A DNA stretch of 36,094 nt from a candidate division WOR-3 bacterium (GTDB lineage: Bacteria; Hydrothermota; Tepidihabitantia; Tepidihabitantales; Tepidihabitantaceae), in the NCBI GenBank assembly GCA_039801225.1, contig JBDRUH010000013.1, positions 1 through 36,094 on the forward strand, read 5' to 3'. Positions 1-36,094 of this stretch are shown here, piece after piece. The translations under genes were made by a program, and so were the position numbers. Numbering within the stretch: the first letter of the stretch is position 1; every line of letters starts with the position of its first letter. The notes beneath the pieces were generated by a model. The model saw only the letters and a program-made list of their open reading frames with translations, did no database searches and had not been told where the DNA came from.

Positions 1-1
1 C

Positions 2-211
2 TCCGGTCATCGGTCATCGGTCCTTTTTGACATCACCGGTCGCAAGGTGTTTGAACTTATGCCCGGTGCCAATGACATCCGCCATCTTGCCCCGGGTGTT
101 TATTTCGTCGTCCCCCGTCACCCTAACCTTCACCCTCCAGGGGCGAGGGGATTGGCCTCAGGGGTTGAGCGTCAAGAATCAACCATCCCAAAGGTGGTGA
201 TTGTTCGGTAA
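2..211 (+). CDS. 3' end of a secreted protein with T9SS-like C-terminal domain (partial, runs off window start)
   Basis: Frame 2 reads SGHRSSVLFDITGRKVFELMPGANDIRHLAPGVYFVVPRHPNLHPPGARGLASGVERQESTIPKVVIVR*; D-x-x-G-R-K, GVYF and terminal KVVI motifs; not in the ORF track. Confidence 0.85.
   Translation, partial: SGHRSSVLFDITGRKVFELMPGANDIRHLAPGVYFVVPRHPNLHPPGARGLASGVERQESTIPKVVIVR
112..151 (+). repeat. REP-like palindrome in-frame within the CTD coding region
   Basis: CCCCCGTCACCCTAACCTTCACCCTCCAGGGGCGAGGGGA; imperfect stem CCTTCACCC/GGGCGAGGG; resembles the widespread CCCTCACCCTAACCCTCTCCC-N-GGGAGAGGG element. Confidence 0.6.
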
Positions 212-227
212 GATATAAGGAGGTAAA

Positions 228-1817
228 ATGAGGAAAGTTTTTGTAACAATAGTAGTGGTGTGCTGTGTATTTGGCACACTAATAGCAGACACTTATGTAG
301 GTAGAGTTGACACAATTGGTGGAACGACCCATGACTGGCAGTTAAACGGACCAGCCGTGCGAGTGTTATGCAACTCGCCAGAGTATGGAGTTTATGCGCT
401 TTGGATGCATTCAGCAGAAGAGGCGCCTTTTAATGACCGAAATATGCGTCTTAACTTCTATTACTATCAGACGAGGAGTTGGGTATGGATTGACCCAGAT
501 TTTATGGGCTCCGGGATAAATGTTTATACTGAGCGGAGCGGATTTGGTAATTTGGCGGTGGAGCCAGGTTCAGGTGAGTGGATTGCGGTTACGCACCAAA
601 GATCTTCTGGTCAGGCGTATCACTCGGTGTTGGCGCACCAAAGCCTCGGCTTCTGTCCAGGACCAGATAGTTTTTACCAGCCCGTGGTGGCGGTTGGTAA
701 AAATGGCTGGATTCATATCGCAATGACCGACCAGTGGAGTGCAGAACGGGTTTTCTATTCCCGCTGCACCACCTGGTGTAACTGGACGGAGCCGATACTA
801 ATCGGCGAGCCGGGTGATATTAATTATAACATCACCGCCTCATTGGTAAGCGATAAGGTCGCTATTGTGTGGGTGAAGTCAATATTAGGTGGTGGAAGTA
901 TGGACTCACTTTTCTATCGCTATTCAACTAATGGTGGAACATCCTGGTCCGAACCTATCCTCCTGCTACCACCGCCAACTTTTGGCGGTGATACCGCTAC
1001 ATCCTTCTGCGAGTGGGGTCCGTTTCCCTATTATGACAAAAACGACCGGTTGCATATTGTCGTTCCGGTTATGCCGGTGGTAAATAGCAACAGGCAGACT
1101 AACCCGGCGGCAATCTGGCACTGGTGCGAGACAAATTTTCCTCAGTGGTCTTTGGTGCATCGGGCGGGTTGTGCTCGGGAAAATCTTAAGGGGTCTCCGG
1201 GGTATTATGCCACTTATGCCTGTCGTCCGAGTATTGGTGAAGGAAGCAGAGGAGTTCTCTATGTTACCTGGGAGCAGTTTGATTCGCTCAATGTTGAACC
1301 AGTGACAAACAGGTTACGGGCGGGTATCTGGCTTACCAGTAGCACCGATAATGGAGAGACCTGGCTTTCGCCATTAAGGCTCACACCGATTGACTCTGTC
1401 TCGCACCGTTTCCCCTGCATAATAGACCAGATGGTTTCGGGTGGTCCTGAGACAGATACGGTGGTTGTTCTTTATATGATTGATTCAATTGCCGGTTTTT
1501 ATGCTGTGTGGTATGAGGGACCAATGAGTCGGAATCCGATTGTTTGTCAGTGTGTGGCGCAAATGGTGGGGATTGAGGATAGCACTACACCAGCGGCTAA
1601 CAGCTCACGGGAAACAGCCACAATTGTCCGCAGCACGCTTTTTCTTAGCCCCAGGCTGTCAGCCGTCAGCCATAAGCCGGTTTTGCTCCTTGACATCTCC
1701 GGTCGCAAGGTCTTGGAACTTAAATCAGGTGCCAATGACCTCCGGCATCTTGCCCCGGGTGTATATTTCATAAAGGATGGTTCAGCAATAGAAAGAAAGG
1801 CGGTGATTACCAAGTAG
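228..1817 (+). CDS. Secreted Asp-box/BNR-containing beta-propeller-like protein with T9SS-like CTD
   Basis: SD AAGGAGG upstream; signal peptide; Asp-boxes YSTNGGTSW and SSTDNGETW; CTD LLDISGRKV...GVYFI...KAVITK. Confidence 0.75.
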   Translation: MRKVFVTIVVVCCVFGTLIADTYVGRVDTIGGTTHDWQLNGPAVRVLCNSPEYGVYALWMHSAEEAPFNDRNMRLNFYYYQTRSWVWIDPDFMGSGINVYTERSGFGNLAVEPGSGEWIAVTHQRSSGQAYHSVLAHQSLGFCPGPDSFYQPVVAVGKNGWIHIAMTDQWSAERVFYSRCTTWCNWTEPILIGEPGDINYNITASLVSDKVAIVWVKSILGGGSMDSLFYRYSTNGGTSWSEPILLLPPPTFGGDTATSFCEWGPFPYYDKNDRLHIVVPVMPVVNSNRQTNPAAIWHWCETNFPQWSLVHRAGCARENLKGSPGYYATYACRPSIGEGSRGVLYVTWEQFDSLNVEPVTNRLRAGIWLTSSTDNGETWLSPLRLTPIDSVSHRFPCIIDQMVSGGPETDTVVVLYMIDSIAGFYAVWYEGPMSRNPIVCQCVAQMVGIEDSTTPAANSSRETATIVRSTLFLSPRLSAVSHKPVLLLDISGRKVLELKSGANDLRHLAPGVYFIKDGSAIERKAVITK

Positions 1818-1830
1818 TTCTTATTTAACA

Positions 1831-1949
1831 GTAGGGCAATGCTTTAGCCTTGTTTCTTCATTGCTAGCTCCTTGTTATCGGTCATTTCTACTGAATTGTA
1901 TTACTCCCTTTTCTTCGCTCGGGGCGGGCTCTGAAGGTGAAGGAATCTC
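1831..1949 (+). repeat. Cluster of REP-like remnants in convergent intergenic region
   Basis: GTAGGGCAATGCTTTAGCCTTG (1831); GTCATTTC (1881)...GCTCGGGGCGGGCT (1917-1930)...GAAGGAATCTC (1939-1949), matching parts of the element at 13853-13916. Confidence 0.5.
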
Positions 1950-2094
1950 TGGCAATGAGGTCAATAAGGTCTCTTTTAAGCCTTTGTGGTTGATGTTATG
2001 GGCAAATGGTGATGGAACTTTTACCTAATTAATAAATGGTAATTACCGGTTATTATTGTTTAAAGGTGTAGATAGGCTTAGGCTTGGTTTTTTG

Positions 2095-2781
2095 TTATAT
2101 CTGTTCCTCGTCGTAGAATAAATTAACGAACTGGATTTCTGGGAGCCGGTTTAGTTCGGCGATGAGTTCTTGTCCGCGATTTTTGTCTTTGAGCCGGACA
2201 TAGAATGAGAGTTCAATAGTTTCGGTGTCGCCGAGGGAGCGGACATTAATTGGGGTGAGTTTTGCGCAATGCCGATTTAATATCGGTTGATAGGGAGGTT
2301 CTTTATCACCTGAGGGTTTATAATTGAGTTGAAGGAGGTAGTCGTGACGCCGAGGAGTAGCGAACCGGGACCGGGAAAGGATAAAGACAATCAGTCCGAT
2401 GAAAAGGGTGGCGATAAAGGCGATGGCGTAGAATCCGACGCCGGCAGCCATACCTATTGCTAAGGCGAAGAATACATATACGATATCTTGGGTATTCTTG
2501 ACCGCATGGCGAAACCGGACAACCGATAACGCTCCTACCAGTCCAAATGCCCGTGCTAGATTGTTGCCGATGACCATTATCATCACCGCGGTACACATTG
2601 CCAAAAGGATAAGGGTGTTGGTATAAGAGACTGAATACCCTGGGCCGCGATAGGTGCGACGATAGAGCCAGCTGATAAAAATTCCGCAGAGAAGGGCGGT
2701 GCCCACTTTGGCAATCACCATCGCTGCGGTAAGAGGTAAAAGTCGCAGTTGCTGGATAATATTTCTAATTATTTCCATCAT
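2095..2781 (-). CDS. DUF4956-like membrane protein (MgtC-like TM region plus C-terminal soluble domain)
   Basis: IGNNLARAFGLVGALSVVRFR and FFALAIGMAAG motifs; several TM helices; adjacent to a VTC-domain gene, the usual partner. Confidence 0.85.
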   Translation of the reverse strand: MMEIIRNIIQQLRLLPLTAAMVIAKVGTALLCGIFISWLYRRTYRGPGYSVSYTNTLILLAMCTAVMIMVIGNNLARAFGLVGALSVVRFRHAVKNTQDIVYVFFALAIGMAAGVGFYAIAFIATLFIGLIVFILSRSRFATPRRHDYLLQLNYKPSGDKEPPYQPILNRHCAKLTPINVRSLGDTETIELSFYVRLKDKNRGQELIAELNRLPEIQFVNLFYDEEQI

Positions 2782-2787
2782 ATCAAT

Positions 2788-3666
2788 TCACCTCTCCTTT
2801 CCCTTTTTCAATGTCGGGCAGGTCATTAGGTCTGTTTTTAAGTTTGTCAGGTTGAGGTCTTGCTCAAAATCGGCGTGACCAATACCCAGAAGGAACTTCT
2901 TCGGCATCCGGTGCGCCTCAATCCCCAAGGCATATTTGGAGACCGCCAGCCGTTGCAAGTCAAAACGGGTAAGTAGCCATTGCACCCACCGGGGTAACGC
3001 CCCATAGAACTTGACCTCAAAGACAAATTGTTCGGGCATAACAAACTTCATCCCCCGGTCAATGTAGAGTGAATCAAGTGCAGGGTAGAGCCGGCTACGC
3101 ACATTTTTGTCAATGGTGAGCCGGAGTCGGGAGTCAAACCGACTGTAGAATGCCTCTCGTTCGTAAACGATAATAGCGACGGGCAACATCTTCCGGCGGT
3201 AGTAGTGGAACATAAATCGCAATAAGGCATCATCCGGCGAACTCTCAGGAGGTAAAAGCGGTAAAGGGGTAGTTCTTATATAACTGGCGAATACATCTTT
3301 GATCTGGTGCCACTTTACCGGCGCCCGATGTTTACCGATAAAATCACCATTTTTATACTTAATTTCCAAAAAGGCCGTATTTTCCCTATCCTCCTCGTTA
3401 TAACCCCGAATTCGCAGTTTCTTTTTGAACTGAAAGCCATCAAATTTCTCATAGTAACAGTCAAAGCGCCGGTTGTCGTAATATATGCTGCGCACGGTAT
3501 ACTGGTGGTTTGGTTGTTTTTCACAAAAACTGTCCAAGCAGACATAAGGTTTCATTGCTTTCCGCATTTCATTGAGTTGCTCCACCGGCACTAAAAATTT
3601 GTATTCCAGCCGTCCTGGGGTAATTGCGAACCGGGATAAAATTAGTGCATTGGGCGAAAGCGGCAT
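2788..3666 (-). CDS. VTC domain / polyphosphate polymerase domain protein (triphosphate tunnel metalloenzyme fold)
   Basis: RLEYKF, VRSIYYDN, KLRIRGY, FLEIKYK, YEREAF, RLTID, FEVKF and SKY motifs; no signal peptide. Confidence 0.88.
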   Translation of the reverse strand: MPLSPNALILSRFAITPGRLEYKFLVPVEQLNEMRKAMKPYVCLDSFCEKQPNHQYTVRSIYYDNRRFDCYYEKFDGFQFKKKLRIRGYNEEDRENTAFLEIKYKNGDFIGKHRAPVKWHQIKDVFASYIRTTPLPLLPPESSPDDALLRFMFHYYRRKMLPVAIIVYEREAFYSRFDSRLRLTIDKNVRSRLYPALDSLYIDRGMKFVMPEQFVFEVKFYGALPRWVQWLLTRFDLQRLAVSKYALGIEAHRMPKKFLLGIGHADFEQDLNLTNLKTDLMTCPTLKKGKER

Positions 3667-3668
3667 TG

Positions 3669-5225
3669 TTAGTGGGCAATGACGGTTTTTAAATTCGTCC
3701 GGGAATTGCCCGGTGATTTGTTCTGGATAAAGTAAATGCCACCGGGAAGACCGCTAATGTCATTAGTGCCGGCATTGAGTCGCATTACTTGTTCACCTGA
3801 GGCATTGAGTAAAAACTTGTTACCCTCGGTAGTAAATAGGACTTTTTTAGCAAAAATGGTTGACCGGTTAGAAGAATGGAGCGATGTTAGTGAACTTAAC
3901 TCTTCTAAGCCCACCGCCTCATAGCGCAGAGTGGCAAAATCGGTTCCGGTGCCATTACCTTCGCTATTACCGGTGATATAGACTCGGGTATTGTCAAGGG
4001 CAATCGCTATCGCCTCATCCCGCCGGCTTGCCGGTCCGTTATAACGATATACCCATTCTTCGTTACCATTAACATCATACTTCACCGTTGCATAGTCGTT
4101 GCGGGTCCCAGAACTATTACTACTGCCGGTAACATAAACATTTCCTTCATCGTCAACCGCAATTGCTTTGGCTTCATCATACCCCGATGCTGGTCCATCA
4201 TAACGCCGAACTAAAAGTTCAGTGCCAGCACCATCATACTTCACCATAACATAGTCACAATCACTGGTTATCCCCTGACTATAACCGGTTACATAGACAT
4301 TGCCATTAGCGTCGCAGGCTATGCCATTAGCCCAGTCAATGCTGTTTGCCGGTCCGTTGTAGCGCCGCTCCCACAGGAGGTCTCCGCTCAAACTGTATTT
4401 CAGAGTCGTAATATCAATACCTGAGTTGGTGCCGGTGCTGCCTCCGGTTAAATATAAGTAGCCATCAGGGGTGAGTATCATCGCCCGGGCTTCATCCTGC
4501 TCCTGTGCCGGTCCATTATAACGGCGGGTCCACACCGTATCGCCGGTGTTGGCGTTGAGGCGAATTGTAACATAGTCCCAGGTAAGAAAGTAAGGGTGGC
4601 CGCTGTTTCCGGCGACAAAGACAGCGCCGTTGGGTACTATTGCTATGCCAACCGCATAATCCTCATCAAGGGTTACGAATTTACTGGTCCATACTAAGGT
4701 GCCATTAGAGTCGTATTTCAAAACGATGAGGTCCCAACCGGTGGTATCGCCGCTGGCATAACCGGCAACATACACATATCCGGAATCATCTACCGTTACC
4801 ACCAGACCGAAGTCATTGCCTCCGGCAGGACTGTCGTATATAGCGGTCCAGAGCGACTCGCCTTTAGTGTTATAGACCGTAGTGACAATATTGGTGAACA
4901 GGTCCGCATCAGTACTGCCACCAACAACTATAACTCTATCATCCTTTACGACAATCGCCCGCGCCTCGTCGTTACTATGAGTTGCGCCATCATACCGAAC
5001 TGTCCAGATAGATTCACCCTCCGGGCTGTATTTGATTATCACTATATCGTTGCCGTTGCCGGTCGCCCAACTCGTTCCAGTTACATAGACATAACCGGAA
5101 TCATCTATGGCAATGCCACTTACCAAATCTTCGCTGTTTGCTGGTCCGTTATAGCGCGCTACCCAGGTCTGGCTTAATGCTGGTGCAAACGAGGATAAAA
5201 CGGCTACTATGAATAAAGTTCGCAT
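3669..5225 (-). CDS. SBBP-repeat beta-propeller protein with T9SS-like CTD
   Basis: Signal peptide; about eight W-x-x-R-Y-N/D-G-P...IAxDxxGNVYVTG repeats; CTD ...GTNDISGLPGGIYFI...KTVIAH. Confidence 0.85.
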   Translation of the reverse strand: MRTLFIVAVLSSFAPALSQTWVARYNGPANSEDLVSGIAIDDSGYVYVTGTSWATGNGNDIVIIKYSPEGESIWTVRYDGATHSNDEARAIVVKDDRVIVVGGSTDADLFTNIVTTVYNTKGESLWTAIYDSPAGGNDFGLVVTVDDSGYVYVAGYASGDTTGWDLIVLKYDSNGTLVWTSKFVTLDEDYAVGIAIVPNGAVFVAGNSGHPYFLTWDYVTIRLNANTGDTVWTRRYNGPAQEQDEARAMILTPDGYLYLTGGSTGTNSGIDITTLKYSLSGDLLWERRYNGPANSIDWANGIACDANGNVYVTGYSQGITSDCDYVMVKYDGAGTELLVRRYDGPASGYDEAKAIAVDDEGNVYVTGSSNSSGTRNDYATVKYDVNGNEEWVYRYNGPASRRDEAIAIALDNTRVYITGNSEGNGTGTDFATLRYEAVGLEELSSLTSLHSSNRSTIFAKKVLFTTEGNKFLLNASGEQVMRLNAGTNDISGLPGGIYFIQNKSPGNSRTNLKTVIAH

Positions 5226-5228
5226 ATT

Positions 5229-6773
5229 TTACTCCTTTACAAGTTTTTGAACCACTACACCACACTTACCCTTTTTAGTAAGGTCTTTTATTTCTATTCG
5301 GGCAATATACACTCCTGAGGGCATATCAGGGCTCGGGATAAAGAAGGTTTCATAGGTTCCGGCATTTTTTTTCACATTATAAACAAGAGTGCTTATCAAT
5401 TTGCCGGCAACATCATAGATGGTAATGCCCACCGCACTCCGAGTGGCGAGTTGATAACGGATGGTGGTGGAATGCCGGAATGGGTTGGGAACACATTGGG
5501 TAAAAGGATATAGTGATGAAGGGCTTTCGTTTGTTTCTTTTATCTCTGATAAAAAGTCCCGTGGGTATTTCATCGCCCGACCAATCTGACCGCCGGCATT
5601 ATAGTTCCAAACCACCTGTCCGTTTGAATCAACCTCCACAAAACGTCCGGTAGTTCCAAGAATGGCAAAGGTGTTGCCATTGGGTAGACGGTAAGCACCA
5701 CCCAGATGCTGGGCATAAAAGGAGCCGGGATTTGAGTAGGACCAGGTTGGGTTACTTGGTCCGAACGCAGAATCGGAGTGGATGTAATAATGGTCATTTG
5801 AGTCTAATGGTGGGGTAATCTGAATTATCTCCGAATAGTCATTGGAATTTCCTGGTCTATCGCCGTTGTTGAGCACAATGATATCGCCGGCGCCCGGCAT
5901 TCCGGGGCGAATCCAATTGGCACCATGGACAACAAAAAAACGCTGGTCATTGGAATTTCCCCGATCATAGTTCTGCGGATTACCCCAACGGTAGATGATA
6001 TCACCGCCTTTACCGTGCCGGCCACCGGTATGACCGCGCGCCTCCTCAGTTGTTGTTGAATGGTCAATCACATAGATTTCGTGCAGGTTATGCGAGGTCA
6101 AAATAATCTCATCCCGCTCCGCATTATAGTCAATTGTGTTGCAGTGCATCCAGTCGCCACCCATAATTGAACCAAGGTTGATGTCAAGCAGTTCCGGGTG
6201 TTCACTAACCACGCCGTAGTTTGGCTTGGTGGAGTCAACATCCTGAATCAGATGGTCCCAGAAATGCCATTCCCAGACAACGCTGTCGGTTTCCGGGTCA
6301 TATTCTATTACTTCATCAGGCCAGATGTCGCTGTAAATATTCTGTCTACCCATTGCCCGCGCCTCTGCTGCAGTTTTTCTCTCCCAGGAGATAAGAAGGA
6401 TATGACCATTGGGCATAGGGCAGATGTCATGGTGCTGCTGATGGTTAGCATTTGACCAGATGAAACTCTTAATAATGTTGCCGTTCCAATCATACTGTTG
6501 AATCAGTCCGCCATAAGCGGCACCGCGCATTACCGCACCGGAATAGACATCAGTGCGCCAGATGGTGCTGTCAGGTAGAAGATATGCCATATAGGCACAG
6601 GTGTAATTTGATGACCAGGTATTAACCCGCTGACCTGCAGTGTCAATCAGATAGGTGGTCTTGCTGTTTATTGTCCCATAGAGGGTTAAGCCGTCAAACA
6701 CTTCAGCGTTTATTCCCAATGGTAGGCACAAGGCGAAAACGATTACAGTTAAGGGCGCTTTTTTATGCACCAA
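5229..6773 (-). CDS. Arylsulfotransferase (ASST)-like protein with T9SS-like CTD, copy 2
   Basis: QHHDI, WEWHFWDH, DWMHCN, IYVIDHSTT, IIYRWGNP, RLPNGNT motifs; signal peptide; CTD PNPF...IYDVAGK...SGVY; TTG start. Confidence 0.8.
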   Translation of the reverse strand: MVHKKAPLTVIVFALCLPLGINAEVFDGLTLYGTINSKTTYLIDTAGQRVNTWSSNYTCAYMAYLLPDSTIWRTDVYSGAVMRGAAYGGLIQQYDWNGNIIKSFIWSNANHQQHHDICPMPNGHILLISWERKTAAEARAMGRQNIYSDIWPDEVIEYDPETDSVVWEWHFWDHLIQDVDSTKPNYGVVSEHPELLDINLGSIMGGDWMHCNTIDYNAERDEIILTSHNLHEIYVIDHSTTTEEARGHTGGRHGKGGDIIYRWGNPQNYDRGNSNDQRFFVVHGANWIRPGMPGAGDIIVLNNGDRPGNSNDYSEIIQITPPLDSNDHYYIHSDSAFGPSNPTWSYSNPGSFYAQHLGGAYRLPNGNTFAILGTTGRFVEVDSNGQVVWNYNAGGQIGRAMKYPRDFLSEIKETNESPSSLYPFTQCVPNPFRHSTTIRYQLATRSAVGITIYDVAGKLISTLVYNVKKNAGTYETFFIPSPDMPSGVYIARIEIKDLTKKGKCGVVVQKLVKE

Positions 6774-6784
6774 TTTCCCCCTTT

Positions 6785-8356
6785 TTATTTTGTCATAATT
6801 ATCTTTCCCATTACTGGCCTATTACTTTGTTTAGGGTTGTTGACTATCAGTTGAAGAAAATAAACACCGGTTAGATTTTGTCTTTCCGGTAATGACACCT
6901 GAAATTGGTGCTCTCCGGCAGGATATTCTCCCTTTTCCGTCATTGCGAGCGGAAGCGAAGCAATCTTCCTTCCCAGCGCATCATAAATCAATAATGAGAC
7001 CTTTCCCCTAATAGGCAAATTAAACCCGATGGTAACCGGTTCGCCGGAACGGTTAATTCGTTTGTAAATTAATCGCAAATTAGGAGGCTGGGCGGTTAGT
7101 TCCTGATTTATACTGGAGAGGTAATTTCGGGGATACTTGAGTGCGCGTCCGTTCCAGGAGCTTGTCGGACATTCCCAGACAACCTGACCTTCATAAGTTA
7201 CTTCAAATAGTCGTCCGCTGACCGCCTCAGTGATAAAAGTGTTGCCGTTGGGCAGGCGGTAGGCGCCGGACATATGACCGGAGTAAAATGTCCCTGGGTT
7301 AGAGTATATCCAGGTTGGCGCAGCAGGACCAAATGCCGAGTCTGGGTGGATATAATAGTGGTCGTTGGAGTCCAGAGGTGGAGTTATTTCAATGACTTCT
7401 GAGTAGTCGTTATTATTACCAGGACGGTCGCCGTTGTTAAACACCAGGATGTTGCCCGCGCCGGGCAAACCGGGTCTGATCCAGTTAGCACCGTGGACAA
7501 CAAAAAAGCGCTGGTCGGTTGAGTCTCCTCGGTCGTAGTTCTGCGGATTGCCCCAACGGTAGATGATATCACCACCTTTACCGTGCCGGCCGCCGGTGTG
7601 CCCCTTTGCCTCCTCGGTGGTGGTGGAATGGTCAATCACATACAACTCATTGAGAAAATGTGAGCAGAAGACGATTTCATCCCGTTCTTCGTTGTAGTCA
7701 ATGATATTGGCGTGAATCCAATCACCATACATAAATAAGGTACCGAGATTTATGTCAATAAGTTCCGGGTGCTCTCTTACAACCCCATAGTTAGGTTTGG
7801 ACGGGTCAACATCCTGAATCATATGGTCCCAGACATGCCACTCCCAGACAACGCTGTCGGTTTCCGGGTCATACTCAATAATCTCCTCTGCCCACATATC
7901 ACCATTGATATTTACCCGTCCCATCGCCTGTGCCTCAGTTTGGGTCTTACGGTCCCAAGAAAGAAGGAGAATATGACCGTTGGGCATCGGATGAATGTCG
8001 TGATGCTGCTGGTGATTTGAGTCGGACCAGACGAAACTTTTGATGATGTTGCCATACCAGTCGTAGTGCTGAATCAAGCCGCCATAAACCCCACCCCGCA
8101 TTACCGCCCCAGAGTAAACATCCGGACGCCAGATGGAACTGTCGGGCATCAAGTAAACCACATAGGCTGGAGTTGTGGCGAAATTCCAGGAATGGACAAC
8201 CTGACGGTTGGTGTCAATAAGCGATGCGGTCCGACTGAACACCGGGTTGGAAATGATTAGCCCGTCAAATACCTCCGCAGACGCGTTGGTGGGTAAAGAA
8301 GTCAATCCGAGAATTAAAGCCGGGGCAAACTTTAAAAGGTAATTCTTAAATAGCAA
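6785..8356 (-). CDS. Arylsulfotransferase (ASST)-like protein with T9SS-like CTD, copy 1
   Basis: Same motifs as copy 2 (QHHDI, DWIHAN, YRWGNP, RLPNGNTFITE); CTD IYDALGRKI...GVYF...KIIMTK; TTG start after AAAGGAG. Confidence 0.8.
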   Translation of the reverse strand: MLFKNYLLKFAPALILGLTSLPTNASAEVFDGLIISNPVFSRTASLIDTNRQVVHSWNFATTPAYVVYLMPDSSIWRPDVYSGAVMRGGVYGGLIQHYDWYGNIIKSFVWSDSNHQQHHDIHPMPNGHILLLSWDRKTQTEAQAMGRVNINGDMWAEEIIEYDPETDSVVWEWHVWDHMIQDVDPSKPNYGVVREHPELIDINLGTLFMYGDWIHANIIDYNEERDEIVFCSHFLNELYVIDHSTTTEEAKGHTGGRHGKGGDIIYRWGNPQNYDRGDSTDQRFFVVHGANWIRPGLPGAGNILVFNNGDRPGNNNDYSEVIEITPPLDSNDHYYIHPDSAFGPAAPTWIYSNPGTFYSGHMSGAYRLPNGNTFITEAVSGRLFEVTYEGQVVWECPTSSWNGRALKYPRNYLSSINQELTAQPPNLRLIYKRINRSGEPVTIGFNLPIRGKVSLLIYDALGRKIASLPLAMTEKGEYPAGEHQFQVSLPERQNLTGVYFLQLIVNNPKQSNRPVMGKIIMTK

Positions 8357-8368
8357 AACTTTCTCCTT

Positions 8369-10642
8369 TCACTTTGTTACCAACAGTTTTGCGGTTTCTT
8401 CCGCTAAATTAATTGAAGTTTTGGTCTTGAATTGGAGTCGGACAAAATAGACGCCGGCGGAGAGTCTCTCTTCATCAAGGCGGAATCTTCTCTCATAACT
8501 GCCCGCTTCCTGCTTGCCATTAAATAAAGTTTTCACCAATCTGCCGGTTACATCAAACACGCTAAGCGATACTTGAGACCGTTCTGGGAGGTTGTAACGG
8601 ATAACACTCAAATCCACCAATGGGTTGGGAAAGATATTGAGTAGCGACCGGGCTGGTTTTGTGTTTCTATTCTCAGCGAGACCGAATAGGCTGTCGTTTC
8701 TTGCCATAAATGTCGGGTTCATCAGGGTAAAAGAGCCAACTCCGTTTGGATACCGTCCAAAACTAATGTCAGCAGTTTGCGGACCAAAAACTACCTGGTC
8801 CAATCTATGTCCGTCTGGGTCTATTAGAATGAGGTGCTCACCATTTTTATTCAAAGTAAAACTGGCGTGCAACCCGGGTTCGGAAACCTCACCATCTGCC
8901 CAGACAATCAGATACCATCCTGCCGGAATTGTTACATCAGGGAATTCCCACTGGTAGGGGTTGAGCGAATCGTCACTTAGAAAATAACCATCAAGGGAAA
9001 CTGGAGTTGGGTTGTTGTTGAACAATTCAATCCAGTCCTCATACTCGCCATTAGGGTCGCGGGCAGTTCGGACATTGTCCGCCATAATCTCGTTGATAAC
9101 CACCTGACCAGCAACCGGCAGTATCAGGAATTCATGCTCGGCACGCTCGGGATAAAACGAACCCGCAGAGGAGTTTTCGGCATAAATATAATAATGACAT
9201 TCACCCGGACCTAAATTAACCGAAACGCCATAAACCCCATCACCTGCTGTCCCATCGTTGTGCTGACCATCATCAAACATCGGGATGGAGTAAAACTTAA
9301 GAGCAGGATTCTGCCGGTAATTGAGAAAGACCGAGTCTGAACCAGTAACCTGGGCACTGAAATCAACCGTTGTATTGGGTGCAGGCTGGGCAGGTGAACA
9401 GGAAACATCTTCAATCACCGGTGCGGTTGCTTGAAATTCAGGCAAAGAAAGAAGAAAATTGACCCTTGGGTTCATAAGTTCGGTTAAACCTACAATCGCT
9501 AAAGGACCTGAGCCAACCGACCGGGTAATGTTGTTCAAAAAGTCATTATAGGTATAAAACTTGTTCGGGTCAGCCTGGACATAAGAGTCAATCAACTCCT
9601 GAATCTCTTCTGCCCGCTCCTGATAACGATTGTTCGTGAACCAGTCGCTGATGATGGTCTTCATATGGGCAACAAACATTCTGCGATACCTCGGGTTGGA
9701 TAAAACTTTGCTGAGAATCGGATAGTTTGGGTCGTTCAGGCGCAGAAAGGGGTCAAGTTGCTGCATCTGGCTTAATGTCAACTGACCGGTGCCAATCAAA
9801 TCCCGGAATGCCCCGAAGTTCTCATTCAAATCCCAGATGATGGGATTGAATCGGGCTGAGGCATCGCGGTAGAGATAGAAGTTCTGCGCCATATTTATCG
9901 GCGCATCCAGATTGACCATCAGAATGTCAAATGCCAGCATCCAGAGATGCTGGTCAATATTCAACACCTTTTCGGTATAAGGAGTGAAGTTATTAAGCGT
10001 ATCAAGGAAATCAATCAGTTTATCCCAGCCCGAGTCTGATTCCAGTTCAAAATAGTCAAGGTATGGGACTGAGTCCGGACCCAAATACTTCCAACCAATC
10101 ATTGGTACATTGTCCTTCATCTGGCCCTTGAACCGAGCATTCTCATCACAGTAGTAATGTTGACGCATAAATAGTTTATCCACATCCTCGCAGTTTGTGT
10201 AAAGTCCGATAAGGGTGTCATTAACATAGATATTGGCAAAGTTTGCTCTGCCAGCGGGCATATAGTCTCTGGCAATCTCGTAACTCAAAACTTCGCGCAC
10301 AAAACTGGGGTCCTTATAAACATTGGCAAGCCTGAGTGTGCCGTGCCCTTCAATTGTCTGACCGGCGATGATGTAATCCAGTTTGATATTGAACGGATTC
10401 TTGCGCCTAGATGGATTATAGGAACTTTTCCCTTTGTATCTCACACCAACCGAGTCAAAGCGCCGGTTATTGATAACCGCATCACCTATCAGCCTGCCCT
10501 TTTCACCTGCCGAATAAAGGCTGTCAAGAATTTCATCCCAGTTGGGCTGGTCAAAATAAAGCCTAATTTCGTTAATCTGGTTTAAGTCAAAAAAGCCTGC
10601 TATCACTACTGAAAACACCAGTAGAAGTCCGCACCTTTTCAT
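8369..10642 (-). CDS. CotH-family kinase with lamin-tail domain and T9SS-like CTD
   Basis: CotH motifs VGVRYKGKSS, PFNIKLD, REVLSYEI, GLYTNCEDVD, NFYLY, IIWDLN; MFDDGQHNDGTAGDGVYG loop; LTD VINEIMADN...DWIELFN; CTD FPNP...VFDVTGRLV...GVYF. Confidence 0.88.
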   Translation of the reverse strand: MKRCGLLLVFSVVIAGFFDLNQINEIRLYFDQPNWDEILDSLYSAGEKGRLIGDAVINNRRFDSVGVRYKGKSSYNPSRRKNPFNIKLDYIIAGQTIEGHGTLRLANVYKDPSFVREVLSYEIARDYMPAGRANFANIYVNDTLIGLYTNCEDVDKLFMRQHYYCDENARFKGQMKDNVPMIGWKYLGPDSVPYLDYFELESDSGWDKLIDFLDTLNNFTPYTEKVLNIDQHLWMLAFDILMVNLDAPINMAQNFYLYRDASARFNPIIWDLNENFGAFRDLIGTGQLTLSQMQQLDPFLRLNDPNYPILSKVLSNPRYRRMFVAHMKTIISDWFTNNRYQERAEEIQELIDSYVQADPNKFYTYNDFLNNITRSVGSGPLAIVGLTELMNPRVNFLLSLPEFQATAPVIEDVSCSPAQPAPNTTVDFSAQVTGSDSVFLNYRQNPALKFYSIPMFDDGQHNDGTAGDGVYGVSVNLGPGECHYYIYAENSSAGSFYPERAEHEFLILPVAGQVVINEIMADNVRTARDPNGEYEDWIELFNNNPTPVSLDGYFLSDDSLNPYQWEFPDVTIPAGWYLIVWADGEVSEPGLHASFTLNKNGEHLILIDPDGHRLDQVVFGPQTADISFGRYPNGVGSFTLMNPTFMARNDSLFGLAENRNTKPARSLLNIFPNPLVDLSVIRYNLPERSQVSLSVFDVTGRLVKTLFNGKQEAGSYERRFRLDEERLSAGVYFVRLQFKTKTSINLAEETAKLLVTK

Positions 10643-10651
10643 AACATTACA

Positions 10652-11647
10652 TTATCTTTTCCTTCCACTCCGGTTTGATTTTTTCGGTGTTGGTGTAGGC
10701 ATAAACTCCCAATCTGCGCCACCATCAGGGATTCTGCCATATGATGTATCTGGATGCTGGGGACCAAAACTGATTGTATCTATTATCAGGGAATGAACAC
10801 CTTTAATTTCATATAGACCAATTTGCTCCCCTTTGGCTGCACCAAGGTTGAATGCGGCGTGCAACTGCCCCTCCTGAGGCTCATTGTCCGCCCAGACAAG
10901 AATAAAGCCCTTTGCCGGAATTGTTACATCAGGGAATCTCCATTTGTCCGGTATCGCAAGGTCATCGGTGAGGCTCATCCCTTTGAGATTAATTCCGGAA
11001 TCACTTCCATTGTAAATCTCAATCCAGTCATCGTAATCACCCGCCTCATCGGCAATCGTTGTCTGGTTTGACGCAATAAACTCGTTGATGAAAAGGATTC
11101 CCTTAAGGGTAGAAATACCTGAACAGTTGGGTTCGCCAGGGGTGGGGAAAGGTGTAATCCCCCAGGTGCCGCCATCAGGTAGCCTGCCAAAGGATGTGTC
11201 CCTTGCCTGCAAAGAATAGGTTAAGGTGTCAACTATTCCCAGTCGGTTGCCATCGGTCCAGTAAAGCCCAATCTGTTCGCCCGAGGCGTTAAGTTTGAAA
11301 GAGGTGTGTAACTTTCCCTCTTTAAACTCGCCATCACACCAGATTAAGAGATAGCCCTTTGCCGCAATAAAGGTATCAGGAAAGACCCATTTCATTGGCA
11401 CGGAAAGGTCATCGGTCAGATACATTGCCCGCAGACGAATTGCGCTATCCGCATCATTGTAAAGTTCCACCCAGTCATCGTAATCACCCGCCTCATCGGC
11501 AACTGTCCTGCGGTTTGATGCCATAAACTCGTTGATAAACAGAATGCCGGCAAGAGGCGCCTTGACCGGTGCTGCCGATTCCGCCCCGCAACCACCAGCA
11601 ATAATAAATATGCTTAATAAAGCCATCTGGAAAATGCGCTCCTTCAA
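10652..11647 (-). CDS. Lipoprotein with two tandem lamin-tail domains
   Basis: Lipobox-like IAGGC; two copies of LFINEFxASN...DEAGDYDDWxE...LTDDL...SxGRxPDG...PTP; TTG start after AGGAGG. Confidence 0.82.
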   Translation of the reverse strand: MKERIFQMALLSIFIIAGGCGAESAAPVKAPLAGILFINEFMASNRRTVADEAGDYDDWVELYNDADSAIRLRAMYLTDDLSVPMKWVFPDTFIAAKGYLLIWCDGEFKEGKLHTSFKLNASGEQIGLYWTDGNRLGIVDTLTYSLQARDTSFGRLPDGGTWGITPFPTPGEPNCSGISTLKGILFINEFIASNQTTIADEAGDYDDWIEIYNGSDSGINLKGMSLTDDLAIPDKWRFPDVTIPAKGFILVWADNEPQEGQLHAAFNLGAAKGEQIGLYEIKGVHSLIIDTISFGPQHPDTSYGRIPDGGADWEFMPTPTPKKSNRSGRKR

Positions 11648-11659
11648 ATTGCCTCCTTT

Positions 11660-12616
11660 CTAAAAACTCACCTGAGCCTGAAAAAGTCCTTTTATCCCCG
11701 GCGTCTTTGTTTCACCGAGTCCGGTTAAGAAGTTTGCCTTAATTTGAAACTGGGGGGCAGGGTGCCAGTTGAATCCTATGGTTAATTCGGTCAGAGAACC
11801 AACCGCACCTTTATGGTCCGGCACAATATGCTCCACTCGTAAACAGGGCTCAAACGCTTTTATCTGATAGCCGGCTTGAACATAACCACCAAGCATAAAA
11901 TCGCCGGGATGAGAATTGCCGGCAAGAACCTCACCATTAATCTGTGCCTGCCTGGACTTAAAGGAAAAATCGCCACCAAAGGCATTAATCAACCTGCCGG
12001 TTGCCGAATCATTCCGCTGGGTTGCGTTCAAGCCCAAAATCAGCCCGCGCAATACCCGGATGGTCAGACGCTCGGCAAACTGCTTGGCATTGTTGTCATC
12101 ACGCGCCAGCCTGCCCTTATTGCCATTGTAAGCACCAAGTGAGTATTCAATCGGCAGACGGTCGGTAAAAATTTTCCCCTCTATCGCCAGCCCGATATCC
12201 CTGCCAGGATAACGATAATCATTAAACATCTCGTTGGTCATTCCGCGTTCAATCAAGAGTAGCCGGTTTGCCGGTGTCAACTCCTCAAGGCTGAAGTTCA
12301 CCTTTCTTCTGCCGGCAAAAAGGATAAAACCGGGTGAAACCCGGTAATAGCCAAACGCATCCTTTATCTCTAAATTAAGTTCATCAGCACCGATTTCCAG
12401 TTCGGCACCAAACCGCGGTTGGGTGTATTCAGCCTTGAATCTTACTCGTCGGAGGATAAAACTGTATCTTGGATAAACCCCGGTGCGGAAATCAGAGATA
12501 AACTGGGTGTGAACATAACCACCGATTCCAGCTGCATCCCCCTTTTTGGCAAAAACTGGTGTCAGTAATATCAGGATTAAGAGCAGACAACAGAAAAAAC
12601 CTTTAGTTACTGGCAT
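11660..12616 (-). CDS. Outer-membrane porin, phosphate-selective porin O/P-like
   Basis: Signal peptide; GGYVHTQF, F-x-LRRVR, FSLEEL, RDIG motifs; amphipathic strands; C-terminal Phe (QAQVSF). Confidence 0.72.
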   Translation of the reverse strand: MPVTKGFFCCLLLILILLTPVFAKKGDAAGIGGYVHTQFISDFRTGVYPRYSFILRRVRFKAEYTQPRFGAELEIGADELNLEIKDAFGYYRVSPGFILFAGRRKVNFSLEELTPANRLLLIERGMTNEMFNDYRYPGRDIGLAIEGKIFTDRLPIEYSLGAYNGNKGRLARDDNNAKQFAERLTIRVLRGLILGLNATQRNDSATGRLINAFGGDFSFKSRQAQINGEVLAGNSHPGDFMLGGYVQAGYQIKAFEPCLRVEHIVPDHKGAVGSLTELTIGFNWHPAPQFQIKANFLTGLGETKTPGIKGLFQAQVSF

Positions 12617-12621
12617 TGATA

Positions 12622-12650
12622 ATTATAGAGAATCAGACTACTGTTGGCAA
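12622..12650 (-). promoter_or_regulatory. Sigma70-type promoter of the porin-CotH-VTC operon, probably leaderless
   Basis: Minus strand TTGCCA-17 nt-TATAAT, ATG 5 nt further on, no SD. Confidence 0.7.
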
Positions 12651-12742
12651 GATTTAAGCAAATCTGAACAGAAAGATTATCAATCATTTATAAAAATTGG
12701 ATACATAAATCTGAAAAATCCTGCGTCCCAAAACTAACAATA

Positions 12743-12976
12743 GGGATTTCTCGGCAGAGCCTGCCCGAACCAACTCCAATAAATCCTAATTTCAAAGCAC
12801 TAAATCCTAAACAATTTCTAATACCAAAATCCCAATTATTAAAACATCTTGGATTTAGAACATTAGAGCTTTGAATTTGTTTAGAATTTAGGATTTCGGA
12901 TTTAGAGTTTCTCCGAAGGAGAAGATTGCTTCCCCGATTCGGGTCGCAATGACACGAGGCGAGGGGCTCGAAATGA
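12743..12976. repeat. Composite nested palindromic repeat element
   Basis: GGGATTTCTCGGCAG...GCTCGAAATGA encloses AGCCTGCCCGAAC...GAGGCGAGGG, a ~130-bp heptamer-based inverted repeat (12781-12910) and GATTGCTTC-CCCGATTCGGG-TCGCAATGAC. Confidence 0.7.
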
Positions 12977-13009
12977 GAACGAAGGTGATGCTAATTGTTA
13001 TTTTGCTCT

Positions 13010-13852
13010 TTACACCTTGATAATTGTATTATCTATCAGCCTTGCCCTGCCAAAATAAACCGCCAAGGCGATAAGCACTTCACCCTTTATCACTTTTGCC
13101 GGTTCTAAATACCGGGTGTCAACAATCTCAATATAGTCAATTTTACCTTCAGACTCTTTCTGGATGAGGTGGCGCATTGCCCGTTTAACTTTTTCTGTAT
13201 TTCGCTCGCCTTTTTTGATAAGCCCCTCGGCCAGTTTTAAGGAGCGAAATAACACCGGGGCTTGAGTCCGCTGTTCTGGGGTAAGATAGCGATTACGCGA
13301 ACTCATTGCCAGACCATCTGGCTCGCGCACTGTTGGTACAATAACAATTTTAATGTCAAAGTTTAAATCCTTGACCATACGCTGAATCACCAGCGCCTGC
13401 TGGGCGTCCTTTTGTCCAAAGACGGCAATATCGGGTTTGACGATATTAAAAAGTTTTGCCACCACCGTTGTTACTCCGCGGAAATGACCAGGTCGGGACC
13501 GACCACACAAATACCGGGTTAATCTTTCCACTTCCACATAAGTATTGTAATCAGGTGGATACATCTCTCGGACATCCGGATAGAACACTACATCCACACC
13601 GGCATCTTTCAGTAACTTCAGATCGCCTTTAAAGTCGCGCGGATATCTAAGGTAGTCCTCTTTGGGTCCGAACTGTATTGGATTGACAAATATTGAGATT
13701 GCCACCCGCGGGCACATCTTTTTTGCCACGCTCACCAGTTGTAGGTGCCCCTGGTGGAGCGCACCCATCGTTGGTACAAATCCCAACTTTCCCTCCTGGC
13801 GGAGTTTTTCCGCCAGTTGCTGCATCCGGCTAACCGTTCTAACGACCCTCAT
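13010..13852 (-). CDS. panC: Pantoate--beta-alanine ligase
   Basis: GFVPTMGALHQGH, SIFVNPIQF, SRPGHFRGV, FGQKDAQQ, DGLAMSSRN, RLIDN; start moved to the ATG at 13852 (MRVVRT) because the longer ORF start lies inside panB. Confidence 0.96.
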   Translation of the reverse strand: MRVVRTVSRMQQLAEKLRQEGKLGFVPTMGALHQGHLQLVSVAKKMCPRVAISIFVNPIQFGPKEDYLRYPRDFKGDLKLLKDAGVDVVFYPDVREMYPPDYNTYVEVERLTRYLCGRSRPGHFRGVTTVVAKLFNIVKPDIAVFGQKDAQQALVIQRMVKDLNFDIKIVIVPTVREPDGLAMSSRNRYLTPEQRTQAPVLFRSLKLAEGLIKKGERNTEKVKRAMRHLIQKESEGKIDYIEIVDTRYLEPAKVIKGEVLIALAVYFGRARLIDNTIIKV

Positions 13853-14732
13853 CCCCTTCGGCTCCGTCATTCCGAGCCTGCCGAGGAATCCCTTTCGGGT
13901 CGCTCGGGGCAGGGCTGAAAAAGGTATGTTCTTTGTCGGGAAATCTACCGGAGCGGACATCAGCAACATAATTTTCTACCGCTTCTTGAATGAGGCGGGC
14001 AATTTCGGCATATCTTTTAACAAACTTAAATGGTGGTTCTTTAAACATTCCTATCATATCATGAAGAACCAAGATTTGACCGTCGCAGTCTGGTCCGGCA
14101 CCGATGCCGATTGTGGGAATGCGGAGCGTTTCAGTTACCCGGCGGGCAACCTCGGCCGGAATTTTCTCTAAGACCAAAGAAAAGCAACCCGCCCTTTCCA
14201 GTTTTTGGGCATCAGCGATTAGCCGCTCCTGCTCTTCTGCTCGCCGTGCCTGAAGACGATACCCGCCCAACTTATGTACCGCCTGGGGGGTCAGACCGAG
14301 ATGTCCCATCACCGGGATGCCGTAGTCAACCAGCCTTTCCACCATTTCTAAGATGGCGCTACCGGCACCTTCAATCTTTATCGCCTCTGCCCCGGCTTGC
14401 AAAAAACTACCGGCATTTTCTATAGTTTTTTCTATTGACACCTGGTAGGAAAGAAAAGGCATATCGGCAACGACCAGCGCCCGCTTCACGCCAGCAACAA
14501 CCGCCCGGGTATGATAGAGCATTTCCTCCATACCGATGGAGAGGGTGGTGGGTTTTCCGTAAACAACATTTGCCGCCGAATCACCAACCAATATCAAATC
14601 AACCCCGGCTTCGTCTAAAATTCGGGCGGTGGGAAAGTCGTAGGCGGTCAATGCGACAATCTTTTCCCTTTTTTCCTTCTTTTTGATAAGTTTTACCGTT
14701 GTTACCTTATCGGCAGAGAACTGATAAGACAT
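13839..14732 (-). CDS. panB: 3-methyl-2-oxobutanoate hydroxymethyltransferase
   Basis: LTAYD, LVGDS, VVADMPF, KIEG, GHLGLTPQ, IGIGAGPDCDGQILV; ~25-aa C-terminal extension. Confidence 0.96.
   Translation of the reverse strand: MSYQFSADKVTTVKLIKKKEKREKIVALTAYDFPTARILDEAGVDLILVGDSAANVVYGKPTTLSIGMEEMLYHTRAVVAGVKRALVVADMPFLSYQVSIEKTIENAGSFLQAGAEAIKIEGAGSAILEMVERLVDYGIPVMGHLGLTPQAVHKLGGYRLQARRAEEQERLIADAQKLERAGCFSLVLEKIPAEVARRVTETLRIPTIGIGAGPDCDGQILVLHDMIGMFKEPPFKFVKRYAEIARLIQEAVENYVADVRSGRFPDKEHTFFSPAPSDPKGIPRQARNDGAEGDEGR
13853..13916. repeat. Nested REP-like element inside the panB 3' end
   Basis: CCCTTCGGCTCC [GTCATTCCGAGCCTGCCGAGGAATCCC TTTCGGGTC] GCTCGGGGCAGGGCT. Confidence 0.7.
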
Positions 14733-14737
14733 TGTTG

Positions 14738-15403
14738 TTACCTCCTTCGTCGTGGGGAGTAAAACTTTCTACCTGAATGATGTTGAAGCATCGCTCGGAA
14801 AAGTTCTTCAAAATCATCATCTTCACCGATAAAATCCAGCCGGTCGGTATTTACAATTAAAACCGGTGCATCCTCGTAGTGGAAAAAAAATGAGTTGTAG
14901 AGGTTGGCCAGGCTCTTCACATATTCCGGGTCAATGTCGGCATCAAAATGTCTTCCCCGCTGACGGATCCGCGCCAGGAGTACCTCCACCTGCGCCTGGA
15001 GATATACTACTATATCCGGTTTAGGAATGTCTCCTTTCAACAGATCATAGATTCGATAATAAAGTGCCAATTCATTCTCAGTAAGATTTAGCGTGGCATA
15101 AATCCGGTCCTTGTCAAACAGATAGTCGCTCACCACTCCACCCGGCACCAAGGCGCCATCCACCAAAACCATCTCCACCTGAGACAGTTCTCTTAACTGC
15201 CGGTGCCTGGTGAGCAAGAAAAATAGTTGGGTCTGAAATGCAAAACTCCGGCTATCCCGATAAAACTTCTCCAAAAAAGGGTTTTCCTCAATCGCCTCTT
15301 TCACTAACCGCGCCTGTAACCGCCGGGCAAGGAGTTCAGCCAGTGCGGTCTTACCCACGCAAATCGGTCCCTCCACCGCAATATATTTCAAGCCCCGTTC
15401 CAT
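14738..15403 (-). CDS. Deoxynucleoside kinase (Dck/Dgk family)
   Basis: IAVEGPICVGKT P-loop, ENPFLEKFY, FQTQLFFL, PDIVVYL, RIRQRGR; usual folK-dNK-panB context. Confidence 0.92.
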   Translation of the reverse strand: MERGLKYIAVEGPICVGKTALAELLARRLQARLVKEAIEENPFLEKFYRDSRSFAFQTQLFFLLTRHRQLRELSQVEMVLVDGALVPGGVVSDYLFDKDRIYATLNLTENELALYYRIYDLLKGDIPKPDIVVYLQAQVEVLLARIRQRGRHFDADIDPEYVKSLANLYNSFFFHYEDAPVLIVNTDRLDFIGEDDDFEELFRAMLQHHSGRKFYSPRRRR

Positions 15404-15879
15404 TTTTTCACTCCTTTCTGAGAGACCCGGGCAAGCATCTCCTGGACTGTCAATCCTAAAACTGGGTGCCTTTTCTCGGGTGCCAGTTCACATAGCGGGA
15501 CAAGGACAAATGCCCGCTCCGGCAATCGGGGATGAGGCACAACCAAATCAGGCAGATTGATAACCGCATCGCCGTAAAAAAGAATATCAATATCTATCAT
15601 TCGTGGCAGTTTCTTTTCTACCGCTTTACTCGGGGGATTTCTCCCCAGTTTTTCTTCAATTTCCCGAGTAGCCCGAAGCAGCATAAGTGCAGATAAATCG
15701 GTCCAAATTCGCACCACACCATTTAAGAACTTAGGCGCAGGTAACATATCTACCGGTTCGGTCTCATACCAAGAGGAGCGTTCTAATGGTCCTATCTTCA
15801 CCAGTTCTATTAGTGCCCGAAAAAGGTTCTCCTCCCGGTTACCGAGATTGCTACCCAGACCCAGATATACTTCTGGCAC
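15388..15879 (-). CDS. folK: 6-hydroxymethyl-7,8-dihydropterin pyrophosphokinase
   Basis: YLGLGSNLG, YETEP, FLNGV, PRMIDIDIL, PHPRLPERAFVLVPL; GTG start. Confidence 0.95.
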   Translation of the reverse strand: MPEVYLGLGSNLGNREENLFRALIELVKIGPLERSSWYETEPVDMLPAPKFLNGVVRIWTDLSALMLLRATREIEEKLGRNPPSKAVEKKLPRMIDIDILFYGDAVINLPDLVVPHPRLPERAFVLVPLCELAPEKRHPVLGLTVQEMLARVSQKGVKKWNGA

Positions 15880-15886
15880 AAAATAT

Positions 15887-15914
15887 AGAGTAAAAAAATC
15901 TACAAGACTGTCAA
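15887..15914 (-). promoter_or_regulatory. Promoter of folK operon, probably leaderless
   Basis: Minus strand TTGACA-16 nt-TACTCT, GTG 7 nt further on. Confidence 0.55.
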
Positions 15915-15923
15915 TTATAGCTG

Positions 15924-16154
15924 TCAGCCTTCATCTCTCGGCTTTTCTGGAGAGATTTTGCGCACCTTTATCGCCCTTGGTCCTAATGGCGTTTCCTGCA
16001 ACTCAAACTCAACTAAATCTCCGGGCGCCAAAACCTTTATCTTTTTATCAATGATATCAAAATAATGGACGAATACATACTGGTTAGTCTCCTCTGACTT
16101 GATAAACCCGTAGCCTTTCTGGGGAGCAAACCACCTTATTCTACCTTTAAGCAT
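15924..16154 (-). CDS. Cold-shock domain protein
   Basis: KGRIRWF, KGYGFI (RNP1), VFVH (RNP2), GPRA; start at ATG 16154 after AGGAGG. Confidence 0.92.
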   Translation of the reverse strand: MLKGRIRWFAPQKGYGFIKSEETNQYVFVHYFDIIDKKIKVLAPGDLVEFELQETPLGPRAIKVRKISPEKPRDEG

Positions 16155-16220
16155 ATTATTCTCTCCTCCTCTCTTTTCAGACGACACCCAACAGCAGATT
16201 TAGCGTTTTCCATTTCATTT

Positions 16221-16248
16221 TTTATACCAGATTATTCTATGGTGTCAA
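16221..16248 (-). promoter_or_regulatory. Promoter of cold-shock gene
   Basis: Minus strand TTGACA-16 nt-TATAAA with TG one base upstream of the -10. Confidence 0.55.
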
Positions 16249-16273
16249 GGAATAGGTTTTTTTCATTTTGAAT

Positions 16274-16294
16274 GACGGAAGACCGAAGACGGCG
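16274..16294. repeat. Heptamer tandem repeat just past the lptD stop
   Basis: GACGGAA GACCGAA GACGGCG; related to the reverse complement of (CGGTCAT)n at 4-22. Confidence 0.45.
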
Positions 16295-16299
16295 GTGGG

Positions 16300-18525
16300 C
16301 TATGGTAAAAATGTCCGGAAGGTGCTTTTGCTGAAGCGGACATCAGGTAGTTTTTTGATACGCACCTCAAAGTCGTAGCGCCATTCTTTTCCTAAACCAG
16401 AGAGGTTGACAATTGCCTCCCAGCAGTGGAGGTCACGCCAGATACTTACCTGGTAGTCGGTTAGTTGTTTCTGAATGAAGTTGTAGCCTAATGAGGTTAA
16501 AGTTAGTTGCCAGCCGGGAAAATAAAGAGTTGCTGAAGAGGTGAGCATATTCTGGTTTTTGCCCCAGGTGTGATTGAGCCGAATTTCAACGCCTCTTTCT
16601 TGTCGCAGGGTATCGGTTAGAGTGTGGCTGAAGGAGAATGTGGTAATTGTTGCATAGTCCTGACCGAAGCGAAAAGAGTCGGGCTGGAAGGAGATTTTGC
16701 CGTCAACCCAGAGGTCTAACCGGTTCTTGACTCTGCCAGTGTCGGTTAAGGGGAGTACGGCTAAAGGGCGGGTGCTGAGGTTTAGAGCGATGGGGGTAAC
16801 TTTGTGGTTAATGGGGTTATAGGATGTGGCAAGGTTGACCGTGCCTAAGTCAATCTTTTGTTTACTTGCCCCGACTTTTGCCTGAAATCCGTTGTTGACA
16901 GTGAAATAGATTGAGGCGTCTGCGGGTTTAAGGATATTTATTTTCCCGAATAACCCTTGGGGTGTTATCTCCGGTTCGTAGTTTAATCCGATGGTTGGGG
17001 TGATGGTATGAAGTAAGCCGTGAAGGTTAGGAGTGGAGAAGCCAAATACTCTATATAGGGAGAAGGAACTGTTCAGGTTTAAGTTTAGTTGGGGCTGAAG
17101 CGGTAAAGTGTCGGTAAGGATGTCCGTCTGGGTAAAGGTGATACCTTCGCTGGTGTTAAAGATGCCGAAAAGTTTTTGTGAGGTACCAAGGTTAAAGTCG
17201 TGGGAGATGCTTCTTGACAGTCGGAGTGGTTGTCCCCGATAGCGAATGCGAGACTCGGCGAATCTGATGTTTTCGTCAATATTCAACCGACCAAAGGAAT
17301 AGTCCGGGCTGGTGAGACTATAGGAGAGGGTAGGGATGAGGCGATGGCTTGATAAAGTATCAATGCCCAGAGAGTCAGCCTGTTCCAAGCGTCGGGAAAA
17401 GCCGATATTGGGGGAGATGTTCCAGTTACCGGGCAGGGTGCGGGTGGCAAATGAGAAAGATGCAAGAGGTAGAGCGGTATAATGGTAGTGGCGCATATAA
17501 TATATATGGCGTTCTGCCCTCAATGAGGCTTTCCCAATTTTTTTAAAACGATGGCTGAGTGCTCCGTAAGAGTACACCTCCTGCTTGAGCCAATCCAGTC
17601 GGTCTTCGGCATATTCCGGTGCATAGGCGGTGTCGGATAAGAGTTCTGCCTGAAGGTCCAAATCGGTTAACGGTGAGAGTTTGCTGGTATTGGCAAAGTT
17701 GAAACTGTAACGGGTGGTTTTCGGTGCGGCTGGATTCCAGGTCTCTCTAATATAGGCACCTTGAAATGAACCCTTAGAGTATGGCTCTACTATATAAACC
17801 GCCTCGGTGCGTAACTGGACGCCGCGCCGGGTCATAATGTCTAAAAAGAAGGTGGCGTCAGCATAGTCGTTAATTACCCAGTAGTAAGAGATTCCCTTGG
17901 CATAATAACCTTGGTCATTGGAATTCCCGACTTTGAAGGGCATCAGTCCGGATTTGCGTTTTGATGCTACTGGAACCAGCCAGAATGGTGCGGCAAGAAC
18001 CGGAATCCTCCAGATGCGTAAGACAACCGGTTGGGTTACGGCAATGTCGTCCATAAAAAGTTTCACCCGGGGACCGAAAAATGTGTAATGGGGATGGGCA
18101 AGGTCGCAGGTGGTATAATCGGCGGAGCGGGCATTGAGGACCCTTTCTTTAACCAGCCATACCTCTTTGGCATAAAGATAACCGTTTTCCACTTCACTTC
18201 GGGCATTTTTCATCATACCTTTTCTGGTGTCAACATTGTAGTGGAGTTCGGTGCCGGTGACCTCTTCGGTGGCGGTGGAAAAGAGGACATTGCCATAGGC
18301 GCTTAGTAGGTGATTCTTTATTGAGTAGTTTATTGAGTCAGAATGAACCGACATATCCCGATAGCGGACCCAGGCGGAGTCAAGTAAAACTACCTGGTCT
18401 TCCCGGGCAAGAAAGATTGCCCGGCGGGCACCATAGAAAACCACATCTTGAGTTACTGAATCGGCTGGTGCCTCTTCAGGTGTTGGTGATGAAACCTGAA
18501 AAAAGAGGAAGAAAAGCAAAAGCAT
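16300..18525 (-). CDS. lptD: Putative LPS-assembly protein LptD
   Basis: N-terminal OstA-like segment, YTTCDLAHPHY, RKSGLMP, YYWVINDYAD and C-terminal RDLHCWE motifs; beta-rich. Confidence 0.85.
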   Translation of the reverse strand: MLLLFFLFFQVSSPTPEEAPADSVTQDVVFYGARRAIFLAREDQVVLLDSAWVRYRDMSVHSDSINYSIKNHLLSAYGNVLFSTATEEVTGTELHYNVDTRKGMMKNARSEVENGYLYAKEVWLVKERVLNARSADYTTCDLAHPHYTFFGPRVKLFMDDIAVTQPVVLRIWRIPVLAAPFWLVPVASKRKSGLMPFKVGNSNDQGYYAKGISYYWVINDYADATFFLDIMTRRGVQLRTEAVYIVEPYSKGSFQGAYIRETWNPAAPKTTRYSFNFANTSKLSPLTDLDLQAELLSDTAYAPEYAEDRLDWLKQEVYSYGALSHRFKKIGKASLRAERHIYYMRHYHYTALPLASFSFATRTLPGNWNISPNIGFSRRLEQADSLGIDTLSSHRLIPTLSYSLTSPDYSFGRLNIDENIRFAESRIRYRGQPLRLSRSISHDFNLGTSQKLFGIFNTSEGITFTQTDILTDTLPLQPQLNLNLNSSFSLYRVFGFSTPNLHGLLHTITPTIGLNYEPEITPQGLFGKINILKPADASIYFTVNNGFQAKVGASKQKIDLGTVNLATSYNPINHKVTPIALNLSTRPLAVLPLTDTGRVKNRLDLWVDGKISFQPDSFRFGQDYATITTFSFSHTLTDTLRQERGVEIRLNHTWGKNQNMLTSSATLYFPGWQLTLTSLGYNFIQKQLTDYQVSIWRDLHCWEAIVNLSGLGKEWRYDFEVRIKKLPDVRFSKSTFRTFLP

Positions 18526-18527
18526 AA

Positions 18528-18566
18528 TTAGAAGTTAGATGTTAGAAGTTAGATGTTAGATGTCAA
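18528..18566 (-). promoter_or_regulatory. lptD promoter built from heptamer tandem repeats
   Basis: Minus strand TTGACA TCTAACA TCTAACT TCTAACA TCTAACT TCTAATT ATG; TAACAT at 16-nt spacing lies within the repeats. Confidence 0.55.
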
Positions 18567-18891
18567 ATAACAAATCATACCAATGTAAGGGCAAACCTAA
18601 ACCCTTTAACGATAAAATAATGGAGTAGCGAAAGATAATCAACATATCTAAAAAACTCTTGGAATCGGAGAGTGTCACGACTACCAAGGCGAAGGACTGG
18701 CATATGCTTAAGGATCTTCTTGTCCAGAAGATGGTCCCGATTATTATCGATTCGCTTTCTTTGCTAAAAACTCAGAGATGGCGACTGTGTTCCGGTGGCT
18801 GCCAAAGATTTGTACTCAGAGATTATTTGTTGAGTTCGGTCTGAGGATCATTTTAATGATGATTAATCACCTTTCTCGGTGAACTTTCATA

Positions 18892-18934
18892 TAATAAAAA
18901 TAAGGGGAGAGCCAGATAAAGGCTCTCCCCTTAT
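18892..18934 (-). terminator. Intrinsic terminator of the 18949-20214 gene
   Basis: 14-bp stem ATAAGGGGAGAGCC/GGCTCTCCCCTTAT followed by a T-rich run on the minus strand, starting about 15 nt after the stop. Confidence 0.85.
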
Positions 18935-18948
18935 GGTTTTAGCAGTAT

Positions 18949-20214
18949 CTACCTGCTGATAATAACGCGGGCGACTGACCCCTGGGCACCTTCTGCCTTG
19001 ACTAAATAAACCCCGGCTGATAGTTTGCGTCCATTAGCATCAGTCCCGTTCCAAACCACCTCGTTGTTGGAGGCGGTCAGTTCATTGACCTTGTTGCCAG
19101 CACGGTCATAAATACTCACCCGGAAGTTTATCTCAATACATCTTTGCATCTTAATGCGGACACTCGCGGTGAACGGATTCGGGCTCACTGTCAAACGGGC
19201 AGGATTACCCAGATTCACTGCTTTGCCCTGTCCGCCCTCTTCTTCCTTCACCCAAAGCACCTTATGGTCACTCTCATAGTTGTTGTTGATGGCGTCCATC
19301 ACATTCTTCGCTTCTTCAAGGATTCCCTTATCTGTCTGTTGATTGTAATTATTGGCGCTATCCATTATCACTCCAACCAAGAAGCTTTCAAAAGGCTCTT
19401 CTGCAGTGTCCGGGTCATCATAATAAGCGCCTTCAAGGTCTGTTAGGTTCTTCGCATTACAGTAAAGGGCTAAAAATTGATGAAGGAATATGAGGTACAT
19501 ATCGCCTTTGGGTTCTGTTTTAAACAAATTTATTGCCGCAGCCACATTTTCAATATAATAACCGGCAAGAGTGATTGGGAACCAACTGCTATGGTCATTT
19601 TCATTAAGATGGGTTTTCCAGTAACCTTGGGTTTTTGTTTCACCGTCATAGGGGACAAGTTTCGGTTTCGGTTTTGGTTGAGTCAGGGTAAAATTGAAAT
19701 AACCATACCAGGCTCCTTTTGGTGGTTTGATAATTAACCCGCCATAGGCGGTTTCAGTTCTTTCGCCATCGTCATATTTTTGGTTATCATTTGCATCCAT
19801 ATATACCACACAGTGAGGCATCACATACACATCGTAGTCCCAGTCAATCAAGAATTTCATCCGCAGTTCTGAAAGCGGAATTTCAAAGGTGAACTCATTG
19901 GTATTAATCGGACCGGAATTATAAGGATATTTTCCGGGTGCGCCCCTTTGTTCAGGTGGTTGGGTTCCCAGCCAGAGATTACATTCGGTCATTCGCCATC
20001 CACCTTCTGTTTCATACTTTATCACCAGCGTTGTTTCACTGGTCGTATAATACAGATTTGCGCTGATTGTGCCGATATCAGTAAGATTACCTTTGGCTCC
20101 GTATATGAAAATATCACCCGTATAATAATGAAGGGAACTCGCACTTGTGGTTGTGCCCAGTGCCACCAAAAGGATTCCTGCTAGCAGAACTGACTTTAAT
20201 CCATCCTTTAGCAT
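18949..20214 (-). CDS. Secreted protein of unknown function with FlgD-Ig/T9SS-like CTD
   Basis: SD AAGGAGG; signal peptide; APGKYPY and TQGYWKTH segments; CTD SPNPF...IYDRAGNKV...WNGTD...GVYLV. Confidence 0.75.
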   Translation of the reverse strand: MLKDGLKSVLLAGILLVALGTTTSASSLHYYTGDIFIYGAKGNLTDIGTISANLYYTTSETTLVIKYETEGGWRMTECNLWLGTQPPEQRGAPGKYPYNSGPINTNEFTFEIPLSELRMKFLIDWDYDVYVMPHCVVYMDANDNQKYDDGERTETAYGGLIIKPPKGAWYGYFNFTLTQPKPKPKLVPYDGETKTQGYWKTHLNENDHSSWFPITLAGYYIENVAAAINLFKTEPKGDMYLIFLHQFLALYCNAKNLTDLEGAYYDDPDTAEEPFESFLVGVIMDSANNYNQQTDKGILEEAKNVMDAINNNYESDHKVLWVKEEEGGQGKAVNLGNPARLTVSPNPFTASVRIKMQRCIEINFRVSIYDRAGNKVNELTASNNEVVWNGTDANGRKLSAGVYLVKAEGAQGSVARVIISR

Positions 20215-20658
20215 TAAACCTCCTTTGTTTAACTTGAGAATTCTTTGCCCACAACTCCTTCTTTACGTGAGTCATGAGCAAAATTCTACATTACTACTGC
20301 CGCACCTGCATATAAAACTTTCCTTTCAGGTTGGTGCCACCTGAAGGAACTAATTTGCTATATTATAACTGTAAAATTTTAATAAATTGTTTGAGTAAAC
20401 GTTTTAATTGAGGGTTTGACTCCTTTATATTTCAGATGGGCAAAATGGATAAGTTCATTAATTTTAGAATCTTATATTAAGTATTGATTTTTTCTTCTTC
20501 CTTTATGGGGTAATATAAAAAGTGGGCAAAATAGCGGTAATGTATAAATATCTTGGGTAAAATAGGTGCTTTGGGAAAGGTTACTGAAAAGGCTCTTTAA
20601 AAAGAGGACTGAAGAACTATCTCTTTGGCTTTTAATCAAGAATTATAGAACTATAAAC

Positions 20659-21411
20659 CTACTGAGAACCAATTCTGTTAAGCGGGCAACCGGTGCAGAT
20701 AGGGATGGGGCGACAATGGGTTTTTGCCAGTTTCACAAAAAGGGCGTGGAATTCGTTGAAGAGCCGGACTACATTAATCCGCTTGCCGCTTTTTGTCATA
20801 CTGGTCTCAAGCCAGTTTCTTAACTGTTCATAGGGCTCATTACCGGTGATGAGTCCATAACGGGAGAGGATGCGACGGGTGTAGGCATCAACGACAAATA
20901 CCGGACGGTTAAAGGCGTAAAGGAGGATGGAATCAGCAGTTTCCGGTCCGACGCCGTAACAGTGAAGGAGTTCATTTCGTAATCTAATGGTGGGAAGGCG
21001 ACGGATTTTCTCTATTCCGCCGTAGCGAAGAAGCCATTGAAGGACACTAAGGAGCCTTTTTGTTTTAATGTTATAGTAACCGGCCGGACGGAGTAACCGG
21101 GCAAGTTGCTCAGGGGGATAGTTGATCAGGCGATTAAGGTTGAGAAGGTCATTCTCTTTAAGATTGGCGATGGCTTTCTCGACATTTTTCCAGGTGGTGT
21201 TCTGGGTCAGGACCGCGCCGATAATTATTTCCAGGGTTGTTTCGCCAGGCCACCAGTGCTGAGGACCAAAAGTTTGGTAGAGCGCCTGATAGATTTTATA
21301 GAGGGTTTTAATTAGAGTGTTTGGCGCCGAGAGCCGACTGCTGTTGGTTTCAGCGGCGGGAATGAAGCGGACAGTAGGTTGTTGGCTCTGTTCCTTTAAT
21401 GAATACCTCAT
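20659..21411 (-). CDS. Endonuclease III-like HhH-GPD protein (start uncertain)
   Basis: GPQHWWP, GAVLTQNT, RPAGYY, HhH GVGPETADSILLY, FVVDAYT, EFHAL, CRPIPICTGCPL. Confidence 0.88.
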   Translation of the reverse strand: MRYSLKEQSQQPTVRFIPAAETNSSRLSAPNTLIKTLYKIYQALYQTFGPQHWWPGETTLEIIIGAVLTQNTTWKNVEKAIANLKENDLLNLNRLINYPPEQLARLLRPAGYYNIKTKRLLSVLQWLLRYGGIEKIRRLPTIRLRNELLHCYGVGPETADSILLYAFNRPVFVVDAYTRRILSRYGLITGNEPYEQLRNWLETSMTKSGKRINVVRLFNEFHALFVKLAKTHCRPIPICTGCPLNRIGSQ

Positions 21412-23359
21412 AGCGGGTTCTCGGACATTGCCCTGTGGCAAGTTTTCCTGACTCTTCACAAATGGCGACAGTTACAATGTCGGGCGGCAACGGAAATGTG
21501 GCAGAAAAGGTATCAGGAACAACCTGTTTCATAAACTCGCCCCAGACCGGTGCCACCACACCACCACCAGTAGCACCACGAAAGATTGTTTTTTTCTGGT
21601 CATAACCAATCCAGATACCACAGGTAATGGTTGGGGTATAACCAATAAACCATACATCGGTGTAATCGTCGGTGGTGCCAGTTTTCCCTGCTGCCGGTTG
21701 TTGAAATCCTACCTGGCGAATGGCGGTGGCAGTTCCTTCATTAATGACGCTTTGCATCATACTGGTGAGGCAATAGGCGGTCTGGGGTCTAATTACCAGT
21801 TCTGACTCGGGTCGGGTTTCCTCTAATACTACCCCGCGTTCATCATCAATCCGAGTGATGAAAAATGGTTTAACCCTTACCCCTTGATTGGCAAGGGTGT
21901 TAAAGGCGTTGGTCATCTCAAGGAGCGTTACTTCAACTGAGCCGAGCGCCAGAGAGTAATATGGAGGGAGTTTCTGGTTGATTCCTAAGAGATTGGCATA
22001 GCGGGCAACCGCCTCCGGACCGATACGGGCGGCAAGACGAATAGTAACCAGATTGCGGGAGAGCGCCAGTGCCCGGCGCAGGGTCATTTTTCCCAAACAT
22101 TTACCGTCGTAGTTGTGGGGACGGTAATCGGGTTGCCCGGGAATTCTCAGGACAATGGGCTCGTCCTCCTCAATATCAGCGGCGGTTAACCCGTTGTCAA
22201 TCGCCGCAGTGAAAACAAAGGGTTTGAAGGTGCTGCCGGCTTGACGCCGCGCCTGGGTCGCCCGGTTAAACTCGCTGGCGCGAAAGTCCCTGCCGCCAAT
22301 CATCGCCCGAATTGCGCCGGTTTTCACATCAAGGACGACAAGCGCCGTTTGAAGATAAGAGGTTTCTTTAAGGTTGGTGTCCAGTTTGGCAATTGAGTCA
22401 AAGTATCTTTTGCTCGGTTTGAGACGATACTCCTGTTCAAGTTTGTCAAGATAAGGTAGCAAAATCCGGTTGGCAACCGATTGGATGTTCAAATCAAGGG
22501 TTGTATAGACAGTGGCGCCCGACTTATAAACAAAGTCGTAGCCATAACGATTGATGAGGTAACGCCTGACCTCTTCAACAAAGTAGGGTGCCTCATTGGT
22601 AACACCCTGAACCGGTTGCACACTCAGGGGCTGTTTTTGGAGTTCTGCCAACTTTTCCTTTGTTAACCTTTTCAGGTGGTAAAGTTTTGTGAGGAAATAG
22701 TTTCTCCGCCGGAGCAGTCTTTCCGGATGAGAGTAAGGCGAATAGGCGCTGGGATTGGCAATAATTGCGCCGAGGGTGGCACACTCCAATGGGTCAAGGC
22801 GTGAGATGTGTTTGCCAAAGTATTTTTCACTGGCAGCTGCGACGCCATAAGTTGAACCGCCAAACCACACCTGGTTGAGATACATTTCCAGAATTTCCTG
22901 TTTGGAATAGTGGCGCTCCAGTTCAATTGCCAGAACCATCTCTTTGAGTTTTCGGCTGAGATGTCGTTTCGGTGTGAGAAACATTGAGCGGGCGAGTTGC
23001 TGAGTAATTGTAGAAGCGCCCTGGAGGTTTTTGGGGTGCAGGATGTTGGCGATAATAGAACCCATTACCCGAATGAGGTCAATTCCCCAGTGGGAGAAGA
23101 ATCGTTTGTCCTCTACGGTTACTACTACTACGATAAGGTCCTGGGGGATTGTTTCTAACGGCACCGGGCGCCTCTTCTCCTGGAAGAGTTCTGAAATTAC
23201 TCTACCTTGGCAATCAAGGATTCTCGTGCTCGCCGGTGCCTTAAAATTGACGATTGTTTCCGGAGTGGGGAGGTCGGACCTGAGCCAGAAATAGCCACCA
23301 GTGGCAATTATGACACAGACAGCAATTAACAAGAGAAGGAGGAATAGAAACCGCTTCAC
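21350..23359 (-). CDS. mrcA: Class A penicillin-binding protein (PBP1A family)
   Basis: N-terminal TM; GT motifs EDKRFFSH, GASTITQQL, RKLKE; TP motifs STFK, SRN, KTG; GTG start. Confidence 0.92.
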   Translation of the reverse strand: MKRFLFLLLLLIAVCVIIATGGYFWLRSDLPTPETIVNFKAPASTRILDCQGRVISELFQEKRRPVPLETIPQDLIVVVVTVEDKRFFSHWGIDLIRVMGSIIANILHPKNLQGASTITQQLARSMFLTPKRHLSRKLKEMVLAIELERHYSKQEILEMYLNQVWFGGSTYGVAAASEKYFGKHISRLDPLECATLGAIIANPSAYSPYSHPERLLRRRNYFLTKLYHLKRLTKEKLAELQKQPLSVQPVQGVTNEAPYFVEEVRRYLINRYGYDFVYKSGATVYTTLDLNIQSVANRILLPYLDKLEQEYRLKPSKRYFDSIAKLDTNLKETSYLQTALVVLDVKTGAIRAMIGGRDFRASEFNRATQARRQAGSTFKPFVFTAAIDNGLTAADIEEDEPIVLRIPGQPDYRPHNYDGKCLGKMTLRRALALSRNLVTIRLAARIGPEAVARYANLLGINQKLPPYYSLALGSVEVTLLEMTNAFNTLANQGVRVKPFFITRIDDERGVVLEETRPESELVIRPQTAYCLTSMMQSVINEGTATAIRQVGFQQPAAGKTGTTDDYTDVWFIGYTPTITCGIWIGYDQKKTIFRGATGGGVVAPVWGEFMKQVVPDTFSATFPLPPDIVTVAICEESGKLATGQCPRTRYEVFIKGTEPTTYCPLHSRR

Positions 23360-23366
23360 ACAAAAT

Positions 23367-23408
23367 GGCTCTCGGCTGTCGGCTTTCGGCTGTTGGCTGT
23401 CAGCCGTT
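23367..23408. repeat. Six-unit heptamer tandem repeat filling an intergenic gap
   Basis: GGCTCTC GGCTGTC GGCTTTC GGCTGTT GGCTGTC AGCCGTT. Confidence 0.8.
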
Positions 23409-24493
23409 TAGGCATAACGGGCGATGACCTCCTGACTTACCACCAGCCGCAGCATATCTAACACCTCCCCTTCTTTAGATGCTCCAATCAGCCAGTGCTC
23501 TATCGGCGGCATTGTGCCGCCGTGAATACGCACTGATGAGTTGACCGTGTCCTCAAGGACATTATGTGCCTGAAGTTTAAGGAGGGTGGACTCATAATTG
23601 ATTTTGCTTGAGGTGGTGGCGAGCCAGGCGGTATGGTAAACCAGCCAGCGTAGCGCCTCAATGTTGCCCGCCATACTGGCGAGGCTGCGCCGGGTCTCCT
23701 GCCGGGAGGAAATTGGCTCGTTCATTGATTTCCAGTCCCGGACATACTGGGTGGTAGTTTCCAGGATTCGCCGACATACACCCAAGATGGCGGCGCTACG
23801 GGTGATGCGGGTAAGGGGAAACCATTTCTGTCCCAAGGTAAGTGCGGCGCCAGGTTTTCCTAAAATTCTGTCCTGGCCGATAATGCAATCATTTAAAATG
23901 AGCCTGATGTCCGAGTTTTCTTTCTCTGCCGAGAGCTGTGCCCCCGGGGCATCGCGTTCTAAGATAAAACAGGTGGGACCTTCCGGGGCAAGGGCAAAGA
24001 CCAGACAGAAGTCAAAATCTGGACGGGAAAGGAGTTTTACTCCGTTGACAATATAGCCCTGTCCTTCAGGTTGAGCGGTCGTTGCCATTTTATCCGCGGT
24101 AGTGAAGTGGACCGGCTCGCGAAATGCTAAAGAATAGCGTTTTGTGCCCTGAACAACCGGGAAGAGATAATTTTCTTTTTGGTGCTCGGTGCACTCGTAA
24201 AGAATCGGTGTCAGATCGCCCCACTCCACCGGGATTATTGTAAAGGAAATTTCTTCAGCAATGAGGCAGGTTTCAATCATTCCCAGTCCACCACCACCAA
24301 ACTCTTCGGGAACCCCAGCGCTGTAAAGCCCCATCTCCTTTAGTTTTTCCGTTGCACCCCGGGTAATTTCCTGTCGCTCCTCAATTGTTTTCGCCAGAAG
24401 GAATTTTGGCTCAAGGGGTAAAAGGTCGCGCCGGACAAACTCATGAACTGTTGAGCGGACCATTTCGGCATCTTCGGATAATGTAAAGTCCAT
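23408..24493 (-). CDS. Acyl-CoA dehydrogenase-family protein with degenerate motifs
   Basis: MDFTLSE, PEEFGGGG, AFREP, NGVK and IHGG landmarks; C-terminal consensus poorly conserved. Confidence 0.8.
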   Translation of the reverse strand: MDFTLSEDAEMVRSTVHEFVRRDLLPLEPKFLLAKTIEERQEITRGATEKLKEMGLYSAGVPEEFGGGGLGMIETCLIAEEISFTIIPVEWGDLTPILYECTEHQKENYLFPVVQGTKRYSLAFREPVHFTTADKMATTAQPEGQGYIVNGVKLLSRPDFDFCLVFALAPEGPTCFILERDAPGAQLSAEKENSDIRLILNDCIIGQDRILGKPGAALTLGQKWFPLTRITRSAAILGVCRRILETTTQYVRDWKSMNEPISSRQETRRSLASMAGNIEALRWLVYHTAWLATTSSKINYESTLLKLQAHNVLEDTVNSSVRIHGGTMPPIEHWLIGASKEGEVLDMLRLVVSQEVIARYA

Positions 24494-24516
24494 AAACCTT
24501 ATAACTCCATATCTTA

Positions 24517-26121
24517 TTAACTCTTTTTAGTATAGTCTGGTAGAATGATGGGCGATTTTACCTTTGGCTCAATCTCTTTTTCCTTCAGAAGCGCGCGCCA
24601 TTTTTTGATATGGTTAAGGGTAAGTTGTCCGAACTGGGTTCTTTTTTGGGCAGTTTGTGCTGCGGAAAATCCGGCGCGGCGACCAAATACTATTACATCA
24701 AGGAGCGAATTCCCCATCAAACGGTTACGACCGTGAACGCCACCTGACGCCTCACCAGCGACAAAGAGAAACGGGACCGATGTCCGGCACTGAGGGTCAA
24801 TAGCCACTCCGCCATTTTGATAATGAAGTGTTGGATAAACCAGAATCGGTTCTTTATCAATTTCAATCCCGAAGCGGGCGAACTGACGCACCATTGCTGG
24901 TAGTTCCCGTTTTACCGTGCCCGGACCACGGAGGATTTCAATCATCGGCGTATCCAGCCACACTCCTTGAGCTCCGGCTGGAGTGGTAACCCCCCGTCCT
25001 TCCTGGCATTCCCGGATAATCGCAGACGCCACCACATCCCGGGTCTCTAATGGGTAAATGAACTGCTCGGCAGCGATATTGACCAGTTGAGCGCCCAGGC
25101 TTCTCACCTTTTCGGTTACCAATTGACCGATAATTTGCTGGGGATAGGCGACACCGGTTGGATGGTATTGCATTGTATCAATGAACTTGAGGAGGGCACC
25201 AGCGCGATAAGCCAAGACCAGACCATCACCAGTGGCACCGTAGTGGTTGGAGGTGGGAAATGACTGATAATGAAGGCGTCCACTACCACCGGTGGCGAGC
25301 ACTACCGTTTTTGCCTGGATGATAATGTAACGGTTGAGGTTTAAATTTAAAAGAACCGCGCCAGTTACCGAACCATCCTCTTCGGTTAACAGTTCCACCG
25401 CTGGGCAGAATTCCAAGACGGTAATTTTTTCTCGGCTTTTTACCTCATCCCGGAGGGTGCGCATAATTTCGGCACCGGTGTAGTCGCGGGCGGTATGCAT
25501 CCTTTTTCGGGAGGTGCCACCACCGTGGATGGTTTTCATTGAGCCGTCAGGGTTTTTGTCAAACATTACCCCTAAATCCTCCAGCCACTGAATCGCCTCA
25601 GGCGCATCGGTTACCAGTGTTTCCACCAATTCAGGGTCATTGGCGAAATGTCCACCTCCTAAGACATCAAGATAGTGAATTGCTGGCGAATCGTTTTCTT
25701 TGTCCGCGGCTTGAATCCCACCCTGTGCCATCATTGTATTGGCATCGCCCAAGCGGAGTTTTGTGGCGATGATAACATTTGCTCCCTCATCATCGGCAAT
25801 CAGTGCCGCGGCACAACCCGCGCCACCGCCGCCGATAATTAGCACATCACACTGATAATCCGGCGCATCAAAAGAGTTAGTGTCCGGTTCAATAAGGCTG
25901 TCGCCTTCTAAGAGGAGGGCAAGTTCTTTAGGCGTTCGGTCTCCGGCATTCGCTCCGACCCGCAACTGGGCAAAGGTATCAGCACGATAATCGGGGTGAA
26001 AGCCTTTCAGTAGTTTTTCTTTTTCTTCTGGTTTCAGTCGCGGAAAAGTGGTCTTCAACCGAGTTTCCCGGGTGAGAGACACTTTTCGGGCTAACTCATC
26101 TAACGGTGCTGGATAACTCAT
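24517..26121 (-). CDS. SdhA/FrdA/NadB-family flavoprotein
   Basis: IIGGGGAG, NTMMAQGG, LATGG, QYHPT, TEKVR, TRDVVA, HYQNGG, HGRNRLMGNSL. Confidence 0.88.
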   Translation of the reverse strand: MSYPAPLDELARKVSLTRETRLKTTFPRLKPEEKEKLLKGFHPDYRADTFAQLRVGANAGDRTPKELALLLEGDSLIEPDTNSFDAPDYQCDVLIIGGGGAGCAAALIADDEGANVIIATKLRLGDANTMMAQGGIQAADKENDSPAIHYLDVLGGGHFANDPELVETLVTDAPEAIQWLEDLGVMFDKNPDGSMKTIHGGGTSRKRMHTARDYTGAEIMRTLRDEVKSREKITVLEFCPAVELLTEEDGSVTGAVLLNLNLNRYIIIQAKTVVLATGGSGRLHYQSFPTSNHYGATGDGLVLAYRAGALLKFIDTMQYHPTGVAYPQQIIGQLVTEKVRSLGAQLVNIAAEQFIYPLETRDVVASAIIRECQEGRGVTTPAGAQGVWLDTPMIEILRGPGTVKRELPAMVRQFARFGIEIDKEPILVYPTLHYQNGGVAIDPQCRTSVPFLFVAGEASGGVHGRNRLMGNSLLDVIVFGRRAGFSAAQTAQKRTQFGQLTLNHIKKWRALLKEKEIEPKVKSPIILPDYTKKS

Positions 26122-26123
26122 TG

Positions 26124-26807
26124 TTACTCCTCAGGTTCAATTTCCCGGGTGGCATAAAGTTTTTGTAATTCCTCCCGGGAGAGACTTTTAAGTTCCGAGA
26201 TTTCCTTGGCAAACCGTCCTTCTTTGATTTCTGCAATGCGTTTTTTTAAATGTTCGGAACGGGGAGCAATTTTTTTGCCGTAGATTCGGCGCGACAAAAG
26301 GGCGGCATGGTGTTTTACCAGTTCTGCCGGGCAGCGGGTAACGCAAAGTCCACACATTATGCAGTCAAAGGAGATGTCGGCAGCGGCAGGAATGTCGCCG
26401 CGAATGAGCGCCGATACATAACCCAAAACATCAATATCTTGGGGGCAGGATTTGGTGCAGGTGTTACAACCGTAGCAGGAGAGGAGTTCGGGGTATATCG
26501 CCAAAATCTCTTCGGGTGTTCCCTTCAGTTCTGAAAGTTTATAGCGGGGGCGGTGAGCGGGGAAGAAGGGTATCATCGCCAGTTGCATATTCGGTTCCAC
26601 TTTGGTCTGGCAGGCAAGGGCAAATTTAAGATGATAGTCCCCGGCAACACGATACACAGTAGCACAGGCGCCACAGAAACCTCCCCGGCAGCCCACACCG
26701 CGCACAAGCCGGTAACCGGCATACTCCAGCGCCTGGAGAATGGTGAGTTCTGCCGGCACTTGGTGATGCTCACCCATAATATAGATACTTACCAAATTTT
26801 CGTTCAT
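26124..26807 (-). CDS. SdhB/FrdB-like iron-sulfur subunit (2Fe-2S plus 2x 4Fe-4S)
   Basis: GCRGGFCGAC...LACQ; CYGCNTCTKSCP; CIMCGLCVTRCP. Confidence 0.88.
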   Translation of the reverse strand: MNENLVSIYIMGEHHQVPAELTILQALEYAGYRLVRGVGCRGGFCGACATVYRVAGDYHLKFALACQTKVEPNMQLAMIPFFPAHRPRYKLSELKGTPEEILAIYPELLSCYGCNTCTKSCPQDIDVLGYVSALIRGDIPAAADISFDCIMCGLCVTRCPAELVKHHAALLSRRIYGKKIAPRSEHLKKRIAEIKEGRFAKEISELKSLSREELQKLYATREIEPEE

Positions 26808-26838
26808 CTATTATCTCCCTTCAGGCAAAGGTATAGAT

Positions 26839-26879
26839 GTAGGGCACTCTGCCCGATTCGGGCAGGTCGCTCTGCGACC
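26839..26879. repeat. GTAG-led double palindrome in intergenic region
   Basis: GTAGGGCACT followed by perfect CTGCCCGA-T-TCGGGCAG and GGTCGC-TCT-GCGACC. Confidence 0.7.
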
Positions 26880-26945
26880 ACCTTTATGTTTGCAATCGTA
26901 AAATTAGAAAGCCGGAAATGGATTCTACCAACAACCACCACTAAC

Positions 26946-27395
26946 CTACTCCGGTTGAGAGTCGGCATAAAACTGGTCAAGGTAATAGTCATCGGTTGGT
27001 GAGAGATGCTCAAGGAGGTGTTTCATCTGTTCAATTGCGCGGTTTTTCACAATATAATATTTAATTGTGGTATCCACCTGGGGGCAGGCAAGGACGCACT
27101 GATAACAGCGGTCACAGTCGCCGCCTACCATTGTTTCCAGTGCCAGACTGGTTCGCTGGGCGGTGCGTTTAAGTCGGGCAGGTTCCCGGGCTAAAAGTGA
27201 GCATATGTCAATGCAGTTACCGCAGCCCAGACAGGCACGGGTGCCTACGAGATTTTCCTTAGTCTTAAGAGTATGGGAAGGTCCAAAACCAGAGGAGAGT
27301 AGTCGGCAGCGGGGCACTGGTGAGGCGGAGGTGTCCAGAATCCGGTCCAGAATTTTTTTGACACTGTTCACATCAGTCTGTTTGGTATTGGGCAT
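26946..27395 (-). CDS. 2x[4Fe-4S] ferredoxin-like protein
   Basis: CLGCGNCIDIC and CDRCYQCVLACP. Confidence 0.85.
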   Translation of the reverse strand: MPNTKQTDVNSVKKILDRILDTSASPVPRCRLLSSGFGPSHTLKTKENLVGTRACLGCGNCIDICSLLAREPARLKRTAQRTSLALETMVGGDCDRCYQCVLACPQVDTTIKYYIVKNRAIEQMKHLLEHLSPTDDYYLDQFYADSQPE

Positions 27396-27401
27396 TTTTG
27401 T

Positions 27402-28373
27402 TTAACCTTTAACTTTTTTGAACTCCTCAGTTAAGATGGGAACAACCTGGAACAAATCTCCGACAATGCCGTAATCGGCGACCTTAAATATGTTTGCCTC
27501 CGGGTCTTTGTTGATTGCCACAATGCATTTAGAATTAATCATTCCCACTAGATGCTGAATCGCACCGGATATACCGCAGGCGATATAAAGGGACGGGGCA
27601 ACCGTTTTACCGGTCTGACCGACCTGAAACTGGTGGTCGCGCCAGCCAGCATCAACCGCCGCGCGAGAGGCGCCAACGGCGGCATTAATCACCATCGCCA
27701 GTTCTTCCAGAAGGGCAAAATTCTCCGGTCCTTTCATTCCTCTGCCGCCCGAGATGATAATATCCGCTTCAGTTAACTCTATCGTTTTTGTCACCATCTT
27801 AACAACTTCATTGACCTTCATCCGTAGTTCTTGCGGTGTTAACTGAGCAACAATAATCTGACCACCTTTGTTCATTTCCGGCTGCTGTCCTACTGCCCGC
27901 GGTCTGATACTGATAACAACTGGTCTATCAGTTGTTGCTTTGATGGTGGCGAGCGCCTTTCCCGCATATATTGGGCGGGTGGCTATTAAATTGCCAGTTT
28001 CATCAAAGTCAATGGTAGTGCAGTCTTGAAGAAGGGCTGTTTCCAGCCGGGCAGCGAGGGTAGCGGCAAGGTCTTTTCCCAAGGATGTGGCGGAGAGAAC
28101 GATGGTATTAGGCTGGTGTTCTTTCACCAGATGTTCCAGCACACTACCATAACCATCCGAGGTATAGAACTCTAATTCAGGATTGTCAACAACAATTACC
28201 TGATTTACCCCGAACCGGACAATCTCCTGGGCGAGTGGCGTGATGCCTTTTCCTAAAATGACCGCAGTAAGACGGTCCTTTTTTCTCTCGGCGACCTGAT
28301 AGCCGACAAGGAGCGATTCAAATGCGACTTTCTTTAAAATTCCTTCGCGCTGTTCGCAAAATACTAATACCAT
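27402..28373 (-). CDS. etfA: Electron transfer flavoprotein alpha subunit
   Basis: [53 protein letters not shown]. Confidence 0.95.
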
Positions 28374-28428
28374 TAAATCCTCCTGCTCTTCTTATAGTAA
28401 TTTAAAGCCAAACTCAAATTGAACATCA

Positions 28429-28456
28429 ATTTTATCTATATAAGGAGAAAAGTCAA
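28429..28456 (-). promoter_or_regulatory. Promoter of etfA operon
   Basis: Minus strand TTGACT-16 nt-TAAAAT. Confidence 0.6.
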
Positions 28457-28477
28457 CGATTTTATATAGTTCTCAAT

Positions 28478-28505
28478 TTGCCAGACGAGATTTTTGCAGT
28501 ATAGT
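28478..28505 (+). promoter_or_regulatory. Promoter of galE, probably leaderless
   Basis: TTGCCA-16 nt-TATAGT, GTG 8 nt further on. Confidence 0.6.
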
Positions 28506-28513
28506 AAATTCCT

Positions 28514-29518
28514 GTGTTACCGTTTATAAAAAATATTTCGGGAGATAAAGTTCTGGTTACCGGTGGTGCCGGCTATATCGGTAGCGTGATGACCAAAATG
28601 TTAATTGATGCCGGTTATGAGGTAACGGTTATTGATAATCTATCGTTTGGTCATCGTTCTGCAGTTTCGCCTTTAGCCCAATTGATAGAGGGTGATATCG
28701 GTGACGAATCCCTTTTAAATGATTTACTTTCTCGGGAAAGATTTGAGTGTGTCCTCCATTTTGCCGGATTGATTGTCGTTCCTGAATCGGTAGAAAAACC
28801 GGATGTTTATTTTGAGAACAATGTTGCCCGGGGAATAAGACTCCTCAATGCGGTCTGCCGGCATCAGGTTCCCAAGTTTATCTTTTCCTCCAGTGCCGCG
28901 GTCTATGGTGTCCCAGAGAAAGTGCCCATTACTGAAGATGCGGCACTTTCGCCAGAGAACCCTTATGGTGAGACCAAGCGATTGTTTGAAGAGTTATTAA
29001 AAGCCTACAGCCGGGCTTATGGTCTGCGCTTCTGCTCCTTGCGCTACTTCAATGTTGCCGGTGCCTATGCCGGTCTGGGCGAAGACCATCGCCCGGAGAC
29101 CCATTTGATTCCGAGAATATTGCGCTCGGTTTTGCATTCTGATGAGCGGTTTGAGATTTATGGTGATGATTATCCCACAAGGGATGGCACCTGTGTGCGG
29201 GATTATCTACATATTTATGATTTGTGTTATGCCCATCTTCTGGCATTAAAAGCGCTTAAAGATGAGAACTTGATTTACAATTTGGGCTCGGAAAATGGCT
29301 ATACGGTCAAAGAGGTTTTTGCTACCGCTGAGATGGTTATAAATAGCAAGATTCCTTTTAAGATTGCCCCCCGACGCCCGGGTGATGTGCCGGTTCTCGT
29401 CGCCTCCTCAGAAAAGATTAAAAAGGAACTGGGCTGGAGACCGCAGAAAAGTCTTGAGGATATGATTCGGGATGCCTGGGAATGGCATAGGGCAAATCCA
29501 AGAGGCTATCCGGATTAA
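28514..29518 (+). CDS. galE: UDP-glucose 4-epimerase
   Basis: VTGGAGYIGS, HFAG, VPESV, FSSSAAVYG, YGETK, LRYFN, DGTCVRDY, RRPGD. Confidence 0.95.
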   Translation: MLPFIKNISGDKVLVTGGAGYIGSVMTKMLIDAGYEVTVIDNLSFGHRSAVSPLAQLIEGDIGDESLLNDLLSRERFECVLHFAGLIVVPESVEKPDVYFENNVARGIRLLNAVCRHQVPKFIFSSSAAVYGVPEKVPITEDAALSPENPYGETKRLFEELLKAYSRAYGLRFCSLRYFNVAGAYAGLGEDHRPETHLIPRILRSVLHSDERFEIYGDDYPTRDGTCVRDYLHIYDLCYAHLLALKALKDENLIYNLGSENGYTVKEVFATAEMVINSKIPFKIAPRRPGDVPVLVASSEKIKKELGWRPQKSLEDMIRDAWEWHRANPRGYPD

Positions 29519-29540
29519 TCTTCATTTCTTAAGTCCATTA

Positions 29541-29568
29541 TTGACAACTTTAATAATTCGTTTATCTT
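29541..29568 (+). promoter_or_regulatory. Promoter of asd, probably leaderless
   Basis: TTGACA-16 nt-TATCTT, ATG 7 nt further on, no SD. Confidence 0.6.
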
Positions 29569-29575
29569 AAAATCT

Positions 29576-30571
29576 ATGAGGAAAATTGGTATTGCTGGAG
29601 CAACCGGTCTGGTTGGTGAGACCCTTATTTGTTTACTTGAGGCGTCAGATTATAGAATAGAGGATTTGCGGCTGTTTGCCTCGCAACGAAGCGCCGGGGC
29701 AAAGATTTCTTTCCGGGATAAGGAGTATGAGGTTAAAGAGGTTACGGTTGAAGGTTTTCAAGGGCTGGATATCGCCTTTTTCTGTCTTGAGAATGAACTT
29801 GCCCGTAAGTTTGTTCCTGAGGTGGCAAAACTTTGCCCGGTGATTGACAAATCCAGTGAGTTCCGGCTCAAAGATGATGTTCCGCTTGTTGTCCCTGAGG
29901 TCAACGCGGATGCCTTGAAAGGTCATAAGAACATCATCGCCAACCCCAACTGTACAACAATTCCCTTGGTGGTTGCACTCAAACCCTTACATCAGGAGTT
30001 TGGTTTGCAAGAGGTCTTTCTGGCATCATATCAGTCGGTTTCCGGGGCAGGCAGGGCAAGCCTTGAACAACTTTATTACGAGACTGAATTTATCGCATTA
30101 AGGCAAGAGCCGGATACAAAGGACAGCCCTTTTCCCTGTCAGATTGCCGATAATGTCATTCCCCAGATTGGTGAACTGGATGAAGAAGGTTTTAGCGGAG
30201 AGGAGCGGAAAACAATTGAGGAGACAAGGAAGATACTCTCTTTGCCGGATTTGAAGATTAACTCAACTTGCGTGCGCGTGCCAATTTCAATTGGACACTC
30301 TTTGGCGGTAACCTGCCGTTTTGAAAAACCTATTGATGTGGAAAAGGCAAAAAAGGTCTTGAGGGATGCACCGGGTTTGGTTTTGAAGGATGACGCCGAA
30401 ATAGTAACGCCGGTTTTATGCCGGGGGAAAAATGATGTGTTTGTCTCCCGGGTGCGCCGGGGGGCAACCGAATATGAGTTAAACCTCTGGATTTGCACCG
30501 ACAATTTGCGCAAGGGCGCAGCAACCAATGCGCTCCAGATTGCCGAACTGCTTCAGCGTACAAAAGCGTAG
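29576..30571 (+). CDS. asd: Aspartate-semialdehyde dehydrogenase
   Basis: GATGLVG, PLVVPEVN, ANPNCTT, YQSVSGAG, TCVRVP, DNLRKGAATNA. Confidence 0.96.
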   Translation: MRKIGIAGATGLVGETLICLLEASDYRIEDLRLFASQRSAGAKISFRDKEYEVKEVTVEGFQGLDIAFFCLENELARKFVPEVAKLCPVIDKSSEFRLKDDVPLVVPEVNADALKGHKNIIANPNCTTIPLVVALKPLHQEFGLQEVFLASYQSVSGAGRASLEQLYYETEFIALRQEPDTKDSPFPCQIADNVIPQIGELDEEGFSGEERKTIEETRKILSLPDLKINSTCVRVPISIGHSLAVTCRFEKPIDVEKAKKVLRDAPGLVLKDDAEIVTPVLCRGKNDVFVSRVRRGATEYELNLWICTDNLRKGAATNALQIAELLQRTKA

Positions 30572-30596
30572 CTGCTGCACCCTAAAAAGGGTAGAA

Positions 30597-30626
30597 GTTT
30601 GACAAACCCCTGAAGTCTCCTAATAT
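30597..30626 (+). promoter_or_regulatory. Promoter of hicB-hicA, probably leaderless
   Basis: TTGACA-16 nt-TAATAT, ATG 6 nt further on; palindrome GTTTG-A-CAAAC covers the -35. Confidence 0.6.
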
Positions 30627-30632
30627 TAATTG

Positions 30633-30884
30633 ATGGCAAAAAAAATAAGGAAAAAGGTTTATGAATACACCGCCATTTTTGAACCTGCTGAAGAGGGAGG
30701 ATATGTGGTTTATGTGCCGGCTTTACCCGGTTGTGTTACCCAGGGGGAGAATTTTGAAGAAGCCTTTCAGATGATTCAGGATGCGATTGCTGGTTATTTG
30801 GCGGTGTTAAAGGAGACAAAAGGGGAAATTCCAAAAGAAAAGCCGGGCGCGATTATTGCTCGTGTGCCTGCAGTCTTAAGGTAG
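30633..30884 (+). CDS. hicB: HicB-family antitoxin, short form
   Basis: EEGGYVVYVPALPGCVTQGENFEEA...DAI; no C-terminal DNA-binding domain visible. Confidence 0.9.
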   Translation: MAKKIRKKVYEYTAIFEPAEEGGYVVYVPALPGCVTQGENFEEAFQMIQDAIAGYLAVLKETKGEIPKEKPGAIIARVPAVLR

Positions 30885-30891
30885 TTGGTTT

Positions 30892-31122
30892 ATGCGCCTC
30901 CCCTCGCTAAAGCCTGCGGAGGTTATATTTGTTCTTAAGAAATTGGGATTCATTGAAAAACGGCAGACCGGTGCTCACAAGATCTTCTATCACCCGACAA
31001 GCAAAAAGATAGTAGTTGTGCCCACTCACACCCGTGACATCAAGCGAGGGCTGCTGCGAGCGATTGTTGCTCAACTGGAACTGAAACCCAACGATTTTCT
31101 GATGGCACTGAGGAAAAAATGA
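30892..31122 (+). CDS. hicA: HicA-family mRNA interferase toxin
   Basis: LKKLGF...RQTGAH...VVPTH...GLLRAI. Confidence 0.9.
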   Translation: MRLPSLKPAEVIFVLKKLGFIEKRQTGAHKIFYHPTSKKIVVVPTHTRDIKRGLLRAIVAQLELKPNDFLMALRKK

Positions 31123-31157
31123 GCAGGAGTGCTGCCCCAGGTGAAAGGAGTGGTAAG

Positions 31158-33185
31158 ATGAAAATGTTCATCGTTTTACTCACCTTTTTGCCCGTTATTA
31201 TTCTTGCCCAGCCGGTGTTTGAGCCACCGGTCTGTGGCGTCGGAGGCAAACCTAAAGGTAGTCGCTTTGCGACCTGCCGAGGCAGAGTGCCCTACTTTGA
31301 AGTCAATCCATTCACTTTTGCTGAGTCGCTCCACTCTTATGATGTCCGGCACTATCGGCTGGACTTTGAACTGCCGATGGATAATGCCGGTTACAGTTGC
31401 CGGGAGAGGGTGGTAATAAAAAGCAATGTCCCATCACTTGATACATTTTCCATTGACTTTGCTAATCTGGTCTGTGATTCGGTTAAGTGCGATGATGACC
31501 TTCTTACCTTTACCAATTCCTCCGAACAGTTAAACATTAAACTTGATACCCCTCTCCCATTAGGTGATTCAACCACAATTGACATCTTCTTTCACCGGGA
31601 ACCCACGGCGCCCCAGATTGGCTATTTTTTTGCTCAATCGCCCGGAATAAAGCATTCCCATGCGATGACCTGCGGCTGTCCGCGTGATAACCACTACTGG
31701 TTTGCCTGCTGGGACTGGCCCAATGATAAGGCGGAACGAGGGTGTGAAATCAATATTACTTTACCCGATACATTTCAGGCTTGCGCCAACGGCGTCCTGG
31801 ATTCGGTTACCGATGCGCCTGGGGGCAAAAAGACCTGGTGGTGGCGCCATTCCTATCCAATCTGCACATATCTGATGACCTTTTCTGCCTCAAGGTTTGC
31901 CCGCTGGGACACAATTGTTACCTGCTCTGATGGTGATACTGTGCCGCTTATCTATTTTATGTGGCCAGAGGATTCGGCAAAAACCAGGAACGGTTATCGT
32001 TATGTGCCGGATATGATGCTCTACTATAGCGACACCAGCCGGTTCGGTCCTTATCCCTTTGAACGGTTCGGGATGGTGCCGGGCTATTACGGTTTCCCCT
32101 GGGGCGGAATGGAGCATCAGACCCAGGTGATGATTCATACCAATTTTATTGGTGGTGGTGGCGAAGCGACAATCTGCCACGAACTTTCCCATATGTGGTG
32201 GGGCGATATGGTAACCCATATCAGTTATGCCGATGTCTGGCTAAATGAAGGGTTTGCCTCCTGGGCGGAGTGCCTTTATATGGGTCATCTGAATGGTAGA
32301 AACTATTTCCAGCAATATATTGTTAGTAAGGCAAACCAGTATTTCAGCCAGCACCGCTCAAAGGATTTTCCTATCTACAATCCACCCTGGAATGAGATTT
32401 ACAATTACGGGATTATTTATTGCAAGGGTTCCTGGATTTTAAGGATGCTTCAGTTCTTAACCGGTGATACCGCCTGGGAGAAACCGGGTATTTTCTTTAA
32501 GGCACTGCGGACTTATGGGGATTCATTTAAATATGGCACAGTTTCAACTGAGGACTTTCAGCGCATCACCGAACAGGTTACCGGAATTGATTTGGATACA
32601 TTTTTTAATGAATGGATTTATGACCGAGGCTATCCCAAGTTCTGGCTTAACTGGACAACGGCGCCTTTTTATGACTCCTGGCAGGTATTTATCAGGCTTG
32701 TTCAGCATAATGACACCAACTCCCGAGCGTTTTTTCGGAGTGTCCCTTTGCCCATTCGGTTTAACTGCCCAGGTGAGAGTATAACTGTTGTCCTTTTTCC
32801 TCAGGATACAGTATATTATGACACATTTCTACTTGACCGCTGGCCTATGAGCATTACCCCTGACCCGGACAACTGGATTTTGGACAGTTGCACCGTAACT
32901 TCAATAGGTATAGAGGAGATGAATTGTTTTCTACCAGTTCACATTTCCACTATTAAACCCAATCCAGCAACCGGTGCAGTTATCTTCCAACTTAGCGAAA
33001 AATTAGAAAGACCAGTCCAGATTTACGACCGAAGCGGAAGGCTGGTTAAAGAACTTTTGGCAAACTCCAGCCAACTTATCTGGCAAAGGACCGATGCCAA
33101 GGGGAAACGCGTTCCTGCGGGAGTTTACTTCGTCCGAATTGCTGGCAACTCAGAAACCATAGAAAAAATCGTTCTTATTGAATGA
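31158..33185 (+). CDS. Secreted M1-family zinc aminopeptidase with T9SS-like CTD
   Basis: GGMEH, HELSH-X18-E (WLNEG), YCKG; start at ATG 31158 after AAGGAG gives a signal peptide; CTD PNP...IYDRSGRLV...GVYF. Confidence 0.9.
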   Translation: MKMFIVLLTFLPVIILAQPVFEPPVCGVGGKPKGSRFATCRGRVPYFEVNPFTFAESLHSYDVRHYRLDFELPMDNAGYSCRERVVIKSNVPSLDTFSIDFANLVCDSVKCDDDLLTFTNSSEQLNIKLDTPLPLGDSTTIDIFFHREPTAPQIGYFFAQSPGIKHSHAMTCGCPRDNHYWFACWDWPNDKAERGCEINITLPDTFQACANGVLDSVTDAPGGKKTWWWRHSYPICTYLMTFSASRFARWDTIVTCSDGDTVPLIYFMWPEDSAKTRNGYRYVPDMMLYYSDTSRFGPYPFERFGMVPGYYGFPWGGMEHQTQVMIHTNFIGGGGEATICHELSHMWWGDMVTHISYADVWLNEGFASWAECLYMGHLNGRNYFQQYIVSKANQYFSQHRSKDFPIYNPPWNEIYNYGIIYCKGSWILRMLQFLTGDTAWEKPGIFFKALRTYGDSFKYGTVSTEDFQRITEQVTGIDLDTFFNEWIYDRGYPKFWLNWTTAPFYDSWQVFIRLVQHNDTNSRAFFRSVPLPIRFNCPGESITVVLFPQDTVYYDTFLLDRWPMSITPDPDNWILDSCTVTSIGIEEMNCFLPVHISTIKPNPATGAVIFQLSEKLERPVQIYDRSGRLVKELLANSSQLIWQRTDAKGKRVPAGVYFVRIAGNSETIEKIVLIE

Positions 33186-33214
33186 GAACAAATAACTTAA
33201 AGAAAGGGGTTAAA

Positions 33215-33712
33215 ATGCGCAGTTTTATTATCGCAGTCTTTGCCCTCATTTTAATTGTCTGTGGCGGGCAGAAAGCGCCGGCGCCAAAAGTTACCCAGCC
33301 ATCAGCCGCACCAGAAACTTCTACTTTTGCACCCGTAGAATCGGCAAAACCGGCAACGGCTGAAGTAAAAACTGAATCGGTGGAAACAAAATCTCCTCCT
33401 GCCAGAACACAAAAGGAAGAAAAACAACCGGTCCAACTGCCCAAACTCTGGGACTTCTTTGCCACCTGGTGTCCACCCTGCAAACAGCAGGCGCCAATCA
33501 TTGAGGAACTTGCCGCGGAATACTCTGGGCAGATTGAGATTATTTCCATAGACACCGATAAAAATCCGGAACTGGCGCGGAAGTTTAATATTCAGGCGAT
33601 ACCAACTCTGGTTTTCCTTGACCCTTCAGGCAAGGAACTCTCCCGCCGTGTCGGCTTCTTTCCCAAGGATTCCATATTGGCTCGGTTCAAGGCGCACGGA
33701 TTTATCAAATAA
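33215..33712 (+). CDS. Thioredoxin-family lipoprotein
   Basis: Hydrophobic N-terminus ending LIVC-GG; P/A/T/E-rich linker; DFFATWCPPC; IPTL cis-Pro loop. Confidence 0.88.
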   Translation: MRSFIIAVFALILIVCGGQKAPAPKVTQPSAAPETSTFAPVESAKPATAEVKTESVETKSPPARTQKEEKQPVQLPKLWDFFATWCPPCKQQAPIIEELAAEYSGQIEIISIDTDKNPELARKFNIQAIPTLVFLDPSGKELSRRVGFFPKDSILARFKAHGFIK

Positions 33713-33780
33713 CTGAACAGTTCTCTTCTCTTAAAGTCGGGCTCGGGCAGGCTCCACGGCCATTCCCTTTGAACTAATTT

Positions 33781-34101
33781 ATGCTCAGAGGTAGATTAAA
33801 GGATGAGCCGGGGTATATTGAAACCTGGGGAACAATCAAAGGGGTCTTAGAGGTTTGGCAGGCTGAAGAAGACCTTGAAGTCAAAGGAGTCTGCACCGAC
33901 ATTGTTGAACTTTACTCCTGGCTTTTGCCCTCTATCGCCTCTGCACATCCGGGAAAGGAAATCTATCTGGGTGAAATCAGAATTCCTGAAACAGAACCGG
34001 AAAAGGAGCTGTTAAAACAGGAAATAAGGCTCCTTCTGGAGGAGAACTCAGGGAGGATGGAGCGGGTTGAACCCAAACGCCAGGCAAAAGGGCAACCCTG
34101 A
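33781..34101 (+). CDS. Hypothetical protein
   Basis: 106-aa acidic ORF co-oriented with neighbours; no motif recognised. Confidence 0.5.
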   Translation: MLRGRLKDEPGYIETWGTIKGVLEVWQAEEDLEVKGVCTDIVELYSWLLPSIASAHPGKEIYLGEIRIPETEPEKELLKQEIRLLLEENSGRMERVEPKRQAKGQP

Positions 34102-34103
34102 CG

Positions 34104-34151
34104 GTAGAGGTGGGGCATGCCCCGGGCAGGGGAGACCTGCCAAGCCCTAGG
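34104..34151. repeat. GTAG-led double palindrome
   Basis: GTAG followed by GGGGCATGCCCC and GGCAGG-GGAGA-CCTGCC. Confidence 0.6.
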
Positions 34152-34188
34152 TTTATAATCACTCTTAAATTTATAACTTAACCCATAT

Positions 34189-34227
34189 TTGACAGGCATA
34201 TTGATATGTGTATAGTTGTGCACATAT
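34189..34227 (+). promoter_or_regulatory. arsR promoter with overlapping inverted-repeat operator
   Basis: TTGACA-16 nt-TATAGT; ATATGTGTA-N6-TGCACATAT (34204-34227) overlaps the -10 and the start codon. Confidence 0.7.
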
Positions 34228-34519
34228 GCACATAAAGACAATTGCCAGTCCGGAGATAATTTTTGCGGCTTTGGCGCATCCGGTGAGGCTGGAGATTGTG
34301 GCAATGCTTTCTCAGGGTGAGCGCTGTGTTTGTGAGATTGCGCCCGAACTTGACCGTGAGCGGTCGGTTGTCAGTCGGCATCTAATGATACTTGAACAGG
34401 CTGGGATACTATTGTCAAGGGAGGAGGGACGCCGGGTAATCTATAAAATTGCTGATGAAAGGGTGCTGGAACTCTTACGGATTTGTCTGGAAATGGTAAA
34501 AAAGCCCAAAAGAGTGTAA
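34226..34519 (+). CDS. ArsR/SmtB-family transcriptional repressor
   Basis: FAALAHPVRLEI, ERCVCEI, VSRHL, REEGRRVIY; start set at ATG 34226, downstream of the -10. Confidence 0.92.
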   Translation: MHIKTIASPEIIFAALAHPVRLEIVAMLSQGERCVCEIAPELDRERSVVSRHLMILEQAGILLSREEGRRVIYKIADERVLELLRICLEMVKKPKRV

Positions 34520-34531
34520 TTTGAGGCAATT

Positions 34532-35536
34532 ATGAATAAAAACTGGTATAAATGGTTGATTATTGTGGGTGTTGTTTTACTGGTGGTGGTTGTTCTTGTT
34601 GTCAAGCAGGGACGAAGGGAAAAGACAACCGCTCCTGAGCCGGTTGCGGTTTCTGAAACAATCAAACAGAAAAACCAAAGCCCATCAGTTGAAACAACAG
34701 CCATATCTGTGCCTGAATCGGTTCCACAGGACCAGGAAAAAGAGAAAAATGCTGAGGGCGATGTCCTTGCCCTTGTTAACGGCTTTGCCATCACCAAGGA
34801 CAATTTGAACAAAATGTTTAGCCTTTTGTCAGAACAGTATCAGAGTATGTATAAAAATGATATGGAGGGTCTCTTAGAACAGTTAATCACCCGCGAGTTG
34901 CTTTATCAGGAGGCGGAAAAGAAGGGGTTTACAAACAGTATAGGTGCAGAGACCGACCCGGAGCAAAAAAAGGATATGGCGATTGAACTGTTGATAAAGA
35001 ATTTGAGCGCAAAAATTGTCATCCCTGAGGAGGAAGTCAGGCAATTTTATGAGGAACGAAAGGCAGAGATGCGGGGAGCAAGTTATGAACAGGTGAAAAA
35101 TGACATCAAAAACTACTTAGCCGGGCAGAAGCAGGGTGAGGTGATTGCTGCCCATATTGAAAGCCTGAAGGCGCAGGCGCAAATAAGGCGTAATGAAAAA
35201 TGGCTCAGAGAACAGCGAGCCAAAAGACCGCCCGACCCGCTGGAAAAGGCTTTAAAGAGCGGCAAGCCCACGGTCCTTGATTTGGGGGCAGGGCATTGCG
35301 TTCCCTGCAAGATGATGAAACCAATATTTGAAGAGCTGCAAAAGGAGTACGGGGACCGGGCGAACATCATTCTGTTGGAGATTTCCGAGTACCGGCAGAT
35401 TGCCAACAAATACAATGTCAGAATCATTCCCACCCAGATTTTCTTTGACAAACAGGGCAATGTCTTCTGGCGCCACGAGGGCTTTCTCGCTAAGGAGGAG
35501 ATAGTCAAGAAACTGCAAGAGATGGGGATGGAATAA
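34532..35536 (+). CDS. Membrane-anchored SurA/PrsA-like chaperone domain fused to thioredoxin
   Basis: N-terminal TM; VLALVNGFAIT...LEQLITRELLYQEAEK...LKAQAQI; C-terminal DLGAGHCVPCKMM, IPTQIFFD. Confidence 0.8.
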   Translation: MNKNWYKWLIIVGVVLLVVVVLVVKQGRREKTTAPEPVAVSETIKQKNQSPSVETTAISVPESVPQDQEKEKNAEGDVLALVNGFAITKDNLNKMFSLLSEQYQSMYKNDMEGLLEQLITRELLYQEAEKKGFTNSIGAETDPEQKKDMAIELLIKNLSAKIVIPEEEVRQFYEERKAEMRGASYEQVKNDIKNYLAGQKQGEVIAAHIESLKAQAQIRRNEKWLREQRAKRPPDPLEKALKSGKPTVLDLGAGHCVPCKMMKPIFEELQKEYGDRANIILLEISEYRQIANKYNVRIIPTQIFFDKQGNVFWRHEGFLAKEEIVKKLQEMGME

Positions 35537-35538
35537 AA

Positions 35539-36093
35539 ATGCTGGGCTCGGTTTTGGAATGGCTTTCCGGTGCGGTCGGTTCATCACCGGCGCTGGCAAT
35601 TGCCGCCTCATTTCTCTGGGGTGTTCTGAGCATTCTCTTAAGCCCCTGCCATCTCACAAGCATTCCTCTGATTGTTGGCTTTATCAGCGGTCAGGAGACA
35701 ACCTCAACTAAAAGGGCTTTTGTCCTTGCCCTCCTCTTTTCCTCAGGAATCCTTGCCACGATTGGCATCATCGGACTCATAACCGCCCTTTTAGGCAGGA
35801 TGCTTGGTGATGTTGGACCTTATGGCAACTATCTCCTTGCCGCCATCTTTCTTGTCGTGGGTTTGTATCTCTTAGAGGTAATACCGCTCCCCTTTATCGG
35901 CACCCCCAAGGAGTCGGCATTCAGGCGCAAGGGTGCACTTGCTGCCCTTACTCTCGGTCTTCTTTTCGGGATTGCCCTTGGTCCCTGCACCTTTGCCTAT
36001 ATGGCGCCGATGCTTGGGGTTGTCTTTACCCTTGCCTCCACCCGGTTTCTCTACGGTGTGCTTTTGCTCTTAGTTTATGGCATCGGTCACTGC
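35539..36093 (+). CDS. ccdA: CcdA/DsbD-family thiol-disulfide transporter (partial, runs off window end)
   Basis: Reads MLGSVLEWL...GVLSILLSPCHL...GIALGPCTFAY...YGIGHC; two Pro-Cys motifs in TM helices; not in the ORF track. Confidence 0.88.
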   Translation, partial: MLGSVLEWLSGAVGSSPALAIAASFLWGVLSILLSPCHLTSIPLIVGFISGQETTSTKRAFVLALLFSSGILATIGIIGLITALLGRMLGDVGPYGNYLLAAIFLVVGLYLLEVIPLPFIGTPKESAFRRKGALAALTLGLLFGIALGPCTFAYMAPMLGVVFTLASTRFLYGVLLLLVYGIGHC

Positions 36094-36094
36094 T

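Follow-up and report, generated by a model that had tools for sequence, protein, structure and literature searches.

The operon described here may be the form that a VTC-DUF4956 envelope module, widespread in bacteria, takes in WOR-3. Such a module would make and export polyphosphate (polyP) and work with an exported CotH, and this is the reading that we tentatively prefer. The operon lies in an 88.8% complete MAG of candidate division WOR-3, an uncultured hot-spring bacterium, on a stretch of 36,094 nucleotides (the window). Eight tightly packed ORFs, g1 to g8, occupy positions 2095-12616 of the minus strand, separated by gaps of 12, 9, 12, 11, 3, 2 and 6 nt in that order. This agrees with the eight co-oriented genes and 2-12-nt gaps of an earlier note made from the letters alone. 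The families named in that note were also all confirmed by HMM search, with every call for g1-g8 above Pfam's own cut-offs, and its interpretation overall is partly supported. The single promoter that it proposed is plausible. The region's best sigma-70-like site (TTGCCA-17-TATAAT, 11/12 matches, 12622-12650, minus strand) is separated from the downstream ATG of the porin by 5 nt, so that g1 would be nearly leaderless, but promoter-like sites in the region are not above chance (19 found vs. 18.0 expected). The arrangement itself is more than chance, as confirmed by its recurrence: the order of the whole cluster is kept, where the contig allows, in 11 of the 11 VTC-bearing relatives of the family, and the same gene order was found in 12 close metagenome loci in a search started from the porin. 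VTC is present in 11/24 same-family genomes vs. 0/16 others, and CotH in all 11 VTC-bearing relatives vs. 1/29 others.

Gene g7 (2788-3666, minus strand) encodes a cytoplasmic VTC-domain enzyme (Pfam, 135.3 bits) of the Vtc4-like triphosphate-tunnel type, a candidate polyphosphate polymerase. Its profile matches Vtc4 structures (E 6e-13), and with the same profile the inactive Vtc2/Vtc3 paralogues score far lower than Vtc4. In 72 VTC sequences K23, R85, R87, E101, K103, Y168, R170, R182, E217, K219, S243 and K244 were invariant. No Vtc4 catalytic or tunnel residue mapped by alignment varied in these sequences, including those that are lost in Vtc2/Vtc3 as well as R264, R266 and E426; a triple mutant of the last three is described as impaired in catalysis (PMC9911596). 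The intact catalytic residues support this part of the earlier note's interpretation. As in the yeast VTC complex (Vtc4/Vtc3/Vtc1; 3g3q, 7ytj, 8i6v), the enzyme has the catalytic tunnel domain and is tied to a membrane protein, in bacteria through fixed gene adjacency. Unlike the yeast enzyme, however, g7 is a free-standing protein of ~290 aa that has neither the SPX domain nor the DUF202 membrane helices, and its first strand reads E-Y-K where that of Vtc4 reads T-T-K. The DUF202 helices form the channel of yeast VTC. DUF4956 is unrelated to them, and the partner of g7 is an MgtC-like protein with an ACT-like domain. This partner, g8 (2095-2781, minus strand), is an inner-membrane DUF4956 protein (Pfam, 62.6 bits) with five predicted helices and a cytoplasmic ACT/MgtC-C-like domain. 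In its AF2 model (pLDDT 83) the C-terminal domain resembles the MgtC C-domain 2lqj (Z 9.0) and also 7qa5 (Z 8.4). The five-helix membrane part followed by an ACT-like domain is thus shared with MgtC, but the Pfam MgtC match of g8 (22.3 bits) is below the cut-off of 31.4 and the gene context differs.

A survey of 80 VTC loci spanned at least 12 named phylum-level groups. In 78 of these loci DUF4956 was the next gene after VTC, the median gap being 12 nt, and a MacA/EmrA-type periplasmic adaptor fold (Foldseek 8e-16 to MacA of MacAB-TolC) was found upstream of VTC in 66, being absent from all six Anaerolineae loci. The conserved core across phyla is therefore VTC followed by DUF4956, usually after a MacA-like adaptor. 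This adaptor, and a TolC-like OEP gene downstream of DUF4956 in one locus (L095), recall the MacAB-TolC and EmrAB-TolC systems, but no ABC, MFS or RND pump is present and DUF4956 takes the pump's place. The WOR-3 operon, in contrast to those systems, carries no adaptor gene, and the sole adaptor look-alike in the genome is an ordinary MacA adjoining MacB. CotH was encoded in 78 of the 80 surveyed genomes, within 10 kb of VTC in 35 loci and elsewhere in the genome in 43 of the remaining 45; when nearby, it was on the same strand as VTC in 33 of 34 measured cases. Furthermore, in an independent sample from another phylum (301 genomes), DUF4956 and CotH were both present in each of the 48 genomes with VTC, and CotH was found in 87/91 genomes with DUF4956 vs. 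30/210 without it. The co-occurrence of the three families that the earlier note had mentioned thus holds well beyond this lineage. The trio is already in the literature, with no function assigned to it. CotH, "polyphosphate polymerase" and DUF4956 genes (plus DUF4832) are described as accessory to the pel loci next to which they lie in Gram-positive bacteria (PMC7112168), and deletion of the CotH and DUF4956 genes of the Streptococcus intermedius SIR_1592-1594 set lowered Pel and aggregation, by a mechanism described as not known (PMC12345266). Both settings link these three families and have an exported CotH. Unlike the Gram-positive case, the WOR-3 host is double-membraned, no pel genes were found in the window, and the operon also encodes a phosphate-type porin, ASST-like and SBBP propellers and a lipoprotein with LTD domains, and has T9SS tails on some of its products.

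The CotH of the operon is g3 (8369-10642, minus strand), an exported kinase-fold protein with a signal peptide, CotH (Pfam, 144 bits), choice-of-anchor X and LTD (62.8 bits) domains and a T9SS C-terminal domain (Por_Secre_tail, 35.9 bits). It could be aligned to B. cereus CotH (5jd9), a weak sequence match (E 5e-6), and keeps aspartates aligned to both catalytic ones of the Bacillus spore-coat kinase (5jd9/5jda). Among the VTC-linked CotH domains, D246 was present in 46/48 and D271 in 48/48. B. subtilis CotH is described as working with ATP, and its D228Q and D251A mutants as inactive (PMC7821199). Since both catalytic aspartates are kept, the CotH of the operon is probably an active phosphotransferase, as judged from its sequence. 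Bacillus CotH acts inside the mother cell, whereas g3 is secreted and bears LTD and T9SS domains, and a control search found neither VTC nor DUF4956 in B. subtilis.

The least unlikely of the alternatives is that the exported polyP is itself the final product and not a donor for CotH. PolyP would then be a polyanionic layer, a cation or mineral binder or a phosphate reserve, in the periplasm or on the surface, and the LTD, CotH and propeller proteins would bind, anchor or trim it; the phosphoryl groups of CotH would come from elsewhere, or CotH would be no kinase. Whatever speaks for synthesis and export in our preferred reading speaks for this scheme too. The SdiA-regulated/phytase-like propellers that follow DUF4956 in a cluster of nine loci might trim polyP. 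In addition, PPK-independent extracellular polyP is described in the B. cereus group (PMC13484657), so that bacteria do put polyP outside, and CotH occurs in 69 of the 253 VTC-less genomes of the independent sample, hence exported CotH is not generally VTC-dependent. However, VTC genomes almost always carry CotH (48/48, 11/11 and 78/80 in the three sets above), which argues for a functional tie tighter than a shared surface location, and the retention of both catalytic aspartates also speaks against this view.

It is rather unlikely that DUF4956 and the adaptor or porin export a cargo other than polyP, or that DUF4956 is an MgtC-like regulator. Among enzymes of the TTM fold there are also triphosphatases and cyclases, and VTC could be one of these, or a signal enzyme, controlling DUF4956, with the CotH substrates phosphorylated otherwise. 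VTC is missing from 43 of the 91 DUF4956 genomes, 39 of which have CotH; together with the 69 CotH cases, this means that neither partner strictly needs VTC. An adaptor still follows DUF4956 in the six VTC-less loci fetched (6/6), a finding that also fits our preferred reading, and two loci without VTC, L136 and L151, have STAS-DUF4956 fusions next to a porin and CotH. DUF4956 also shares the ACT-like ligand-sensing domain with MgtC, its nearest named relative, and MgtC is known as a regulator, not a transporter (as cited in PMC12345266). Nevertheless, the tunnel residues of the Vtc4 polymerase are all invariant in VTC, including those lost in the inactive paralogues, VTC was never found without DUF4956 in the 301-genome sample, and the phosphate-type porins and the PPK2 and Ppx-like neighbours of some VTC loci suggest phosphate chemistry.

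The remaining genes are lineage-specific accessories. The porin was found in 5, ASST-like genes in 10 and SBBP in 7 of the 80 VTC loci, so that porin, ASST and SBBP proteins do not belong to the conserved system; the LTD lipoprotein gene belongs with them (5-10/80 loci). Gene g1 (11660-12616, minus strand) encodes a 318-aa porin of the phosphate-selective porin O/P family with a signal peptide; its Porin_O_P match (Pfam, 46.5 bits) is partial, covering profile positions 63-163 of 370. In its close homologues the LTD gene is always next. Here this is g2 (10652-11647, minus strand), a lipoprotein with two LTD (lamin-tail) stretches (Pfam, 86.4 bits) whose lipobox Cys is conserved in 11/11 aligned homologues. 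More distant relatives of g1 reside either in a DUF4956/VTC/CotH neighbourhood or in a Pho-regulon context: among the 16 whose upstream sequence extends for 1.5 kb or more, DUF4956 or VTC is directly upstream in 5, and some of the others adjoin PhoX, PhoU or a PhoR/B-like pair. Like the phosphate- and pyrophosphate-selective OprP/OprO, g1 thus exceeds the Porin_O_P cut-off and has relatives in Pho-regulon contexts, but it is shorter and is tied to LTD, CotH and VTC genes instead of pst/pho genes. A second Porin_O_P-like gene exists elsewhere in the genome, so the family may simply be the lineage's general porin. Porins are passive and confer no direction. A hint of export comes from the adaptor that precedes VTC in most loci and from the phosphate-type porins linked to DUF4956/VTC/CotH in unrelated arrangements.

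The secreted propellers are g4 (6785-8356), g5 (5229-6773) and g6 (3669-5225), all on the minus strand. The first two are ASST-like paralogues (61% identity; Pfam Arylsulfotrans, 59.5 and 64.9 bits) and g6 is an SBBP protein (94 bits), one of 15 ORFs with SBBP matches in the genome. Four CTD-tagged secreted proteins had been claimed. An HMM built from the lineage detected the T9SS C-terminal domain in g3 (97 bits), g5 (75 bits; Por_Secre_tail 32.4 bits) and, in divergent form, g4 (51.5 bits), but g6, with a signal peptide only, gave no match at E<=10 with this HMM or with Pfam/NCBIfam. The T9SS translocon SprA was found in the MAG. Pfam places none of the operon's secreted proteins in a known phosphatase family, and this counts against a phosphate-scavenging, Pho-type unit, in which the porin would import phosphate or pyrophosphate freed by secreted enzymes from environmental substrates, and VTC with DUF4956 would store it as polyP in cytoplasm or periplasm. 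We consider this improbable: the Pho contexts of the porin family, the PPK2 and PHO4 transporter genes near VTC in L035, L047 and L071 and the failure to find PPK1, PPK2 or Ppx-GppA in the WOR-3 MAG, which would leave VTC as the sole polyP synthase candidate, fit it, but the window holds no pst/pho genes (the operon is flanked by panC, panB, dNK and HPPK), the MacA-type adaptor and the OEP gene point outward, and the strict CotH tie is left without explanation.

In our preferred reading of an envelope module, g7 would polymerise phosphate from a nucleoside triphosphate into polyP, as judged from its homology to yeast Vtc4; that no PPK1, PPK2 or Ppx-GppA was found in the MAG fits this reading as well. 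The chain or product would then be moved across the inner membrane by g8, as the fixed VTC-DUF4956 adjacency and the company of efflux adaptors elsewhere suggest. From its context, g1, always paired with g2, would be the outer-membrane path in the WOR-3 lineage, where most other double-membraned lineages have a MacA-like adaptor instead of a porin. Finally, g3, g4 and g5, with their type IX tails, and g6 would act on the polymer, or together with it, at the cell surface; the location of these proteins was established, and it is their chemistry that we infer. In the least supported part of the scheme, CotH would take phosphoryl groups from polyP and modify surface proteins or glycans. As a whole, the gene set probably serves to deliver a phosphate polymer to the cell surface.

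On the minus strand of the window, eight open reading frames (ORFs) follow one another head to tail between positions 2095 and 12616, with intergenic gaps of only 12, 9, 12, 11, 3, 2 and 6 nt, and AGGAG-like ribosome sites precede most of them. The family calls of the earlier note were borne out, since each of the eight proteins scored above its curated Pfam cut-off. In order of transcription, Pfam assigned a partial Porin_O_P match to g1 (11660-12616), two LTD domains to the lipoprotein g2 (10652-11647), a CotH domain together with an LTD domain and a type IX secretion system (T9SS) C-terminal domain to g3 (8369-10642), to which NCBIfam added a choice-of-anchor X domain, arylsulfotransferase (ASST)-like domains to g4 (6785-8356) and g5 (5229-6773), an SBBP propeller to g6 (3669-5225), a VTC domain to g7 (2788-3666), and DUF4956, with a sub-threshold MgtC match, to g8 (2095-2781). 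The upstream flank carries housekeeping genes on the same strand (panC, panB, a deoxynucleoside kinase gene and the HPPK gene), and a convergent 529-aa ORF just 3′ of the operon (228-1817, plus strand) matched none of the Pfam families (E≤0.001). The best σ70-like site in the region (11/12; 12650-12622) has a -10 hexamer that ends 5 nt 5′ of the g1 ATG; over the region as a whole, the scans returned promoter-like and terminator-like sites at chance level. In contrast to most other genes of the operon, g1 has no Shine-Dalgarno motif, and because the -10 hexamer also ends so close to the ATG, the g1 mRNA may be leaderless when translated. The source genome is a metagenome-assembled genome (MAG) of 1.5 Mb in 72 contigs, 88.8% complete, and g7 homologues are annotated as candidate division WOR-3. 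Public sequencing runs with DNA of the 2700-12690 region were all hot springs metagenomes (8 rows, 2 studies); at least half of the sampled words were present in three of these rows, and none of the eight was an RNA run.

The same arrangement was then found in close relatives. VTC was present in 11 of 24 genomes of the same family and in none of 16 genomes from other families of the order, counts to be read as those of kin and not of independent genomes. All 11 VTC-bearing relatives had the same neighbours in the same order, as far as the contig allows, and seven of the loci were complete: porin, LTD, CotH, one to three ASST-like genes, SBBP, VTC and DUF4956. CotH was found in those 11 genomes and in a fragmented one (G024), and in none of the 28 others. 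Accordingly, the cluster was gained or lost as a unit. Overall, the operon proved real and conserved.

A scan with a VTC alignment, taking one genome per species, gave 540 confirmed relatives, and the best 80 of these 540 loci, which span at least 12 phylum-level groups according to their record titles, were kept for comparison. Among these 80, DUF4956 lay directly 3′ of VTC in 78, with a median gap of 12 nt (range -59 to 150 nt) over the 76 measurable pairs. When iterated HMMs were applied within 10 kb of VTC at the same best 80 loci, CotH and LTD were each found in 35, ASST-like genes in 10, SBBP in 7 and porin in 5. The earlier note had proposed a survey for VTC, DUF4956, CotH, porin and ASST genes occurring together; the VTC-DUF4956 pair and, in part, CotH recurred, and the ASST-like, SBBP and porin genes were confined to a minority of loci. 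The mechanism of the note is reasonable in outline, its key step is unproven and its core gene list was too inclusive. Further neighbours were observed at these loci. SdiA-regulated/phytase-like propellers 3′ of DUF4956 formed a cluster of nine loci; PPK2 genes lay one or two genes 3′ of VTC-DUF4956 at L035:13998-14864 and L047:11532-12386, with an ion-channel gene next; and single loci showed a PHO4 transporter near VTC (L071), a TolC-like OEP gene 3′ of DUF4956 (L095) and a Cthe_2159 carbohydrate-binding protein between DUF4956 and CotH (L037). No PPK1, PPK2 or Ppx-GppA gene was found in the source MAG, which at 88.8% completeness is not proof of absence.

Immediately 5′ of VTC, 66 of the best 80 loci carried an ORF of about 355 aa, which adjoined VTC in 65. 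Its Pfam HlyD_3 matches were all sub-threshold, but its AF2 model (pLDDT 89) matched MacA of MacAB-TolC with a Foldseek E value of 8e-16, followed by EmrA, AcrA and MexA, among 72 hits at E≤0.001. Tripartite efflux-type systems encode such an adaptor with the inner-membrane component, as most of these loci do, whereas the operon of the window does not. A hidden adaptor among the eight operon proteins was ruled out, the periplasmic adaptor HMM giving no match to any of them at E≤10, and the source genome has a single adaptor look-alike, a MacA of the usual kind encoded next to MacB and an ABC ATPase. The 14 adaptor-less loci comprised six of the WOR-3/Stahlbacteria type, all six from Anaerolineae records (L046, L051, L058, L077, L086 and L103), and L059 and L087. 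Anaerolineae are a lineage not known to have an outer membrane, and the absence of the MacA-like adaptor there would fit such a cell. One WOR-3-type cluster with porin, LTD, CotH, three ASST-like genes and SBBP also carries a short adaptor-like ORF of 286 aa just 5′ of VTC (L029:9062-9919), and therefore porin and adaptor are not mutually exclusive.

The g7 protein belongs to Pfam VTC (PF09359), scoring 135.3 bits (cut-off 23). A bacterial VTC profile built from 16 sequences retrieved the Vtc4 structure 3g3q (E 6.2e-13) and matched the inactive Vtc2 and Vtc3 far more weakly. According to Hothorn et al., in 2009, the Vtc4 tunnel is reportedly lined by K200, R264, R266, K281, Y359, R361, R373, E426, S457 and K458; E279 and K428 joined this list from the alignment, with positions counted along the profile-Vtc4 alignment in native numbering. 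In that alignment K200, R264, R266, E279, K281 and Y359 correspond to K23, R85, R87, E101, K103 and Y168 of g7, and R361, R373, E426, K428, S457 and K458 to R170, R182, E217, K219, S243 and K244. All 12 mapped residues were invariant in the g7 family alignment (72 sequences). Three of them are replaced in R264A/R266A/E426N, described in a cryo-EM study as the catalytically impaired Vtc4 mutant used there (PMC9911596). To judge from these residues, the bacterial VTC protein probably makes polyphosphate (polyP). The eukaryotic VTC complex includes an SPX sensor and DUF202 channel helices, whereas in g7 Pfam detected no domain other than VTC, and in g8 DUF4956 plus the weak MgtC match. Without SPX and DUF202, the bacterial system falls outside the VTC complex, though it may function in a similar way. 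One rival explanation takes polyP as the end product of the system; the tunnel residues fit this rival as well, and the constant companionship of VTC with CotH described below counts against it.

The g8 protein scored 62.6 bits with Pfam DUF4956. In its AF2 model (pLDDT 83), five helices are followed by a ferredoxin-like domain at the C-terminus, the latter resembling ACT domains and the MgtC C-terminal domain 2lqj (Z 9.0, rmsd 3.0 over 83 residues). For the membrane part, Foldseek gave no solved fold at E≤0.001, and with VIA-align the match was confined to the C-terminal domain, plus two weak helical rows (Z 7.5-7.6). The loops at residues 40-50, 90-96 and 138-147 are basic, and because of the positive-inside rule we infer from the model that they and the ACT-like domain would face the cytoplasm. 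A VTC-DUF4956 complex predicted at 1:1 stoichiometry only had a score of 0.01 and a mark of 0.32, values that count neither for nor against a contact. Given the fixed adjacency to VTC and the efflux-type adaptors beside the pair in other lineages, we lean slightly towards DUF4956 as a translocator of polyP.

The g1 match to Porin_O_P (46.5 bits, cut-off 20.9) is restricted to residues 78-186. Phosphate selectivity in this family comes from an arginine ladder and a lysine cluster; along an alignment of six sequences, eight basic residues were invariant. Metagenomes scanned with a narrow porin alignment gave 50 loci. The 12 close relatives, those with 40% identity or more, all sit in a WOR-3-type cluster, and the LTD gene follows the porin in 11 of them, the contig of the twelfth stopping there. 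For 16 distant relatives, two of them duplicates of each other, the contig extended 1.5 kb or more upstream; in five of the 16, DUF4956 or VTC lay directly 5′ of the porin, in arrangements other than that of WOR-3. Thus, L152 has the order CotH-DUF4956-VTC-porin with a full-length Porin_O_P match of 298 bits; L136:8379-12102 and L151:3069-7153 have a STAS-DUF4956 fusion, Porin_O_P and CotH in a row and no VTC gene; L150 has this same order by the analysis HMMs alone, without Pfam; and L120:7113-10843 starts with a fusion protein, a thymidylate kinase joined to a Ppx/GppA domain III and an HD domain, and continues with a DUF4956-like gene and Porin_O_P. Among the remaining distant relatives, the three that are annotated adjoin PhoX, PhoU or a PhoR/B-like pair. 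By its neighbours, DUF4956, VTC, CotH and Pho genes, the g1 porin family is therefore phosphate-linked, and DUF4956/CotH systems have acquired it on more than one occasion. Two points count against a special role of this porin in export: a second Porin_O_P-like gene lies elsewhere in the source genome, and a porin by itself sets no direction of flow. A second rival, phosphate scavenging, is favoured by the Pho genes beside the distant relatives; against it, the adaptor at 66 of the best 80 VTC loci and the TolC-like OEP gene of L095 point outward, and the strict tie to CotH would have no place in it. As to whether polyP would cross the outer membrane through this porin, the neighbourhoods leave us nearly evenly divided, with a small tilt towards doubt.

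The CotH domain of g3 scored 144 bits in Pfam. Its D246 was kept in 46 and its D271 in all 48 of 48 VTC-linked CotH domains, and the two align with two aspartates of B. cereus CotH (5jd9) that are 23 residues apart. From this same spacing we infer that they probably correspond to D228 and D251 of B. subtilis CotH, whose mutants are inactive (PMC7821199). Among the best 80 of the 540 VTC loci, 33 of 34 measurable cases had CotH on the same strand and 16 had it at most 150 nt from DUF4956, and 43 of the 45 VTC genomes without a nearby CotH carried one elsewhere, often in several copies. Co-occurrence was examined in an even sample of 301 genomes, taken across the phylum to which one Bacteroidota locus belongs, and is given as counts because the sampled genomes are related and kinship would inflate any P value. 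VTC was present in 48, DUF4956 in 91 and CotH in 117. All 48 VTC genomes carried both CotH and DUF4956, compared with 69 and 43, respectively, of the 253 genomes without VTC. CotH was present in 87 of the 91 genomes with DUF4956 and in 30 of the 210 without it. That CotH is merely common in these phyla was rejected, its base rates (69/253 and 30/210) being real but far below 48/48 and 87/91. The tie is one-sided, in that VTC always comes with CotH and CotH often comes without VTC, and the broader partner of CotH is DUF4956. Of 14 control genomes, three carried both VTC and DUF4956, with neither gene in any other; CotH was present in these three and in B. subtilis as well. The cultivable Bacteroides thetaiotaomicron is a control with VTC, DUF4956 and CotH.

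DUF4956 was found without VTC in 43 of the 301 genomes, 39 of them with CotH. Six of these VTC-less genomes were inspected (L157-L162), and in all of them a HlyD-like adaptor gene comes after DUF4956, with an uncharacterized 425-aa ORF next, and therefore the pairing of membrane protein and adaptor persists without the polymerase; such loci resemble a version of the module that has no polymerase. The setting is conserved (e.g., L161:6000-8923), and DUF6580 and YceI genes are also present. These loci favour the third rival, export of something other than polyP or a regulatory role; against it stand the invariant tunnel residues of g7 and the presence of DUF4956 in all 48 VTC genomes.

With respect to the secreted proteins, the lipobox cysteine of g2 was kept in 11 of 11 homologues. 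A T9SS sorting-domain HMM built from WOR-3 lineage sequences scored g3, g5 and g4 with 97, 75 and 51.5 bits and did not match g6; therefore, of the four proteins said to be tagged for this route, three hold. The translocon SprA is encoded in the source genome (SprA_N 103 bits, in a frame of 1877 aa), in which 70 ORFs bear a T9SS sorting domain and 15 encode SBBP propellers; a third ASST-like gene lies at C57:202-1788. The Arylsulfotrans matches of g4 and g5 reached 59.5 and 64.9 bits in Pfam (cut-off 24.2). A sequence search of solved structures with the ASST-like protein was without a match, and the ASST-like profile matched E. coli AssT (3elq) weakly (E 0.043 over 27 residues), designed propellers scoring higher. 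Seven histidines (H114, H115, H174, H210, H228, H238 and H283) were invariant in an alignment of 16 sequences. An H-S-T-T-T-x-E-A stretch, H238-A245 of g5, was invariant as well; its Ser/Thr-x-Glu pattern resembles Fam20C sites, and the stretch could be phosphorylated by CotH or belong to an active site. At L054:2467-7382 (Zixibacteria) and L067:10603-15532 (Ignavibacteria), VTC and DUF4956 are followed by two ASST-like genes, an FGE-sulfatase-like gene and CotH, and therefore the ASST-CotH link is not confined to WOR-3.

Parts of this gene set have been listed before. As a trio, cotH, a 'polyphosphate polymerase' gene and DUF4956 are described as accessory to the pel loci of Gram-positive bacteria (PMC7112168); the C. 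perfringens locus NELoc-2 is listed as containing VTC, a membrane protein and CotH (PMC2879425); a B. thetaiotaomicron DUF4956 gene is listed beside a DUF2490 gene (PMC10434189); and deletion of the CotH and DUF4956 genes of S. intermedius lowered Pel and aggregation, the mechanism being left open by the authors (PMC12345266). [quoted passage not shown] In the literature searched, which includes few subscription journals, no paper was found that gives a function for the bacterial VTC-DUF4956 pair, tests a bacterial VTC protein or proposes export. The operon adds a new lineage-specific form to a gene set already published without a function.

The best-supported reading is that the system would make a phosphate polymer in the cytoplasm and pass it into or through the envelope, with an exported CotH as its constant companion, and that in WOR-3 a phosphate-type porin and an LTD lipoprotein stand in place of the adaptor of other lineages. 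That CotH uses polyP as its donor, as the earlier note had proposed, we consider unlikely. Less likely still is the whole chain, in which a Vtc4-type synthase-translocase of VTC and DUF4956 makes polyP, the polymer leaves via a dedicated adaptor or a phosphate-type porin, and a secreted CotH uses it instead of ATP. In that chain, exported polyP would bring phosphoanhydride energy outside the cell, secreted CotH kinases would phosphorylate surface proteins or glycans with it, and the histidine-rich ASST-like propellers of WOR-3 might be phospho-histidine transferases that use polyP in the same manner. If true, this would explain in general terms how bacteria power phosphorylation outside the cell. 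A phosphate-type porin where most lineages have an efflux adaptor narrows the possible exported species, and VTC-DUF4956-CotH is a concrete, genetically testable candidate both for PPK-independent polyP synthesis and polyP export in bacteria and for the supply of a phosphoryl donor to a secreted kinase outside the cytoplasm.
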